Virus record (IMG/VR): IMGVR_UViG_3300019999_000002
Coordinates: 1 to 55,664 of that record
DNA: 55,664 nucleotides
Direction: 5' to 3' (one strand)
Origin: a virus
Taxonomy: Duplodnaviria; Caudoviricetes
Positions within the stretch are counted from its first letter, which is position 1. Each line of letters begins with the position of its first letter. This document shows positions 1-55,664 of this stretch, piece after piece. Made by a program: the position numbers and the translations under genes. The notes beneath the pieces were generated by a model. It saw nothing but the letters and a program-made list of their open reading frames with translations. It had not been told where the DNA came from and did no database searches.

Positions 1-141
1 TCAGCGGTACAAACGCAGCGGTGTCTGGCGATATTCTCGCGGGCCTAAACGGCCAACTATCTCCCGGAACACTCAGACAATTACAGGATTACAACGCACA
101 GTACGCTACAGCTTCGGGGATGCCTGGAACCAACGCCATCT
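1..141. repeat. Terminal direct repeat, left copy (assembly circularity overlap)
   Basis: 1..141 matches 55524..55664 except position 15 (G versus T at 55538). An ORF reads through the junction. Confidence 0.95.
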
Positions 142-746
142 CTGGAACCCTGGCCAATAATCGTGGCGCCCGTGATCTCGGATCGTTCACCGAAAACCTC
201 AAAAACAAGGCGATTGACCAATATAACGCCACGATTCCAACCGTATCCCGAACTCAGACCGTCACACCTGAGTTACAAACGCAGATTGCTGATCGCAACT
301 CCGTCTATGGCGCGGCGCCGGACCCCACGCAGGCGCAGAACTATGCCCGCCAGCTTTTCAACCAGTATTATCAGGGCTTGCGAAATCCGGCAGGTGGGAC
401 TGGCAATTATAGTGGTGGTGGCGGAGCTGGCATTCCAGCGGGAGGAAGTGGCAACCGTGGCGACTCAAACCCAGCCGATGCGCTAAACCAACCAAACCGT
501 TTCGCTGGCTATCCGCCCAATCCATCGACGCCTCCCGGCCAGGCACCTTCCAGTCTGAATGCCGTTTGGGATGATTATTTTGGCGCTTACGTAAACCCAA
601 CCACGGGCGCGGTTGTTGACCAACCGGGCGGCACGCCATGGGACGAAACTCGCTACAACATTTGGGATGCGGCCAATCCGCAGACCAATCAGGGCGTAGG
701 CGACTTCAATTACGATCCCTACTCCGAGGATATGGCCTACGCATGA
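1..746 (+). CDS. 3' part of junction-spanning Gly/Asn/Pro/Gln-rich protein, probable internal virion (ejection) protein; starts at ATG 55352
   Basis: The frame of ORF 21..746 continues without a stop from MATLPRFSFGSG at 55352 across the overlap. Low-complexity composition and position after tail genes are typical of podovirus ejection proteins. Confidence 0.6.
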   Translation, partial: SGTNAAVSGDILAGLNGQLSPGTLRQLQDYNAQYATASGMPGTNAISGTLANNRGARDLGSFTENLKNKAIDQYNATIPTVSRTQTVTPELQTQIADRNSVYGAAPDPTQAQNYARQLFNQYYQGLRNPAGGTGNYSGGGGAGIPAGGSGNRGDSNPADALNQPNRFAGYPPNPSTPPGQAPSSLNAVWDDYFGAYVNPTTGAVVDQPGGTPWDETRYNIWDAANPQTNQGVGDFNYDPYSEDMAYA

Positions 747-1519
747 GCTTGTCGCCCGATGCCAGTTGGCTGCACCCGCCGAACTTCCTTCAAGCGATGG
801 AAGGCGGCGCTGGCTTGGCCCTCAAAGCTCGTGCTACCGATCTGGAGGAACGATCTACCGCCGACCGGCTCCAGCTTGCCTACGACCAATTGGCACAGAA
901 CGAGCGGCATCAGGCGATGGCTTTGCAGCAGCAATTAGAACTCAAAAAGGAAGCTGATGATCTGCGTCGGCAGGATTTACTGGAACAAAAGGATTATCAC
1001 GAATCCACGATTGACAGATACGCCAACGATTTAGGAGAGAGGACAAGGCACAATACAGCGATGGAGGGTAAAAACGTGCTCGCCGGTCCTGAGATAGTTA
1101 CTGGGCCGGACGGCAAGCAATACGTGAAAGTCTCTCCGAATACCTTTCGGCCTGTTACTCACCCGATGGAAACGCTCAAATACGACGAAACCATTCCGGG
1201 GACTCCAGAGATTCCAGAGAAGCGGGAAGGCGGATTCCTTGGATTTGGTTCGCATGTCGTTTCCGCCGCCGTCCCTGAGATTCCATCAAGGGTTGTACAT
1301 CACACGCGACGGGTTCCAGTCGGTGAGGATTTAGGAGCGAGTGATTTGCTTACCCAACCTTCCGCCGGCATATCTCCATTCACCGAAGGCCAAACCGTTC
1401 GCAATAAAAAGACCGGCGCTGTAGCCGTATGGCGCGGCGGGCGATTGGTTCCATTATCCGGCGCATCCGAGCAATCGGATGCCATTGACGAAACCGATTC
1501 TGGCGAGGAAGATCAATGA
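743..1519 (+). CDS. Probable internal virion/ejection protein
   Basis: ATGA overlap with the upstream stop (MSLSPDASW...). Coiled-coil N-half; C-terminal 'FTEGQTVRNKKTG...WRGG' motif of a kind seen at the ends of ejection proteins. Confidence 0.55.
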   Translation: MSLSPDASWLHPPNFLQAMEGGAGLALKARATDLEERSTADRLQLAYDQLAQNERHQAMALQQQLELKKEADDLRRQDLLEQKDYHESTIDRYANDLGERTRHNTAMEGKNVLAGPEIVTGPDGKQYVKVSPNTFRPVTHPMETLKYDETIPGTPEIPEKREGGFLGFGSHVVSAAVPEIPSRVVHHTRRVPVGEDLGASDLLTQPSAGISPFTEGQTVRNKKTGAVAVWRGGRLVPLSGASEQSDAIDETDSGEEDQ

Positions 1520-1520
1520 C

Positions 1521-4500
1521 ATGCCAGTGGACCTATCGGATTGGGAACCAGTAGCAGCGCCGAGCAAATCAAAAGCTGATTTTTCAGATTGGGAACCAGT
1601 TCCCGATACCGCAGGACCCTTCGAGCCATCGGGCGTCATTGACAAAACAAAACAGACCCTCCCCAGTCTCGAAATTCCAGAGTGGCAGACGCGCGAGATG
1701 ACACTGCATCCAACGGTGATGCCCGATGTCAAGCCTGCGCTAAATTTATACCAGCAGCTTACCAAACCTTTAGCCGAGACTAGGCAACAGGTATTCGAGC
1801 CGTTACGAGAAATGGAAGGCATCAAGCCGCAACCGGAATGGATGCAGGTTCCCGAACCCCCAAGGCAGCCAAGCACAGGGTTGGAAAAGGGCGAGGACAT
1901 TTTAGAAGGTGTCCTGAAAACAGGATCATCATTTGCCGATTTCTTCACTTCCCCTTTGGGCGTTGGAACATTGGGAATCGGCTCATTGCCTGCCGCACTT
2001 CAAAAAGTTGTCGCTCTCGGTTTCGCCACGACGATGGCCAAAGAAGTCCCGCATATCGCAACCGAACTTGGAACAGAACTCGGAAAGCCAAAAGAGGAAC
2101 AAGACCTGGCCAGGATTTCCGAGTTGGTGAGTCAGGCTGTTGCCAACACGGGCTTTGCCGCATTGGGTGCGGCACATGGCGCAGGCCGTCCACTCGCTGA
2201 AAAGTTGGGGGCTTATCCCGCAACCGATATTTCGGAACCCGCAGCAACTCAACCTCCAGACTTCAACCAAGGAGAACCAAATGCCAATCCGCAGCCAAGC
2301 CCAGTGGAGATACCTCGCAATCCACCACCCGAACCTGCTGCACAAGTGGCAGCAAGAGAGCCCGGTGCTGTTCAACAGCCTGCCGAAGCACCACCCAAAG
2401 GAGAAGATCAGGGCGAAACTCAAAGCCAAGCGCCGGAAGAAGTAGCTTCTCCAATTGCAGATAACCTCTATGTAACTGACGATCTGAGTCTCAGAAACGC
2501 TCCGGTTAAACTCTCCGACGTAATTGGTGTAAAAAAAACCACCAACGATTCTGTACAAACCGTTTACGCAATCCGATACCGCTTTCTGGAACGAGATGGT
2601 AAGCTATCAGAAGGACTGGCCTACAGTGATGATCCGGTTTGGGAACTGCATGAAAAGTTCGGAAAGGGGTTTGGAGAGACAAAATCAACAGAAAAAGCAG
2701 CGGCTCAACCATCCCCGCCAGTTGAGGCAAGTCCTGCCGCAGCAACTCCTGCCCAAGAGCAAGGTCCGGGGATTGTGGGGAATCCTGACATCACAACCGG
2801 GGCATTGGGCAAGAAAGGAATGGGCGCAGCGAATTACAGCGAGGTTGAAGGCCAAGGCGATCCTGATATTTACGGCGTAGCGGAACGTGTCAGGGAACAA
2901 CGTGCCAAGGCCGGTCAGACCATTCCCATTGACCCCGGCAAAGGTGTGAGCGCACTTGAAGCCGTGGTTCACGGCCAGGACTTATTGGCCAAAGACCCCA
3001 ATTCGGCGAGAGTTGCGGTTGATGAATTCTCAAAGAATAAGGCCATCTCGTTTGACGGAATGGCCGCTACCCGAGCAATGGGAGAAAAAGCTTTTCGTGA
3101 TGCGCGACGAATCGAAGAAAAGTTCGGCACGGATTCGCCCGAATACAAAGCCGCGTTCCTGGATGCTGTCCAGTGGGACAAAGCCAGCAAAGAGATGCAG
3201 ACCGAGTGGCACAAGCAAGGCCGAGCGCAACAGGGCCAAACCGACATAGACACCGGCTCATTCACCGGACTCCAAAGAGCGTTCAAGTCAGACACCGAAA
3301 AAGATTTTACCCCCAATCAGGCAGGCACAGCCAAGAAAAAGGCTTCCAAGGTCAAGCAGGCTTCCGATGCTGCGACCGAAGCCAAAGGAAAACTATTAGA
3401 TCATCTCGACAAAGAATCCAAGGGGACGGATGCGGAGAAACGCGCTCTCGACGCCGCAAATAAAACCGTTCGAGAAAACGCCATTCGGATTGCTGAACTG
3501 GAAAATAAAGTCCGCATTGCCCGCACAGTCCGGGAAGGTGAGATAGCCAGGATTCAACTTGAGCGCGAGAACGTCAATCAGCGGGCCGCGCAACAGGGGG
3601 CCCGATCAGCCGCGGTTAAGCTGGCCGAAGCTGAAAACAAGAAGCGTATTGCAGAATCTTCTCGCAAGGCTCTGGACGATCAGGTTAAGGCCACACAGAA
3701 GGCTTTGGATTCCGCTCGCAAGGTAGCCACGGACGCAGCAACCAAGTTGGCCGATGCTGAGACAAAACAGCGTGTCTCAAAATCCTCCTCGGATCGAAAG
3801 GCTGCGAATGCTGAACGTCTTAAAATCCAAAAGGTTCTCGACGCCGCAAATAAACAAGTGAGAGACGCCGCAGTTGCTCTTGCAAAGGCTGAACGCGATG
3901 CCAGAGCCAACCCCGAACAAGCCGTTTGGAAAAAGGTCCGGGAGTATCTCGACAAAGGCGAGGATGATTTTGACGAAATCCGAAACAAGGTCGCTACCGA
4001 CCTGGGGATGAAGGTTGAGAAAGTCACCCGCCTTTTGAACGAAACAAAGCGTGCAAAGTTTTTGGCCGATGACGTTTGGCGCAAGCAGCAAACCGAACGC
4101 CGAATGAAGGAAGATGCGAAACGATGGCTGACAAGTATTGAAACGCCATTCTACCACAAGGCGCTTGCCAACATTCCAAAGATTTTGTTTGGGTTGAAAG
4201 TCGGTTTTCACGGCACGGTTGCGCTCGGCACTCACGCCCCAATGGTAGCTTTCCAGCCCCGCTTTTGGAACAGCTACATTCGGGACTTCGGCAAAATGTA
4301 TCGGATGGTCAATCCAAAGGGCGGGAAGGCTTATTACGAAATGCAGGTCCAGGATCTGCTTCGCCGAAAGAATTATGTCACTGCTCGCCGTGCCGGCCTG
4401 GTAAACGATCCGTTCGTTTTCGAGGATTACAACAGCCCCGACACAGCCAAATATTTCGGGGGATTAACCGGCATGGGAAACCGCGGCTATTCCGTTCTCA

Positions 4501-5402
4501 AGATTCTCCGTCAGGACATGTTCGATCAGCACTGGAACAAACTGCCTAAGACTTCACAAATTCCAGAAGTCGCCGCCGCAATCGCAGACGGCATCAATCA
4601 CGCAACTGGTGTCGTAAAAGGAAAAGCTCCAAGCGGGGCCAACATCGCCCTGTTTGCCCCCCGGCTCGAAGCCTCTCGCGCAATGTGGCTGTTAGGCGAT
4701 CCGATTCGTGCCGCCGATACCTTCATCAATTGGAAGGATTCATCTCTTGGTGAGAAGCAATTCGCTATAAATCAGGTCAAAGAAAAGGCGTGGGTTGCTG
4801 GAACATTTTTTGGATTGCTCGCTCTCAACCAGGGTTTTCTTTCTGCAACCGGCAGCAATCAGAAGGTCAATATGACCGACCCAATGAAAAGCGATTTTAT
4901 GAAATTCAAAGTCGCCGGAATGCAGGTCTCCTACGGCAATGCCATGCTCTCGATGGCTCGTCTCCCATTACGCCTCTGGGTTGGGATAAAAAACGAAGGG
5001 AAACTCAACAAGATCATCTACGAGGATGAAAATACCGCCAAGACCCTGTTCGATTATGCCCGCAGTCAATCCAGCCCATTCATGGGTTTAATCCTGGACC
5101 TCGCTTTCGGCAGGGACTTTCAGGGGCGCCCGCTGCCGCGCGCTGGCTTCGGATTACTTCCAGCAAGAACCGCGATGCCCAAACGATTACGGGCTCTCGG
5201 AGCAAAACCTTATACCTGGCCGGAGTACGCCGCCGAAACGCTCTCTATGATCCCCGTTTCCGAAGCCTTGAAAGAAGTCTGGGGCAAAGGCATGGGCATG
5301 AGTGATGAGCAGATGAGGCACGCGCTAAAGGCTCTTGCTGAAATTTCCTTCATCGGAGGAACTGGAGGCAGGCTCACAGACGACATTCAGCCAAAACCAT
5401 AA
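1521..5402 (+). CDS. Large (~1290 aa) probable internal virion/DNA-ejection protein
   Basis: Longest ORF and last of the tail/ejection operon. Doubled SDWEPV at the N-terminus, Pro/Ala/Glu linker, Ala/Lys coiled coil with (A/V)LD(A/S)A(N/R)K repeats. No catalytic motif recognised. Confidence 0.6.
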   Translation: MPVDLSDWEPVAAPSKSKADFSDWEPVPDTAGPFEPSGVIDKTKQTLPSLEIPEWQTREMTLHPTVMPDVKPALNLYQQLTKPLAETRQQVFEPLREMEGIKPQPEWMQVPEPPRQPSTGLEKGEDILEGVLKTGSSFADFFTSPLGVGTLGIGSLPAALQKVVALGFATTMAKEVPHIATELGTELGKPKEEQDLARISELVSQAVANTGFAALGAAHGAGRPLAEKLGAYPATDISEPAATQPPDFNQGEPNANPQPSPVEIPRNPPPEPAAQVAAREPGAVQQPAEAPPKGEDQGETQSQAPEEVASPIADNLYVTDDLSLRNAPVKLSDVIGVKKTTNDSVQTVYAIRYRFLERDGKLSEGLAYSDDPVWELHEKFGKGFGETKSTEKAAAQPSPPVEASPAAATPAQEQGPGIVGNPDITTGALGKKGMGAANYSEVEGQGDPDIYGVAERVREQRAKAGQTIPIDPGKGVSALEAVVHGQDLLAKDPNSARVAVDEFSKNKAISFDGMAATRAMGEKAFRDARRIEEKFGTDSPEYKAAFLDAVQWDKASKEMQTEWHKQGRAQQGQTDIDTGSFTGLQRAFKSDTEKDFTPNQAGTAKKKASKVKQASDAATEAKGKLLDHLDKESKGTDAEKRALDAANKTVRENAIRIAELENKVRIARTVREGEIARIQLERENVNQRAAQQGARSAAVKLAEAENKKRIAESSRKALDDQVKATQKALDSARKVATDAATKLADAETKQRVSKSSSDRKAANAERLKIQKVLDAANKQVRDAAVALAKAERDARANPEQAVWKKVREYLDKGEDDFDEIRNKVATDLGMKVEKVTRLLNETKRAKFLADDVWRKQQTERRMKEDAKRWLTSIETPFYHKALANIPKILFGLKVGFHGTVALGTHAPMVAFQPRFWNSYIRDFGKMYRMVNPKGGKAYYEMQVQDLLRRKNYVTARRAGLVNDPFVFEDYNSPDTAKYFGGLTGMGNRGYSVLKILRQDMFDQHWNKLPKTSQIPEVAAAIADGINHATGVVKGKAPSGANIALFAPRLEASRAMWLLGDPIRAADTFINWKDSSLGEKQFAINQVKEKAWVAGTFFGLLALNQGFLSATGSNQKVNMTDPMKSDFMKFKVAGMQVSYGNAMLSMARLPLRLWVGIKNEGKLNKIIYEDENTAKTLFDYARSQSSPFMGLILDLAFGRDFQGRPLPRAGFGLLPARTAMPKRLRALGAKPYTWPEYAAETLSMIPVSEALKEVWGKGMGMSDEQMRHALKALAEISFIGGTGGRLTDDIQPKP

Positions 5403-5406
5403 CTTT

Positions 5407-5478
5407 CCACCCTCCCGCCCGAGCGATAATCTGTGAACTCTCCTCGAGGCCACCGACGCGATGACGGCGGGAGGGTGG
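5407..5478. terminator. 13-bp perfect inverted repeat directly after the stop codon; possible terminator or processing stem
   Basis: CCACCCTCCCGCC (5407-5419) / GGCGGGAGGGTGG (5466-5478). Long loop, no U-tract. Confidence 0.4.
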
Positions 5479-5629
5479 GATCCATGAAAATAATGCTTGC
5501 CACCCTTTCGCAAACGTGCGATTCGTATCCCAAGATGACTTGGACCATCATAGAAACGCCCGTGCAGGGCGGGAGGGGAGCGCCGCTTCTCTCGTCCAAG
5601 CCGCCTTGCACAGGCGTTTTTGATTTAAT

Positions 5630-5709
5630 GGAGCCTATAGCTCAACGGACAGAGCGCAGGGAGAACGCCTCTCTGCGGTCATCGGTTCAACTCCGACACG
5701 GCTCCACCA
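5630..5709 (+). ncRNA. tRNA-like element without a canonical anticodon loop (pseudo-tRNA)
   Basis: GGAGCC/GGCTCC + A + CCA. D-arm TA-GCTC-AACGGACA-GAGC; T-arm TCGG-TTCAACT-CCGA. The central arm is an 8-bp stem GCAGGGAG/CTCTCTGC with a 5-nt loop. Confidence 0.7.
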
Positions 5710-5866
5710 ATTCCATAGATTCCTGCCCCTCCTGTGGCTACCCTCCCTCCGATTGCACCTGCCACCCTCAATGGATGGCCTCCCTTTGCTCCGTAACAAG
5801 TCCCGCTAGAACCGCCGCAACTACCCGGGCGCGGTTGAGCGGAGCAGCCAATTTGCACCATTCAAA

Positions 5867-6712
5867 ATGCCCTATTCAGATCCAGAAATAGGCAGACAGA
5901 GGAAGCGGTTGTGGTTAAAAAATAACGCCGCAAAGGCCGCTCAATATGCCAGGAATTTCCGTCAAAGGCACAGGGATAGAATCAATAAAGAGGCTTACGA
6001 CAAGATACTCGCCACAAGACCTCCCAAACCAGAAAAATGCACCGCTTGTGACTCGAATCGAATTAGATGGTCCAATGGTGCCTGGGAATGCGCGGATTGC
6101 TGCCGTATATCCGCCGAAAAGAGATCGGTTGAGAGAAATAGGATTGAGCAGATAAACGAACGTTACCAATGCCTTATCCCTCTTTACGGACAGAAAGCAG
6201 CCGATATTTACCGAGGTCACGCCATAAAGCATCCTTACAAGCTCAGATATGGCCCACAAACCATCCACCGGCTCTGTCTGCCACGAGACTACCAGAAACT
6301 CTCAGAAGCCAATCTGGAACGTATTTATACTCTCAACGTCCTTCTCAAACTTCCATTCGGAAACATAGGCTGGACGTGTCAGAAATGCGGTGTTTATTCC
6401 GGAGAGTTCGCCTTCTTCGACATAGATCATATATCTCCAAGACTTAAAGGCGGTCACGGCAAAAAAGATAACCTCCAAGTTCTGTGCCCGAACTGCCACC
6501 GAAAGAAAACCTTGCTGGACGTTTTTAATCGAACAATTTGCCACACCGAATTACTTTCAATACATACACCGGAGCCTCGCGCTACCTACCCCGCTCCCAC
6601 GGTTAGACCCCTGTCCCATACGTCACGGGAACCGTCGCAACAACACCCTATAAGTGGCCAGAATCATGTACCGCCACGACCGCCCTCTGTGTCCCTAGAA
6701 GCCATAGCCTGA
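5867..6712 (+). CDS. HNH endonuclease with zinc-ribbon motifs
   Basis: CQKCG...DIDHISPRLKGG...NLQVLCPNCHRKKT. Additional CxxC pairs in the N-terminal part. Confidence 0.85.
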   Translation: MPYSDPEIGRQRKRLWLKNNAAKAAQYARNFRQRHRDRINKEAYDKILATRPPKPEKCTACDSNRIRWSNGAWECADCCRISAEKRSVERNRIEQINERYQCLIPLYGQKAADIYRGHAIKHPYKLRYGPQTIHRLCLPRDYQKLSEANLERIYTLNVLLKLPFGNIGWTCQKCGVYSGEFAFFDIDHISPRLKGGHGKKDNLQVLCPNCHRKKTLLDVFNRTICHTELLSIHTPEPRATYPAPTVRPLSHTSREPSQQHPISGQNHVPPRPPSVSLEAIA

Positions 6713-7064
6713 CCGCAGGACAGCAGGCTAAACCCGCGAATAGAGCTTCTCAGGACCGCCCACACGGGGGAGTGCTCTGCCTCCATACTGACCGAATCCA
6801 CCCCAAACCCAAAATAATCGCCTTACAGGTCTTTGGCATTGGAAAAGTTTCCAAATTTGGCTTGTTGCAAAAGACGGGGCATGGGCATGAGCGAGCCAGA
6901 TCGAGCCCCCTCCCGGCCTAGTATGGCGGGGACGGATCCAGGAAAAAGAATGCTTGGGATCGGGTCGCGTCCAGGCTGTCTTGCGGTGTCTGCCCTGAAG
7001 GATTTCGCACAATGTGTCTTGTGTTCAATCGCACTTGTGCGAACACACAGCGGGCGTGAGCGGA

Positions 7065-7529
7065 TTAGCCTTGTGGTTTGGATGGATCTGGCGGGATCGT
7101 CCGCACACCACCTGTTGGGGTCTCGACACCACAAGCGGGCGCTGGAGCTGGCTCGAACTGGGGAACGAAGGATTGCCGGCGCTGCTTCGGGCCGGGATCG
7201 AGGACGGCCTTGCGGACGGCTGGCAAGCTGCGGTCAGACAGCCGGCGCTCTTGTTCTTCGAGCTTCGAGGATGCGGCGGCCAGGCGGTCGAGCTTGGCAG
7301 GGTCGTCCTCGGTAAGCAGCATCTCATCAATCCGTTTCAACTGTTTTCGCACACGCGCCAATCTCAGGGCTGAGAATGTCCGGTCAGGCTTCGGCTCTGG
7401 TAAAGGCTCAGGTTGAACGAGCTTTTTTGAGGCAATCGCAGCATGACCTTTCAGGCTAAAGGCTCTGGCTTCTTCAGGCGTCCAACGATGTTTTGGGCGG
7501 ATGGCTGGGATCGGCTCGGAAGCGGTCAT
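7065..7529 (-). CDS. Hypothetical protein; possible terminase small subunit-like
   Basis: N-terminal WTPEEARAFSLKG resembles the KGG-type motif often found at TerS N-termini, followed by helical segments. It lies far from terL, so the call is weak. Confidence 0.35.
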   Translation of the reverse strand: MTASEPIPAIRPKHRWTPEEARAFSLKGHAAIASKKLVQPEPLPEPKPDRTFSALRLARVRKQLKRIDEMLLTEDDPAKLDRLAAASSKLEEQERRLSDRSLPAVRKAVLDPGPKQRRQSFVPQFEPAPAPACGVETPTGGVRTIPPDPSKPQG

Positions 7530-7648
7530 TCATGGTAAATCGGTGTTTTGGGTGAGTTTGGCAAGGAAAAAACGGTAGTGTCCTAATATTGAGATTGCGG
7601 TGATTTTCTTTTCGGTTGGTAAGTTGTTTGCCATAACGTTATTTATTG

Positions 7649-7684
7649 TTGACTTATCGTAATACGAAATATACATTTAGTCAA
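7649..7684. promoter_or_regulatory. Overlapping, oppositely oriented sigma70-type promoters
   Basis: Plus: TTGACT(7649)-N17-TACATT(7672). Minus: TTGACT(7684-7679)-N17-TACGAT. AT-rich intergenic region between divergent genes. Confidence 0.7.
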
Positions 7685-7714
7685 CATTTATTTTCGTATT
7701 ACTTAAAGTATTTT

Positions 7715-7900
7715 ATGAGCAATAAAATGGGCAGACCAACGATTCCAAAGGGCCAGATCAAATATCCGCTCTGTGTTCGGGTGACCCCCACCGAAAGGAT
7801 AGCCATACAGAAGGCCGCAACTGCTTGTGGATTGACCACGTCAGTTTTTTGTAGAAACGGCTTGCTTTATCTGGCGCAGAGTGGTATTCGTATTACGTAA
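7715..7900 (+). CDS. Ribbon-helix-helix (Arc/MobC-like) DNA-binding protein
   Basis: MGRP...LCVRVTPTERIAIQKAATACGLTTSVFCR fits the RHH strand-helix-helix pattern. Confidence 0.7.
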   Translation: MSNKMGRPTIPKGQIKYPLCVRVTPTERIAIQKAATACGLTTSVFCRNGLLYLAQSGIRIT

Positions 7901-7906
7901 ATTAGA

Positions 7907-7996
7907 TGGAGCACATGGGGATCGAGCCCCGTTGCTATCAACAACGTCCTAGAGGTGTATGCCTCTTTACTGGCTCCAGCCGGTGGAATGTGCCCC
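7907..7996 (-). ncRNA. tRNA-like four-way junction with 9/3 geometry, long variable arm and G3.U70
   Basis: GGGGCACAT/ATGTGCTCC + A; GGG-CTCGATC-CCC; CGTTGT...GCAACG; AGAGG-CATACA-CCTCT. Extended -10 TGCTATAAC upstream at 8085-8077. Confidence 0.5.
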
Positions 7997-8124
7997 GCTA
8001 ATTTGCCTTCGGGCCAGATGGCACTCTGCAACGAGTTTATCGCCACTTGGCCCGTGCCTTTTACGCTCTGGATTGAGTTATAGCACGTTTTGATTGATGG
8101 GGCTGGTAGATTTTGGACGTGGGT

Positions 8125-8156
8125 AAAGAGAAAGCCCCGCGTGGTTAGTGCGGGGC
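8125..8156 (-). terminator. Rho-independent terminator
   Basis: Minus strand GCCCCGC-N9-GCGGGGC followed by TTTCTCTTT, about 30 nt after the stop at 8185. Confidence 0.7.
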
Positions 8157-8184
8157 GTGGGGGAAGGGAGGATTGTGGGCTAGT

Positions 8185-8718
8185 TCAGCCGAACCGTTTG
8201 CCTGATTCGGTGAAGGTGTATTCATTGGCTTTGATACTCTCGTCAACCTGCTCGTCTGACATGAGGTATTCCATTTCCTTCTGGAGCATGGTGGAATAGT
8301 CTTCGAGCAGGGATTTGAGGAAGCCTTCGTCCAGTTCCCCGCGTTTGTCTTGCCATGAATCGTACTCGCAATTGGTTTCATCGTCGCCGTCAACGGCTTT
8401 AATCTTAGCGTTAAGCTTGGCAAGGTCCGCGAGGAATGAGGTTGCGGTTTTGAACGACTCGCAGTCTTTGCCGTGCTCGGCAAGAATCAGATTGGCGCAT
8501 TGGGTTGCACCGCCGAAAACGCTAAACTCGCCGGTTGCATGGCGGTTGCGGTCCAAGTCAAACCCAGTGATTTTCAGACCGATGTTCTTGGCATCCTCGC
8601 AAGTGCTTTCCCACCATTCATAGTCGAGGGCGTGTTCTCTGTACCAGTTGCGGGCTTTCTCTTTGGCTGAGTCGGACAGTTCCTCGAATGAGTAAACGGC
8701 TGTAGTGATTGTCTTCAT
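8185..8718 (-). CDS. Acidic conserved phage early protein
   Basis: VYSFEELSDSAKEKAR...IKANEYTFTESGK termini are recognisable from a common phage family. Strongly acidic; has its own terminator. Confidence 0.7.
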   Translation of the reverse strand: MKTITTAVYSFEELSDSAKEKARNWYREHALDYEWWESTCEDAKNIGLKITGFDLDRNRHATGEFSVFGGATQCANLILAEHGKDCESFKTATSFLADLAKLNAKIKAVDGDDETNCEYDSWQDKRGELDEGFLKSLLEDYSTMLQKEMEYLMSDEQVDESIKANEYTFTESGKRFG

Positions 8719-9109
8719 AGCTTCATTCCATTAAAGCGCGGCGCCGGGACGGTGGAATGAAGCGAGGGCTTCCCGCCCCGGGCCGCAAATTGGTTTGAGT
8801 TAAGCTTCATTCCGTGGACAGTGTGCGCTTTTATCGGAGATCTGTAAACCCGGGGCGAACCCGCGTCGTGGGGCAGGGGAAACCACTGGGTTTTGGTTAA
8901 AGTCCCGGGGAACGCCCGGGGTCGTTTCCAGCGTTTCCCCTGGGCCACGATTAGTAATCGCCCCGGTTGTGAGATTTTCGGGATTGTGAGAGACTTTGAT
9001 CGTGAAGCTCGAAAATCAAATCCGTCCTCCCTCTGGGCAACTCGCTGGATCGAGCTTCACAACTTCAACTGGCGAGACTCGGAGGGAGGACAGAGAGGAT
9101 AAAGAAAAT

Positions 9110-9463
9110 ATGACCACACAAACCAAAGAGCGGGCGAGGCACACTCCGACGCCGTGGGAAGTGGACAACAACAACGGGGCGCACGGCACTTGCACGATTA
9201 GACATTTCAGGACATCAGCTGACGGTAGCTTTAAGGCTCCGTTTGGCGAGGCTATTGCCGATTTGATGGGCAGTTCTCCAGAGCGGGAAGCGAACGCCGA
9301 CTTCATCGTCCGCGCGGTCAACTCTCACGAGGCGATGGTCGAGGCGCTTAAAACGCTGGTGGACATCGTTGCCGAAATCCATCCCGAAGCTGATAGCTTG
9401 GGCGGATTGGACCAAGCCCGCGCAGCCCTCGCCGCAACCGCAGAAGAACCTTGCAATCTCTGA
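9110..9463 (+). CDS. Phage hypothetical protein (HTPxPW...ANAxxI family)
   Basis: HTPTPWEV...EANADFIVRAVNSHEAMVEALK; GAGGA upstream of ATG 9110. Confidence 0.7.
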   Translation: MTTQTKERARHTPTPWEVDNNNGAHGTCTIRHFRTSADGSFKAPFGEAIADLMGSSPEREANADFIVRAVNSHEAMVEALKTLVDIVAEIHPEADSLGGLDQARAALAATAEEPCNL

Positions 9464-9468
9464 AGTAA

Positions 9469-9669
9469 ATGAAAACCAAAACACGAGACTTCGAGGGAGA
9501 GATTCTGGCCTTGGGTTGGGATTGCGAGAGCAAAAGCGGGGCAAGTGGGGCGTTTGGCCGCAGCCCATACCTTTGCCAGGCATCACAAGGCAGCTTCAAG
9601 ACTCCTTGGCTGGACTCGTGGGAAGCGGTTCTCGCGTGGATCCTCAAAGGCCGGAAGGAGGCTGCATGA
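9469..9669 (+). CDS. Hypothetical protein
   Basis: Operon-like spacing; ATGA overlap with the next gene. Confidence 0.55.
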   Translation: MKTKTRDFEGEILALGWDCESKSGASGAFGRSPYLCQASQGSFKTPWLDSWEAVLAWILKGRKEAA

Positions 9670-9902
9670 ATCTGCAATGCGCTTGCTGCGGAGGCTTGGC
9701 GCCGTCCCGCGCCCAATGGTGGAACCGGGACACCGGCTACGGAGTTTGCGAACGGTGCTTCAAGGCTGCGGTCGAACGGGACGGCGAGGCAGAGGCTATC
9801 AGGACGTACGGCCACCCTGGCAGGCATCATTCGATCACCAAACCAGGGCCAGAGGCCGAGGAACTGCTGGCCGCGATTAAGAGGGAGGAGTCGGGGGTAT
9901 GA
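9666..9902 (+). CDS. Small zinc-finger protein
   Basis: MNLQCACCGG...QWWNRDTGYGVCERC; GGAGG upstream; coupled at both ends. Confidence 0.65.
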   Translation: MNLQCACCGGLAPSRAQWWNRDTGYGVCERCFKAAVERDGEAEAIRTYGHPGRHHSITKPGPEAEELLAAIKREESGV

Positions 9903-10222
9903 CGACCAGCAAAGTAAAACGGCTGACCTTAGGAACCCTTGACGGGTCCTTCGGTCCGGATCGAGGAAAGCGGATCGTGGTGTCATTCGTGCCCGGTGAT
10001 GGCCGGGGCATTCCCGACACCCTAAGCTTGCGTCCATTGAGAACACGACGCGCTGAGGTCGTGGCGGTAGTGGACGTTTACCGTTTCGCTATGCGCTGCC
10101 GGGTGAATAAAACCGTGCTGGAAAAAGCGAGAGAGAAAAAGGCGAGAAAGTCTATCAGGCTGGCACAGCAACGGCAGGACCGCGCAGAGAAACGGCTGTT
10201 GAGACCGATTGAGGAAACATGA
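9899..10222 (+). CDS. Basic hypothetical protein
   Basis: ATGA-coupled ORF in the plus-strand early operon. Confidence 0.6.
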   Translation: MTTSKVKRLTLGTLDGSFGPDRGKRIVVSFVPGDGRGIPDTLSLRPLRTRRAEVVAVVDVYRFAMRCRVNKTVLEKAREKKARKSIRLAQQRQDRAEKRLLRPIEET

Positions 10223-10512
10223 ACACCCAAACACCCCCAAAACCTCAAAATGACGGCCAAGAGGCTCAATTTGCCACAAACTACCCCTCTGGCTTGCCCC
10301 GCAGCGAGCCGGAACGAGTCGAGGACGGTGATATAGTGGCCTTCTATCTTTGCGCATGGTGCAGCCGGTTCTTCAGCCGGGATGCCGCTGGCCAGTCATT
10401 CTATGTCCCAGCCCGGGACGGCATTGTCAGCCACGGGATTTGCCGGCCTTGCCTCGCCGTCGAGCGCGCTAAATTTCAGGCAAACCAACCCTTAACGATA
10501 AAAAAACTATGA
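10219..10512 (+). CDS. Small zinc-binding protein
   Basis: CAWC...VSHGICRPC motif. Confidence 0.65.
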   Translation: MNTQTPPKPQNDGQEAQFATNYPSGLPRSEPERVEDGDIVAFYLCAWCSRFFSRDAAGQSFYVPARDGIVSHGICRPCLAVERAKFQANQPLTIKKL

Positions 10513-10850
10513 AACTAACCAATGAGCAGTTGCAGGACATCGGCGCAGCGTTTGAGAAGCTGACAGAAGCGTTTCCAGGCTATCGCGCCGACTTCTGGAT
10601 AAAATTAAACGATATTGGCGCTCCCGGACTTTCGTTTACGGCCTACGTGCAGGAAGGGATGGGGTTACCAAGCTATAGTCGGAGCGCAACCATCCCAATG
10701 AAAGCGGTCGAAGGCGTCATTGCGTCCGCAGGGACATCAGAGGCCCGAAAGGCTCAGAGGATCGCTTCCCTATCCGAAACGATCAACAAATCGAACGCAG
10801 AACTGCGGGCGCTCTGTGTCGAAGCGACGACCGAACCAGATGAAACGTGA
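10509..10850 (+). CDS. Hypothetical protein
   Basis: ATGA-coupled ORF. Confidence 0.6.
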   Translation: MKLTNEQLQDIGAAFEKLTEAFPGYRADFWIKLNDIGAPGLSFTAYVQEGMGLPSYSRSATIPMKAVEGVIASAGTSEARKAQRIASLSETINKSNAELRALCVEATTEPDET

Positions 10851-11245
10851 ACCTCGAAAACTCCTGTGAAATTATACCCCTTTCGCCAGTCGAACACCTC
10901 GAAGGTCCTGTCTGCCATGGGTTTTTTATCTAATCTTCCCGTGGCTGGCTTCCGTTCCTTGGTCTTCGCGAGTCGGAGGCCGCTGGCGTTTCTCATTCTC
11001 GTCCTGTGCCTCTGCGGGTGCTCGAATGATCCACGGTGCCAACAGCCACTTGCCGCCGTGGTATCGAAGGATTGGGCGCTCAACAGTCATTTCAAATCAT
11101 CGCGCCGGAAAGCGCCGGCGCTCGCTGGGGCGGTTGGGATCTGTCGAACCAGTTGCCCCGAATTGGTTAATCTTTTCAGCCGTTTTCACGATGGTTAAGT
11201 CACTCTAGTTTAACCTGCGGGTGGATTGTTGTTCAGGCCCATTGG

Positions 11246-11452
11246 TCAATTCCCTTTCGAAATTATCGCGGCAATCTCGCTAAAGAATTCTGCCTGTGCA
11301 GCAGGGCTAAGTTCCATCCCGGTGCATTTGTAGCGGAACGGCGGCGAGTCGTTGATCGCTGTTTTGAAATCCGGACAGGTCCACAGTCCCAGCCATTTTG
11401 ATTGCTCGGTCATCGGTTTGCCACACAGGGGACACGGTCGGTTTATTTTCAT
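11246..11452 (-). CDS. Zinc-ribbon protein
   Basis: CPLCGKPM...WTCPDF...KC resembles the topoisomerase C4-type ribbon. Confidence 0.55.
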   Translation of the reverse strand: MKINRPCPLCGKPMTEQSKWLGLWTCPDFKTAINDSPPFRYKCTGMELSPAAQAEFFSEIAAIISKGN

Positions 11453-11455
11453 CGT

Positions 11456-11755
11456 TCAAGCCTTGGCCCTTTCCTTTTCGATAATCGCGTCAGCTTCCGG
11501 ACCGACGATTTCCGTTATGGGGATTCCCATGACGAGCACGATATTGCCTTTAATCGGATGATGGGTAAACGGAACCTGCTCGCCTTCGGTGTGCCAGGAT
11601 TCAATCCTGTCCAGGTGACCCCCGCGTGCTTCACGGCCTTTGAACATTCCATAGACGTAATCCACATAGCCGCGAGTTCGGATTACGACAAAGGTGTTGC
11701 CGAAAAGGTCGTGGCCGATTCCGAAGATATGATTGGGGGTTGGTGGTTTTTTCAT
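11456..11755 (-). CDS. Hypothetical protein
   Basis: Tightly packed minus-strand ORF. Confidence 0.55.
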   Translation of the reverse strand: MKKPPTPNHIFGIGHDLFGNTFVVIRTRGYVDYVYGMFKGREARGGHLDRIESWHTEGEQVPFTHHPIKGNIVLVMGIPITEIVGPEADAIIEKERAKA

Positions 11756-11758
11756 AGT

Positions 11759-11962
11759 TCAGCAGGGGTGGAATTCTACTTTGGGTGGGAACATGCTCGC
11801 GTCGAATGTGTCTTTGTGCGTGCCACAGAGCGGATCAGATACTTGCCATTGCAGGCTAGGAGGGAATACCCATGAGACGAATGCCACCCATCGCCCCCTC
11901 GCGTTGCAGCCCTCGACCGAGCAGATGCGGCGGGGTGGGTCTTGAGTTTCTTCGGCGATCAT
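11759..11962 (-). CDS. Small Cys/His protein
   Basis: Start MIAEETQDPPRR by ATGA overlap; CSVEGC...LCGTH motif. Confidence 0.55.
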   Translation of the reverse strand: MIAEETQDPPRRICSVEGCNARGRWVAFVSWVFPPSLQWQVSDPLCGTHKDTFDASMFPPKVEFHPC

Positions 11963-12174
11963 AATAACCTGCACACTTCCGGGCGAGACAATACAGTTTT
12001 CAAAACAACCGGCTCAGTGGTAGATGGGATTCTGCTGACGACATCTATTTTCGATGATTCGCGCATCACTACGCAGTTTCTACGCACGTCTCTTTCCCCG
12101 CAGTCAGCGTGAATCTCCACGACCCGGCATGGATCAAACCGCTGAAGTTCGGCGATTAAGTCCCTGACTTGCAT
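11959..12174 (-). CDS. Hypothetical protein
   Basis: MQVRDLIAELQRFDP is a common phage N-terminus. Confidence 0.6.
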   Translation of the reverse strand: MQVRDLIAELQRFDPCRVVEIHADCGERDVRRNCVVMRESSKIDVVSRIPSTTEPVVLKTVLSRPEVCRLL

Positions 12175-12214
12175 AGTGTGAATTTATCGAGGTCGAAGTC
12201 GAGAGTTACGGTTT

Positions 12215-12598
12215 TCATTTCTCTCCTTTTAGTGCGGTGAGCAGGGCGAGGGCTTCTGTAGCTGTGCTTTCTCTCGCTGTGTGCTTGAAGTATTCTGCAA
12301 ACTCTTTAAGTGCACGTTCAATCGGCTCTAGCTTCGCTTTCTCCACGTAAGCGGAGAGAGTGGTGGATGGGGGTTCAGAGATAACGTGATTAACCCTAAC
12401 GCCAAGCGGGTCATAACGCATGTGGTTCATTGATGGTTCAAGTTTGCACGCATCTCTTAACTCAGTTAAAATGGATTTCAACCTTTCCACCTGCGCCGCC
12501 AGAGCCGCGTTTTCCTTCTGTGCGGCGGCAAGTTGCTGACGAAGCTGCACGCTCTCGTTCTCAATTCCAATTATTCGTTTGTGGACCGGATGTATCAT
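12215..12598 (-). CDS. Coiled-coil hypothetical protein
   Basis: Start MIHPVHK overlaps the XRE stop; heptad-like QLAAAQKENAALAAQVERLK. Confidence 0.55.
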   Translation of the reverse strand: MIHPVHKRIIGIENESVQLRQQLAAAQKENAALAAQVERLKSILTELRDACKLEPSMNHMRYDPLGVRVNHVISEPPSTTLSAYVEKAKLEPIERALKEFAEYFKHTARESTATEALALLTALKGEK

Positions 12599-12807
12599 CG
12601 TGTGAGTCCTGATGGTTCGACTTCCAAAGCTGTAGCAAGCCGGTAAAGAGTTATGACGGTGAAGTTTCCTCCGTTTTCGATCTTGCTCAAAGCGCCTTTC
12701 GAGACTTTGGCTTTGGTGGCCAGTTGAGGGAGTGTAAGGCAACGGCACTTACGAACACGGCGAATGGTGGCTCCAACTTCGGAGACTCGTTCAAGCAGTT
12801 TACTCAT
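12595..12807 (-). CDS. XRE-family helix-turn-helix regulator
   Basis: IRRVRK...LTLPQLATKAKVSKGALSKIENGGNFTVITLYRLATALEV. Confidence 0.9.
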   Translation of the reverse strand: MSKLLERVSEVGATIRRVRKCRCLTLPQLATKAKVSKGALSKIENGGNFTVITLYRLATALEVEPSGLTR

Positions 12808-12949
12808 AATCGTTTTCGCTTTGGTTTTGGATGACAAGAGCAATTTGGTCCGCCTGCAACTGCACCCTTGATGGATTTTCGACTGGCCTTTTCAAACTTG
12901 TAAAGTGCTTCTAGTTGGTCGAGCAACAAAGGTTTTCGCTTTGGGGGTT

Positions 12950-13318
12950 TCATTTTTCCACCTTTTCGTAAGTGGCCTCAAAGATGTCAGGCTTGCAAGG
13001 ATAGTGTTCGCCTTTTATGCCAGTGATTATGAAGTCTCCGGGACAAACGGTGTGGCCACCTTCAAGCGTGTCAATCCAACCGTGAAGGTGCATTATCATT
13101 CCGCAGTTTTGGCACGGTCGCTGCCCGTCGCATTCCGGCTTTCGGTAGTAGCGCACGATTTGACCTTCCCAGCCGTTGGCTTTTACCTCCTCTCCGGTCC
13201 ACGTCTTAAGTTCGCCTTTCTCGTATCCTACTTCCTCTTTAGAAAAGTCTTGGGAATGATCTCCATTCTTGAACCACTGAGTTGCTTCTACAATTACTGG
13301 TTTTTTACGATATTTCAT
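12950..13318 (-). CDS. Conserved phage protein (KYRKKPV...TLEG...PGD...YPCKPDIF; PGDYG-like)
   Basis: Motifs as listed, with a CxxxCxxC insertion. Confidence 0.75.
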
Positions 13319-13662
13319 TCTTTCCATAGTCCTTTTATTCGAAGGTAAGCTTCGGCACGTTGCAAGGCAGTGGCATGAGCAAAGTCTTTCCACGCACTAG
13401 CAGGGACAGACTCACCATAAAGGTTAAAATCATAATGTGTAAGTGTAAGTATAGCTAGTTGCTCCCAATATTCATTGGTAGTGTTTTTCTCAATCTCGTG
13501 CATTGCATTAAGGTTATTAAGGTAGTCGGGAACATTATCATAATAAAAGTCGTCTTTTCTAATTGGGTTTTCCCCAAGAACTATCCTAGTTTGTTTATGG
13601 GTGTGAACACTTCTCCACCCCACACTCTCCGCAATCGCCACGCGCATTTGTTCAGGAGTCAC
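13315..13662 (-). CDS. Phage ABA-sandwich-like protein
   Basis: AIAESVGW...[14 protein letters not shown]...[11 protein letters not shown]. Confidence 0.55.
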
Positions 13663-14090
13663 GAGGCACCGGCCTTTCTGGCGGCTAGAAACTCACTGGC
13701 AAACTCTTGCATGGCGGCTGACTCAGTTAAGTGCAATCCGCGTGGCACTCCTTCACTTAATGTCTGCAACGCATTCCTCGCCTCGTCTAACTGCGCTTGC
13801 AGGGTGGAGAGTTGGTTTCGCAATTGGTTCTCGACCCCTCTTTGCTGGATAACAGCCTCTAGCACAGAAAGATGTTGGTTGTCTGGATTTGTGCTCACCA
13901 AGTAGTCGTGAACCTCTTGTCCTTTATTTTGCTCTGCTTCCAACTCGCGCTGCAAGGCGGAGAGTTTGGCCTGCGCCTCAAGTCCAGCGCGGGCGCCGGC
14001 GATCAACTCTGCCGCTAGGTCCCGCACTTCGCTACCTTGTAGTAAGGTGCAGAGAACGGATTGGATTTTGTCTATTTCTTCTTTAGTCAT
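13659..14090 (-). CDS. Coiled-coil hypothetical protein
   Basis: Coupled ORF with helical heptads. Confidence 0.55.
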   Translation of the reverse strand: MTKEEIDKIQSVLCTLLQGSEVRDLAAELIAGARAGLEAQAKLSALQRELEAEQNKGQEVHDYLVSTNPDNQHLSVLEAVIQQRGVENQLRNQLSTLQAQLDEARNALQTLSEGVPRGLHLTESAAMQEFASEFLAARKAGAS

Positions 14091-14407
14091 TTTTTTCCTT
14101 TCTCGTTTTCAAACAGGACTTTGGCGAACAGGCAAATGGCCAGTTCTAGGGTTTTAGCTTCGGCCTCGATGGCATCTTTGTTATTCCCATCACCCTCACA
14201 GACAGCCCAAGTGCCGCAAACAGTTATTGAGATTTGGTCAACCTTCTCCGCGCATTTCTTGAGCACTTCCATCGCAGCGGCGGGGCTGGTCGTGTAGTGG
14301 CTTAAAAATGAAATGTCGGGATCTCGAATTTGCACTAATCCCACCGTCTCTTTCGTGACGCGAAACGCAATCCACGCATCCAACTCTCTCAGTTCTGAAT
14401 CAGTCAT
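14087..14407 (-). CDS. Phage ABA-sandwich domain protein
   Basis: RELDAWIA...YTTSPAAAMEVLKK...TLELAICLFA. Confidence 0.7.
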   Translation of the reverse strand: MTDSELRELDAWIAFRVTKETVGLVQIRDPDISFLSHYTTSPAAAMEVLKKCAEKVDQISITVCGTWAVCEGDGNNKDAIEAEAKTLELAICLFAKVLFENEKGKK

Positions 14408-14586
14408 TTTCTCACTCGCTTTCGTTTTTCGATTCGCGACTGCGTGGCGGCTATCTTTACAAGCCTGGCTTTGATGGCATTCAAAAGCCTTTCGACTTGT
14501 GGGCAGCCCCACGGATGCGGACCCATCACTTCATCTTTTCCAGAAAGCAGCGGGTCGAGCCAGCTTGTTGGAATGGCCGCAATCAT
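14404..14586 (-). CDS. Hypothetical protein
   Basis: IPTSWLDPLLSG; coupled to neighbouring ORFs. Confidence 0.5.
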   Translation of the reverse strand: MIAAIPTSWLDPLLSGKDEVMGPHPWGCPQVERLLNAIKARLVKIAATQSRIEKRKRVRK

Positions 14587-14632
14587 CGCTTCAGCCAGCG
14601 GCGGGGTGGGTCTTTGATTTCTTCGGCGCTCA

Positions 14633-14998
14633 TTAAATTATAAACCTCCAAACTGCCCAAATGGTTACGATATGCCAAACGTTATCCACGACGATTGTTG
14701 ACCAAGGAGAGCACGATCCGGTGCGGAATTGTCTCTGCCCTATCAAGTCCATCCACTGAGCAACGATGTCTGTGTGATCTTGTGCCATGTGCAAGAGGAA
14801 AAGGATCGCCCAAACAACTCCGTATTTTGCTGATCCAATCCATCCAGCAAACAAACAGACGCTCCAAGCCCAAATAATGCAATGTGCCGAACAGCGCATC
14901 AGGCTTTTCTTTTTATGCAGAGCCATCCAGTCGTTTTGAAGAAGGTAGTCACCGACCAAGTGCCCGATGATGGCTAGGAGTAGTGGTGTTCCATTCAT
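14633..14998 (-). CDS. DUF3307-like membrane protein
   Basis: GHLVGDYLLQNDWMA...H...HMAQD...DNVWH His/Asp pattern in hydrophobic helices. Confidence 0.8.
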   Translation of the reverse strand: MNGTPLLLAIIGHLVGDYLLQNDWMALHKKKSLMRCSAHCIIWAWSVCLFAGWIGSAKYGVVWAILFLLHMAQDHTDIVAQWMDLIGQRQFRTGSCSPWSTIVVDNVWHIVTIWAVWRFII

Positions 14999-15056
14999 AG
15001 TATCACGCGCTGGCCGAGGTCGAAGTCGAGAGTTACAGTTTTCATTGGTTGGTTCA

Positions 15057-15248
15057 TTAAGGTTCGTTGGTTTTCAGCAGCGCAACCATTTGCTCTCTGG
15101 TTATCTCGGGCGCTCGTTGGTGAAAGTGCTGCCAGAATCTATCCGGGTCCGTTTCGTGGGCCTCGTGCGGATGCGCGTGCGCGAAAGATTCCCAAACGAA
15201 TTGCTCGATCCGGGCATCCTCGGTCGAGGTTGTATCGAGCGTTTTCAT
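15057..15248 (-). CDS. Hypothetical protein
   Basis: MKTLDTT start overlaps the VRR-NUC stop (ATGA). Confidence 0.5.
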   Translation of the reverse strand: MKTLDTTSTEDARIEQFVWESFAHAHPHEAHETDPDRFWQHFHQRAPEITREQMVALLKTNEP

Positions 15249-15625
15249 TTCACTATTTCCAAAAATTGTTGGAACGAGTAAACGAGGCCGTAGTTCGCCT
15301 TGAGCTTTTCCAGCATCATAGCCACGCCGATTTGAGCGGGCTTGCGCTTCTCGCCGGGACGCTTGCACTCAATCCAGAAAGTCTTTCCATCATTGGCAGC
15401 TATGACGAAATCGGGAGAGCCGAGCGGCAGCGTTGTCGGCAGGTCCATCCTCGAGTACAGCACGAACCAGCCCTTTGACCGGCAATACGTGATGATGGCT
15501 TCTTGCAGGTCGGCTTCGACTTCCAACGCATTCACTCCCTCCACAGTCTTGCGGACCTCCCTCAAGTCGCCCCTGGCCCTGGCCAGCCTTGCCTGCATCT
15601 CGATTTCCTGCGCGGGGGTTATCAT
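15245..15625 (-). CDS. VRR-NUC (PD-(D/E)xK) nuclease, Holliday junction resolvase-like
   Basis: EADLQ...GSPDFV...FWIECKRPG...Q. Confidence 0.85.
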   Translation of the reverse strand: MITPAQEIEMQARLARARGDLREVRKTVEGVNALEVEADLQEAIITYCRSKGWFVLYSRMDLPTTLPLGSPDFVIAANDGKTFWIECKRPGEKRKPAQIGVAMMLEKLKANYGLVYSFQQFLEIVK

Positions 15626-15662
15626 TTGAAAGCCGCCTCGGTCAGTTTGATTTCGTTCTGGA

Positions 15663-15866
15663 TCACAGGTAGGCGCTCGACTCCTTCCTTTTCCCGATGA
15701 GCACGGATCCCATCGCTGAGCCGTTTTGGTTGAACATTGCAGCAGCCGAACGAAGTTCTTTGGTTTTGTTTATCCCAAATCTTGCCAGAGCTACAGCTTC
15801 CTCTTTGGTCTCTGCTTCAAAAGAGATTTCAAAGCAGCTTTCATGCTCGATGAATTCACATTTCAT
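15663..15866 (-). CDS. Hypothetical protein
   Basis: Packed minus-strand ORF. Confidence 0.5.
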   Translation of the reverse strand: MKCEFIEHESCFEISFEAETKEEAVALARFGINKTKELRSAAAMFNQNGSAMGSVLIGKRKESSAYL

Positions 15867-16167
15867 ATTTCAATTTCCCGGTTTGGCCGGCGCTGGCTGT
15901 TCGGCCTCAATGTCTATCTTGCCCGCCTCTCTAAAAACATTCCACGCGGCCTGTTGCGCGGCGTAAAGCTGGTTCATTGGTCCTTTGATTGTATGGTTTG
16001 GATTGGCACGATGTTCTCGATGACTTCCTGTGCTTTGTGATCCACGCACCGTATCAGAGCCTTCTGAACATGCTCGACAGGGCACTCGAAAACATGGTCC
16101 ACGCGCCATTTCTCGACGCGCTTGGTGCGCGGGCAGTAAAGCGACACGAATGATCTGGTTATCACAT

Positions 16168-16608
16168 TCATAGTCCTGCCTCGGCCCGACACTTTGCAAA
16201 GAATGCCTTCATTTCCTCAGGGGTCTTTGTTGGCGCAATTATTTCAGATACATGCCGCGCTTTCGAGGTATGCTCCTCATTCCTTCCTGTCGCTCTCAAC
16301 ACCGAGGCTCTTGCATGGTTTACGAGCGGCTTGCGCGACTCAGCTCGGGCCTCCTGCAAATCCTCAATGGCAAAATCTATCGAAGCCGGACCCGCTATCA
16401 GGCTGCGGAAGATCAAAGACCGGCCTCGCTTGCCTTTGGACCTGACGTGGTGAATGAGCGCGATCAAATCAGCCTCGGTGAAGTTAAGGCAAAACAATTC
16501 CCAAGCGTAAAGCCTGCTGACAGACCACGGAATCTTGTAATTGCACAGCCGACAGTAAAGGGCGTGCATTGACTCAGGATCGGATTTTAAGCTGGTAGGT
16601 TCATTCAT
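16168..16608 (-). CDS. Hypothetical protein, possibly replication-associated
   Basis: Packed ORF in the DNA-metabolism block; no firm motif. Confidence 0.5.
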   Translation of the reverse strand: MNEPTSLKSDPESMHALYCRLCNYKIPWSVSRLYAWELFCLNFTEADLIALIHHVRSKGKRGRSLIFRSLIAGPASIDFAIEDLQEARAESRKPLVNHARASVLRATGRNEEHTSKARHVSEIIAPTKTPEEMKAFFAKCRAEAGL

Positions 16609-16611
16609 GCC

Positions 16612-17322
16612 TTACGCCCCCCCCCATTCGCATAATTCGATAACCGCCTGACCGGATTCGAGCATCACTCGTTGCGTGTTATAGGGAGTGGCCATCGTCT
16701 TTTCAAAAATGAATTGTCCGCCCGTGCCACGGCGCACGACAAATTTGCCTTTGGATACCGGCAATCGTTGCGCCTCTTTTTCGGTCAACTTCGGAGCGGC
16801 TCGAGTCAATGCTTTGGTGATCTTATCGTTCATCTTTCGTACCTGTGTTTCCACGCTCAGATTGCCTTTAGGCCAGAGACAGCGCCGTGCCTCATCTGCG
16901 CTCAACTTCGCCACGGGCTTTCGGACGATAACCGGCGCACCGCCAATCATGCGCGAAACGAGCTGCACGGGGTTCTCTGTGACTTGCTTCTGCGCATCGT
17001 AGCGCATCCTGCGGACCATCGGCAGGACTGTGCGCGGAAGGAACATGGTGAGCGGATACAGCGCCCGCAAGCCGATGCTGTGAAAGACTTCCAGAGTGTC
17101 AATCGTGATGAACGGGTAGAGCGTGACAATATCTGTGAACACGCGCTTGTTAGCTTCCAGCATCTTCACCAGCATCGCCCCGGCTGTTTCCCATGCGGCA
17201 ACGCCCGCGTGGACTGCCGCGATAAAGTCCTCGATCTTCGGCGCTATGTTGACTTCGATGACTGGCCGCGTAGTAATTGGCTCGCCGCCGCCATTGTTTT
17301 GAATAAAGGTTTGGTTCTCCAT
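16612..17322 (-). CDS. Hypothetical protein
   Basis: 236-aa ORF on the strand of the block. Confidence 0.6.
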   Translation of the reverse strand: MENQTFIQNNGGGEPITTRPVIEVNIAPKIEDFIAAVHAGVAAWETAGAMLVKMLEANKRVFTDIVTLYPFITIDTLEVFHSIGLRALYPLTMFLPRTVLPMVRRMRYDAQKQVTENPVQLVSRMIGGAPVIVRKPVAKLSADEARRCLWPKGNLSVETQVRKMNDKITKALTRAAPKLTEKEAQRLPVSKGKFVVRRGTGGQFIFEKTMATPYNTQRVMLESGQAVIELCEWGGA

Positions 17323-17672
17323 AATTGTATTGATTGTTTGAGTTGCTGCATGTTTTCGGTCGTCGGTAGGACAGATGCCTTACGACACTCTGCCCGTAAA
17401 TACCACTCGGTTAGTTGCGTGATGCCTTTCTGTAGTGCTCTTTTCCGTTGCTCTTTCACAAGCTCTGGATTCTTTCGCTGCCAGCGTTTTATCCAGCCCA
17501 CGACGCGCTCGGGTTGTTCCTGGTAAAATAACTTCCGGCGCTGGCGCACAAGTGGTTGGTGGCTGTGATAATACTTTCGGCTACTGCGCCGCTTCACCAA
17601 TCGCCTTTTGGCCTTCGCTTCCTCTGGCGTGAACATCTCCACGAAACGGCCTTGTCTATCCCGTTTTCTCAT
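17244..17672 (-). CDS. Very basic hypothetical protein
   Basis: Arg/Lys-rich helical protein; RDRQGRF N-terminus. Confidence 0.5.
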   Translation of the reverse strand: MRKRDRQGRFVEMFTPEEAKAKRRLVKRRSSRKYYHSHQPLVRQRRKLFYQEQPERVVGWIKRWQRKNPELVKEQRKRALQKGITQLTEWYLRAECRKASVLPTTENMQQLKQSIQLWRTKPLFKTMAAASQLLRGQSSKST

Positions 17673-18028
17673 CTTAGCACCGAAGCCCTTATCTCTCTGT
17701 TGGTGATACCGAATTCCTTCGCATAACGAGCGTTCATCCTCTTTCGAGTCTTGCGGCCTTCTTCATAAGCCTTGTTGTAAGCCCCGTATTCCAGTCTGTA
17801 GGCATCCATGCCGCGCCCACTCGCGCCGTCGCCATGGCCATAGCAGGACAGCATGAAATTATCCCACGGAGTAAGTTTTTGGGGTCTTTTCATCGTTTCG
17901 AAAGACTGCAATCGCATGGCGTTGAATACTGCCAGCAACCACAATTAGGGCTGTGTTCAGGCTTCCTCGTATCGCCCTTCCTTCCCTCTGCCAGGCGCAT
18001 TGCCGAAAGGACTTTCCCGCGATGGCGT

Positions 18029-18421
18029 TTAAGTTGCTTTGGTTTCATCAGGTTTCGGGCATGGTTTGCCGTATCGGTTGATTGTGATCGTGAGGCACCC
18101 GTCGTCATCAAGGCCGCGCAATCCCTGCATCATCTCATCGAAAGTCTGAAACGTCCTAAAGTGTGCCTGCGTCCAGTGATCCCGGTAGTAAGTCAATTCC
18201 CAACGTCCAGCGTGAGCATAGTCCTGAATACATGCGGCCTTGGCTTTGAACAGCAAATGATATGCGCTTTCACACGCCGCCTTTACCTCATCCACTTTCA
18301 TCAAACGCGGTCTAATCCAGGACGGATCATATTCCTTTCCTGATGCGCCTCGGTCCAGGCATTGAAGGGCCGCTTCGATGAATCCAAGGACTTCGGAAAG
18401 CTGTGTGAATTTTGCGATCAT
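18029..18421 (-). CDS. Hypothetical protein
   Basis: Coupled to the Lar-like gene. Confidence 0.5.
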   Translation of the reverse strand: MIAKFTQLSEVLGFIEAALQCLDRGASGKEYDPSWIRPRLMKVDEVKAACESAYHLLFKAKAACIQDYAHAGRWELTYYRDHWTQAHFRTFQTFDEMMQGLRGLDDDGCLTITINRYGKPCPKPDETKAT

Positions 18422-18669
18422 AATCCAGTCCCCGTTCGAACCGAGTCGAACCTGACGCCAGTGGGCTTAGTCGCCACACGCTTTCCAGCCCGCTCATTCC
18501 AATAAACCCGCGCATCGAAAGTGTTTCCCGCCGTTGGTCCTCTGGCTCCGCAGTAGTCGCAGCGAACCTGAACCCCATAAACCCTACCGCCTTTTCGCTT
18601 TTGCTCTGACGCTCCGCAGAACGGGCAGGGGAGTAATGAGGGTGAGACGTGCCAGCTTTTCTTTTTCAT
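18418..18669 (-). CDS. Lar-family (restriction alleviation) zinc-finger protein
   Basis: LLPCPFCG...VRCDYCGARGP...WNER. Confidence 0.8.
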   Translation of the reverse strand: MKKKSWHVSPSLLPCPFCGASEQKRKGGRVYGVQVRCDYCGARGPTAGNTFDARVYWNERAGKRVATKPTGVRFDSVRTGTGL

Positions 18670-19064
18670 CAGTGTCCAAATCGTTTAACATTGTTCTCTC
18701 TGCCGTGCCATTGAATTTGAAACTCTGCATACGATCGCAGTAACTCCAATGTCTGATCTCGAAGCTCTCGAAGGTGCAACACCCGGCATTTCCATTTGCC
18801 ATGGACCTGCTCCTTTACAAGCTTCGAGTCAGTCCAGATATGCAGTCTAAAGGCAGTCGGCTCTTTGATATGGTGAGAAAGCCATTTGAGAGCGGCTATG
18901 AGCGAAAGATACTCAGCCTGGTTGCAGGTCGAAGGTGGCTCAAAGTCCATCCTCTCAACCCGATGCTTCCAAGATTCGGATTCGATCTCGTAGGAGCCAT
19001 AGCCTTGAAGCTGGTATCCGTTTCCAACCGATCCGCCATCGAACCAGATTTTAATTGTGTCCAT
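18669..19064 (-). CDS. Ribonuclease HI-like protein
   Basis: IWFDGGS.GN, TCNQAEYLSLIAAL, IWTDSKLVKEQVHGKWK, QWHGRENN. The D-E-D catalytic triad is present. Confidence 0.9.
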   Translation of the reverse strand: MDTIKIWFDGGSVGNGYQLQGYGSYEIESESWKHRVERMDFEPPSTCNQAEYLSLIAALKWLSHHIKEPTAFRLHIWTDSKLVKEQVHGKWKCRVLHLRELRDQTLELLRSYAEFQIQWHGRENNVKRFGH

Positions 19065-19548
19065 TGAATTGATCTTCGTTGTTAATCAAGATGACGTTGG
19101 GAGGGAGTGAGCGAGCCAAAGCCCCCGTAAAGGGGCAAGGATTAACGCCGGTCGGTCGGTCGCTTCGCTTTTTCTTAGTCTTTGGCACATCTTTCCCATC
19201 GGAAGCCGCACAGCTTAACGCGCTGTCACTAAGAGCCTGTTGAGCGTGATGCAATAAGAGCCAGCTCAACTTCTTTAAGACGGTCGGGTCATTCTCAGCC
19301 GTCCATGTTTGATATTCCCGTTTCCTGTATCCGCCTTTGCGGAGCTTCCGAAGAAGCCGGGGAACCACGGTAGCCATACCCTCAAAAAAAGAAGGTGCTC
19401 GGTTTGAAAGAGGCTGGAGATCGCTGTAGAAGCCTGCTCCAAACGGAGCACCGAGCACGGAAATTAACTTACCATAGCGATCTCGCAGCGTCCAGCTTTC
19501 AAACTGGCCGACTACACCAACACTTTTACACCCTCGGGCCGCTTTCAT
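19051..19548 (-). CDS. Hypothetical protein
   Basis: Packed ORF with a basic low-complexity C-terminus. Confidence 0.4.
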   Translation of the reverse strand: MKAARGCKSVGVVGQFESWTLRDRYGKLISVLGAPFGAGFYSDLQPLSNRAPSFFEGMATVVPRLLRKLRKGGYRKREYQTWTAENDPTVLKKLSWLLLHHAQQALSDSALSCAASDGKDVPKTKKKRSDRPTGVNPCPFTGALARSLPPNVILINNEDQFNGHN

Positions 19549-19565
19549 GCAAACACTTTCGTAAT

Positions 19566-19868
19566 TTATTTTTTCTGGTAAATCCCTCTGCTAACTCGTG
19601 TAATCTCGCCTTTTTTTACAAACCTGTGAAGTATTGAGGCAACTCGCTGGCGAAAAACCATTTTCCCAAATGCTTCAATCGGGTCCATGACGGTTTGGAC
19701 ATTATCCTTTTGGCGATAGCAAGGGTTACACCGCTTTCCAGAGAACGGGCTTATCGGATTTCCGCAGTCAGCGCATAGCGATGGATAGCCTTTAGAGATG
19801 AGATCATCGCAGGACAAATTGCCCGTTGAAAACAGGTTCCAGAGAAGTATTTCGCGGCCTCTTGTCAT
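19566..19868 (-). CDS. Zinc-finger plus winged-helix-like protein
   Basis: CADCG...RCNPC; LHRFVKKGEITRVSRGIY. Confidence 0.6.
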   Translation of the reverse strand: MTRGREILLWNLFSTGNLSCDDLISKGYPSLCADCGNPISPFSGKRCNPCYRQKDNVQTVMDPIEAFGKMVFRQRVASILHRFVKKGEITRVSRGIYQKK

Positions 19869-20013
19869 TTTGTTTTAAACACCCTCCTAACCGCGCTGCA
19901 AATCGCGCCCCAGGCCGTGCCAGCGAATAGCAGCAACGCCACGAGGCCGAGCATGAACATGCCCGCGCCTTCCAACTCGCCCCGGTTGGCCTCGGATTCG
20001 GGGTCTGAATCGT

Positions 20014-20262
20014 TCATATCGGATGGTGTCCTTCCAGTTTTCCAATGCGCTCTTTCTTCTCTATGAACTCCCGCATCAATTTCAAAATGTCCGCCTGCTG
20101 GCCGTTGGCGACGTAGTTCATGCGCCCCGGAGCATCGTTGAAAGGAAAAGCCATAATGAAGAAGCCCCAGCCCTGCGGCAGTTCCTCGTCCACGAGGCGG
20201 CCAAGCTTCTGCATTTGGTCGCGGGTCCATGCGTCTTTGCCGTCTTCGGGTTTGATGTCCAT
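20014..20262 (-). CDS. Conserved phage hypothetical protein
   Basis: GWGFFIMAFPF...MNYVAN...DILKLMREFI. Confidence 0.65.
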   Translation of the reverse strand: MDIKPEDGKDAWTRDQMQKLGRLVDEELPQGWGFFIMAFPFNDAPGRMNYVANGQQADILKLMREFIEKKERIGKLEGHHPI

Positions 20263-20264
20263 TG

Positions 20265-20558
20265 TCAGCTCCAGAATCGGCCTGCCCGCAGAACAGAGTT
20301 TGTCCGTATCGAGCCGACAACGTGTTCGGTCACGATGCGAACCTCAACTTCCACCTTGCCGGTCAGAAGAATCCGCAGGCGGTCGGTGAAGGATAGAACG
20401 CTCTTGCTCTTGGTTACGATGCAATCCTGGAATGACGGCGGCGCTTCGGGTACGTGGCAGATGACGAATGGAAAGAGTTTGGATCTCAATCGGTCTCGCC
20501 AAGTCCAAGTACAAGGCTGGTCAGGCGCACAGCAGTTATCGGTTTCAGTCGTTTTCAT
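20265..20558 (-). CDS. Hypothetical protein
   Basis: LSFTDRLRILLTGKV motif; packed ORF. Confidence 0.6.
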   Translation of the reverse strand: MKTTETDNCCAPDQPCTWTWRDRLRSKLFPFVICHVPEAPPSFQDCIVTKSKSVLSFTDRLRILLTGKVEVEVRIVTEHVVGSIRTNSVLRAGRFWS

Positions 20559-20727
20559 GGTTTGTAATCCACTGGGTCAACGTCCTCTTTTTGCAATTGG
20601 TCCTCGATTCGAGCGATGGTCCGCTCGTAGCTGTTGGCCAGCCTCACCTGGTCCCGGTTCCGTGCCTTGCCCATCTCGGCTTGTAGCCGGTGCCATTCGG
20701 CGCACAGCGTTTTCTTTTGGGCTTCGG

Positions 20728-21318
20728 TCATAGGCTTTTACTTTCTATCGCGGCGCGGATTGATTGCTCCCATCGCATCCTTGGGGCTACGGCTTGATTG
20801 GTTCTGCCTTTGCGCGGTCGGTTTCCCCATCCAGTCCATCCACGGGCTCGGGGTTTGAAATTTTCAGCATGTTTCCATCCAGCCGCCTTGTAAATTGTTC
20901 CTGAGTGCGCGGATAAATCCTGATAGGAAATCAGCCGATTTACTTCCGAGAATCGTTTGAGAATGTCCCGGCGCATCCATCCAAGCATTCGGCTCGCGGT
21001 GAACTTGGGAGAATCATCACAAATTGCGAACCGACGCAACTCTAGCCACTCCCTTTGCGGCAGAAGCCGCGCAACCGGATTTGACCATGTAGCAACCGCG
21101 TAGATGAGGTTGCCGCACTCGGCCAGATAGCACACTCGGAAGTGGCTGTTTCCGATTTTAGGAAGCCGCGAATGCCATCGGGTGTTCAGCGCCCTGAACA
21201 CGGACTCATTGCACGCTGAGAATCGAAGTTGGAGCGCAGAGGTCGGAGTTGAACCGCCATATTCCGCTTGGAAAAGCGGACACCCTACCCTTGGATCATC
21301 TGCGCAAAATTCATTCAC
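20728..21318 (-). CDS. Mom-like (GNAT-fold) DNA base-modification enzyme
   Basis: WHSRLP, AVATWSNPVAR, LELRRFAI, ASRML, LISYQD...HSGTIYKAAGW match Mom/XF1762-type proteins. The GTG start overlaps the upstream TGA. Confidence 0.85.
   Translation of the reverse strand: MNEFCADDPRVGCPLFQAEYGGSTPTSALQLRFSACNESVFRALNTRWHSRLPKIGNSHFRVCYLAECGNLIYAVATWSNPVARLLPQREWLELRRFAICDDSPKFTASRMLGWMRRDILKRFSEVNRLISYQDLSAHSGTIYKAAGWKHAENFKPRARGWTGWGNRPRKGRTNQAVAPRMRWEQSIRAAIESKSL
21230..21305 (-). tRNA. tRNA-Gly(UCC)-like element embedded in-frame in the mom-like CDS (non-canonical)
   Basis: GCGCAGA/TCTGCGC + T + CCA; D-arm ATCC-AAGGGTA-GGGT; TCCGC-TTTTCCAA-GCGGA; T-arm GGCGG-TTCAACT-CCG(A)CC. Confidence 0.85.
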
Positions 21319-22000
21319 CGTTCGCCCTTCTTCCTTCTGGCCTTGGTTCTCACCGACGCGCGACCGGCGAGAAAGGCTTGTTTGAGTCGGACTTCACTCA
21401 ATGCCCATGACGGGTCTGGAACATCTCTCAGCGCGAGGTAATTCGAGCACACACATCCGACCGGGCTATCAATCCACTTCTCGAACGCTTTGGCGGCACT
21501 CATTTCGGCTCCTTATTTGGAAAGGTTTGCTCAAAACTTTTTCCGGTAGTGATCTTCAATGCGAAGCAGTAAAGAATCGCCATCACCAACCCGCGAGGCA
21601 TCACGCTACCCCGTTTATTCCATGCGTTGACTTCCTCGCGGGCGATCTTCCAAACGTCGTAGCGGGGATTTTTCACGCGCATCCTTTCCCCGAGCCAAGT
21701 GACCAGCGAGCGATGAACCACACCGCAGCGATGCAGATTGCGGCCAGCATCACGCGGAGAAGCAGGAGGATGATGGACCCGAGGATCATCGCTCTGGCCC
21801 CTCGTTGTCATCGCTGTCACACGCACGGCATAGTCCCATGCGAATCTCCGAACCGCGCAGCAGCTTGTCGCAACGCTCGCAACGGGCTTCCTCTGGCCCG
21901 TTCACTTGGTCCAAGGTTACGCCAGGTGGTAAATTGTAACCAGCCGGGGGCGGGAGTCGGGTCGGGTCGCTCATTTTCGTTTGATTGGTTTACTGCGTGA

Positions 22001-22282
22001 TTAACCCGCCGTTGGAGCCAGCAGCACTTCTTTGGACTTTTTCTTTCTCGTGGCTCCGTTTGCTGTGCGAGCCTTTGGCCGGCTGCTGCCTTTGGTCGTC
22101 AGCACGTCAACGATCTTCTCTGAGTTAGAGAGGATTGCGTCGAGGATTGCAGCCACACTGGCAGGCGTGATGCTGGACAGTGGCTCTTGCAGGATGAGCG
22201 CGACTTCCTCTTTCTGCGCCTCGGCGATGCTGCCGAAGATTTTACCGTTGCTGCTCTGGAATGACTGCGTTTTGACTATCAC
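22001..22282 (-). CDS. Hypothetical protein
   Basis: FQSSNGKIFGSIAEA; GAAAGGA upstream. Confidence 0.6.
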   Translation of the reverse strand: MIVKTQSFQSSNGKIFGSIAEAQKEEVALILQEPLSSITPASVAAILDAILSNSEKIVDVLTTKGSSRPKARTANGATRKKKSKEVLLAPTAG

Positions 22283-22321
22283 TGTTTTCCTTTCGTTTGA
22301 GTTGTGGTTTGTGTGAGGGGG

Positions 22322-23050
22322 TTAGACATCAATCGCAGTTGGATAACGACCGGCCCTGACCCCGGCCTTGACGATCGGCGTGGCTATAACCCCTTTTGGC
22401 GTGACGCCCATTTTAAGCAGGTTCTTAATCTCGCCCATCAAAGGTTCAAGCTTCACACAATTGGAATGGCACCGATAGAGCAGGTGAACATCTTGGACGA
22501 CCACATCCCAGTCGTTCGTGATCCTCTGGCCTTCGGCTCGGACCGGCTCGGGCGGTGGCGCAACCGCAGCAGCAATGGCGCTGAAATGTTCCGCAACCTC
22601 ATCGAGCTGTTCGTGGGTTTGGGCCTGGGCCATTGCTGTGGCCCTGTCCCGTTCTATTTGTAGCAATTCCTGATTGCGAGCCTGTTCGGCAGCGCGGACC
22701 TTGGCTTGCTCCAAAGCAGCAAAATCCCCAGTCATCTGCGACACCCTCGTTATCGCGGTCTTGAGATGCTCGATGAATATCTTAGCTGCCTCATCAATTT
22801 TCCGACCGTACTCCAGCACGGGCTCCTTGCAAGCCTTGCGCGATTTCTCGGTTAGGCTGATAGCCGTCTGGAGCGCGGTCTGTGCCTGGACCGCAATTTG
22901 GTTTTCCTCTGGCGTGGTCACTTGTTCGACAGCATCGGCCAGGGCCAATGCGTCGGCCTTCATGGTCTTGGCCTCGGCTGTGAATGTGATGGTTAACTTG
23001 GTGTCGTTGCGCACCATCAAAGTTTTATCCTTCAATTTCTCGATATTCAT
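22322..23050 (-). CDS. Coiled-coil protein, Gp157/Gam-like
   Basis: Long Ala/Glu helices, EKSRKACKEP...IDEAAK, C-terminal PKGV; next to SSB. Confidence 0.55.
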   Translation of the reverse strand: MNIEKLKDKTLMVRNDTKLTITFTAEAKTMKADALALADAVEQVTTPEENQIAVQAQTALQTAISLTEKSRKACKEPVLEYGRKIDEAAKIFIEHLKTAITRVSQMTGDFAALEQAKVRAAEQARNQELLQIERDRATAMAQAQTHEQLDEVAEHFSAIAAAVAPPPEPVRAEGQRITNDWDVVVQDVHLLYRCHSNCVKLEPLMGEIKNLLKMGVTPKGVIATPIVKAGVRAGRYPTAIDV

Positions 23051-23418
23051 GCGTGTTCGGGTTCTAACTGTCCTTTTATGTCATCTATCATCCGGTTCAT
23101 TTGTTCCACGTAGAACAAATCAAACCCCTTGCCGTCCATTTTCTTCGCCTCAGTCTGTTGTTTCCACCACACGAACAGAACCGCTCTGAGACGAACCGAA
23201 GGGGTCTTAGCATCTAAATCACCCTTAACCTCAATCAAAGCCTCAGCCGGGGTGTCAGTAGGCTGAATCAGGAGCCTTACATTGAGGTTGTGAAGCTCAA
23301 TTAAGGCAACCTTCTCGGCTGCGCTGAGTTCCGGGGTTACTCCCCGGAACCCAAGCGAGCCATCTGCCCGACTGGAAAATCCAGTCAGGATTGCGCTGGT
23401 AGTGAGAGCTTTTGGCAC
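23047..23418 (-). CDS. Conserved phage protein (KTPSxRLRAVLF family)
   Basis: Motif KTPSVRLRAVLFVWWKQ...FDLFYVEQM. Confidence 0.65.
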   Translation of the reverse strand: MPKALTTSAILTGFSSRADGSLGFRGVTPELSAAEKVALIELHNLNVRLLIQPTDTPAEALIEVKGDLDAKTPSVRLRAVLFVWWKQQTEAKKMDGKGFDLFYVEQMNRMIDDIKGQLEPEHA

Positions 23419-23421
23419 AGG

Positions 23422-23877
23422 TCAGAATGGAACATCGTCTTCTTCCAGTGGCGCATCAAAAGCCGTGTCCACAACTTGCACCGGCGCTGGCGCTGGCGCA
23501 GGCTTCGGCTGAACTGGCGCAAGGCCACGCGCTGCTTGCGGGCTTGCCGCAGCCCTGCCTCTTGGTGCCCGCACCCTGATACCGCCCACGAGTTTCCCGC
23601 CAAAGCTCACACTCGGATCGTCGTATAGCACAATCTTTGCCCCGGTCCAATTGTCAGTTTCCTCTGACTTCACTATCTGGGCTATTAACTGGCCATTGGT
23701 GGAATTGAGCACCATCGGCTTTTCATATTCCGCGAAGGACAGGCACCAGCGTAATTCTTCCGGTGCGCCTTGCTTGGCCACGTTTTCCTGATGCACTTCC
23801 TTGATCGTTACCAACACACCGGCACCGACATCGGCCCTGGTCAAGAAGTTGGATTGTTTGAGTCCTGATATGTTCAT
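23422..23877 (-). CDS. Single-stranded DNA-binding protein (phage type)
   Basis: SNFLTRAD...KPMVLNSTN...WTGAKI...GIRVR, a Pro/Ala linker and an acidic EEDDVPF tail. Confidence 0.75.
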   Translation of the reverse strand: MNISGLKQSNFLTRADVGAGVLVTIKEVHQENVAKQGAPEELRWCLSFAEYEKPMVLNSTNGQLIAQIVKSEETDNWTGAKIVLYDDPSVSFGGKLVGGIRVRAPRGRAAASPQAARGLAPVQPKPAPAPAPVQVVDTAFDAPLEEDDVPF

Positions 23878-23880
23878 GTT

Positions 23881-24156
23881 TTAGCTTTCTGTTACTGGTT
23901 TTTGGTTGATTTCTTTTCGTTGGTTTTGTTTTGCTGCGGTGGAAGATTGCTCGGACAGCCTGAGTATTTTCTCGGCGAGCCATTGCAATTCACGACCCAG
24001 CTTGTCGTATCGAGCGCGAAGCACGGCGAGACGACCACGGGGATGGTGGTGACGACAGAAACCGTCACAGACTGGTGGGTTCCAGCATCGGATCGGTCTT
24101 TCAGCGGTTGACCATTTAGTGAAGCCTTTGCATTCCGCATGTTTGGAATAGTTCAT
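23881..24156 (-). CDS. Small Cys/His protein
   Basis: CKG...RCWN...GFCRHH. Confidence 0.5.
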   Translation of the reverse strand: MNYSKHAECKGFTKWSTAERPIRCWNPPVCDGFCRHHHPRGRLAVLRARYDKLGRELQWLAEKILRLSEQSSTAAKQNQRKEINQKPVTES

Positions 24157-24158
24157 TT

Positions 24159-24641
24159 TTATTTGACTTCCTCAGCGGCCCGCGCCTCGATGAAAGCCAT
24201 CGCGGCCTCGTTACTTGCGGTGAAATTCGGCAGAGGCGCATCCGGCCTGCTCGCTCGAAGAATCAATTCGGCGGCGAGGCGTGTATCGAATTTCTTTTCC
24301 AACTCTTTACCTCCCGGAGTCAGAAACACCGTCCAGCCGCCTACGCAATGAGTCGTTTCGCAGGTGTGCCATGTTCCCATTTCCAGACCACCACGGAGAA
24401 CGGACTCAAGGATTTTTGTGTAAGGTGTTTTTAATAGAGGGACATCGGCCATGAGGTCAGAAGGCGTCCAGCCTGCGGCCATGAGGTCAGAAGGCGTCCA
24501 GCCTGCGGCTATGAGGGCAGAAAGCGTCCAGCCTGCGGCCTTGAGGGCAGAAAGCGTCCAGCCTGCGGCTATGAGGGCAGAAGGCGTGAGCCAGCGAATG
24601 TCAGTCCCTTGAATTTCCAGAATTTGCTTTGGTGTTGTCAT
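24159..24641 (-). CDS. Protein with 10-aa tandem repeats and a WHxCxTTHC domain
   Basis: Likely start MTTPKQ. (AAGWT(P/L)S(A/D)L(I/K/M)) x~4.7, then MGTWHTCETTHCVGGW. Confidence 0.7.
   Translation of the reverse strand: MTTPKQILEIQGTDIRWLTPSALIAAGWTLSALKAAGWTLSALIAAGWTPSDLMAAGWTPSDLMADVPLLKTPYTKILESVLRGGLEMGTWHTCETTHCVGGWTVFLTPGGKELEKKFDTRLAAELILRASRPDAPLPNFTASNEAAMAFIEARAAEEVK
24446..24587. repeat. 30-bp coding tandem repeat, about 4.7 copies
   Basis: Unit CGGCYWTGAGGKCAGAARGCGTCCAGCCTG. Confidence 0.95.
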
Positions 24642-24745
24642 TTCGCCGAAACCATGACAGAGGAGCAAAACTCTTACAACCCGGGGCGAACCCGCGTTGT
24701 AGCCCCGGTGTTTCCCCGGGACTGTTTCTGTCACGACAGAAATGG

Positions 24746-25429
24746 TCAATCCGGCTTCTGCATCTCAAGATTGCTCCACTTCGACCATCGTAGCACATAA
24801 GGAGGCTGAATCAGGTTCAGCGTCGGCACGGTATGGATCGCCTTCCAGCTTTTGAGATCGGGCGATTGCTGGAAAGCGTAGCTGTCGGGATCGCGTTTGA
24901 TCCGGTAGAACGATGGTGAAGTCGGGTTAGTCACAATCCAGTTGGTTGACCATGCCGTACTCGAGGGGCTGCTAATCCCGAGCGCGAGGTAATTCGTCTG
25001 GGGCACGGGCCAGAATAGCCCTGGCGATGCTTGCAGGCTGTTAAGACCATTCGTCCCTACCTGAGTGACGCAGAACTCGTAGCGCACACCCGGCCAGAGG
25101 TTTGAGACGGTAAGCCAGTTGTTTGTGGTGAAGCGTGCAGGCGGGCCGACGTTCCCATTGGCCCCCATCCAAAGGTTGTAACCGGCTATCCCCGGCGCGG
25201 CATCCCATTGGACGGTGATGTGGAAGCTGCTGGGCAGCCTTGGGGCGGGCGCAGGAGGAGTCGGAAGCACAAACATAGCCCTGGGCGCTAAACGCTTCAC
25301 CGGGGCAGGCTGGGCTACAATGGCCTTACGCGCCAGAGGCTTGCCTGAGATGCTGGCCGCGTGTTTAGGTGAGCGAATAGGCGAGGCGGCGACTGTCAGG
25401 ATGAGGGAGGCGAGGAGGAAGGCTTTCAC
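24746..25429 (-). CDS. Secreted fibronectin type III domain protein
   Basis: Signal peptide (VKAFLLASLILTVAA), Pro-rich linker, VQWDA...GYNL...TVSNL.PG.RYEFCVT, and TNPTSPSFYRI. Confidence 0.7.
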   Translation of the reverse strand: MKAFLLASLILTVAASPIRSPKHAASISGKPLARKAIVAQPAPVKRLAPRAMFVLPTPPAPAPRLPSSFHITVQWDAAPGIAGYNLWMGANGNVGPPARFTTNNWLTVSNLWPGVRYEFCVTQVGTNGLNSLQASPGLFWPVPQTNYLALGISSPSSTAWSTNWIVTNPTSPSFYRIKRDPDSYAFQQSPDLKSWKAIHTVPTLNLIQPPYVLRWSKWSNLEMQKPD

Positions 25430-25562
25430 CGTCAGCCGTTTGGATACTTGCGGTTCTCTCGAATGTGCCGTTGCCTCGCTCGCTCGTTCTGCCAGCAAAT
25501 ATATCGCAGAATCTTGAGCGCTTCCTTGAGGCTCTTTTCAGTGGCGAGCTTGGGTTTGCGCT

Positions 25563-26411
25563 TCATCGCGTCGAAACCATCCATTGACTGCGGGGAGTTC
25601 TGCGGCGGTCGCGACGGGAACCGATTGGAGCACGCGCTTTTCTAGCAGTCGCCGGAGATTTATCTGCCGTCAATTGCTGCCAACCCGCCCCACTTTTGAT
25701 CTGGTAGTAACCGATATAACCCCCAGGCAATAACTGGAACGGCGCAGTCACTTTGTTCTGCTGGTCAAATCGCGTGCCGCTCTTTCGGAACCCCTCAAAC
25801 CAGCTTGGAAAAACGAAGTCACTTACCAGCACTCCGTCAATGAGGTAGCCAAGAGAATCTGCCTCGACCGCATCTCCGACTTCGTACGCCCATAGCTGCC
25901 CGATGTCCTCGCGAAAGCACGTCAGGTTAATGTCGGGATCGGCTAGAATTTCGAGCAGTTCGTGGCTCGCTGTCACGGTCCAACTTGTGCCAGCTTCGAT
26001 GTCAGACTTCGCAAATATCTTTCCAATGGGCAATCCATCGGCGGTGATGTCGTGATAGCCAAGGGCGTCAGCTTGATCGGAATTGTCCAGAATCACAAGC
26101 TGCCAAGCACCAGTGGTTGGCTGAGGGCCTAATCCAGACCCGGCACTGCCATCTCCTTTCGGAACAAAGAAAAGTGTCGCATCAATTCCCCACGCGGCGG
26201 CGAAGTCCCGGCTTACTTGGATTTGCAGCGCTGCGACTGCCTTTCGTGCTTCGTCATCCGTGACGACCGTAGAAGCGTTGATGATAGCGATTGTCGGCCC
26301 GCTGTGCCGGTTCTCCAACTCGACAATTTTCGCGCCCGCCGCCGCCTCAATCCGCACTGTGTCGTCAATTTCGGTTTTGAGATCGGCCAGGGCTGTGTCG
26401 AGCGGGTTCAT
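25563..26411 (-). CDS. Zincin-like metallopeptidase candidate
   Basis: ALGYHD...TASHELLEILADP...EVGDAVE...VSDFVFPSWF. Likely start MNPLD. Confidence 0.6.
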   Translation of the reverse strand: MNPLDTALADLKTEIDDTVRIEAAAGAKIVELENRHSGPTIAIINASTVVTDDEARKAVAALQIQVSRDFAAAWGIDATLFFVPKGDGSAGSGLGPQPTTGAWQLVILDNSDQADALGYHDITADGLPIGKIFAKSDIEAGTSWTVTASHELLEILADPDINLTCFREDIGQLWAYEVGDAVEADSLGYLIDGVLVSDFVFPSWFEGFRKSGTRFDQQNKVTAPFQLLPGGYIGYYQIKSGAGWQQLTADKSPATARKARAPIGSRRDRRRTPRSQWMVSTR

Positions 26412-26746
26412 GGTTTGGTTTCTTCTATGCCGCAACGAGAGCAGCGCCTATTGAATTTCGAGTTTACCCAGATATGTCTGATCTTGCAAAAGTGTTTTAG
26501 CCACGGTGCCTTTTGTGGATGCTGCATTTCTCCAAGTGAGTTTGCAATAAACTCTCTCGCTGCAAAGTTTTTACGGGAACGATATGGTGCGTTCACTCTT
26601 TGTGCCTCGATGGCCCGGGCGAACCGATTTGCATGTTGGGCAGCGTCGGCGCTCAGGTGGTTGCAGTTTTATATGCGTCATTTTTCCTGCCTTGTCGCGC
26701 TTCACGCAGGCGCATGGCCAGTAACCCTCTCTTAGAGCCTTCTCAC

Positions 26747-27151
26747 TCATGGCGCGTTGGTCGAAGCTGGTTTGAGTTTCACAGTGGGGTCGAACAGGCG
26801 GGGGAATCGCGGCGGTGGTGGAGAACCCGTCCAGCCGGTCGTAAGACTCTCCGTAATTTTTGTAGAGGGGGACAAGGACAGGGAATTATCCAAATGGAAA
26901 TCGTCATTTATCGCCGCCGTGCTCACGTTCCCTTGGGCGTTTGTGCAATAAGGAATCAATTCGGTCGTCTCCGAGAGCCATCCAAACCACATTTCAGCCA
27001 TGCTTCCGCCAGCCTGATTCGGAACATGCACCCGGAAACCAACGCCGCGAGAATGATGGATCAGGCCGTAGCCGGTGTTTGGAGCTTTCAATTCATGGAT
27101 GATTCCGGCGCAACCGCAGAGCGGGAGGAGAAGTAACGAGAGCATCTTCAC
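26747..27151 (-). CDS. Predicted lipoprotein
   Basis: KMLSLLLLPLCGC lipobox-like signal. Confidence 0.55.
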   Translation of the reverse strand: MKMLSLLLLPLCGCAGIIHELKAPNTGYGLIHHSRGVGFRVHVPNQAGGSMAEMWFGWLSETTELIPYCTNAQGNVSTAAINDDFHLDNSLSLSPSTKITESLTTGWTGSPPPPRFPRLFDPTVKLKPASTNAP

Positions 27152-27180
27152 ATTCGATTTACTATACCCGTAGAAGTCTG

Positions 27181-27208
27181 TTGACAACATAAATATTCAC
27201 CTCATAAT
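27181..27208 (+). promoter_or_regulatory. sigma70-like promoter for the antisense HNH gene
   Basis: TTGACA-N16-CATAAT. Confidence 0.6.
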
Positions 27209-27324
27209 CGGGACGTGAAGATTGCCGGAAATTCCAAAACTGCTAGTGGCAACGAATGGTTCACTCCATCGGCTATCTTCACAAATGGTGTCACTGGCAG
27301 TTTTGGAGCTTCAAAGGGATCGTC

Positions 27325-27978
27325 ATGCTTCAAAAAGGTTGTGTGTGCTCGCGCACATTCGTTGATTTGATAGGGAAAATATTTGGCCGGCTCACTGTAA
27401 TATCCTACTTGGGGAAAAACAAAAAGGCGCAGAGGGAGTGGGTTTGCCAGTGTGTCTGTGGGCAGAAGCTAACACTCACTACCGCTTCTATTTTTGCAGG
27501 ACATACAAATTCCTGCGGCTGCTTACAAAAAGAGCTTCTAATCGCCAGAAGGCGCATTCACGGAGAATCCAGATCCAAAGAATTTAGGATTTGGAGCCGC
27601 ATGAAAGGACGGTGCGAATCTCCGGCATATCATCACTTCAAAGACTATGGCGGTCGTGGAATAACAGTTTGTGAAAGGTGGCAGCGTTTCCAGAACTTCC
27701 TTGATGATATGGGAAGATGCCCTCCAAAAATGAGCATCGAGCGCAAGGACGTGAATGGGAATTATGAGCCGAGTAATTGCAAATGGGCAACAGCAATAGA
27801 ACAAGCGAACAACCGAAGGAACTCGCTCATTTTAACATTTAACGGCAAGACTCAGACCGTCTCTCAATGGAGCAGAGAACTCGGATTTATAGCGGGCACA
27901 ATCGGAAGGCGACTTGCTCGCGGATGGGCTGCTGGAAAAGCATTAAGCACACCACTCAAACCATCTCGCTGGCATTAA
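27325..27978 (+). CDS. HNH homing endonuclease
   Basis: GKIFGRLTV...CQCVCG...SCGC...HG.S...WSRMKGRC...YGGRGI.VCERW...SIERKDVNGNYEPSNCKWAT..EQANN. Confidence 0.9.
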   Translation: MLQKGCVCSRTFVDLIGKIFGRLTVISYLGKNKKAQREWVCQCVCGQKLTLTTASIFAGHTNSCGCLQKELLIARRRIHGESRSKEFRIWSRMKGRCESPAYHHFKDYGGRGITVCERWQRFQNFLDDMGRCPPKMSIERKDVNGNYEPSNCKWATAIEQANNRRNSLILTFNGKTQTVSQWSRELGFIAGTIGRRLARGWAAGKALSTPLKPSRWH

Positions 27979-28148
27979 ACAGCAAGAGCGGGAGAAGTTT
28001 CATTCAAAGAATCGAGAAAATAATCCACCGGGACGTTTTGATGAGAACTTACAACAATGGGCGCATTGCCATCCAATTACTTTTCCATCACGAGTGCGCC
28101 AGCATTCCCAAGTGTGGCCCGCGGAGGCGCAGAGAATTTGAAGGAATT

Positions 28149-28610
28149 TCACTGGACGTGCGGACTTAACGTCTTTGGATTTCTCTCCGCCCGTCGTGCG
28201 GCAGTCGGAGTCGAGAAGGCAAGTCCCTGAGTCAGACCGTCACACAATCCGCCAGCGTAGTTCTGCATCGTGGCGGAGTTGGTTCCAAACTGACTGACGA
28301 CCGCTGCGTAGATTCCGAGGGCACCATTGACAATAATCACGGCCTCGGGGGTCTTGAGATTCGCGGCCCCAGAGGCTTCAATGGCGGCGACAATCATCGC
28401 TGGCGACGGATTAGTCCCGGCAGCTTCGGCGCAGACAATGGGTGTCACGGCTTCGAGATATGGCCTGGCGGTTGGCGCTTTCAGCACGCCCAACTCAACA
28501 CCTGTGGCGACGGCTTGGGTTTCTATAATTCGCTGAGTGGCGGGTGTGATGTTTTTGCAGCCAGTGAAGGCGAGAACTACAGCGGCGAATAGACAGTAGA
28601 TAATTTTCAT
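28149..28610 (-). CDS. Predicted lipoprotein
   Basis: MKIIYCLFAAVVLAFTGC lipobox. Confidence 0.75.
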   Translation of the reverse strand: MKIIYCLFAAVVLAFTGCKNITPATQRIIETQAVATGVELGVLKAPTARPYLEAVTPIVCAEAAGTNPSPAMIVAAIEASGAANLKTPEAVIIVNGALGIYAAVVSQFGTNSATMQNYAGGLCDGLTQGLAFSTPTAARRAERNPKTLSPHVQ

Positions 28611-28746
28611 ATTGGTGTTGTTTTACTCCTTCGGCAAAAACCTTTCAACCCATTTCATTCGAGTGGCACGAGGCAGGGCTGAGAACGGAATCAGCCGATT
28701 GGTTTCCTCGTAAGCCGCCTTGGCGAACGGATAAGTCTGATAGACT

Positions 28747-28938
28747 TTAAGCCAGTGTCTCATTCATCTTCCTTTCGATTTGCTCTTTGGCCACGTCAAT
28801 ATACTCCGCATCGCTGTCGATTACCGCGTTTAGCCAACGCTCCATGTCCTCGACTGTCCATTCTCCCTTTCGGACTAATTTTGTAGCGCACAGACAGTTC
28901 CTGGCCATCGGAGTAACACCCGAGTCAAAGTCGTTCAT
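28747..28938 (-). CDS. Hypothetical protein
   Basis: Short acidic ORF on the strand of the operon. Confidence 0.45.
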   Translation of the reverse strand: MNDFDSGVTPMARNCLCATKLVRKGEWTVEDMERWLNAVIDSDAEYIDVAKEQIERKMNETLA

Positions 28939-29492
28939 GGGTTACGTTTTGCTTTTCCATCGTGCAGCCCGCCAACACGGCTGATGGATGATGCCGTGAA
29001 GTTTGAGCGTGTTCACCGCCCGCATAAGAATCGGAAGCGGGTTTGGGTTCAGACAGCGAGGGAAAATCAGATTGAGGAAGCGTTGAAAGGTTCTGCTGTT
29101 TTCCGCTCGAAGCACGCAAAGGTCATAATCAAGGAAGAAACGATAGGTTGTTGAACCGAAAAACATACGAATTGGTGATATGGCCATAAATATCCACTTT
29201 CTTCGGCTCTTTGGTATCAGGCTCCGGCAGCAAGTCAATCCCCACGACGAAAGAGATCATGCAGGGTTCGGAGCAAACGAAGCGCCCGCGAGAGTGAGTG
29301 CTTATCCATCGCGGCTTTGGTTTGGTTGAGAGGCAGAGGCAGCATGTGGGTTTTAGCGGGCGGGTCATTTCACCTTGCGCCTGGTCCACCGCTGTTTGAA
29401 TTCGTCATAGACCGCGCCGCACTTTCCGCAGACCAAGCCGACGCCGTTCGTCATCATAAAATGACGGTGCGGGCAGGAGGGCTTGCGCTTCT

Positions 29493-29654
29493 TCACCGAT
29501 GAATCGCCGCGCCGAACACAGCCCAGCCAAGCAGCGCCAGCAATATCCACACGAGCAGAGCGGGGCTGTTCTGTTTATTCAACGGCCACGCGGACCAGAG
29601 ATTGAATAAGAGGGAGAGAATCATTATCACCCAAAATAACATCGCTAACGTCAT
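29493..29654 (-). CDS. Small two-TM membrane protein
   Basis: MTLAMLFWVIMIL...LLALLGWAVFGAAIH; GAAAGGA upstream. Confidence 0.7.
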   Translation of the reverse strand: MTLAMLFWVIMILSLLFNLWSAWPLNKQNSPALLVWILLALLGWAVFGAAIHR

Positions 29655-29713
29655 AGATTTCCTTTCGTTGTTGGCCCGAGCGAGGGCCGAAGCCCCCGCC
29701 CAAGCCAAGTGCA

Positions 29714-29944
29714 TTATGTGTTCGCGACAATCGCGGCAGACAGGGCGTCAGAGCTGGCCTTGAGGGCGTTCACTTCGTCCTGCACCGGGGCGAGTTCGGC
29801 GGCGGTCGCGCCACCGGCAATAGCCGCGTCAACGGCGGTTTGGATTCTCGCGGCAATGCCGTTCAGAACGATGACGGCAGACGCTTCCGCATCCTCGTTC
29901 ACCTTCGCTTGGGCAGCGAGATCCTCCAGTACTTTAGCGGGCAT
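29714..29944 (-). CDS. Small Ala-rich coiled-coil protein
   Basis: LEDLAAQ...SAVIVLNGIAARI...LSAAIVANT. Confidence 0.7.
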   Translation of the reverse strand: MPAKVLEDLAAQAKVNEDAEASAVIVLNGIAARIQTAVDAAIAGGATAAELAPVQDEVNALKASSDALSAAIVANT

Positions 29945-30009
29945 GATTTTGACCTTTCGTTTCTTTTGTTTCGTCTTGCAAGACGGGCAGATAACAGTTC
30001 TACCCGAAA

Positions 30010-30234
30010 TTATTTGTTCGCCTCAACCGCAGCCTTTAGCGGCTCCGCAGAAGCTTTAAGGTCAGCCGTGATGGCGGCCGCTTCCTTCTGGACCGAGCCA
30101 GCAGTTCCAAACGCTTTGATAATCCTCGCCTCACTATCAGCCACGTCCTGCTTGGTTGCGAGTGGGCGCTGCTTCCGGTCCTCCCTCATCTCGTGGACGA
30201 GGGCGAAAATCGCTTCAACAAGCTTATCAATCAT
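30010..30234 (-). CDS. Small helical protein
   Basis: Coupled ORF; its C-terminus LKASAEPLKAAVEAN resembles that of 29714..29944. Confidence 0.6.
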   Translation of the reverse strand: MIDKLVEAIFALVHEMREDRKQRPLATKQDVADSEARIIKAFGTAGSVQKEAAAITADLKASAEPLKAAVEANK

Positions 30235-30662
30235 TTGGTCCTTTCAACAGGCATTGGCGGCATAGGAGCTTGAATGGTGGAAAGGATGTGCCTCATCTTC
30301 GGCCCAGGCAAGTGATTCGTCTGCCATTTCATCGCGTCCATGCCGTAGGTGCCAGCCGTCCCCTGGCCGCAGACCCATCCGCCTTGAGATTCGATGAGTT
30401 GTGCTGCGCCGAAAAACTCCTGCTTGCAGCATTTACAGTGAAAGTGCGCCGTGGCATTCACGACGATGCCGGCCAGCATGTAGTTGGTTCCTGTTGGCTC
30501 TAGCCGCACCACGACCTGCTCAGAGTTGTCGTGGCAGTAGGGGCAATGAGTCGAGAGTTTGAGCGCGGGTTGTGCAGGAGGGGCAACGGCCTTCGGAGCC
30601 TCGTGATAAACGGCTACACAGCCAGCGAACAGGAGGGGAATCAGGAAAATCAATCTCGGCAT
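30231..30662 (-). CDS. Predicted lipoprotein with CxxC pairs
   Basis: MPRLIFLIPLLFAGC; CPYC...CKCC. Confidence 0.6.
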   Translation of the reverse strand: MPRLIFLIPLLFAGCVAVYHEAPKAVAPPAQPALKLSTHCPYCHDNSEQVVVRLEPTGTNYMLAGIVVNATAHFHCKCCKQEFFGAAQLIESQGGWVCGQGTAGTYGMDAMKWQTNHLPGPKMRHILSTIQAPMPPMPVERTK

Positions 30663-30837
30663 TGAGGAAGCTTAGATTTTGTGGCCTTTTTGTCAAGGGG
30701 GCGGTTCCAAAGGTAGGCTATGAGTTCGCGGGCTGCAATACGAGGGGGAGAATCTCGCCTGTCGGCATTCGAGAACGCCTCTGTGATAATCCCCATTAAC
30801 TGATACTCAGCGTCGGCTTGCGTTTGCGGCGGGTTGT

Positions 30838-31170
30838 TCACGCATCCTTTTTTACCGTCCCGTCTGGGGCGACATCGGTTTTCTTCACGAACGCCGTCTT
30901 GATCTCCGCCTTGACCTGCTCGGCGGTCATTGCCGTGACATTGGCCAGATCGGCAGCGGTCTGCGCGGCGTCCTCTTTGCTCTGGCTCTTATTCGCATCG
31001 CCCGCAGCGAGCAGGCCGATTCCACCAAGGACCGTTGCGATGAAACTGCCCCATAGCATTTCATCAGCGGTTCCGTGTTTGATGGCAAACACCAGCTTAA
31101 CGATGCCAGTGCAGATCATCATCACGCCGGCGCTCGAAGTTTTCCAGTTAGCGAGTAGGTTTTTTATCAT
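30838..31170 (-). CDS. Holin-like protein
   Basis: MIKNLLANWKTS, two hydrophobic helices, GLLAAGD, charged C-terminal tail. Confidence 0.65.
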   Translation of the reverse strand: MIKNLLANWKTSSAGVMMICTGIVKLVFAIKHGTADEMLWGSFIATVLGGIGLLAAGDANKSQSKEDAAQTAADLANVTAMTAEQVKAEIKTAFVKKTDVAPDGTVKKDA

Positions 31171-31466
31171 TTCCAAAAGTGTTTGATTGCCATCCCCAGC
31201 GAAAAGAAAATCACCGCCCACGCGCCGCGCAAAACCCAAATGGCCCCCTTGGCTTGATCCTCTTTGCTGCGGATATTTTCCCTGATAGCGGTCATTTGCG
31301 GACGCAAACCATCGGGTGGAGTATAGATGTCGTTCATAATGCGAACGAGATTTTGCAGCATCCCAGGAGTGCCCCGCATGTCGCCGCGCATCGCCACTTC
31401 CATCTCTTTATATTGAGATTCGACGACGGCGATGCGTTCCTCAATGGCTTCCATTCGCTCAATCAT
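31167..31466 (-). CDS. Coiled-coil protein with C-terminal TM helix (lysis-region membrane protein)
   Basis: IEERIAVVE...KGAIWVLRGAWAVIFFSLG. Confidence 0.65.
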   Translation of the reverse strand: MIERMEAIEERIAVVESQYKEMEVAMRGDMRGTPGMLQNLVRIMNDIYTPPDGLRPQMTAIRENIRSKEDQAKGAIWVLRGAWAVIFFSLGMAIKHFWK

Positions 31467-31884
31467 ATCGCGGCACAAGAAACAGCTTTAGTGTCTCGAA
31501 AGTAATTGGTTTTGGCACGATGACGACGGCCCCTTTGTCGAGCGCCCTGCTCACGCACGGGTTGCCTGGATAACCAGTCACCATGATGACGCGAGCGCCC
31601 TCGTGCATTCCAACGGTCTTGTCCAGAATTTCTCCCCCGGTCAATTTCGGCAGCATTTGATCGAGAAAAATTACGTCGTAGTTGTTGGCTTTGATTTTCT
31701 CCACGGCAATAGCTCCGTCTTGCACCAACTCAATCACGCATTGAAACTTGTCGAGCAGCCGCTTGAACAGATCCCAGTCAACCGCGTCATCTTCGACCAC
31801 GAGCACCTTCGGCAACGGCGAGAACTTGAATATGAGTCCTTGCAGGAACTCGATATGCTTTTTCAGTTGTTCGGCTTCGGTCAT
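31459..31884 (-). CDS. Stand-alone response-regulator receiver (CheY-like)
   Basis: VLVVEDD, DVIFLDQMLPKLTG, VIMVTG, GA...PKP. All conserved receiver residues are present. Confidence 0.92.
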   Translation of the reverse strand: MTEAEQLKKHIEFLQGLIFKFSPLPKVLVVEDDAVDWDLFKRLLDKFQCVIELVQDGAIAVEKIKANNYDVIFLDQMLPKLTGGEILDKTVGMHEGARVIMVTGYPGNPCVSRALDKGAVVIVPKPITFETLKLFLVPRYD

Positions 31885-33257
31885 TTCCATTGCTCCAATT
31901 TCACCCGAAACGTTCCGCTCGCCGGGTCAATCGCGCTTACAAGTTGGTCGTTGTGGAAACGAACGTAAACGAAAGTATTCGACACCCAAGCTGAATACAT
32001 TGAGTTGGCCTGCATTGATCCGGCTGGCGGGGAGGCAAAAGCAAAATCCCCGACGTTCACGTTGGCAACATTTACAAGCAGGTCAGAGGTTGTCCCCGCC
32101 GCCGTGCTTGGAAAGTCGAGCGTGACATTTGTGACGACTACGTTGGTGAGTGTCACGAGAGTTGCTGCCGCCCAAGATACTCCCCCTATTGTGGTAGTCA
32201 CATTGCTGCATGACACAACCCCTCCTAGATTTCCATTCACGTCCTCTACTTTCAGCGTTGTCGCGCTTGAAGAAACGAGCGTAGGACCATTCGCAAACGC
32301 AAACCAGGTGGATTCTCCGTTCGCACCGTTATTAAGAAACTGTGTCGCTGTGACCCTTCCAGAAACATTTACCGCGCCGCCGAAAGTAGAGGCTCCTGTT
32401 ACATGCGCAGTCGCCATTTTCAGGTTGCCTGTATTGGTCCCACTTCCATTCGTGCTCCAAACAAATCCTAGTCCAGCAGCGGCATAATTGGTGAGCGTAA
32501 CTATCCCGCTTGAATTTATGTCAATTGAAACGCCGTTGTTTGTGAAGAGGCAAATCGCGTTCACGTTTTTGTTGGTTTCTATGAAGCCAGGAGTCGTACC
32601 TGTCAGCGTCACCGCCCCGCTTCCCGAAGATACCCATGTAACTCCAGCAGGACCGGATGCGCTGACGCTCGTGACTGTGCCGCTGCCTTTGGCATCTATC
32701 TGAGTCTGAATCGCGTTCGTGACGTTGTGAACGTAGCCAAGCTCGGTTGCGGTCGTGGTGCTCGAAACAATTTTAGGAGGGGATTCGCTGTCTGAAACCA
32801 GAGCAGTAGAAGCGCTAAGATTGGACCCGCGAATGCTGGGCGCAATTAGATTGCCAGAGGAGTCAATTTGAAATTGTCCAGCACCTCCAAATACCGCCGA
32901 TCCGCCTACAAAGATTTCTGCTGTGGTCGGATTCCCAAACGATAGGTTTCCAAAAAGAATGCCACCCGCGTTAAGAGAAAGATATGTCCCGCTTAAATCT
33001 GGAATGTCACTAAACGAGAGTGTCGTCCCGCTCGTCTCGCGCCCCTGCGCGTCGAAAGTAACTTTGGTGTACTCGCCTGCCGTGCCGGTGTTCTTGAGAG
33101 TTAAAACTCTAGTGCCGCTCGCCGTGGTTCCGTCCCCTGTGATCGTAGGGTTGGCGTTGGTGTCCCACACGTTGCGCTCCAGGGGCGGCGGCATCCCAGC
33201 CCACAGCGACGGCAAAACCAACAGAATCAGGAGATATGCAAGAGTGTAGCGAACCAT
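31881..33257 (-). CDS. Tail fibre or virion appendage-like protein
   Basis: Thr/Ser/Gly/Asn-rich. Fibre-type motifs YTKVTFDAQGR, TATELGYV..VT..IQTQID and GSGTVTSV; C-terminal TLDFPS...IDPASGTFRV. Confidence 0.7.
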   Translation of the reverse strand: MVRYTLAYLLILLVLPSLWAGMPPPLERNVWDTNANPTITGDGTTASGTRVLTLKNTGTAGEYTKVTFDAQGRETSGTTLSFSDIPDLSGTYLSLNAGGILFGNLSFGNPTTAEIFVGGSAVFGGAGQFQIDSSGNLIAPSIRGSNLSASTALVSDSESPPKIVSSTTTATELGYVHNVTNAIQTQIDAKGSGTVTSVSASGPAGVTWVSSGSGAVTLTGTTPGFIETNKNVNAICLFTNNGVSIDINSSGIVTLTNYAAAGLGFVWSTNGSGTNTGNLKMATAHVTGASTFGGAVNVSGRVTATQFLNNGANGESTWFAFANGPTLVSSSATTLKVEDVNGNLGGVVSCSNVTTTIGGVSWAAATLVTLTNVVVTNVTLDFPSTAAGTTSDLLVNVANVNVGDFAFASPPAGSMQANSMYSAWVSNTFVYVRFHNDQLVSAIDPASGTFRVKLEQWK

Positions 33258-33688
33258 AGCGTAACCTTGTTTAGAACTTTAGTCATTCGTGACCAGCGCG
33301 AGGACTTGGCCTCGGTTAAAATTGGTTGCGCTATCTCCGGAGATTGCGGCGGTTCCAGGATGGGAACGACCATCGGTGCGGCTGGCAGCGTGCGATTGGC
33401 AACGGCCATCACGGGATCAGGTGCATTGGCGGTTATCACCTTCTGCCAATCATGGGCACCAGACGGGTCAAGATCAACCCAAAGATTGCCAGCGTTGTCG
33501 TAGGCTGCCCCTCCCGAAATCGTCGCGCCAGTCGGATCGCCAAATAGCACATTGCCCGAACCGCCGCCACCGCCACCACCAGCGCACGCCGCTGCCAAAA
33601 GGCATTCGCGCAATTGCCGGTCGCTCAACCTCGCGTAGCCATTGGCATAAGCGAGATCAAGGAGAGTTTGGGAATCGCAGGCGGGCAT
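33227..33688 (-). CDS. ACD-module protein 3 (probable virion decoration)
   Basis: PACDSQTLLDLAYANGYARLSDRQLRECLLAAAC followed by poly-Gly. Confidence 0.6.
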   Translation of the reverse strand: MPACDSQTLLDLAYANGYARLSDRQLRECLLAAACAGGGGGGGSGNVLFGDPTGATISGGAAYDNAGNLWVDLDPSGAHDWQKVITANAPDPVMAVANRTLPAAPMVVPILEPPQSPEIAQPILTEAKSSRWSRMTKVLNKVTLWFATLLHIS

Positions 33689-33691
33689 AAG

Positions 33692-34159
33692 TCATGGGAA
33701 CACGATTATCTCGATTGAGGCTCCAATCATTTCGTTATCTTGGCCGGATAGTGCCGCATCTGCCACAATCACAGAAATGACATTGTCAGAAATTCTTTTC
33801 GACACAACTAACACACCAATACCACCCCAACCATTCACGGTTGAACCTGCATTTGCCATTAAAAATGTTTTGGAAGCGGGGAATGCTCCAATAAGCGTAC
33901 TACTATAATCTCCAACGGCGTTTCTAGTCCACGCCACAGTTCCTCCTAGCGTATTTTGCAAGACTGTAGCTACTGGAGCATTGGTTCCGGTTTGTGTGAG
34001 CAGCGCCCGATAGACTTTTGTTCCTGACGGATAGGAACCTCCCCCTCCCCCGCCAGCGCAAGCCGCCGCAACTAGACATTCCATCAATCCGCGTTTGGAT
34101 AACTTGCTGTAGCCGTTCGCCTGAGCGAGCGCGATTAGTGTTGCAGCGTCACAGGCCAA
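33692..34159 (-). CDS. ACD-module protein 2 (probable virion decoration)
   Basis: TTG start with GAAGGGGG. ACDAATLIALAQANGYSKLS..., poly-Gly, then a KVYRALLTQTGTNAP beta domain. Confidence 0.65.
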   Translation of the reverse strand: MACDAATLIALAQANGYSKLSKRGLMECLVAAACAGGGGGGSYPSGTKVYRALLTQTGTNAPVATVLQNTLGGTVAWTRNAVGDYSSTLIGAFPASKTFLMANAGSTVNGWGGIGVLVVSKRISDNVISVIVADAALSGQDNEMIGASIEIIVFP

Positions 34160-34203
34160 CTGGAACCCCCTTCACTTGATTTAATCTTGCAAAATGCATG
34201 ACA

Positions 34204-34410
34204 TCAGCATATCGCAGCCAGGAAACAATTGTCCAGATCGCGGTCGCTCAGTTTGTGGTAATCCTTGGAGTTGTCGGTTGCAGTCTGCGCGTTCCACCCG
34301 AGCCCTACGCAATACACCGCCGCCAAACACAGAAGCAAATCCCGGTCGCTCAACTCGCCGTATTTATTGGCGGTTGCAGCGTTTAACAGAGTTGCAGCGT
34401 CACAAGCCAA
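34204..34410 (-). CDS. ACD-module protein 1 (two tandem modules)
   Basis: TTG start; YGELSDRDLLLCLAAVYC and YHKLSDRDLDNCFLAAIC. Confidence 0.6.
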   Translation of the reverse strand: MACDAATLLNAATANKYGELSDRDLLLCLAAVYCVGLGWNAQTATDNSKDYHKLSDRDLDNCFLAAIC

Positions 34411-34414
34411 GGCA

Positions 34415-34840
34415 TCACGCTATCTTGTAGTTCAGCAGCAGTCGAAGCCGGTTCAACGTCTCGACCGGCAACGCAAGAAAGTCCCGACCCTCTTTGAGCA
34501 GCGTTGGCACATCGGCTGACAGTGTGGCGTCTGCTGCGCGGCCATTGCTCCAGTCCTGTACCGCCTGAGCCAGATACACGTTCTCCGAAAGGCCGAGATC
34601 AGTGAGCATCTGAACGCCGCCGAACAAGGATGCCGCGTCCTGAATCAACTGAGGATGATTCGTCTTGTAGTTGGTTCCACCAGCCGCCGCCAACTTGTAA
34701 ATCTTGCCCAGGATGCCAATGGTCTTGATTCCAGCCGTGCCAACATTGTTGATTGCGGCCATGTCGCCCACGAAAGTTTTGCTCTGCGCCAACGTCACAG
34801 GTGACGTAAGCGCCGGTAATGCCGCCAAAGTTTGTGCCAT
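34415..34840 (-). CDS. Probable minor structural protein
   Basis: Downstream of MCP; Ala-rich; DVPTLLKEG segment weakly resembles the ACD module. Confidence 0.6.
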   Translation of the reverse strand: MAQTLAALPALTSPVTLAQSKTFVGDMAAINNVGTAGIKTIGILGKIYKLAAAGGTNYKTNHPQLIQDAASLFGGVQMLTDLGLSENVYLAQAVQDWSNGRAADATLSADVPTLLKEGRDFLALPVETLNRLRLLLNYKIA

Positions 34841-34846
34841 GATCGT

Positions 34847-35140
34847 TTATTGTGCTGTTTCGTCGGGGTTGCGCGGAGACATGCTATCCCTGAAATCGCT
34901 TTCCCATGATTTGTCAGGTGGGTTATCCGAGGAACCATCGCCTTCGCCCTGTTCCTCTCCTTCCGCCGATTCCAAGGCAAAGGTGCAGCCGCTCGAATCC
35001 ATCCCTGTGCATCGCAGCATGTCGCCTTCCTTGATGCCTTTGGGCAAGTTCGCAGACGGAATGTGAATGTCCGATTCGCTGCCCATGTCGGAGCCGTATT
35101 CGGGTGGGGCTTCGGTCGGCGCTTGCATTTCAGGAGGCAT
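34847..35140 (-). CDS. Highly acidic small protein
   Basis: Asp/Glu-rich; AAAATTATG start; KGIKEGD motif. Confidence 0.65.
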   Translation of the reverse strand: MPPEMQAPTEAPPEYGSDMGSESDIHIPSANLPKGIKEGDMLRCTGMDSSGCTFALESAEGEEQGEGDGSSDNPPDKSWESDFRDSMSPRNPDETAQ

Positions 35141-35227
35141 AATTTTGTTGCGTCACACCGGCATTTTGGCAAAATTCAAAGGTGGTCCGGCGAATATCAC
35201 TTCCCGGACCCGGCACAGTAAAAACTT

Positions 35228-36046
35228 ATGAATGAAAATACCGCACGTCCCGAGATTACTCCCGAATACCTTGCCGAGCAAGGATTGTCGAAAACCTTTC
35301 CAGAACGATTTTGGAAACGAGTCTTTATCACGCCTACACACTGGCTTTGGGATGGAATGCGGCGAGCCCCGATGAATCACGGAAGCCTGTGGCGGGGCGT
35401 AAGGAATCCAAGAACAGGAAAGTGGCAATGGATGATTTATGCCCACGTCGCGTCTTGGCTTTTGAACCGAGGGCCAATTCCAGAAGGAAAATGGATTTTG
35501 CATAAATGTCCTGGGAAGCACATTCCTTGGTGCGTCAATCCAGAGCATCTTTATCTTGGCTCTGCAAAAGACAATAGCCGAGACCAACTTGCCCAAGGCA
35601 CGATGTATCTGATAAAAGGCCATAAGCACAACTCTCGCGGAGAACGATCTACAGTTTCCAAGCTTACTGAGGCTCAGGTTTTGGAGATTCGAAAAATTTA
35701 TTCCGGTCGTACCGGACAACAAAGCGAACTGGCAAAACAGTACGGAGTGGCACAGCCAACGATTGAAAACATTCTCGTTGGGAAAAACTGGAAGCACATG
35801 GGAGGGGCCGCTCCCGGACTCATTGCGAGACGCGAAAGAATAGCGCGAGATCATTCTCGAATTCGGCGTCCGTTTCCCATGACGGGAGAAAATGGACCAC
35901 TTCACAAACTGACTCGATTTCAGGTAAAGGAAATACGCGATAAATACACAGGTGAGCGCGGCCAACAGAGTAAACTCGCCCGAGAATACCGAGTTCGACA
36001 AGGAACTATTTGGTATATCGTTAATAATGTTACTTGGAAGGGGTGA
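35228..36046 (+). CDS. HNH endonuclease with two C-terminal HTH-like repeats, antisense inside the capsid operon
   Basis: RFWKRV...WLW...AHVASW...ILHKC...CVNPEHLYLGSAKDN. KLT..QV.EIR...Q.ELA..Y.V.Q.TI occurs twice. Confidence 0.9.
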   Translation: MNENTARPEITPEYLAEQGLSKTFPERFWKRVFITPTHWLWDGMRRAPMNHGSLWRGVRNPRTGKWQWMIYAHVASWLLNRGPIPEGKWILHKCPGKHIPWCVNPEHLYLGSAKDNSRDQLAQGTMYLIKGHKHNSRGERSTVSKLTEAQVLEIRKIYSGRTGQQSELAKQYGVAQPTIENILVGKNWKHMGGAAPGLIARRERIARDHSRIRRPFPMTGENGPLHKLTRFQVKEIRDKYTGERGQQSKLAREYRVRQGTIWYIVNNVTWKG

Positions 36047-36068
36047 GCGGAGTTTGCTCCGCTCACCC
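36041..36068. terminator. 12-bp perfect hairpin between the convergent HNH and MCP stops
   Basis: GGGTGAGCGGAG-TTTG-CTCCGCTCACCC. Confidence 0.65.
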
Positions 36069-36080
36069 AAACAAGATTGC

Positions 36081-37592
36081 TTAATCTTCGGGGGGGAGTT
36101 GGAAGGCTCCCGGGCCGTTGTACTCCCCGCATTCCTGGCAGTAGGCAAGCAGGGATTGGTAGTCACTTGCCGAGATCGGCGCGTTCGGCGCGGTGTTGGT
36201 CAGGGGTGTGCGCACATAAGGCTGCGGTTCGCCCAGGCCGAGGATGAGACGTTCGATTTCGGGATAGACAGTCTTTTCAGCGAAGTTATATTCGCCGAGC
36301 CAATAGCCCATGTTTTTCTTGTCGTTGTTCAGCGTGCATTGCTGGCCGGTGTTGGGGTCGGTGGTGATAATAACATCGGGCGATTTCCATCCCCATTTGC
36401 CCATGAAACTTCGGGCCATGCCGAACTTCATTTCATCGTTCACGCTCTGGATGTCGCCGACGAACACTTCGCGGGCATCGCGGTTGTAAACGTGATAAAG
36501 GCGAATCGGGGCCTTCTTCCACGCTTGGGAATAAATGGGTTTGATACCGAACGTTGCGGCCACGTTTTCGTACGGCCACACTTGCTGAATCCAGACTGCG
36601 CCAGCCAAAGTGCCCCCGGTCGGGGTTTTGCCGTCGAGATCGCCGCGAAAGCGGAATCGCATTTGCTGCTTGTCCTCTTTGAACAGCCAATCACCGCAGC
36701 CACCATTGAAACCGTAGCCGAAGAAGCTGCCGCCTTTGGCGAAGTCCGCGCTGGTGTACATGTGCGTGAGCGCCGGGTTGGCGACGAGCAATCGCCGGCG
36801 AGTCGTCGCATCCACCGTCATTGAAAACTTGCCTTCAACCAGCCAGTCGCGGTCGTGATAACCGTTCGCGGCCAGGTCCTCCTGCTGATTCTGGAGATAT
36901 TCCATCGTCAACTGGCCGAGCGCGGCAGCCAGCAAGGCGGTCGTACCGTAACCAAGCAGGCCGAGACCGTTGTTGGCATTCAGGTTGATGTAGAGCGAAT
37001 TCGCCGTGGTGCCAGGCGTGGCAGTCGAAGGCGCAACGAGAAACATGTTTTCCGTCACGTCAATTGCGACGGGGTTGCCCGAACTGTCGGCCACGCCCGA
37101 GAGCCATAGGCCGGCGCCCTGCGCCTGCGTGCCAGCTTTGCGGAGCGTGAGCAGCCTCAGGAAGTCCGAGGAAATGTCCTCGGGCATATCTTGGTAGCCT
37201 TGAGCAATCGCAGCCATCTTGGCAATGCCTTCCTCGATGGTGTTCAGTTGGTCCAAACAGAAAACGGGTGTTTGATATTCCCGGCTGTAACGGTCATATC
37301 GAAGCTGGTCCACGCCATGACAGACGTATTGCCGGACCTGGGTGCATGGAGCGCCGATACAAGGATCGGCGGTAAATTGGTTCCACAAGCTCGGATCATT
37401 GGGCCGACTGACATACACGCGCTCATGCAGGTGGGTCGTGCCTTCGAATGTCGGGAATGGCGAGGTCTTGTACATCGCCGTGTAAATGTACGAATGGGGC
37501 TTGCGATCCTTGGCGATGCGCTTGTCCCAGTCATAGGGGCGACGACCAAGGTAATCGTTGAACTTTCCGCAGTCTGCTGAACTTAGGGCCAT
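36081..37592 (-). CDS. Probable major capsid protein
   Basis: 503 aa with strongly C-ending codons suggesting high expression. Long A-rich leader, followed by a strong hairpin and small structural genes. No better candidate in the genome. Confidence 0.7.
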   Translation of the reverse strand: MALSSADCGKFNDYLGRRPYDWDKRIAKDRKPHSYIYTAMYKTSPFPTFEGTTHLHERVYVSRPNDPSLWNQFTADPCIGAPCTQVRQYVCHGVDQLRYDRYSREYQTPVFCLDQLNTIEEGIAKMAAIAQGYQDMPEDISSDFLRLLTLRKAGTQAQGAGLWLSGVADSSGNPVAIDVTENMFLVAPSTATPGTTANSLYINLNANNGLGLLGYGTTALLAAALGQLTMEYLQNQQEDLAANGYHDRDWLVEGKFSMTVDATTRRRLLVANPALTHMYTSADFAKGGSFFGYGFNGGCGDWLFKEDKQQMRFRFRGDLDGKTPTGGTLAGAVWIQQVWPYENVAATFGIKPIYSQAWKKAPIRLYHVYNRDAREVFVGDIQSVNDEMKFGMARSFMGKWGWKSPDVIITTDPNTGQQCTLNNDKKNMGYWLGEYNFAEKTVYPEIERLILGLGEPQPYVRTPLTNTAPNAPISASDYQSLLAYCQECGEYNGPGAFQLPPED

Positions 37593-37759
37593 AAATTAAA
37601 AGTGGTTGTGTGTTTCGTCGGGAACAATTCGAGGGGCGAATCTCGCTACGCTGCTATTCTCTGGCGGGGGACGAACCGCTTTACGTCCGCTGCGCTTGTG
37701 GGGCGCTTGATGACCAACAATGGACAACTACGCTTTATGCGTAATTTATGCTTGCTTTG

Positions 37760-37788
37760 TTTTGTGACGAATGGGAACAATCACAAAA
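37760..37788. promoter_or_regulatory. Inverted-repeat operator candidate
   Basis: TTTTGTGA-N13-TCACAAAA abutting the HTH start codon. Confidence 0.5.
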
Positions 37789-37967
37789 TGTTGCTGGCTG
37801 AACGAATCAGAGTATGGAAAGGAAAACTCTCGTTGAAAGAGGCAGCATCAAAATTGGACATTGATTATCCAACACTGAGGAAGTACGCGAGCGGGAAACG
37901 GAATCCTTGTAAACTTGCCGCCGCCGAACTCGAACGCCGCATGTCTCAACACCAGAACGGGCAATGA
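37788..37967 (+). CDS. Cro/XRE-like HTH protein
   Basis: LSLKEAASKLDIDYPTLRKYASGKRNP. Confidence 0.8.
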   Translation: MLLAERIRVWKGKLSLKEAASKLDIDYPTLRKYASGKRNPCKLAAAELERRMSQHQNGQ

Positions 37968-38188
37968 AACCGCCGCTCGTAAAAGTCAAAATTCCCACTG
38001 CTCCGAAATCCATGCGGCGTAAATTTGAGAAGATTCTGGAGGATGAGTTCAGCAGATTCCTGCGAGAACGGCCCAAGCGATGGGTGCGGATTATTAGAAA
38101 AGAGAATCTTAGAATTCGCAAGCAGCGAGGGGAACATCCACACCATGCAACATGGCCAGTGGTTCGAGTTATTAAACGACTACCATGA
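37964..38188 (+). CDS. Basic hypothetical protein
   Basis: ATGA-coupled on both sides. Confidence 0.55.
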   Translation: MKPPLVKVKIPTAPKSMRRKFEKILEDEFSRFLRERPKRWVRIIRKENLRIRKQRGEHPHHATWPVVRVIKRLP

Positions 38189-39489
38189 GCGACTACCTTC
38201 TGCTTGGCCGCAACGGTGATCTGATTTCCGCTCTACCCTTTCTCAAAGCAGAAGCCGATGCCGACACGAAGCCGAACCTCGTTTGCTCCAATCAGCACAG
38301 CCAGCTTTTTGATGGCGTGAGTTACGTCAATGCCGTGCCGTTCGACGGGGGTGTTCACATGCTGCGCGAAGGCTTCGAGTTTGCGAAGTCTAAATTCTCC
38401 GCAGTAAAATCCCTGCAAGTCATCGGTAACACGAAGGACGTTGAGGAAATCACTTATCGCCCCGCCGGCCAAACTTCGGCGCGGATGACTTCCTTTGTAA
38501 AGGAGATTTGGAAGCTGGCTGGTAAAATGCCGTTGTGGGATGACGTGCTGCCACTGGTATTTGACAGGCGAGATAAAGAACGTGAATCCAAGCTGATTCA
38601 ATCGGTCGAACTTGGCCGAGAAGGCAAATGGAAAAAGCCGCTCATGCTGGTTTCGATTGAAGGCCATACCAGCCCATTTTCTTACGCAAAAATACTTCGC
38701 AAAGTTTTGCAATTGGCCTTTGGCCATAAATTCACCGTACTGGAACTGCCGAAGGCTGAACGCATATATGATCTCCTGGGCCTTTACGAACTCGCGTCGG
38801 TGCTAATCGCAGTTGACAGCGCCCCACTGCATCTCGCCAGGGCGTGTCCCTCGCTGCCCGTGATCGCGCTCACAAATGACAAACCAATGCTCTGGAATGG
38901 CAGCAGCCCGCAGCCGAACCACATTTTTTATTGCCGCTATTCCGACTTCCCGAATCGCATTGATGAAATGCTGGCTGTGATTCAGAGCTATAAACACTGG
39001 CCGACTCAGGCATTGAATGGAGACGCTGTTTTAGTCTGGAACGCCTACGACGGAGGATTCCCAAAATTGTTGGGCAATCTGTTTGTGGCCACGCCGGTTT
39101 ATCCGGGGATGATGGGCAAGGACAGCGTGACCGTGCTGCGCGACGAAAAGCGCATTCCCTATCTCAAAGATTCTATCCGATTGGGGATGCAGCGGGCAAA
39201 GGATTCAACTCATGTCGCCATTTGCCGAAGTGACGTGGTTTTCTCTGAGGGAGCAGTTCAACGATCCAAGGCCCATCACGCTTCCTATGCTTATGCCATA
39301 AAGGATGGAATGTTCTTGCCGGTCTGTGACTTTTTTTGCGCCAGAAAATCATTTTGGAAGTCTGTGCTGGACCAAATTCCCGATTTACTTTTAGGCACAG
39401 ACATCTACTGGCCGCAGGCGCTCTGGAATATCTTTCATGGGCGCGGGGCATCGGATATAACCGGCATCGTCACGAGGGAAGCGAAATGA
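38185..39489 (+). CDS. GT9-like (heptosyltransferase-type, GT-B) glycosyltransferase with an extra C-terminal domain
   Basis: GRNGDLISALP at the N-terminus; IAVDSAPLHLARA motif. Confidence 0.8.
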   Translation: MSDYLLLGRNGDLISALPFLKAEADADTKPNLVCSNQHSQLFDGVSYVNAVPFDGGVHMLREGFEFAKSKFSAVKSLQVIGNTKDVEEITYRPAGQTSARMTSFVKEIWKLAGKMPLWDDVLPLVFDRRDKERESKLIQSVELGREGKWKKPLMLVSIEGHTSPFSYAKILRKVLQLAFGHKFTVLELPKAERIYDLLGLYELASVLIAVDSAPLHLARACPSLPVIALTNDKPMLWNGSSPQPNHIFYCRYSDFPNRIDEMLAVIQSYKHWPTQALNGDAVLVWNAYDGGFPKLLGNLFVATPVYPGMMGKDSVTVLRDEKRIPYLKDSIRLGMQRAKDSTHVAICRSDVVFSEGAVQRSKAHHASYAYAIKDGMFLPVCDFFCARKSFWKSVLDQIPDLLLGTDIYWPQALWNIFHGRGASDITGIVTREAK

Positions 39490-39698
39490 ATTCTACTAAC
39501 GAGTTTAGAGATGCAGTCTGCTATAAAAAAAAGGATGGATCGTTCGCTATATTTGATTCATTAGACGCAATCTCAGAATCGCAAAGACAAACCCTTACTG
39601 GAGAATATCAACTTGTGAAAGTAAGTTGGAACAACGGCCAACCCCTCGTTAGTTACGGATATTCAAAAATCTCCATTGTTGATATTGATAAACGATGA
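39486..39698 (+). CDS. Small AT-rich hypothetical protein
   Basis: MNSTNEF; ATGA overlap with the GT9 stop. Confidence 0.5.
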   Translation: MNSTNEFRDAVCYKKKDGSFAIFDSLDAISESQRQTLTGEYQLVKVSWNNGQPLVSYGYSKISIVDIDKR

Positions 39699-39744
39699 TC
39701 CCCGACCATCTTCCTCGGTTAATGCCTGTTTATCTTTTGCTGAA

Positions 39745-40692
39745 ATGATTGACATCCCCGCAGAACCGCCGCGCCTGCGTCATAACCGGGAATTGCTTGC
39801 CGCGATGAAGCCGATGGAATCTCGCTATCCCCAGGCGGCAGATCAGGTCGAACGCATCCCGCTGGACACTTCCAAGCTTCCCCCCTTTGCCTACAATCCA
39901 TCCATCGCCCGCATCAATGGCAAAACATGGATGAGTTTCCGCTACCACTTCGGCGCCGATTACCGGACCCGAATTGCCATGTCTCAGATCGTTGACGGCA
40001 TAGCGCAATCGCCGCAAGACCTGCCGATGACCGGCTACAGCCTTGAAGATGCGCGGCTGTTCACCTTTCACGGAGAGACATGGATTTCGTGGGTTGAATC
40101 TAACTTTGAAGGCCAGGCTTCTCCGAAATCAATCGTCAAATATGCCCAGCTTGAGCATGGCTTCAAACTCGGCCGCATTTATCAAGTGAAAGCCGGGGAC
40201 AACGATTTCTCGGGAATGCAGAAAAACTGGTGCTTCTTCGAGTCCGACGAGAATCTTTTTTGTGTCTATCGCTCGGAACCCGATTACTGCGTGTTCCAGA
40301 TTCAGGGAGATACCGTCATCAACGAATACAAAACGCTTTCGAGGCGCTGGCCTTACGGCCCTATCCGAGGCGGTAACATCGTTGGGTATGGAGATAAGTT
40401 GCTGCGGTTTTTCCATTCGCGAACAGAATTCGGATCGACCAAGCGCGAGACCCGTTACTATGTCGGCGCGGCCTTGATGGAACGCGTACCGCCCTTCTCC
40501 GTTCTTAAAGTCAGTCAGAGACCAATCATCTACGGCTCGGAACTTCCGAAATACGACTGCTTCCATTTCAAGCCTGGAGTTGTGTTTCCAACTGGAGCAC
40601 TGAACGATGCGCGAGGATGGATTGTGTCTGTTGGGATTAACGATGCGGCATGTCATCTTATTCGAGCATGGGAAAATGATTTGAATTTGTGA
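39745..40692 (+). CDS. GH130-like five-bladed propeller glycosidase/phosphorylase
   Basis: YNPSI...FR, EDARLF, QKNWCFF, FFH...YYVGA, VVFPTG...VSVGIND. Confidence 0.75.
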   Translation: MIDIPAEPPRLRHNRELLAAMKPMESRYPQAADQVERIPLDTSKLPPFAYNPSIARINGKTWMSFRYHFGADYRTRIAMSQIVDGIAQSPQDLPMTGYSLEDARLFTFHGETWISWVESNFEGQASPKSIVKYAQLEHGFKLGRIYQVKAGDNDFSGMQKNWCFFESDENLFCVYRSEPDYCVFQIQGDTVINEYKTLSRRWPYGPIRGGNIVGYGDKLLRFFHSRTEFGSTKRETRYYVGAALMERVPPFSVLKVSQRPIIYGSELPKYDCFHFKPGVVFPTGALNDARGWIVSVGINDAACHLIRAWENDLNL

Positions 40693-41372
40693 TCGAACAA
40701 TTCCTCAACTATGGGAATCTTCGGCTGCTGAATCTGCCTGGCGGAAAAGGGGTTTACGATGAAGTGCTGGTTGAGGACTGCTACCACAAAGACAGGATTC
40801 CCCAAGGCTCAATCGTCATTGATGTCGGCGGCTACTACGGCGAGTTTGGAATCTGGTGCGCCGTAAACAAAGGTTGCAGGGTCAGGATGTTTGAGCCGTC
40901 TCCTGTTTGGATCATAGCCCGGTTCAACGCTGAATTGAATAACGCTAAAATTGGAATCCATCACGTTGCCATTGCTAAAAACGAAGGGACGCGAGATTTC
41001 AGACATGTCCCCACCAGCCCGGTAAATTCAAGTTTGGACGTAGTTAGGGAGAGCACAACCTGCTTTGACTCACTTCACACGGTATTATCGAAAGTGGAGT
41101 GCTTTACTCTCGGAACTCAAATTTCAGGAATGCAAAGCGTCTTTGGAAACCATCTTCCTGTGTGCGTGAAGCTGGACTGCGAAGGCGGAGAGCAAGAGAT
41201 ATTCGATGACGAATCCTGGCTCGACAAAACGAGCATCGTTATGCTTGAGTTCCACTACAAAGACGGGCCTAGATACATGGACGCTTTGAAACGTCACGGA
41301 TTCAAGGTTGAGACCACCGACCCAAACCCGGAGGCGTGGCGGGCGATAATTTATGCAACCAAACTCGGTTAA
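40689..41372 (+). CDS. FkbM-family SAM methyltransferase
   Basis: VIDVGGYYGEF, FEP, VKLDCEGGE, MLEFH. Confidence 0.88.
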   Translation: MIEQFLNYGNLRLLNLPGGKGVYDEVLVEDCYHKDRIPQGSIVIDVGGYYGEFGIWCAVNKGCRVRMFEPSPVWIIARFNAELNNAKIGIHHVAIAKNEGTRDFRHVPTSPVNSSLDVVRESTTCFDSLHTVLSKVECFTLGTQISGMQSVFGNHLPVCVKLDCEGGEQEIFDDESWLDKTSIVMLEFHYKDGPRYMDALKRHGFKVETTDPNPEAWRAIIYATKLG

Positions 41373-41375
41373 TTT

Positions 41376-41978
41376 ATGAACAATATCGTAAACGGCGTTG
41401 ACTACGCAAAGATTGGTCCGGACCCAGTCCGCGTAGGCGCGGGAGGAAACTCGCCATTGAAACGGATGCTGGACCATCCCGATCACGGGCAATCAATTAT
41501 TGCCGAGGTCATTCGCCGAGAACGCCCAAGAGTAATGATCGAAACTGGAGTCGAGAGCGGGTATAGTAGCGAGCATTACTTGGTGGCGATGGATAGCGTG
41601 GCAAATGGACATCTCTTTTCGTGCGACCCAACTCCCAGTGGATTCTACGAAGCTTACCCCATCGTTCATCCGCGATTCACGTTCATCAGGAAGCGCAGTC
41701 AGGATGCGCTGGACGATATATTCCGTCGGACGGGGCCGATTGATATTTTCTTACATGACAGTAATCACGATTGGGAGACACAGACCTGGGAATATCATTG
41801 GGCATGGGCTAACGTCCGTTCAGGTGGAATTATTGCCAGCGATGACACCAAATGGGGAATAACAATTCCTGGAGTTGGATCGCTTTCTCATGGTGCTTGG
41901 GACTTCTTCCTGCATAGGCACGGTATTTTTGGAAAGGATCAGCCAGCCAACAACTTCCGATGGGTGCGGAAACCATGA
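41376..41978 (+). CDS. Class I SAM methyltransferase (Methyltransf_24-like)
   Basis: IETGVESGYSS, IDIFLHDSNH, GGIIASDD. Confidence 0.88.
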   Translation: MNNIVNGVDYAKIGPDPVRVGAGGNSPLKRMLDHPDHGQSIIAEVIRRERPRVMIETGVESGYSSEHYLVAMDSVANGHLFSCDPTPSGFYEAYPIVHPRFTFIRKRSQDALDDIFRRTGPIDIFLHDSNHDWETQTWEYHWAWANVRSGGIIASDDTKWGITIPGVGSLSHGAWDFFLHRHGIFGKDQPANNFRWVRKP

Positions 41979-42625
41979 TCCAAATTGGCAAATACAAAAT
42001 CCGTGCCTTCGTGATGATCGTCCCGGAGTTCCCGGAGAAAACCGAGGCCATCCAGAAGCATCTTCGCAGCGTCGGCATCGAGGCTGAGGAATTCCCATGC
42101 ATCTGCGCTTACGACAAACTGGTTGCTCCTGCCGAGTTAGTGTCGGGCCTGACCACTCTCAATACTTACGAAGTGGACGCTCCGGGAAGCGGTTATAGGA
42201 TCGGGCCAAAGGGAACAGCCCTTTGCGTGAGCTTCCTGATGTTCTGGACAGCAGCAATGTTCATGGCGGAGGAGTATTTCTGGTTCATTGAATGGGATGC
42301 ATTATTTCATCCCGATTGGCGAAAGCGAACCGAGCAGGCACTAAAGGACGTTCCGCCCGATTTCGATTTCTTGTTTCTGGGATCGTGTTGCACCAAAGAT
42401 AAGCCGACAAAGCACATCAAAGGCGAAGTGTTCGAGGTAAAATATCCGATGTGCAATCATTCTCAGATCATCGCCAAGAAAGCCATGCCGACCCTCCTGC
42501 GGACCCAGCGCAAGATTTATGCGCCTGCCGATATCAGTTTGGCGGTTTGTGCATTTCCTCATCTTAAAATTTACACTATGCTCCCTAGATGTTGCGATCA
42601 GAGTAATACTATAATTCCTCCATGA
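41975..42625 (+). CDS. GT25-like glycosyltransferase
   Basis: IGPKGTALCVSF, FIEWDA (ExD), PPDFDFLFLG, PMCNHSQII, PADI. Confidence 0.75.
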   Translation: MIQIGKYKIRAFVMIVPEFPEKTEAIQKHLRSVGIEAEEFPCICAYDKLVAPAELVSGLTTLNTYEVDAPGSGYRIGPKGTALCVSFLMFWTAAMFMAEEYFWFIEWDALFHPDWRKRTEQALKDVPPDFDFLFLGSCCTKDKPTKHIKGEVFEVKYPMCNHSQIIAKKAMPTLLRTQRKIYAPADISLAVCAFPHLKIYTMLPRCCDQSNTIIPP

Positions 42626-43266
42626 ATATTAAACCCGGAGATAGATTCGTAAGGCTTGTTGCGCTGAAAGATGCTGGTGTACAGTCTCAAAAACGTTTAT
42701 GGCTTTGCAAATGTGATTGCGGGCAAGAAAAAGTTGTTCGTGCCGCAAGCCTCATTAGCAAAAACACCACTTCATGCGGATGCTATAGCCGCGAGATTTC
42801 CTCCAGGAATGGGAAAAGAAAAACGACACACGGCATTTCTAAAGAGCCTGTGTTTTCAAGTTGGAACAACATGCGTGAAAGATGCTACAATCCAAAGCAC
42901 GACCATTATAACCGCTATGGAGGAAGGGGAATTTCCATTTGTGCCTCTTTAAGATCGTCGCCACTAAACCTAAAGGCGTTGCTCGGAGATAGGCCGCCCG
43001 GTAACACGCTGGACAGAATTGACAACTCCTTAAATTATTGTTGTGGGAAATGTTCGGAATGTTTGGAACATAACTGGCCACTGAACGTTCGCTGGGCAAC
43101 GTGGACACAACAACAAAGAAACAAGAACAACAATCGGCAGGTTTGTATAAGCGGAATTTTCAAGACCGCTCCAGAATGGGCGGAGATGTACGGCATCAAC
43201 CAAAGCACAATCTATAGCAGGCTGCATCGAGGAAAAACGGGTGCCGCCCTGTTAACACACCCCTAA
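42622..43266 (+). CDS. HNH homing endonuclease
   Basis: WLCKCDCG...SCGC...THG...WNNMRERC...YGGRGI...TLDRIDN...NVRWAT..QQ. Confidence 0.88.
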   Translation: MNIKPGDRFVRLVALKDAGVQSQKRLWLCKCDCGQEKVVRAASLISKNTTSCGCYSREISSRNGKRKTTHGISKEPVFSSWNNMRERCYNPKHDHYNRYGGRGISICASLRSSPLNLKALLGDRPPGNTLDRIDNSLNYCCGKCSECLEHNWPLNVRWATWTQQQRNKNNNRQVCISGIFKTAPEWAEMYGINQSTIYSRLHRGKTGAALLTHP

Positions 43267-43268
43267 TT

Positions 43269-43532
43269 ATGAAAATAACAGATCGAGTAGCTGAAATCCT
43301 CACTCAAAGCGCCGGACCTCTTATCATTGGCCGGTCGCCCAAGTCCAATCTGCCATTCGTTCAGGTCGAGCAATGGGTGCCGACCGGCCCCGATGGCAAT
43401 TCAATGCTCTGCAAGCATCAGGCAGAGAACGAATCGCTATCCGCGTGCCTGGACCAAATCTCGCACCAGATGGCCCACGCGACTATCCTCAAATCCGAGA
43501 ACCTGATTGCACTGCCGAAGAACGGACGATGA
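43269..43532 (+). CDS. Hypothetical protein
   Basis: AATTATG start; coupled to the next gene. Confidence 0.6.
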   Translation: MKITDRVAEILTQSAGPLIIGRSPKSNLPFVQVEQWVPTGPDGNSMLCKHQAENESLSACLDQISHQMAHATILKSENLIALPKNGR

Positions 43533-43789
43533 CCACACCCCGAGAACATTTCCTGCGCCAGAAAGAACTCGTCAAATGGTGGGTTTCGATTGTGAGCGAT
43601 CCGCGCTTTGATGACGTGACACTTCATGCTCGAAGCGAGTTCGCTGTAATGGAGCCTTCTTCTGCCGAACTTCACGGTGCTCACGGAATGCTCGCCATGC
43701 TGCACTCTTTGGCCGAAGCCGAAGAACAGCCAGCGTCATTCCCAACGCCAGGACTTCACCACGACCTTGACGACATCGGTAAACTTTAA
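43529..43789 (+). CDS. Hypothetical protein preceding the scaffold
   Basis: MTTPREHF start by ATGA overlap. Confidence 0.6.
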   Translation: MTTPREHFLRQKELVKWWVSIVSDPRFDDVTLHARSEFAVMEPSSAELHGAHGMLAMLHSLAEAEEQPASFPTPGLHHDLDDIGKL

Positions 43790-43801
43790 CCACCCATAAT
43801 T

Positions 43802-45013
43802 ATGCCAGAAACAGCCATTGCACCAGCACCGCCCGCACCGCCAGCCCCTTCACCGGCCCCTGCGCCATCTGTGCCGCGGCCAGCACCGTCCCCAGCACCA
43901 TCACAGCCAGCCTCAGACCCATTCCGCGAGTTGCAGGGCAAGGTTAAGCTCCCTGATGCGCCACCGAAGGAGCCGGCCAAAGAGCCAGGCAAGGAACCTT
44001 CTAAGGATCCGGTTAAAGGCGCGGTGATACCTCCGAAGCCTGCCGCATCCGATCCCTACGCCGGCAAACCGCCCAAGGAATTGCGCCAGCGCCTTGAAAC
44101 TCTGGAAACGGAACTGGCCGGCAAGACCAAGGCTTACACCGATCTCGAAACCAAAATCGCGGAGTACGAGCGCAAGGGCGTGGATACATCAGTCCTGACC
44201 AAACGGCTTGAGGACATGGAAAAGGCGCTCGAAGAACGCGAAGCCAAGATTCGGATGCTCAATGTCGAGGAGACCGAGGATTTCAAGAAAGCGCACATCA
44301 AACCGTTCGAGGAAGCGATGGCCTATGCCAAGCAGGACTTGGCGCACCTGACCATTCTCGACTACGGCGAGGATGAGGGTGGGAACAAGGTCGTTACCGG
44401 ACAGCATCCGGCGACATGGGCGGATTTCGTCAAGCTCTATCGGATGCCGCTGAACCAGGCATTCAAAGAGTCCAAGGAAATGTTCGGAGACGCCTCCGGC
44501 GCTGTCATGGAACACATCCGCTCGATGCAGCGATTGGACAATATCCGCGCCAACGCATTGAACGAGGCAAAGGAGAATGTCGGGAAAGTCCGCGAGCAAG
44601 AGCGGGCGGAGGCGTTAAAGCAGCAGGAACAGGAAAAGACTCGCCGGCAGCAAGCCGGGGAGTTGTTTCGAAAGGTCAATCAAGACCTCGTTGAATCGGT
44701 GGAAGATTATCGTGATGCGCCCGATGAAAAGGAATTGGCCAACTTACGAAACGAGGGCTACAAGCTTTGGGATTGGCGTCCCGAGAGTTTGGACCAACGC
44801 ATCACAAAGGATGCTCACATTCGGCAGATCGTCGGTGCTCATGCCCCTCTGAAGATGAAAGTGCTGCGTCTTGAGAAGAAGCTTGCTGATGCAATGGGTG
44901 AACTCGACGGCTATAAAGAAAAGACCCCTTCACCGAAACGCCCTGGTGGCGGAGATCCACCTGCGGATGATGGTCTGGATTGGGAACAGCGGGCGATCAA
45001 GGATTTGAAATAA
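43802..45013 (+). CDS. Probable capsid scaffolding protein
   Basis: Pro/Ala-rich disordered N-terminus, long Glu/Lys coiled coil, PGGG linker and a short C-terminal helix. Confidence 0.6.
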   Translation: MPETAIAPAPPAPPAPSPAPAPSVPRPAPSPAPSQPASDPFRELQGKVKLPDAPPKEPAKEPGKEPSKDPVKGAVIPPKPAASDPYAGKPPKELRQRLETLETELAGKTKAYTDLETKIAEYERKGVDTSVLTKRLEDMEKALEEREAKIRMLNVEETEDFKKAHIKPFEEAMAYAKQDLAHLTILDYGEDEGGNKVVTGQHPATWADFVKLYRMPLNQAFKESKEMFGDASGAVMEHIRSMQRLDNIRANALNEAKENVGKVREQERAEALKQQEQEKTRRQQAGELFRKVNQDLVESVEDYRDAPDEKELANLRNEGYKLWDWRPESLDQRITKDAHIRQIVGAHAPLKMKVLRLEKKLADAMGELDGYKEKTPSPKRPGGGDPPADDGLDWEQRAIKDLK

Positions 45014-45019
45014 CACTTT

Positions 45020-45083
45020 CTCCCGCCGCAACTATGAATGGCCGCGTCGTCTATAATGGATGACTGACGTGGCGCGGCGGGAG
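45020..45083. terminator. Stem-loop between convergent scaffold and portal genes
   Basis: CTCCCGCCGC/GCGGCGGGAG enclosing GCCGCGTC/GACGTGGC. Confidence 0.55.
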
Positions 45084-45085
45084 GA

Positions 45086-47458
45086 TTACTTTCCGACTGG
45101 ATCGGGCTCTGGCTTCGGCTTGGCGGCTGATTTTCGTTCTTCCATCTCCAGCTTGGTTTCTTCCTCCGTGGCGGGAACCATTCCGGCCTGTGCCTCCATC
45201 TGACGTTTGATAGACGGTGGCGCGTCCTTATAGGAAATGCTTTCGCTTGGAGAATGCTGGTTCAGATTGTCTCGCTGAATTTGCGCGTGAGTGGCGGCAT
45301 CCTTCCTGCGCTGGTCCAAGACGAAACCCTTTTCCTTCTCCGCCTGAGTTTGCTTTGCCTTCTCCGCAGCCAAATCCATTTTCATCTTGCCCATCATGTG
45401 AGTTGTCGAGGCTTTCGCTATCGCGTTCGGGTCCGGTTGGCCTTCCCCGTTCATGTTCTGTTGCTGCGCGTGTTCCTGGCCGCGTTGGGAGAGCCCTTTG
45501 ACCTGATTCATCAGCTTCCCGAGAGAATCTGAATACTGCTTCACCCGTTGTTTCTCCTGGGGGTTCTGAGCCAGCCGTTGCACGAGTTGTTCAAGGTAAT
45601 TGTTGACCTCGACCAATCCCGAAGCCTCATCTGGAGTTGCCATGTTGTCCCGATTTTCGAGCAGCACGATCTTCCCAGCAAATAGCGGCAGCATCGCCTC
45701 AATCTGATCTATCACCGACAAACCTTCCTTTATTGGCACCGGCACGCCCTGAATGAGCGTTCCAAAGACGTACTGCGAATCGCGCTGGCCATCGGTCACG
45801 CCGCGATCCTTGCCCAACGGAGCCCAGCGAGCGGCTTTGCGGGGGTCTTTGGTGATAACGAGTAATCGTTCATGCAGAATCTCGCGTTGCGCGGTCGGGT
45901 CACATTCGGGAGAAATTTCTCCAAGTTGTTGTGCCTCCGCTGTCGCCATTGTCGGATTTCCCATGCCAAGTGGAGTCACGGCTTCCACCCTCCAAAATTT
46001 GGGGTTCATTTGGCTTACTGGAATACCGGCATCCTTGCACAATTTCTGAAATTCTTTCACGTCCTCGTTCTGAGAATTTGGGCGGCAAAATCTTCGGCAT
46101 TTCTCTATGTAATCCTGATTCTCGTAAATAAACGCCCTACTCAAAAGGCCCGTCATCATCGCATTGACCTGTTGCAACTTCACTGAAGTCTCGAAAGCCG
46201 TCTGTTCCCGGCTGGTGCCGTTATCAATGCTTTGGGTGTAGCTACTCGAAGCTTCCTGTTGCAACTGTTTTAGCTGCGCCATTGCGGTTTCGACCAAGCG
46301 CCCGTCAATCTGATGCCTCTCGGTTTGGGGTATCACCGACACGCCGGTTTTGAGCACGCTGAAATTTGCGAACTCCTGGAGTTGCGCCCGAGCCTTGTCT
46401 ATCGGATCAGTGATGCGCAACCAGGGATTGAAATTGTCGAAGATGTGCTGCAAAAGTTTGCACCGTGCCAGATTTGTGTAGAAACACGGCTCCAATAGCG
46501 CGTAGCCCAGCGAGCGAATCGAATAGACGTGGAAAGGAGCTTTGGCGCTCAAATCGCCGAACTGACATTGCAGGATATGTTCTCGCTTTTTGGCAATCGG
46601 CTTTTCGGAAGTCCAAAGAAACTCATCCGGATCACCCCCATGAACCGCGCCCGTCTCAGGGAGAATCCGCATGAAAAAACCTTCATTATCCTTCTTCGTA
46701 TCATCCTTGAAGTAGAAGTGATAGAGCGGGATGCTTGGCATCGAATCTCCGGTAAAAAATCCTCCGTCCTCCCTCACGATCTCGGCAATCTTTTCGACAT
46801 CGGTTTCGAGATTGTAAGTCCTCCCATTGGAATCAAAATTCAGCTCCTTATAGTTCTTTAGGATTTCGGCTACCTTCTTTTTGCTCCAATGGTTATTCGG
46901 TTTGTCGCTAAATGCTTCTTTCAAAAGCTCTCCTGGCGTATAGGCGTGTCGAGCGCAAAACCAGTCCATCTGCTTGAAGCTGGTAAGCGTATTAGTCGGC
47001 ACTCGGAAATCTTCTACAGCCAAATAATCCCCACACCAATCATCTTCATTTCGATAAAGAGTAGGGCCAATCCCATGGCTGACTACACTCGCCCATTTCG
47101 AGTTATGCAAATCGTAGTATTCGAGTGATTCCCGCATGAACCGATTGATATTCTCCGTGATGAACGTCTCCCACTCACTTTGATGCTCTGCAGGAGCGAA
47201 TGGGAGTTTAACTCGGAAGAAATTATTGTTCCCCCAAAACGCGGTCATGTATTGGCGGCGAGCTTGGGAAATGAGGGTCAACAGTTCTCCCCAGTTGACA
47301 TTGATCTTTAATCCCTGTTTTTTGGCTTCTTCCTCTTTGAGCGGAGGATAACAGTTGATGGCGTTATTCACCTTCAAGCGGTTTTCCGCGCGGGATCGCG
47401 CAACACTGTCGCCCATTCGGATAGTGCTAAGAATTCGTTCAGGCGTGCTAAAATTCAT
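45086..47458 (-). CDS. Portal protein
   Basis: 790 aa downstream of terL. Helical, TAFETSVKLQQ motif, Gln-rich barrel-like tail and SESISYKDAPP C-terminal motif as in P22-like portals. Confidence 0.75.
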   Translation of the reverse strand: MNFSTPERILSTIRMGDSVARSRAENRLKVNNAINCYPPLKEEEAKKQGLKINVNWGELLTLISQARRQYMTAFWGNNNFFRVKLPFAPAEHQSEWETFITENINRFMRESLEYYDLHNSKWASVVSHGIGPTLYRNEDDWCGDYLAVEDFRVPTNTLTSFKQMDWFCARHAYTPGELLKEAFSDKPNNHWSKKKVAEILKNYKELNFDSNGRTYNLETDVEKIAEIVREDGGFFTGDSMPSIPLYHFYFKDDTKKDNEGFFMRILPETGAVHGGDPDEFLWTSEKPIAKKREHILQCQFGDLSAKAPFHVYSIRSLGYALLEPCFYTNLARCKLLQHIFDNFNPWLRITDPIDKARAQLQEFANFSVLKTGVSVIPQTERHQIDGRLVETAMAQLKQLQQEASSSYTQSIDNGTSREQTAFETSVKLQQVNAMMTGLLSRAFIYENQDYIEKCRRFCRPNSQNEDVKEFQKLCKDAGIPVSQMNPKFWRVEAVTPLGMGNPTMATAEAQQLGEISPECDPTAQREILHERLLVITKDPRKAARWAPLGKDRGVTDGQRDSQYVFGTLIQGVPVPIKEGLSVIDQIEAMLPLFAGKIVLLENRDNMATPDEASGLVEVNNYLEQLVQRLAQNPQEKQRVKQYSDSLGKLMNQVKGLSQRGQEHAQQQNMNGEGQPDPNAIAKASTTHMMGKMKMDLAAEKAKQTQAEKEKGFVLDQRRKDAATHAQIQRDNLNQHSPSESISYKDAPPSIKRQMEAQAGMVPATEEETKLEMEERKSAAKPKPEPDPVGK

Positions 47459-47871
47459 CGCGTCCTATCCTCCAACTCCGCACGTTTCCAGCACCAGTTG
47501 GGGAGCTTTTCAATCTCTTTGGCGTCGGTGTGCTCTCGGATTCGTTCAATAGGCGACCACACCAAAAGCTTCAAGCAACATCCGCAAACATCGCAAATCC
47601 CAAGTTCGTTCTCGCCGCTCAACCGCAGACTCATTCGATTTTTCAACTCCAACTGTTTCCGCATCCATTGAGCAACCGGGTCTTTGGTGTGACGATCCCA
47701 CCAACCTGGTTCTCGATTGTGCGGACATGGCTTGCCATTATCGCCGCTCAAACAATGCTGTGCTCGAAACTCTGCCTTAAAAGGTTCCACCGGAGCACCG
47801 CCGTCTCCGAGCCAATCGGCCAAAAGGAGCGCCCCGTTTGCATCAGCCAGGATTTCCTCAAAAACATTCAT
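47455..47871 (-). CDS. Cys-rich protein
   Basis: RAQHC...CPHN...CDVCGCCLKLLVW...CW. Confidence 0.65.
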   Translation of the reverse strand: MNVFEEILADANGALLLADWLGDGGAPVEPFKAEFRAQHCLSGDNGKPCPHNREPGWWDRHTKDPVAQWMRKQLELKNRMSLRLSGENELGICDVCGCCLKLLVWSPIERIREHTDAKEIEKLPNWCWKRAELEDRTR

Positions 47872-48197
47872 GTGAACAGGGCCACGCCACAGCCTTTACA
47901 CGGCTTCTTGCCTTGCAGCACTGGGTTTGGTGCACCGGCATTGCTCCCATCCGTGTCATAGCACCATTCGATCATTCCGCCAAGCCGGTAGCAGGTGAAG
48001 TTTTCGATGTCGGCCAAGGACTCATCAAGACTGGCACGCGGAAGCCCGTTGGCTTTGCGAAACTGATAGACAGCCTGTGCCTGATCCTCGATGAGCGGCA
48101 CGCTGGCAAATTTTCGCGTAATCCCCTTCTGCTGAATATACACGTAACCGCCTGGTGGAGTGATTTCAAAGCTTCTCAATTTGTAACGAGTGGGCAT
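47868..48197 (-). CDS. Hypothetical protein with C-terminal CxxC
   Basis: TPPGGY...RKANG...CYRL...CKGCG. Confidence 0.65.
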   Translation of the reverse strand: MPTRYKLRSFEITPPGGYVYIQQKGITRKFASVPLIEDQAQAVYQFRKANGLPRASLDESLADIENFTCYRLGGMIEWCYDTDGSNAGAPNPVLQGKKPCKGCGVALFT

Positions 48198-50017
48198 TAA
48201 GAATGAACGAGCAAATTATCTTTGATGGCTTTATCCCATGCTTCGGCGTCCGCGTCAAAGGAATCTTCGCCGCTGTCTTGGCCGGCAACAGCATCTCCAA
48301 GCCTCGCAATCAGAAATCCTCTTTGCCTGGCCCCCTCAATGCCTATCGCTAGGGTATCGAACAAATCAGGACTTTTGCCCAGTCTCCGCTTCAAATCCTC
48401 CTTCTTTTTCGGGTCAGACTTCGGCTCGACCTGAATTTTGTTGCCAGCCACCATCTCATAGATACGGGCGCAGCCTTCCGCCATCACTTCCTCTGGCAAT
48501 TCTCGAAGCTGGTTTGCTTCGACACAGTAGCGGACTGAGAACCACATTTCCGAAACGAATTTAGAGTAGTGCTCATAACACATTTTTAGCCGTTTGGTCC
48601 CATTTTCTTCCTCAACAAAAAGGTCTTGCCGGACAGGTCTCTTTGTTGGCTGATCTCCGCTATCCACGGCAACAGGTGGCTTATTTCCAAACTTGATTGC
48701 GAATGGACCGCCGAGCGTTCCCTTGCCGACGGAGTCATAAAAGCAGTCCTCTGACGCTACGCCGTAATTGTTGAGTTCTTCAGCCAGAATATCTGCGATT
48801 TGAAGCTCAACGTCTCGGTCTGTAGAAAGGTCAAATTTGTAAACTCGGTAGCCGACAATTCGAATCAGGATTTCTCCTTCGACAGACTCGCCCCATTCGA
48901 GACACATGCCAACGCAACGGTCATCTCCGCCATAAGTCGGGTCCAGTGAGTAAACACGCTTCAATGGTGTTCCCTTCCAAACAGCTTTCTCCAAAGCATG
49001 ATGTTCCCGGCAAAGTTGCCGGGTAATAACTCTTGAATGAGCGAAGGCAACGCGCATCACGCCTTTAACGAGCCGATAATACTCGAAAGATTCAGGGCCG
49101 TGATCGTGCGCTATTCGGGCGGCAAACTTCCGGCCAACGAGCTTTGGATATGGTTCTGGAGAACCATCGGGGACATCAAAATTAGGAGAATCCGTACCCA
49201 CGAGATTGATGCACTTGGCCCCCATGAATTTCGTTTTCCAAACCTCAGTCTTTTGTGGTTCAGGATGCGAATTCCAACCATCCCCAGGTTCGGCGGTTTT
49301 GCCCAGTTCATCATCGGGATCGTGTTTTGGATTGCCGCTCCCGATGACTTTAACATTGCCGTTTGAGAACAGATGCGGCCACGAGGCAGAGAAAGCTTCT
49401 TGCATGAACTGGAGTTCGTCGGCGACGTAGAAGATATATTCCTGCTTCAAACCGGCTAGAATGCCAAGCCCGACCCAGCGCCCGCCAACATAACAAGGGC
49501 GCCCTATTACACCTTTCCTCATATCCCGAACCCCATCGTCCAATAGATTATCCGTTGAGAGCGCCCTTTTGTGGTCAATTAAGTTCCCTGGAATCCATGG
49601 GTATAGCTCTTTTGCCTGCTTCCAGAGCATTTTGACTTCGCCCCAAACTCCGATGTCCAGCTTGTCCATGTTCACCGTGGAAAGCACAACGAGCGTGTTA
49701 TCGGGGCGCGCAAAATAATTGAGCAGAACGTACTCACAGGCGTGAGAAGTTTTCTGAGTGCTGGCGGCCCCAAGCAAAACGGTTACGTCATTCTCTACGA
49801 AATTGCGGTACATCAGGTCGGTCCAGCGATGACGATAACGGTTCGGCCATGCAAGCTTTCGGGCATTCATCAAATGCTCGAACATACCGAGCCCGACCCG
49901 TGCGCCGTTTGGAGCGGTGAAATAGCCTCCGTTGGCTATGAATGCCAGTTCGATTTCGAGATCATCCTGATCATAGGGTATGCTGAGCCCGTATTTGATT
50001 CTTTTGGCAGTTGACAT
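48197..50017 (-). CDS. terL: Terminase large subunit
   Basis: Walker A-like GAASTQKTS, Walker B FYVADE, coupling motif GSGNP, nuclease motifs SLDPTYGGDD and SPDLFD. Confidence 0.88.
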   Translation of the reverse strand: MSTAKRIKYGLSIPYDQDDLEIELAFIANGGYFTAPNGARVGLGMFEHLMNARKLAWPNRYRHRWTDLMYRNFVENDVTVLLGAASTQKTSHACEYVLLNYFARPDNTLVVLSTVNMDKLDIGVWGEVKMLWKQAKELYPWIPGNLIDHKRALSTDNLLDDGVRDMRKGVIGRPCYVGGRWVGLGILAGLKQEYIFYVADELQFMQEAFSASWPHLFSNGNVKVIGSGNPKHDPDDELGKTAEPGDGWNSHPEPQKTEVWKTKFMGAKCINLVGTDSPNFDVPDGSPEPYPKLVGRKFAARIAHDHGPESFEYYRLVKGVMRVAFAHSRVITRQLCREHHALEKAVWKGTPLKRVYSLDPTYGGDDRCVGMCLEWGESVEGEILIRIVGYRVYKFDLSTDRDVELQIADILAEELNNYGVASEDCFYDSVGKGTLGGPFAIKFGNKPPVAVDSGDQPTKRPVRQDLFVEEENGTKRLKMCYEHYSKFVSEMWFSVRYCVEANQLRELPEEVMAEGCARIYEMVAGNKIQVEPKSDPKKKEDLKRRLGKSPDLFDTLAIGIEGARQRGFLIARLGDAVAGQDSGEDSFDADAEAWDKAIKDNLLVHS

Positions 50018-50069
50018 TAGCAGTGTTCCATGATTAGGCATTGTGCGTGTCCGTTAGCAATTAAAATCT

Positions 50070-50855
50070 ATGTCCCCTACTCCTTGTGTTCCCTGTTGTT
50101 CGTCCCCTCAGATTACCGATATTCCTGGCATGGATGGGGAAGATGGATCTAATGGGTCACCTGGAGCAGCCGGAGCAGCCGGAGCAGCCGCCTTCACAAC
50201 TACCACAGCCGATTTCAATGTTCCTGCGGCTAAGGGCGGAACGGTCACAATATCCGTGGTGGACACATCTCAGATGGCAACCGGGCAAACTGTAGTGGCA
50301 GATGGCCCCGCCACTTTCTCGGTCACAACTATTGTTGGACCAACTAGCGTTACTTTAACGTGGCTGCAAGCTCCATCGGATGTTGCCGCCGGCGCGGCAA
50401 TTACTTCGGGCGCTACAGTGTCACCTTCCGGACCGTACCCGGCCCTGTTTGATTCAACAGTGAGCTACGGCACGGGAGGGCCTCAGGCGATGACGATAAC
50501 ATCATCTCAAATTCTTAGCGTAAGCGTGGTGATTCCCCGAACGGGAAAGTATCTTTTGTTTGCCAGAGTCCTGTGCAACTATGCCGCAGCCACATTTGCA
50601 GCGGTAAAGACGCTTACGTTCAAAGTCCGCCGGACCAATAACACGGCAGCGGACATTTCCAATGCGGCAACTACGGCAAAGATGCAGGTCATCACGACCG
50701 AGACATATACGGTTCCAATGCAACCGATTCCAACCGTGCTCTATTCCGCCACCGCTGGCGATATTTTGCAGATTTATGGAAGTCTGGAAACCGCCCCTGG
50801 CGCCGGCGCAGTCAACGCGCAAGAGGCTGAATTGCTCGCTCAACAAATCTCCTAG
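50070..50855 (+). CDS. Virion fibre/collar-like protein with a short collagen-like segment
   Basis: PCVPCC, G-X-Y run (GMDGEDGSNGSPGAAGAAG), AFTTTTADFNVPA module, beta-rich C-terminal domain. Confidence 0.65.
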   Translation: MSPTPCVPCCSSPQITDIPGMDGEDGSNGSPGAAGAAGAAAFTTTTADFNVPAAKGGTVTISVVDTSQMATGQTVVADGPATFSVTTIVGPTSVTLTWLQAPSDVAAGAAITSGATVSPSGPYPALFDSTVSYGTGGPQAMTITSSQILSVSVVIPRTGKYLLFARVLCNYAAATFAAVKTLTFKVRRTNNTAADISNAATTAKMQVITTETYTVPMQPIPTVLYSATAGDILQIYGSLETAPGAGAVNAQEAELLAQQIS

Positions 50856-52825
50856 TGGCCACTGATTTTAAGAGTCGGGAGCTTTACGACGCACTTGAAG
50901 ATTTCGATGGTGGCGTAAATGAGAATCGCTCGCCGCTAAAACTGCCGCGTAATGTAATGGCGCGGGCAACCAACGTCACCGTACGCGGCGACTTTGCCAC
51001 ACACCGGCCCCCAGTTAAAAAAGTAGCCACTCTCCCCGCTTCAACCATACAAGGAAAGTATCAGGGGGGATGTTACTACAAGCCAGATAATGCTGGCGGA
51101 TCACTTTGCTTCTCCTTGGCTGGAAATTTCGTAAAGTTTTACTTCAATGCCGGAGTTCCTACTTTCAATTTATTCTTTGGAACCAGTCAGGATGCAAACG
51201 CCGATCAACATTGGATGTGGCAATCTGAGAAATGGGTGATTTGGAATGATGGAATAAATTCTCCTGTTTTTTTCAATAACACCTTGGTTTTTAGGGATGC
51301 CGTAGTTCCTCCTGCCAGCTTTTCAACTACCAACACAGCCGACTTTCTAATTCCTGCGGTCGGGGCTTCCGTCGTGGCCGTGTTCGCCGCTGTTGCCAGT
51401 TTGAATATTGGAGACGTGGTTTCTATAAAGAATCAAGGAACCATGCAGGTGCTGGATATAACCGGATTGAATGTCACCCTGTTGAACATTGCCGCCACTC
51501 CAGAGGGTTTTAACGTTGTGTCTGCAACGGTGATTTCTTGGACTCACATTACTCGTGTTTTGCCTCCAGGAAGAATGGGCGCTTACGGGATGGGTAGGAA
51601 TTGGGTGTGCCTGCCAGATGGAAAACAGTTCATCGCCTCGGATATTGTTGGCGGCAGCAGTGGAAGCGTTGCTGAGAATTATCGTGATGCAGTATTAAAA
51701 GTTACCGAGAACCTTTATTTGTCTGGTGGGGGAAATTTTACCGTTCCCGGAAGTATAGGATCAATTCAGTCAATGGCGTTTTCCGCGACTCTCGACTCAT
51801 CATTGGGGCAAGGCCCGTTGCAGGTGTTTACTGATACGCACGTTTTTTCCTGCAATGCCCCAGTTGAACGAACGAAATGGCAGGACATTAACAACCCCAT
51901 TCTTACTGAATCCCTGATTTCTAATGGGGCCAAAGGGCAGAACTCAACCGTGCTCGCCAACGGAGATATTATTTTTCGTTCGATTGATGGGATACGTTCG
52001 CTGATATTGGCCCGACGAGAGTTTGACACTTGGGGGAACACTCCAATTTCAATTGAGGTTGATCCGATTCTCAGGGCTGATGATCCGGGACTGCTGCGAT
52101 TTGGCAGCGCCATCGTGTTCGACAACCGGCTATTGATGACGACTCATCCTGTCAAAGTTGCTTTTGGTGTTTATCACACCGGAATTATACCGCTCAATTT
52201 TGACCCGGTATCTTCACTGCGCGGCAAACTTCCGAGCGTTTATGATGCGGGTATCTGGACGGGGCTAAACGTGCTCCAATTGATTGTGGGCGATTTTGAT
52301 GGTGTGGAGCGTGCCTTTGCCATCGTCCTGAATACGTCCAATGAAATTGAGATTTGGGAGATTCTCAAGGATGGAAACCATGACGAGACAAACACCCCGA
52401 TTGTCTGGGATTTCGCTTCTGCATCGTTAAAGTTCGGTCAAGACGACCCGAGACAACGCGATTTGCTTCGACTGCAAGACGGGGAAATCTATGTGGATAA
52501 ATTGGTCGGAACAGTTCGGTTTGAAGCTTTTTACAAGCCCGATCAATATCCCTGCTGGGTGTCTTGGTTCTCGTGGACCGAATGCCAAACATCGGACGCA
52601 AGTGATTCAAAGCCTGGATTTAGGCCGCGCATGGGCTTGGGAGAACCCAGCGGTTATCCATGTGATGAAAATGTGAACCGGCCATTGCGCGAGTGTTACA
52701 CGATGCAGTTTCGTCTGGTTGTGCGAGGCCATTGCCGATTTCTTGGTGCCCGATTCAAGGCTTCAACTATCCCTCAGCCAGAATTTGCTCCCCAACAATG
52801 TGCTACCATCTGTGAACAAACATGA
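50855..52825 (+). CDS. Probable tail nozzle / tail tubular protein B-like
   Basis: DFDGGVN...P..LP.N...ATNV N-terminus; beta-rich 656 aa; position in the tail operon. Confidence 0.65.
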   Translation: MATDFKSRELYDALEDFDGGVNENRSPLKLPRNVMARATNVTVRGDFATHRPPVKKVATLPASTIQGKYQGGCYYKPDNAGGSLCFSLAGNFVKFYFNAGVPTFNLFFGTSQDANADQHWMWQSEKWVIWNDGINSPVFFNNTLVFRDAVVPPASFSTTNTADFLIPAVGASVVAVFAAVASLNIGDVVSIKNQGTMQVLDITGLNVTLLNIAATPEGFNVVSATVISWTHITRVLPPGRMGAYGMGRNWVCLPDGKQFIASDIVGGSSGSVAENYRDAVLKVTENLYLSGGGNFTVPGSIGSIQSMAFSATLDSSLGQGPLQVFTDTHVFSCNAPVERTKWQDINNPILTESLISNGAKGQNSTVLANGDIIFRSIDGIRSLILARREFDTWGNTPISIEVDPILRADDPGLLRFGSAIVFDNRLLMTTHPVKVAFGVYHTGIIPLNFDPVSSLRGKLPSVYDAGIWTGLNVLQLIVGDFDGVERAFAIVLNTSNEIEIWEILKDGNHDETNTPIVWDFASASLKFGQDDPRQRDLLRLQDGEIYVDKLVGTVRFEAFYKPDQYPCWVSWFSWTECQTSDASDSKPGFRPRMGLGEPSGYPCDENVNRPLRECYTMQFRLVVRGHCRFLGARFKASTIPQPEFAPQQCATICEQT

Positions 52826-54309
52826 GCGACTGCCTTGGCTGCGGAGCGGAGATTGATTGTCCTGATGACACAGATTTTGAATCATCCCTCACCGGCCCCC
52901 CTTTGTTTCCATTCGTGGTCAACTGTCCTGCTGGTTTTTCTTGCAGCGGTGGCGCCGGCGGCTCTGGATCTGCGGATGGATGGACAGTCACGGCAGATTG
53001 CTGCGGCCACCACATTGAACGGAAAGGAACCGGAATTCTCACCGAGCAACAGGTTTCCGATCTCATCGCCGGCATTATCGAAGAATGCCGGCAATACGCG
53101 GCTGAGTGCCCAAATCCGCCAACCAATCCTGATCCCATTGTGCCTCAAGTGTGGTTTTTCAATGAACCTCAGACGTGTTCAGCTTCATGTCCAAATGGTC
53201 AGGGGGCATCTTTTACCGTTCCTGCTGCGCAATACATTGCTCCGACTCAATCTCAGGCAAACAGAATCGCGCATGAAGATGCCTGCAACAAAGCCCGGAT
53301 ATTACTCAATTGCCAACAACTAGGATTTGATATGCCACTCGACCAAGCTGTTTACGACCCGGTGAGAGACGTGATCTTCGGCGTGCGAGGGGGCTATATC
53401 TTTGAGTTCGATGCCAGCACGGGATTGCCAACCGCGAACCGAAGCCGGTTTGCCAGTAATGGATTCCGGTCTTTCGTATGCTACGAACCAATTACCGACC
53501 GAATTTTTGTTTCATTCGCCGCAGATGTGGGTGGGTGGGATTGCTCTCTTACAACCAAGCCCGCTTTGTGCATCTACAAAATAAACCCCGCAACTCTGGC
53601 AGTCGAAACGACCTACGACCTTGGAACAAATCTTCTGGTGCAAGGAGGATTTACTCTTTGCAACTCCGGCGGCGGATACTTTGGAGGAGGGATACGAAAC
53701 CTAGTTCAGTTCAATGGTTACATTTACGGGGTGGCCTCGTATGCTGGTGCCCATAGTGTGTTTTCTCCGTTCCGATTAAACGTAACTACCGGGGCACTGG
53801 AAGGGTTTAACGGGAACTGGAACGATGATGGGCATTGTCCCATTGCTGTTAATGCCAGCGGTTATTTTTTTGTATCATGGAGTAATACTTTCGTGCCGTT
53901 CAACCTGGGTCTTTTAATGGATGGAACTATAAACGCACAAGGGCCATTTCCTTCCATATTTGATCCGATTGCTCCGCCAGTCGGTGGTTTCGCACTGCTG
54001 CCCACCAACGAATTAGTGGTTGTATCCAAAACTCCCAACCTATACCGGGTAGCCGCCGACCTTCAATCCGCCGCTCACTTCACCTTATCGGATGCTTTGG
54101 CTACACCTTATTGGTGCCGACTTAGCCCTTACGACGGGCTGGTTTATATCCCCACTTTCCGTAGTAACAAAGTAATCGTCTGGAACCCGGGCACCAACTC
54201 GGAGGTTGCCACCAAAACCGGCTTCGACTCTCCCTTCGACATGGTTTTCACGCCTGCAAAGGCTTGGGCCGTGCAGCAAGGGCTGGTTTCGTTAAAGGAG
54301 ATAACTTGA
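52822..54309 (+). CDS. Cys-rich N-domain plus beta-propeller-like tail protein
   Basis: Many Cys; SQANRIAHEDAC motif; repeats YDPVRDVIF, YEPITDRIFV, SPYDGLVYI. Confidence 0.6.
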   Translation: MSDCLGCGAEIDCPDDTDFESSLTGPPLFPFVVNCPAGFSCSGGAGGSGSADGWTVTADCCGHHIERKGTGILTEQQVSDLIAGIIEECRQYAAECPNPPTNPDPIVPQVWFFNEPQTCSASCPNGQGASFTVPAAQYIAPTQSQANRIAHEDACNKARILLNCQQLGFDMPLDQAVYDPVRDVIFGVRGGYIFEFDASTGLPTANRSRFASNGFRSFVCYEPITDRIFVSFAADVGGWDCSLTTKPALCIYKINPATLAVETTYDLGTNLLVQGGFTLCNSGGGYFGGGIRNLVQFNGYIYGVASYAGAHSVFSPFRLNVTTGALEGFNGNWNDDGHCPIAVNASGYFFVSWSNTFVPFNLGLLMDGTINAQGPFPSIFDPIAPPVGGFALLPTNELVVVSKTPNLYRVAADLQSAAHFTLSDALATPYWCRLSPYDGLVYIPTFRSNKVIVWNPGTNSEVATKTGFDSPFDMVFTPAKAWAVQQGLVSLKEIT

Positions 54310-54340
54310 CCGCGAACCACAAAATGAATAAGGAGGAACC

Positions 54341-55348
54341 GTGCTGACGCTTGCTGACTGCCGCGACCCGATGACGGGCATCGCTGATATTGCTGGGTGT
54401 TGTACTGATACCTTCAAGTTCAGCAGCCTGATAAATCAGGCCACCAGCAACCTTTTGCGGCGTGGAGATTGGTCTGGAACCGTTGTGCCGATTCAGGTCT
54501 GTGTAAAAAGAGGCTGCATCGTTTGGCCTCGCTACGTTTTGAATGTCAGAAAAATAAGTCTCTGCAGCAACGCTCTTCCCGTTCACAATCTTTGGTATCA
54601 ATTTCTGCCTCGTGATGTGTGCGGCACAGGCTGGAGAAAATGGGGGCACGGCGAATGCGCCTTGTTCGCCAATGGCCACGCACCGACATATTCCAGCGTC
54701 TATGGCGATGGAAGATTGATTCGTGCCTACCCTCGTACTTTGGATGACCTGGGGAAAACCATTCGCATCTTCGGAGTGGACAATGGTAATCAGCCGCTCA
54801 AGACCAACAACGGAGACGGCACCTGGAGCGAGGGTATTGTTATCACTTTGGGCCGGCCGTACGGCAGCACGTCAGTTTATGTTCGGCGCATTGATCGAGT
54901 CGTAAAGGAAGTTACCCAAGGCCAAGTGCTTCTTTATGCTTACGACGTGGTTAACGACATTTTGGAGGATTTGGCGATATACGATCCAGGCGAGACGACC
55001 CCAAGCTACGCCCGGTATCAGTTGGGAGAACCATCCAATCGGTGCGGAAATCAGCCACAAGGCTGTTGTGGCACTTCGTTAAGCGTGGTTGCGCTGGTGA
55101 AGCTACGATTTATACCTGCCAAATTCGACACGGATTTGATTCTCGTGGACAACGCCGATGCAATCAAGTTGGCGGTTCAGGCTATAAAATGTCAGGATGC
55201 AGGAGACAGAGAGGGCTACAAAGAGAACATGATTTTCGCTGTGAACACTCTGAATCGCCAACTCGAGGATGAATCTCCAGATGACCAATTCAGCTCGGAA
55301 AATGAAACCTTTGGTGGTGGGGTTTCCTATTCGCAAAAAATGTTCTGA
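54341..55348 (+). CDS. Probable head-tail adaptor / tail tubular protein A-like
   Basis: TLADCR...INQATSNLL.RGDW N-terminus; helical C-terminus AVNTLNRQLE. Confidence 0.6.
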   Translation: MLTLADCRDPMTGIADIAGCCTDTFKFSSLINQATSNLLRRGDWSGTVVPIQVCVKRGCIVWPRYVLNVRKISLCSNALPVHNLWYQFLPRDVCGTGWRKWGHGECALFANGHAPTYSSVYGDGRLIRAYPRTLDDLGKTIRIFGVDNGNQPLKTNNGDGTWSEGIVITLGRPYGSTSVYVRRIDRVVKEVTQGQVLLYAYDVVNDILEDLAIYDPGETTPSYARYQLGEPSNRCGNQPQGCCGTSLSVVALVKLRFIPAKFDTDLILVDNADAIKLAVQAIKCQDAGDREGYKENMIFAVNTLNRQLEDESPDDQFSSENETFGGGVSYSQKMF

Positions 55349-55351
55349 CCT

Positions 55352-55664
55352 ATGGCAACCCTTCCTAGATTTTCGTTTGGATCAGGTGCAGCAATGCCTT
55401 CTGGTGGTGGGAACTATAATCCCAATCCCGCTCCACGCGGCGGAAATGGGCCATTCGGCGCGGTTCCTGGCCCTGTGGGTTTGCCAAACCCTTCCGGCGA
55501 CCTTTCCGCAGCCTATCCCAATCTCAGCGGTACAAACTCAGCGGTGTCTGGCGATATTCTCGCGGGCCTAAACGGCCAACTATCTCCCGGAACACTCAGA
55601 CAATTACAGGATTACAACGCACAGTACGCTACAGCTTCGGGGATGCCTGGAACCAACGCCATCT
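55352..55664 (+). CDS. 5' part of the junction-spanning probable ejection protein (continues at 1..746)
   Basis: ATG 3 nt after the previous stop; open to the window end and in frame with 21..746. Confidence 0.75.
   Translation, partial: MATLPRFSFGSGAAMPSGGGNYNPNPAPRGGNGPFGAVPGPVGLPNPSGDLSAAYPNLSGTNSAVSGDILAGLNGQLSPGTLRQLQDYNAQYATASGMPGTNAI
55524..55664. repeat. Terminal direct repeat, right copy
   Basis: 140 of 141 positions identical to 1..141. Confidence 0.95.

Follow-up and report, generated by a model that had tools for sequence, protein, structure and literature searches.

The first codons of a Mom-family gene in a virus record of 55,664 nt (the whole of this stretch is referred to here as the window) form a tRNA-Gly-like cloverleaf with an encoded CCA, and comparison with viral relatives indicates that this RNA fold is under selection while its bases are also read as codons of the enzyme. 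We lean, with modest confidence, towards the interpretation that the embedded RNA is a released, glycylated private carrier which would serve the enzyme and avoid translation. If this is true, many uncultured phages as well as islands would modify their DNA with the help of a private glycyl carrier that is kept outside translation. The element is also a clear example from nature of a single sequence constrained both as protein-coding DNA and as tRNA.

The embedded element and its gene

The 55.7-kb IMG/VR virus record is complete and was detected in three soil DNA runs. Its ten largest ORFs gave no PHROG match at 1e-5 and no Pfam match at 0.01. The Mom-type gene sits in a packed minus-strand operon (Table 1), and no promoter-like or terminator-like sites were seen on the minus strand within 20300-22400. 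A first-pass annotation of this DNA had claimed that the GTG start of a Mom-like ORF is coupled to the upstream stop and that the tRNA-like bases are codons 5-30 of the same ORF; both claims were confirmed. Pfam Mom (PF25680) matches the ORF at 41.8 bits against a cut-off of 27.1, over residues 69-163 only, and phrog_1384 ('Mom-like') matches it at 2.3e-17. Mu Mom (8bv8) was the sole match in a PDB profile search with the 196-aa ORF and the top Foldseek match of its AlphaFold model (E 1.3e-7, TM 0.52; model mean pLDDT 70.4), in which residues 1-22 have a pLDDT <50. The contig's existing gene call (P0005) is a 157-aa form that starts at V40, 3' of the RNA; masking of predicted tRNAs before gene calling may explain truncated calls such as this one. 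Pfam and PHROG searches of the window found no Com-like protein.

Table 1. Coordinates of the Mom-type gene, its neighbours and the parts of the embedded RNA
Feature	Position	Strand	Description and basis
Mom-family GNAT gene, 196 aa, GTG start	20728..21318	(-)	ORF, Pfam PF25680, phrog_1384, PDB profile search, Foldseek
GTG start	21316..21318	(-)	13 nt 5' of tRNA nt 1; overlaps the stop of the upstream ORF as GTGA (21318-21316 with 21317-21315)
Upstream 62-aa ORF, translationally coupled	21315..21503	(-)	TGA at 21317-21315; no family match, without Com-like Cys pairs
Downstream 58-aa ORF	20555..20731	(-)	ATG overlaps the Mom stop (ATGA)
Embedded tRNA-Gly(UCC)-like cloverleaf	21230..21305	(-)	76 nt with encoded CCA = codons 5-30; ARAGORN, Rfam, covariance model, covariation
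Anticodon loop, 8 nt, UUUUCCAA	21268..21275	(-)	U34 C35 C36 at 21272-21270, within the F16 and Q17 codons
Bulged A, between T-stem pairs 51-63 and 50-64	21243..21243	(-)	Rfam alignment
Discriminator U73 and encoded CCA	21230..21233	(-)	L29 and Q30 codons, CTC CAA

The first-pass parse of the minus strand proved exact, with nt 1 at 21305 and A76 at 21230, and the acceptor stem, described there as perfect, does have seven perfect pairs. The remaining stems are ATCC/GGGT (D), TCCGC/GCGGA (anticodon) and GGCGG/CCG-A-CC (T, with one bulged A), 21/21 pairs being formed in all. The anticodon loop, TTTTCCAA, has 8 nt, and the 18-nt anticodon arm can alternatively be drawn as a 6-bp stem with a 6-nt loop; the variable region has 4 nt and the T loop is canonical. 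The window RNA has neither a canonical 7-nt anticodon loop nor an unbroken 5-bp T stem. The same phage has at least one further tRNA-like RNA, at 5631-5705.

ARAGORN called 21234-21306(-) as 'tRNA-???' with a 2-base anticodon, a label that we attribute to the irregular anticodon loop. Rfam RF00005 scored 30.0 bits, marginally above its gathering score of 29 (E 3.5e-4 for 701 nt, 6.7e-6 per genome), and only 3/20 related loci pass that score; ARAGORN flags 23/79 loci, five of which are called tRNA-Gly, as tRNA-Gly(tcc) with a 7-nt loop. Folded alone, the RNA has an MFE structure that retains the acceptor stem and is not a cloverleaf (z = -2.34, 3/200 shuffles folding equally well). A covariance model built from relatives scores the window RNA at 92.1 bits. 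We take the more-than-chance status of the RNA to rest on its homologues and not on the window sequence alone.

Constraint, reading frame and linkage to Mom genes

Covariation in homologues had been proposed in the first-pass annotation as the check on the fold, and the compensatory changes found are strong, affecting 18/21 pairs and recurring in a second set of sequences. In a MAFFT alignment, not fitted to structure, of 67 distinct sequences (the window and 66 viral loci, some of them decayed), pairing is seen in 85.0% of cells, compared to 38-49% with the partners slid. Double-sided changes number 225, compared to 51-66 with slid partners and 76 ± 7.5 in shuffled alignments, 0/500 shuffles reaching the observed value. 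The second set consisted of 51 additional distinct 76-mers, extracted at a fixed offset and left unaligned; pairing was 86.8% in the acceptor stem (33-51% slid), 70.1% in the D stem (31-50% slid) and 74.5% in the anticodon stem (40-52% slid). The tertiary pair 18/55 covaries as well, being G18/U55 in 39 of the 55 fold-bearing rows, A18/G55 in 10 and mixed in 6. RNAalifold, run on the 67-sequence alignment, returned 11 pairs belonging to parts of the acceptor, D and anticodon stems and did not recover the bulged T stem. Together, the pairing statistics point to selection on the RNA fold.

A whole cloverleaf is formed by 54/67 sequences, 46 of them in the register of the window and 8 with the register of the D and anticodon stems moved by one base, which produces a canonical 7-nt loop; the count is 54 because one of the 55 rows treated as fold-bearing, L020, has a broken T arm. 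Of the 54 cloverleaf rows, 44, all in the window register, went into a covariance model (L021 and L074 were omitted, and the 8 register-shifted relatives served as test cases). This model located the element where the Mom gene begins in 64/80 sources, with the left-out test sequences found at E ≤2.4e-10, and gave no match in Mu or in 15 decayed loci and no second copy elsewhere in L001-L079.

Synonymous sites in codons 5-30 are constrained as well, with a mean third-position entropy of 1.01 bits compared to 1.66 in the core (computed without L021 and L074, which carry indels). F16 is TTC in every fold-bearing row (third-position entropy 0), and this codon supplies C35; several decayed sequences use TTT.

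The elements expected to be read by GlyRS are among the best-kept positions. Acceptor pairs 1-72, 2-71 and 3-70 stay GC, CG and GC in 54-55/67 rows, while pair 4-69 varies (GC 35 / CG 24), as does 5-68 (CG 25 / AU 13 / UA 10 / GC 6). Conservation of the anticodon and of U73, which the first-pass annotation had proposed to check in homologues, is nearly complete: U34, C35 and C36 are present in 55/55 rows and U73 in 54/55, the extra loop base varying freely, and in the second set of 51 sequences the anticodon is NCC where the register holds. G1-C72, C2-G71, U73, C35 and C36 are thus all in place, and they match the bacterial glycine identity set (PMC9976931). The first-pass annotation had counted G3-C70 in that set too; all of the bases it named are present in the window and conserved, but the relevant part of the same source lists G3-C70 for yeast and archaea and not for E. 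coli or Thermus (PMC9976931). The CCA, likewise proposed as a test of conservation, is kept as a unit in 44/55 rows, where the 3' end reads TCCA or ACCA, and is wholly absent in the other 11. This all-or-none behavior resembles that of real tRNA genes.

Two departures from an ordinary tRNA, the T-stem bulge and the anticodon arm, are conserved too. The T-stem bulge occurs in 55/55 rows (A in 54, G in 1), and the 67-sequence alignment has compensatory changes on both sides of it, pair 50-64 being GC in 47 and AU in 9, and pair 51-63 CG in 48 with UA, AU and GC variants. Pairs 49-65, 50-64 and 51-63 of the T stem set EF-Tu affinity (PMC7826273), and pair 50-64 is read by the Thermus GlyRS (PMC9976931). 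Among the core nucleotides, A14 (50/55 rows), G19 (51), T54 (52), C56 (52) and A58 (54) are well kept and U8 (43), G18 (41) and U55 (43) less so, with U55 replaced by G in 11/55 rows, giving TGC in the T loop.

Judged from sequence, the RNA segment is part of the translated frame. In 43/55 fold-bearing viral sequences an in-frame start (usually ATG) is found 4-16 nt 5' of tRNA nt 1, and in 9/55 one is found 19-61 nt upstream; in the other three (L054, L058, L074) a stop lies upstream and the D loop contains an ATG. None of the 55 rows has an in-frame stop inside the part of the RNA downstream of its start, and internal changes in length are limited to L021 (+3 nt, in the anticodon loop) and L074 (+1 nt, upstream of its own ATG). 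There is also no conserved start position 3' of the RNA in these rows. At the protein level, a motif PLF...G..P.S..L lies near the N-terminus in 108/121 proteins (best 120 of 708 homologues), and P14, L15, F16, P25, S27, L29, L31 and F33 are invariant in 30 aligned homologues. Strand β1 of the GNAT fold (L29-x-L31-x-F33 pattern; model strand 32-36) begins in the CCA codons. The upstream starts, the preserved frame and the lack of a conserved start after the RNA bear out the first-pass view that these are N-terminal codons of the ORF and not a pseudo-tRNA beside it. A chance fold or a pseudo-tRNA adjoining the gene is ruled out, given that β1 starts in the CCA codons and no conserved start follows the RNA.

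Linkage to Mom genes was assessed by scanning viral contigs for the T-arm/acceptor DNA pattern alone, blind to protein, which gave at least 80 loci, and by locating Mom domains with HMMs built without the RNA-encoded peptide. Among the matches listed, a Mom domain adjoins the RNA in 74/80 loci, a figure from a scan that is not fully independent, as the DNA pattern was derived from this Mom family. Again among the matches listed, in 67/80 loci the domain is on the strand of the RNA and starts ≤60 nt after it, and in 2/80 it starts 61-300 nt after the RNA; in another 5/80 (L095, L101, L107, L125 and L151) it ends ≤60 nt before the RNA. No Mom domain was found in 6/80 listed loci, including two very short ones (L083, L156) and one cut at the RNA (L142); L131 and L156, both without a Mom domain, have only the 3' half of the RNA, beside a ParB-like ORF. 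In two cases (L158, L090) the RNA lies upstream of a separate SD-ATG. The RNA therefore occurs at either end of Mom genes, its 3'-end placement having come to light in the DNA-pattern scan alone. When ORFs from other Mom subfamilies were tested, 10/10 matched Pfam Mom over its full length at 95-172 bits.

Outside the viral contigs, a scan of a genome collection found one locus only (L081, on a MAG contig). Among cultured phages, tblastn retrieved only Mom-like genes of Paenibacillus and Staphylococcus phages, with 32-38% identity in the core and none with the N-terminal part. The com-mom region of Mu itself was considered as a carrier of the element and rejected, no tRNA match being found there. 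In a tree of the core, from which the RNA-encoded part was excluded, the 12 decayed sequences are scattered among fold-bearing ones at no fewer than four distinct positions; the tree is rooted on Mu Mom, whose branch is very long, and its root is unsure. This scatter suggests that the fold is the older state and has been lost on several occasions. P14-L15-F16 and P25 are still present in decayed lineages, and their persistence after loss of the fold suggests that the tail also matters as protein.

Possible functions of the embedded RNA

From these observations we infer a course of RNA processing, charging, EF-Tu avoidance and use by the enzyme, along with the chemistry of this homologue. As mRNA, the stretch encodes residues 5-30, a disordered N-terminal tail, in a GNAT enzyme of the Mom family which, by homology with Mu Mom, would transfer glycine from Gly-tRNAGly to adenine N6 in phage DNA. 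The RNA would be excised from some of the transcripts by RNase P of the host together with 3' trimming (or the CCA-adding enzyme), host GlyRS would charge it through the intact set G1-C72, C2-G71, U73, C35 and C36, and the enzyme would then use the charged RNA as its own glycine carrier. The two conserved deformities, the T-stem bulge and the 18-nt anticodon arm, would keep the RNA from EF-Tu and the ribosome, so that DNA could be modified without competition with translation. Since excision separates the start codon from the message, each transcript would yield either enzyme or carrier. It may be, and we advance this more tentatively, that enzyme and co-substrate thus share the same 76 nt, with translation versus RNase P setting the enzyme:carrier ratio and the product forming a private aminoacyl-tRNA pool, and that the arrangement recurs across several Mom subfamilies at either end of the gene.

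The chemical premise of the carrier is sound for Mu: the first-pass annotation named Gly-tRNAGly as the glycine donor of Mu Mom, and this is correct (PMC13219725). Several points nevertheless speak against a carrier. Generic tRNA detectors are lukewarm (Rfam 3/20, ARAGORN 23/79), U8 is present in only 43/55 rows, and either the T-stem bulge or the unusual loop of the anticodon could stand in the way of charging, RNase P or CCA addition. The fold has decayed in at least four lineages in which the gene persists, and is therefore dispensable there, and Mu Mom manages on host tRNAs. Part of the conservation is at the protein level, as PLF and P25 outlast the fold. Excision would also destroy the mRNA. 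Finally, no Arg aligns with R151 of Mu, so that the chemistry of this homologue may differ.

The RNA could instead be a cis-acting tRNA mimic that, alone or bound by the enzyme or GlyRS, throttles a potentially toxic enzyme from within its mRNA, like the thrS operator. With a start codon 4-16 nt 5' of tRNA nt 1 in 43/55 rows, the 30S footprint must melt the acceptor stem, and tight control of mom is needed in Mu (Com, from annotation), while the window is without a Com-like protein. We nevertheless regard this reading as unlikely. A start codon cannot be masked from the 3' end of five Mom genes, nor by an RNA placed before a separate SD-ATG (L158, L090), and an all-or-none CCA, fixed C35/C36 and covariation of 18 with 55 are not needed for a hairpin-type block. 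Further to that, Mom recognises the glycylated 3' end, which an internal mimic does not have (PMC13219725). The first-pass annotation had left two routes side by side, a released dedicated donor and an autoregulatory decoy; the 3' position in five Mom genes, the position before a separate SD-ATG and the CCA in 44/55 rows favour released RNA over a start-codon operator.

Release alone does not specify a function. tRNA genes are common in phages, and an ordinary phage tRNA-Gly decoding GGA/GGG or, in light of the 8-nt loop, a +1 frameshift suppressor might merely overlap the ORF. This would agree with the frequent carriage of tRNAs by phages, with the five relatives that ARAGORN calls tRNA-Gly(tcc) with a 7-nt loop, and with a T loop, G18/G19 and A58 that are largely canonical. 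Such a decoding role is nonetheless improbable in view of the T-stem bulge in 55/55 rows, the 8-nt loop in most of them and the change of U55 to G in 11/55, and a decoding tRNA would have no reason to track one enzyme family, as the near-exclusive linkage to Mom (74/80 among the matches listed) would require.

Neither do we think it probable that the RNA acts in trans in some other job, as an uncharged scaffold or activator or as a decoy for defences that attack tRNAGly, for example TacT-type GNAT toxins reading U73 and G71. The fold and the Mom linkage would fit such a role, TacT specificity does reside in U73 and G71 (PMC9976931), and the phage has one or more additional tRNA-like RNAs (5631-5705); but fixed C35/C36 indicates GlyRS rather than readers of the acceptor end, and a decoy has no need to travel with Mom. 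A relic or recombination site, that is, a captured tRNA-Gly gene or an attP core from a host tRNA that was overprinted and is inert as RNA, is very improbable: the fold was lost at least four times with the gene retained, L131 and L156 keep the 3' half only, beside a ParB-like ORF, and the Dehalococcoides locus discussed below lies in integrative islands (PMC3146451), but the compensatory changes, constrained synonymous sites and common non-canonical bulge oppose drift or copying of a host tRNA, and the attP version was rejected after a search for PF00589 found no tyrosine integrase in the complete 55.7-kb record.

Comparison with known systems

The released glycyl carrier that we favour draws on two separate lines of published work, and it is their combination, an unexplained locus of 2011 and the glycine donor of Mom, that makes a testable idea. 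Mu Mom moves glycine from Gly-tRNAGly to adenine N6 in dsDNA, as reported by Silva et al. in 2026, accepting all three E. coli isoacceptors and rejecting Gly-tRNAAla (PMC13219725). The donor is a recent discovery (preprint 2023, paper 2026); phage-borne tRNAs go unmentioned in the main text published in 2026, which treats the cost to host translation as unsettled (PMC13219725). The Mom encoded in the window shares with Mu Mom the GNAT fold, the Pfam family and a disordered N-terminal tail (PMC13219725; 8bv8), at ~26% identity in the core only. Mu R111, S124, D149 and Y159 (numbering of the paper) align with R96, S109, D134 and Y143 of the window protein. R111, S124 and D149 are essential in Mu Mom, as is R151 (PMC13219725), and R151 aligns with S136 or a gap, with an invariant H138 nearby. 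Mu also differs in having no tRNA-like element in com-mom, in using host tRNAs and in being under Com control.

The anatomy of a tRNA-Gly-like element embedded in mom homologues has been in print since 2011 (PMC3146451). McMurdie et al. (BMC Genomics 12:287) described a conserved 76-bp tRNA-Gly-like locus in the first 150 bp of a Mom homologue, found in 16 Dehalococcoides ssrA islands and one deep-sea fosmid, and the description proposes no function (PMC3146451), which we ascribe to the dependence of Mom on tRNA being unknown at that time. Judged by its published description, that locus likewise has an NCC ('DCC') anticodon and was annotated as a pseudo-tRNA by pipelines (PMC3146451). It differs in belonging to bacterial integrative islands, where a 270-aa Mom has ParB and serine recombinases as neighbours, compared to a 196-aa Mom in a soil phage here (PMC3146451). 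No published link between the embedded locus and the tRNA dependence of Mom was found in the main texts of the open-access papers searched.

A functional parallel is provided by S. aureus, where the non-proteogenic tRNAGly NP1-NP3 (UCC) have weak T-stem pairs and, in the T loop, TGC for TTC (Rietmeyer et al. 2020, PMC7826273), escape EF-Tu and feed FmhB/FemA/FemB (PMC7826273). The likeness to the phage RNA lies in the UCC anticodon, in the altered T-stem pairs that EF-Tu reads and in TGC (PMC7826273), which is present here in 11/55 rows. The S. aureus tRNAs are charged by the normal GlyRS and reserved for a non-ribosomal glycyl transferase (PMC7826273), as we suggest for the phage RNA. They differ in being free-standing chromosomal genes with weak pairs and not a bulge, and the partition from translation was demonstrated biochemically there (PMC7826273) and is inferred here. 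If the carrier reading is true, the embedded RNA would be the viral counterpart of these staphylococcal cell-wall tRNAs.

Messenger-borne tRNA folds are known from the thrS operator and from plant viral RNAs, whose tRNA-like ends can be aminoacylated, and mitochondrial tRNA genes overlap coding genes, with possible processing of mRNA by RNase P. All of these lie in untranslated regions or involve overlaps of a few bases. In contrast, a whole tRNA is found here in frame, within the gene of an enzyme family that uses that very tRNA species.

RNA position and coding start in Mom homologues

In the viral loci L058 and L074, an upstream in-frame stop is present, a mini-ORF begins at nucleotide 1 of the tRNA-like fold or just before it, and the ATG that opens the Mom frame lies within the D loop. 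This ATG shares bases with the stop of the mini-ORF in L058 (TAATG). Of the RNA-encoded segment, the N-terminus of the homologous protein P0105 (174 aa) retains just what the 3' half specifies, beginning near the T arm; the protein is an apparent 5' deletion variant.

A position at the other end of the gene was seen in L095, L101, L107, L125, and L151, where the RNA lies within a C-terminal extension of the Mom gene or just 3' of it. These Mom genes belong to a Mu-like subfamily with a "...PYPK" end, and the anticodon arm of their RNA has 6 bp and a 5–6-nt loop with ACC, CCC, or UCC. In L019, two Mom-like paralogues flank a cytosine-methylase-like ORF, and the tRNA-like fold is present in the first of them but not in the second.

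tRNA and tRNA-like RNAs outside Mom genes

In L131 and L156, loci in which no Mom domain was found, the RNA is reduced to its 3' half (T arm, acceptor 3' strand, and CCA). This remnant may be the scar of a deletion, or it may be a recombination site. The tRNA-Met(cat) that ARAGORN calls in L044 scored 41 bits with R1, our covariance model of the Mom element.

The second tRNA-like RNA of the window reached 25.7 bits against the Rfam tRNA model, below the cut-off of 29, and was not found in the R1 search at E-values up to 1. It bears A73-CCA, and the place of the anticodon arm is taken by a 5-nt loop on a stem of 8 bp. It has 15 nt of the T arm in common with the Mom element, and the A that is bulged in the T stem of the latter is paired here.

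Coordinates of Mom paralogues, RNAs, and large ORFs
Feature	Locus	Position	Strand	Setting
First Mom-like paralogue	L019	2950-3561		same contig as second, 2 kb apart
Second Mom-like paralogue	L019	5641-6345		
tRNA-Met(cat), ARAGORN call	L044	4057-4130		~500 nt downstream of Mom gene
Partial RNA	L131 (same element in L156)	about 4268-4343		after ParB-like ORF
Upstream stop, mini-ORF, and D-loop ATG	L058, L074	2953-3044 in each		
Second tRNA-like RNA	window	5631-5705	+	gap after 1307-aa ORF
Examples among ten largest ORFs	window	1479-5402, 45086-47458, 50855-52825		

Relation of the phage to described phages

None of the ten largest ORFs of the window had a PHROG match at 1e-5 or a Pfam match at 0.01; the phage is at a great distance from those described to date.

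Follow-up and report, generated by a model that had tools for sequence, protein, structure and literature searches.

The window analyzed here, a 55,664-nt stretch of viral DNA (Duplodnaviria; Caudoviricetes; IMG/VR record IMGVR_UViG_3300019999_000002), contains a tRNA-Gly(UCC)-like cloverleaf within the reading frame of a Mom-family gene. As look-alikes with the same oddities are found at hundreds of related genes, the element is probably the enzyme's private source of glycine. A dedicated, non-decoding glycyl carrier that is co-encoded with the Mom enzyme is the reading of these comparisons that we favor, with moderate confidence.

The tRNA-Gly-like element and its gene

The cloverleaf occupies 76 nt, including an encoded CCA, at positions 21230-21305 of the minus strand, on which all of the features described below are also found, and was identified by ARAGORN, Rfam, a covariance model and covariation. 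The acceptor stem (GCGCAGA, 21305-21299, with TCTGCGC, 21240-21234) has Watson-Crick pairs at 7/7 positions and is followed by T73 at 21233 and by the CCA at 21232-21230. The anticodon stem (TCCGC, 21280-21276, with GCGGA, 21267-21263) encloses an 8-nt anticodon loop, TTTTCCAA (21268-21275), the outer T and A of which can pair, such that a 6-nt loop would remain. The T-arm, GGCGG / TTCAACT / CCG-A-CC (21241-21258; stem strands 21258-21254 and 21246-21241), contains a bulged A at 21243 in its 3' strand, between positions 63 and 64. The original prediction had described a tRNA-like element embedded in a gene, with a flawless acceptor stem, an 8-nt anticodon loop with pairable end bases and a bulged A in the 3' strand of the T-stem, and the sequence confirms each of these points.

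The element spans codons 5-30 of a 196-residue ORF with a GTG start (20728-21318), the GNAT core of which begins at about residue 29. The enzyme, previously described only as DNA-modifying, can be identified as a Mom-family protein, as it matches PF25680 with 41.8 bits, above the cut-off of 27.1, and phrog_1384 with an E-value of 2.3e-17 over residues 29-170. The ORF also matches PDB 8bv8 (Mu Mom; E 4.3e-4), and its score against NCBIfam XF1762_fam, 43.7, falls under the cut-off of 50. When 20 ORFs were tested against PHROGs, three were recognized, namely two HNH endonucleases and the Mom ORF. In the AlphaFold2 model of the latter, the block-mean pLDDT is 40-49 at residues 1-20, the first strand comprises residues 32-36 and the fold begins near residue 30; in this model, the peptide encoded by the element looks dispensable. 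The residues reported as essential in Mu Mom are R111, S124, D149 and R151 (PMC13219725). With the Mu residues mapped inferentially, on the assumption that numbering in the Delta10 S124A chain is shifted by -9, a 61-residue HMM alignment places the invariant R96 and D134, as well as S109 (conserved in at least 90%), where Mu Mom has R111, D149 and S124, respectively. At the place aligned to R151 by the same alignment and inferred offset, the window subfamily has no Arg.

A 62-residue ORF lies upstream (21315-21503), and the overlap of its TGA with the GTG start of Mom (GTGA) suggests translational coupling of the two. A Pfam search of this ORF found no family and, as it contains only two Cys, it was rejected as a Com-like zinc finger. 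A scan for promoters and terminators near the element on the minus strand found nothing.

Recognition by tRNA-finding and folding tools

ARAGORN reports the window element as tRNA-??? with a 2-base anticodon, '(tc)', and the output becomes tRNA-Gly(tcc) when the extra loop base is deleted in silico. The Rfam tRNA model RF00005 accepts the element by a narrow margin (30.0 bits, gathering score 29, E 0.028), and its alignment places inserts exactly at the extra loop base and at the bulged A. Two properties of canonical translational tRNAs are indeed lacking, namely a 7-nt anticodon loop with U33, the loop here being of 8 nt, and an uninterrupted 5-bp T-stem, given the A between positions 63 and 64. 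R1, a covariance model built in this analysis, assigns 92.5 bits to the window element. Among 60 loci scanned, ARAGORN detected 18 of the 53 that were positive by the model, and only four of those 18 were named Gly. Such elements mostly escape, or are left unnamed by, the usual tRNA-finding programs and are also overlooked in published annotations of phages; the paper on the cultured Psychrobacter phage Y8A states that it found no tRNA genes. A single-sequence MFE fold keeps only the acceptor stem and no cloverleaf (z = -2.3), and the RNAalifold consensus of the homologues independently recovered the cloverleaf, bulge included.

Conservation and covariation in the window subfamily

The element was detected in the window and in 63 of 79 related viral loci. 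Covariation was assessed on 48 distinct homologous elements, with pairing partners slid by 1-3 columns and 500 shuffles as controls. When the T-stem is aligned with the bulge, all five pairs form in 48/48 elements, as compared with merely 0-3 of the five, in all 48, when it is aligned without. The bulged nucleotide is A in 47/48 and G in 1/48, and the pairs that flank it, 50-64 and 51-63, covary. Compensatory changes are found at 16 of the 22 pairs. Paired cells amount to 94.3%, as opposed to 41-51% in the slid controls, doubly changed cells to 164, as opposed to 13-33, and no shuffle of the 500 matched any of the five measures. G-U pairs are frequent on the mom strand. The T-loop and the GG of the D-loop are kept, and a 3' CCA is encoded in 38 of the 48 distinct copies. 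Canonical tertiary positions are partly relaxed (at position 8, for example, roughly one element in four has A), and this should be counted against a role as carrier. As for the anticodon loop, T34, C35 and C36 are conserved, a length of 8 nt is seen in 30 of the 45 subfamily loops that are bounded by a clean 5-bp stem, and the end pair of the loop among the 48 elements is TA in 33, TG in nine and CG in three, with three unpaired.

The shared bases leave a trace in codon usage. The mean third-codon entropy is 0.98 within the element, as compared with 1.71 in the Mom core, and the three codon positions within the element have entropies of 0.55, 0.71 and 0.98. Codon 5 reads NGC (R/C/S/G) across the homologues and the Phe of the anticodon loop is TTC in 46 of 47 sequences, whereas S50, R51 and other invariant residues of the Mom core are encoded by all of their codon families. 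Judging by these alignments, third-codon positions within the element are held fixed by the RNA, and such frozen synonymous sites, together with the covariation, exclude neutral decay. In 16 of the 79 subfamily loci, the cloverleaf is lost while parts of the peptide (PLF...P.S) persist; the peptide may thus have a role of its own, which again speaks against the carrier.

A perfect 8-bp hairpin within the Mom ORF, GTGTTCAG/CTGAACAC (21182-21201), had been proposed to lie about 30 nt downstream and to mark processing. The hairpin is present, 28 nt 3' of the CCA; its conservation, however, does not match the proposed role, as all eight pairs form in only one of 47 sequences, that of the window itself, with mostly 2-3 pairs elsewhere, and RNAalifold on the 47 sequences found no conserved structure at these columns. 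It was thus discarded as a processing mark and should be considered window-specific.

Linkage to Mom genes across clades

The Mu-like Mom clade was represented by 80 loci that were fetched by protein alone. The element is found at the 3' end of mom in 76 of the 80, 52/52 distinct copies carry the bulged A, and in 74 of the 76 loci the mom frame passes through the element. This read-through, which concerns the 5' end of the gene in the window and its 3' end in the Mu-like clade, is a property of which a purely trans-acting RNA gives no account. Searching with the bulged-T-arm DNA pattern alone matched at least 118 viral stretches, and among the 80 pattern loci listed from these matches, 75 have a Mom-like ORF at a distance of up to 600 nt on the same strand. 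These ORFs were called by iterative HMM, as the motif WHS[RK]LP proved too strict (18/80). In the 10 representatives of the 75 that were checked, PF25680 was found in all, and the Pfam domain begins directly after the element. In the 75 loci, the element lies in frame at the 5' end (55), just upstream (3) or at or after the 3' end (17). Placements seen are at the 5' end or 13 nt upstream of it, and at the 3' end or 13-19 nt downstream of it. Elements outside the ORF occur in some loci (L100, L106 and L144), tandem double copies are found in locus L283 and, among cultured phages, in Psychrobacter phage vB_PmaS_Y8A, and locus L153 retains just the 3' half of an element. Searches of phage Mu and Pseudomonas phage JD024 found the element to be absent from both. 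In the sequences compared, the link between element and Mom holds across clades and gene arrangements.

Among cultured phages, megablast with window positions 19000-24000 found no match and tblastn with the window Mom found distant matches only, with at most 35% identity and with the N-terminus uncovered in all. A scan of genome contigs revealed one related locus, on a 65,262-base contig that is binned in an Opitutaceae metagenome-assembled genome and has no clear host.

The idea that the two insertions do not reflect random decay is strongly upheld by their recurrence in homologous loci (48/48 bulged T-stems in the window subfamily and 52/52 in the Mu-like clade) and by the covariation, with the acceptor stem and the determinants of glycyl-tRNA synthetase (GlyRS) being conserved. 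As a joint signature, the two irregularities differ, since the bulged A is universal whereas the 8-nt loop is typical of the window subfamily only. Across the copies aligned, the hallmark is the bulged A, and the general trait of the anticodon loop is the ability of its end bases to pair.

GlyRS determinants and the proposed mechanism

Mu Mom moves glycine from Gly-tRNAGly onto the N6 of adenine, and Gly-tRNAAla is inactive as donor (PMC13219725). This chemistry was printed in 2026, following a preprint in 2023 (Silva et al., Nat Commun, PMC13219725), and the Gly-tRNAGly-dependent adenine modification in dsDNA that the paper describes is limited to Mu Mom plus two homologues from metagenomes, with Mu Mom referred to by the authors as a scavenger of host tRNAGly. 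The determinants reported for bacterial (alpha2beta2) GlyRS are G1:C72, C2:G71, C35, C36 and U73 (PMC10464925), and all are present in the window element. In its subfamily, G1:C72 is found in 48/48 elements, C2:G71 in 47/48, C35 and C36 in 48/48 and U73 in 47/48, and in the Mu-like clade G1, C2, G71, C72 and U73 are found in 52/52, C35 in 51/52 and C36 in 52/52. The wobble position 34 of the Mu-like copies, in contrast, is T in 30, A in nine, C in six and a gap in seven. Such retention of GlyRS determinants, with position 34 drifting, points to selection for charging rather than for decoding.

From the sequence, we infer how the element would be processed, charged, kept from EF-Tu and used by Mom. 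Transcription of the mom mRNA would include the element, and those transcripts that fold into the cloverleaf would be excised by the host tRNA-processing enzymes, with RNase P acting at the 5' end and trimming at the 3' end to the encoded CCA. The released RNA would be glycylated by the host GlyRS, and the Mom-family GNAT enzyme would take the glycyl-element as a private donor when modifying phage DNA at the N6 of adenine. Exclusion of the element from translation would be due to the bulged A and to an anticodon loop that is constricted or over-sized, the bulge by hindering EF-Tu binding and the loop by blocking proper decoding; either or both may also flag the RNA for Mom. As the start codon is found 13 nt upstream of the element in the window, an RNase P cut would strip the ribosome-binding site and the start codon, such that each transcript would yield either enzyme or carrier.

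On a wider scale, we see about an even chance that many Mom-type enzymes are two-part systems, in which a GNAT enzyme is genetically fused, in its first or last ~30 codons, to a bulged-A, non-decoding glycyl-carrier RNA and the transcript is split between enzyme and co-substrate. The bulge would then be an EF-Tu anti-determinant, a Mom determinant or both. Several points should be considered when referring to these proposals. As Mu lacks the element and its Mom enzyme is active with the tRNAs of the host, the chemistry itself does not demand a private carrier. The T-stem pairs of the element are rich in G-C, in contrast to the weakened pairs of the staphylococcal non-proteogenic tRNAs. In addition, a docking model has the GlyRS beta subunit contacting the T-stem (PMC10464925), and the T-stem bulge could equally hamper RNase P or GlyRS. 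The carrier interpretation of the original prediction is in part sustained, by the non-random irregularities, the conservation of the GlyRS determinants and the association with Mom, and has lost the hairpin as its mark of processing.

Alternative explanations

The element could instead be a tRNA mimic that controls mom expression in cis, with no free RNA being used, either as an operator at the start codon or 3' end, bound by Mom, GlyRS or another tRNA-binding protein, or as an RNase P site that inactivates the mRNA and limits a toxic enzyme. The tRNA-like operator of the thrS mRNA is a classical precedent for such control. In 40 of the 48 distinct loci, the acceptor stem is preceded by the start codon at a distance of 4-25 nt (in most cases -10 or -13), so close that the folded element would occlude the initiation region, the mom frame traverses the element at either end of the gene, and Mu mom is annotated in its record as being under tight translational control through Com. 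However, variable placement and tandem double copies are more in keeping with a product RNA than with an operator, C35, C36, U73 and the encoded CCA are conserved though an RNase P site has no need of them, and the GlyRS determinants stay while wobble position 34 drifts. We therefore consider control in cis to be unlikely, if still worth keeping in mind. Less likely again is that a functional RNA and a working peptide coexist, with the encoded peptide (..PLF..GGSxPTSxLQ..) serving as a Mom tail, such as a flexible tRNA- or DNA-binding arm, and the overlap being selected at two levels. The register in which the element is read is shared between the N-terminus of the window protein and the C-terminus of the Mu-like proteins, PLF and P.S are retained in the 16 loci that have lost the cloverleaf, entropy within the element climbs from the first to the third codon position, and the unstructured N-terminal residues 11-19 of Mu Mom matter for activity (PMC13219725). 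Yet the amino acids track the stems (G6/P28 is replaced by A6/A28, for example, when pair 4-69 flips), AlphaFold2 confidence is low over residues 1-20 and some loci keep the element outside the ORF. The shared register, moreover, may be forced, as TAA or TAG usually interrupts the D-arm in both remaining frames.

Finally, a leftover or hitch-hiker with no tie to Mom, be it a decaying phage tRNA, an attP or integration copy of a host tRNA-Gly or an anti-defense decoy, would find general support in the frequency of phage tRNA genes and of att sites derived from tRNAs, and locus L153, with its half element, also counts in its favor. Neutral decay is, however, excluded by covariation and frozen synonymous sites, the bulge and the pairable loop ends recur across copies, and the element is linked to Mom in 75 of the 80 pattern loci listed. 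The IMG/VR record, which CheckV rates as 100% complete, revealed neither a tyrosine nor a serine recombinase (PF00589 and PF00239 gave no match, with positive controls), and as the element is internal to phage contigs, an attP copy of a host tRNA was rejected. The Opitutaceae metagenome-assembled genome that holds the related contig likewise has no close copy, with short chance-level matches only elsewhere in it. A hitch-hiker is thus very improbable.

Novelty and significance

Literature searches and term look-ups in main texts returned no report of a Mom-linked element family, and this family of tRNA-Gly-like RNAs appears undescribed so far. Nor did the literature searched hold a prior example of a non-translational tRNA gene that overlaps the coding sequence of its consuming enzyme. 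If the glycyl-carrier reading is true, the view of the Mom pathway changes from scavenging of host tRNAGly to a dedicated carrier that is insulated from translation, and it would become clear why late consumption of glycyl-tRNA in an infection need not deprive the phage's own protein synthesis. The element would also be a natural, compact model of a charged tRNA that is ignored by EF-Tu and the ribosome, useful for tRNA engineering, and a rare structured RNA gene that shares its bases with a protein frame, with the dual constraint being visible.

Comparison with known systems

With ordinary phage tRNA genes, the element shares the cloverleaf, the T-loop, the GG of the D-loop, its location in a phage and, in most copies, an encoded CCA; it differs in its odd anticodon loop, the T-stem bulge, its place in a coding frame and its tie to one enzyme family. 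tRNA-like modules are known within longer RNAs, such as the 3' TLS of plant viruses, the mascRNA of MALAT1, mitochondrial tRNA punctuation and the thrS operator. These have in common with the element a tRNA shape inside an mRNA-like transcript, perhaps recognized by tRNA enzymes, although, to our knowledge, none sits in a bacterial or phage coding sequence of an enzyme that consumes the charged product. In tRNASec, altered geometry of the acceptor and T-arm acts as an EF-Tu antideterminant and the tRNA is still chargeable. However, tRNASec has 8/5 or 9/4 helices and a dedicated SelB, and it decodes, whereas the element has a single bulge.

Phage Mu Mom belongs to the same enzyme family as the window ORF (PF25680 and the PDB 8bv8 match), and the two differ in that Mu has no element and controls mom through Com, while the window subfamily carries the element. 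The closest likeness in proposed role is to the non-proteogenic tRNAGly NP1-NP3 of S. aureus (FmhB/Fem), which are glycine tRNAs dedicated to a GNAT-fold transferase outside translation, as the element would be. These tRNAs are reported to be charged by the normal GlyRS and to have a T-stem that disfavors EF-Tu, by means of A49-U65, U50-A64 and A51-U63 (PMC7826273). At the same three pairs, the window element has G-C, G-C and C-G together with the bulge. The staphylococcal tRNAs are, moreover, encoded by stand-alone chromosomal genes and have 7-nt anticodon loops, whereas the element overlaps the ORF of its enzyme, and the acceptor is a peptidoglycan precursor in the staphylococcal system and DNA for Mom. 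The two are thus not of the same family, and the likeness between them is one of analogy.

A tRNA-like element inside the Mom-family gene

The Mom-family ORF of the window (20728-21318, minus strand; 196 aa, GTG start, overlapping as GTGA the TGA of a 62-aa ORF upstream) contains, as its codons 5-30, a 76-nt tRNA-like sequence with a CCA end (21305-21230, minus strand). The element has an acceptor stem (GCGCAGA/TCTGCGC) of seven perfect pairs, a D-arm (ATCC/AAGGGTA/GGGT), an anticodon stem (TCCGC/GCGGA) enclosing an 8-nt loop (TTTTCCAA, 21275-21268), a variable region of 4 nt, a T-arm (GGCGG/TTCAACT/CCG-A-CC) with a bulged A at 21243, and T as discriminator. Standard tRNA tools detect it weakly. 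It is the sole tRNA found in the window by ARAGORN, unnamed ('tRNA-???', anticodon '(tc)'), and the Rfam tRNA model gives it 30.0 bits (threshold 29), with inserts at exactly the two irregularities, i.e. the long loop and the bulge. When the loop is shortened in silico by its extra base, with no other change, ARAGORN returns tRNA-Gly(tcc). The original prediction had thus described the element, and the presence of an 8-bp hairpin at 21182-21201, correctly in every detail.

The ORF matches Pfam PF25680 (41.8 bits, cut-off 27.1), phrog_1384 'Mom-like DNA modification protein' (residues 29-170, E 2.3e-17), NCBIfam XF1762_fam (43.7 bits, under the cut-off of 50) and, weakly, a profile of the Mu Mom crystal structure 8bv8 (E 4.3e-4). 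As every profile match starts at about residue 29 or later, immediately 3' of the element, and as the first structured segment of the AlphaFold2 model (32 sequences; mean pLDDT 65.9, with the blocks of residues 1-20 averaging 40 and 49) is a strand at 32-36, the element codes for an N-terminal appendage outside the GNAT core.

The record, from an uncultured phage, is 100% complete by CheckV at 55,664 bases, and a search of it found no integrase. Of the 29 window ORFs with 220 aa or more, 19 were compared with PHROGs together with the Mom ORF, and 17 of these 20 gave no match at E <= 1e-5, those of 1307, 790, 656 and 614 aa among them; the lineage is poorly charted. HNH endonuclease ORFs lie at 27256-27978 (plus strand; phrog_374, E 3.8e-67) and 5867-6712 (plus strand; phrog_333, E 3.4e-8). 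Downstream of mom, on the same minus strand, are an RNase H-like ORF (RVT_3/RNase_H, 18669-19064) and a small ORF with a C-terminal AbiEi_4-type HTH (19566-19868). A contig from a related phage (L083/L006; 65,262 bases) occurs in IMG/VR and again, at equal length, in an Opitutaceae metagenome-assembled genome (contig 1); this either points to the host or reflects a binning error.

Selection on the RNA in the window subfamily

A protein search yielded 708 relatives at E <= 0.001 from 892 candidates, and an alignment of the window protein with 31 of 120 listed relatives keeps the element's translation, CADDARVACPLFQAEYGGSxPTSALQLRF, down to 62% overall identity. Scanning IMG/VR with this alignment gave 79 loci (identity 39-84%), from which, together with the window, 48 distinct 76-mers were selected, each with its 7-bp acceptor stem at a constant offset. 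In their ungapped alignment, where 8 shifted-register sequences were retained and scored as unpaired, 94.3% of cloverleaf cells are paired, as compared to 41-51% when partners are slid by 1-3 columns. Both-sided changes occur in 16 of the 22 cloverleaf pairs, doubly changed cells number 164 (13-33 in the slid controls), and none of 500 shuffles matched any pairing measure. RNAalifold, run on 47 sequences (omitting the one without an ungapped WHSRLP motif), returned the same cloverleaf, with the bulge and with the anticodon loop closed by one further pair. It found no structure in the 40 nt 5' or the 75 nt 3' of the element, and the proposal that the downstream hairpin marks processing was not borne out.

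In codon usage, mean third-position entropy is 0.98 for the element, as against 1.71 for the 32 codons that follow and 1.79 upstream of it. Codons 21, 22, 25, 26 and 28 are almost fixed at all three positions, while the invariant core residues S50, R51, L52 and P53 use their full synonymous sets. Codon 5 is NGC, with its free first base, outside the tRNA, giving R, C, S or G; the Phe16 codon is TTC in 46/47 sequences, which preserves C35; and where pair 4-69 flips, residues 6 and 28 change jointly (G with P, A with A). These data place the constraint on the element at the RNA level, where selection is strong.

The frame is open across the element in 47/48 cases, the exception (L061) being a register artefact of extraction. 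G1 is preceded at a distance of 4-25 nt by an in-frame ATG, GTG or TTG in 40/48; -10 and -13 are the commonest positions, and a Shine-Dalgarno-like purine run often lies 5' of this start codon. Downstream of the element no such codon is conserved; the window's next one, a GTG at codon 40, falls within the conserved core. Translation thus most likely starts just upstream of the element and continues through it.

A covariance model built from the 48 elements matches the window and 63 of the 79 loci, 47 of which had contributed to the model. As a gauge of an ordinary tRNA, the regular tRNA-Met gene of L047 (4057-4130, plus strand), some 1 kb past the element, scores 39.7 bits with this model. The remaining 16 loci (L038, L054, L056, L058-L060, L063-L068, L070, L075, L076 and L079, of the same Mom subfamily) lack the cloverleaf and retain parts of its peptide (PLF, P.S); they look like decayed versions in which the peptide alone persists. 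L.L is also kept there, and the Phe codon is TTT in several.

Linkage to other Mom genes and recurrence of the irregularities

All 48 distinct elements of the window subfamily have five of five T-stem pairs with a one-base bulge (A in 47, G in 1), and the flanking pairs 50-64 and 51-63 covary (GGCGG/CCGaCC, GAGGG/CCCaTC, GACGG/CCGaTC, CAAGG/CCTgTG). The 8-nt anticodon loop is found in 30 of the 45 elements with a clean 5-bp stem, with loop-end bases, over all 48, of TA (33), TG (9), CG (3) or unpaired (3). In 8 distinct sequences the extra base sits in the D-loop and the anticodon loop is a normal 7 nt; ARAGORN returned tRNA-Gly(tcc) for four such loci.

A degenerate 20-nt pattern restricted to the bulged T-arm matched at least 118 stretches of IMG/VR. 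Among the 80 matches listed, 75 have a Mom-like ORF segment (iterative HMM) within 600 nt on the same strand, with the element in frame at the Mom 5' end (55), just upstream of the ORF (3; in L100, 13 nt before the ATG) or at or after the 3' end (17). Ten representatives of the 75 all match PF25680 (E 2e-11 to 4e-47), and the domain starts immediately after, or stops immediately before, the element. In L142 (minus orientation) the element lies between two Mom-like ORFs, following the first by 8 nt and forming the in-frame 5' end of the second. Five listed loci have no Mom ORF. Two of them (L114, L164) are at a contig edge and L093 spans 1.4 kb; in L149 an unrecognised GNAT-like ORF precedes the element. 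L153 has the 3' half only (T-arm, acceptor 3' strand and CCA; about 4315-4343, plus strand), following a ParB-like/methyltransferase-like ORF, and this half-element may be a recombination remnant.

As the pattern-found set has the bulge by construction, a different clade (L210-L289) was retrieved by protein alone, with a Mu-like Mom ORF as query. The covariance model finds the element in 76 of these 80 loci (two copies in L283). In 74/76 the mom frame enters or crosses it, here at the C-terminus and in the register that the window subfamily uses at the N-terminus; in the other 2 it lies more than 30 nt past the stop. In the 52 distinct elements, whose alignment was fitted to the covariance model and is thus biased towards its structure, the bulged A, all five T-stem pairs, U73, and G1 and C2 with C72 and G71 are present in 52/52, C36 in 52/52, C35 in 51/52 and CCA in 49/52. 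Position 34 is not conserved (T 30, A 9, C 6, gap 7), and the D-arm is much reduced in some members (67-69 nt). Anticodon loops are mostly 7 nt, with end bases pairable in 46/49. The T-stem bulge recurs throughout both sets, and the 8-nt loop is characteristic of the window subfamily.

Among cultured phages, Psychrobacter phage vB_PmaS_Y8A (L290, OQ059336.1) has a Mom-like CDS, with the annotation 'hypothetical protein', that is immediately followed by two tandem elements, both D-arm-reduced and bulged (1853-1920 and 1925-1993; 43.1 and 38.5 bits). The record carries no tRNA feature there, and the phage's paper (PMC10434257) reports an absence of tRNA genes. Phage Mu and Pseudomonas phage JD024 gave no element with the covariance model, filters off (best E above 0.9).

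Discussion

Three observations point to the element being a product RNA that serves Mom: the strong selection at the RNA level, the retention of all bacterial GlyRS determinants (G1:C72, C2:G71, C35, C36 and U73; PMC10464925) with abnormal or drifting decoding parts, and the way in which the element follows Mom genes, be it at the 5' end, at the 3' end, separate or doubled. That it is purely a regulatory tRNA mimic is, in our judgement, unlikely, and the peptide that it encodes may have a secondary role. The simplest model from these comparisons is that the element would be a private glycyl carrier of Mom, and the original prediction of a glycyl carrier kept from translation appears well supported on comparative grounds.

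In this private-carrier model, the bulge and the abnormal anticodon loop would bar the charged RNA from translation. An mRNA from which the element is released would lack its start region in the 5' arrangement or its stop codon in the 3' arrangement, so that a single transcript would give either enzyme or carrier, not both. Such a split may also restrain a toxic enzyme.

Literature searches found no prior report of a Mom-linked element family, and term searches of the main text of Silva et al. (PMC13219725) and of the 2023 preprint gave no mention of a tRNA-like sequence or viral tRNA. According to that study (Silva et al., Nat Commun 2026), Mu Mom moves glycine from Gly-tRNAGly onto adenine N6 in dsDNA, and the product then rearranges on the base to the carbamoylmethyl adduct; each of the three E. 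coli tRNAGly isoacceptors is active as a donor, Gly-tRNAAla is inactive, and the tRNA is regarded by the authors as a scavenged host resource. For EF-Tu, PMC7826273 gives T-stem pairs 49-65, 50-64 and 51-63 as setting the affinity of the tRNA body, with weak A-U pairs at these positions in the non-proteogenic tRNAGly of S. aureus; the bulge of the present element lies in the 3' strand, within this same three-pair determinant.
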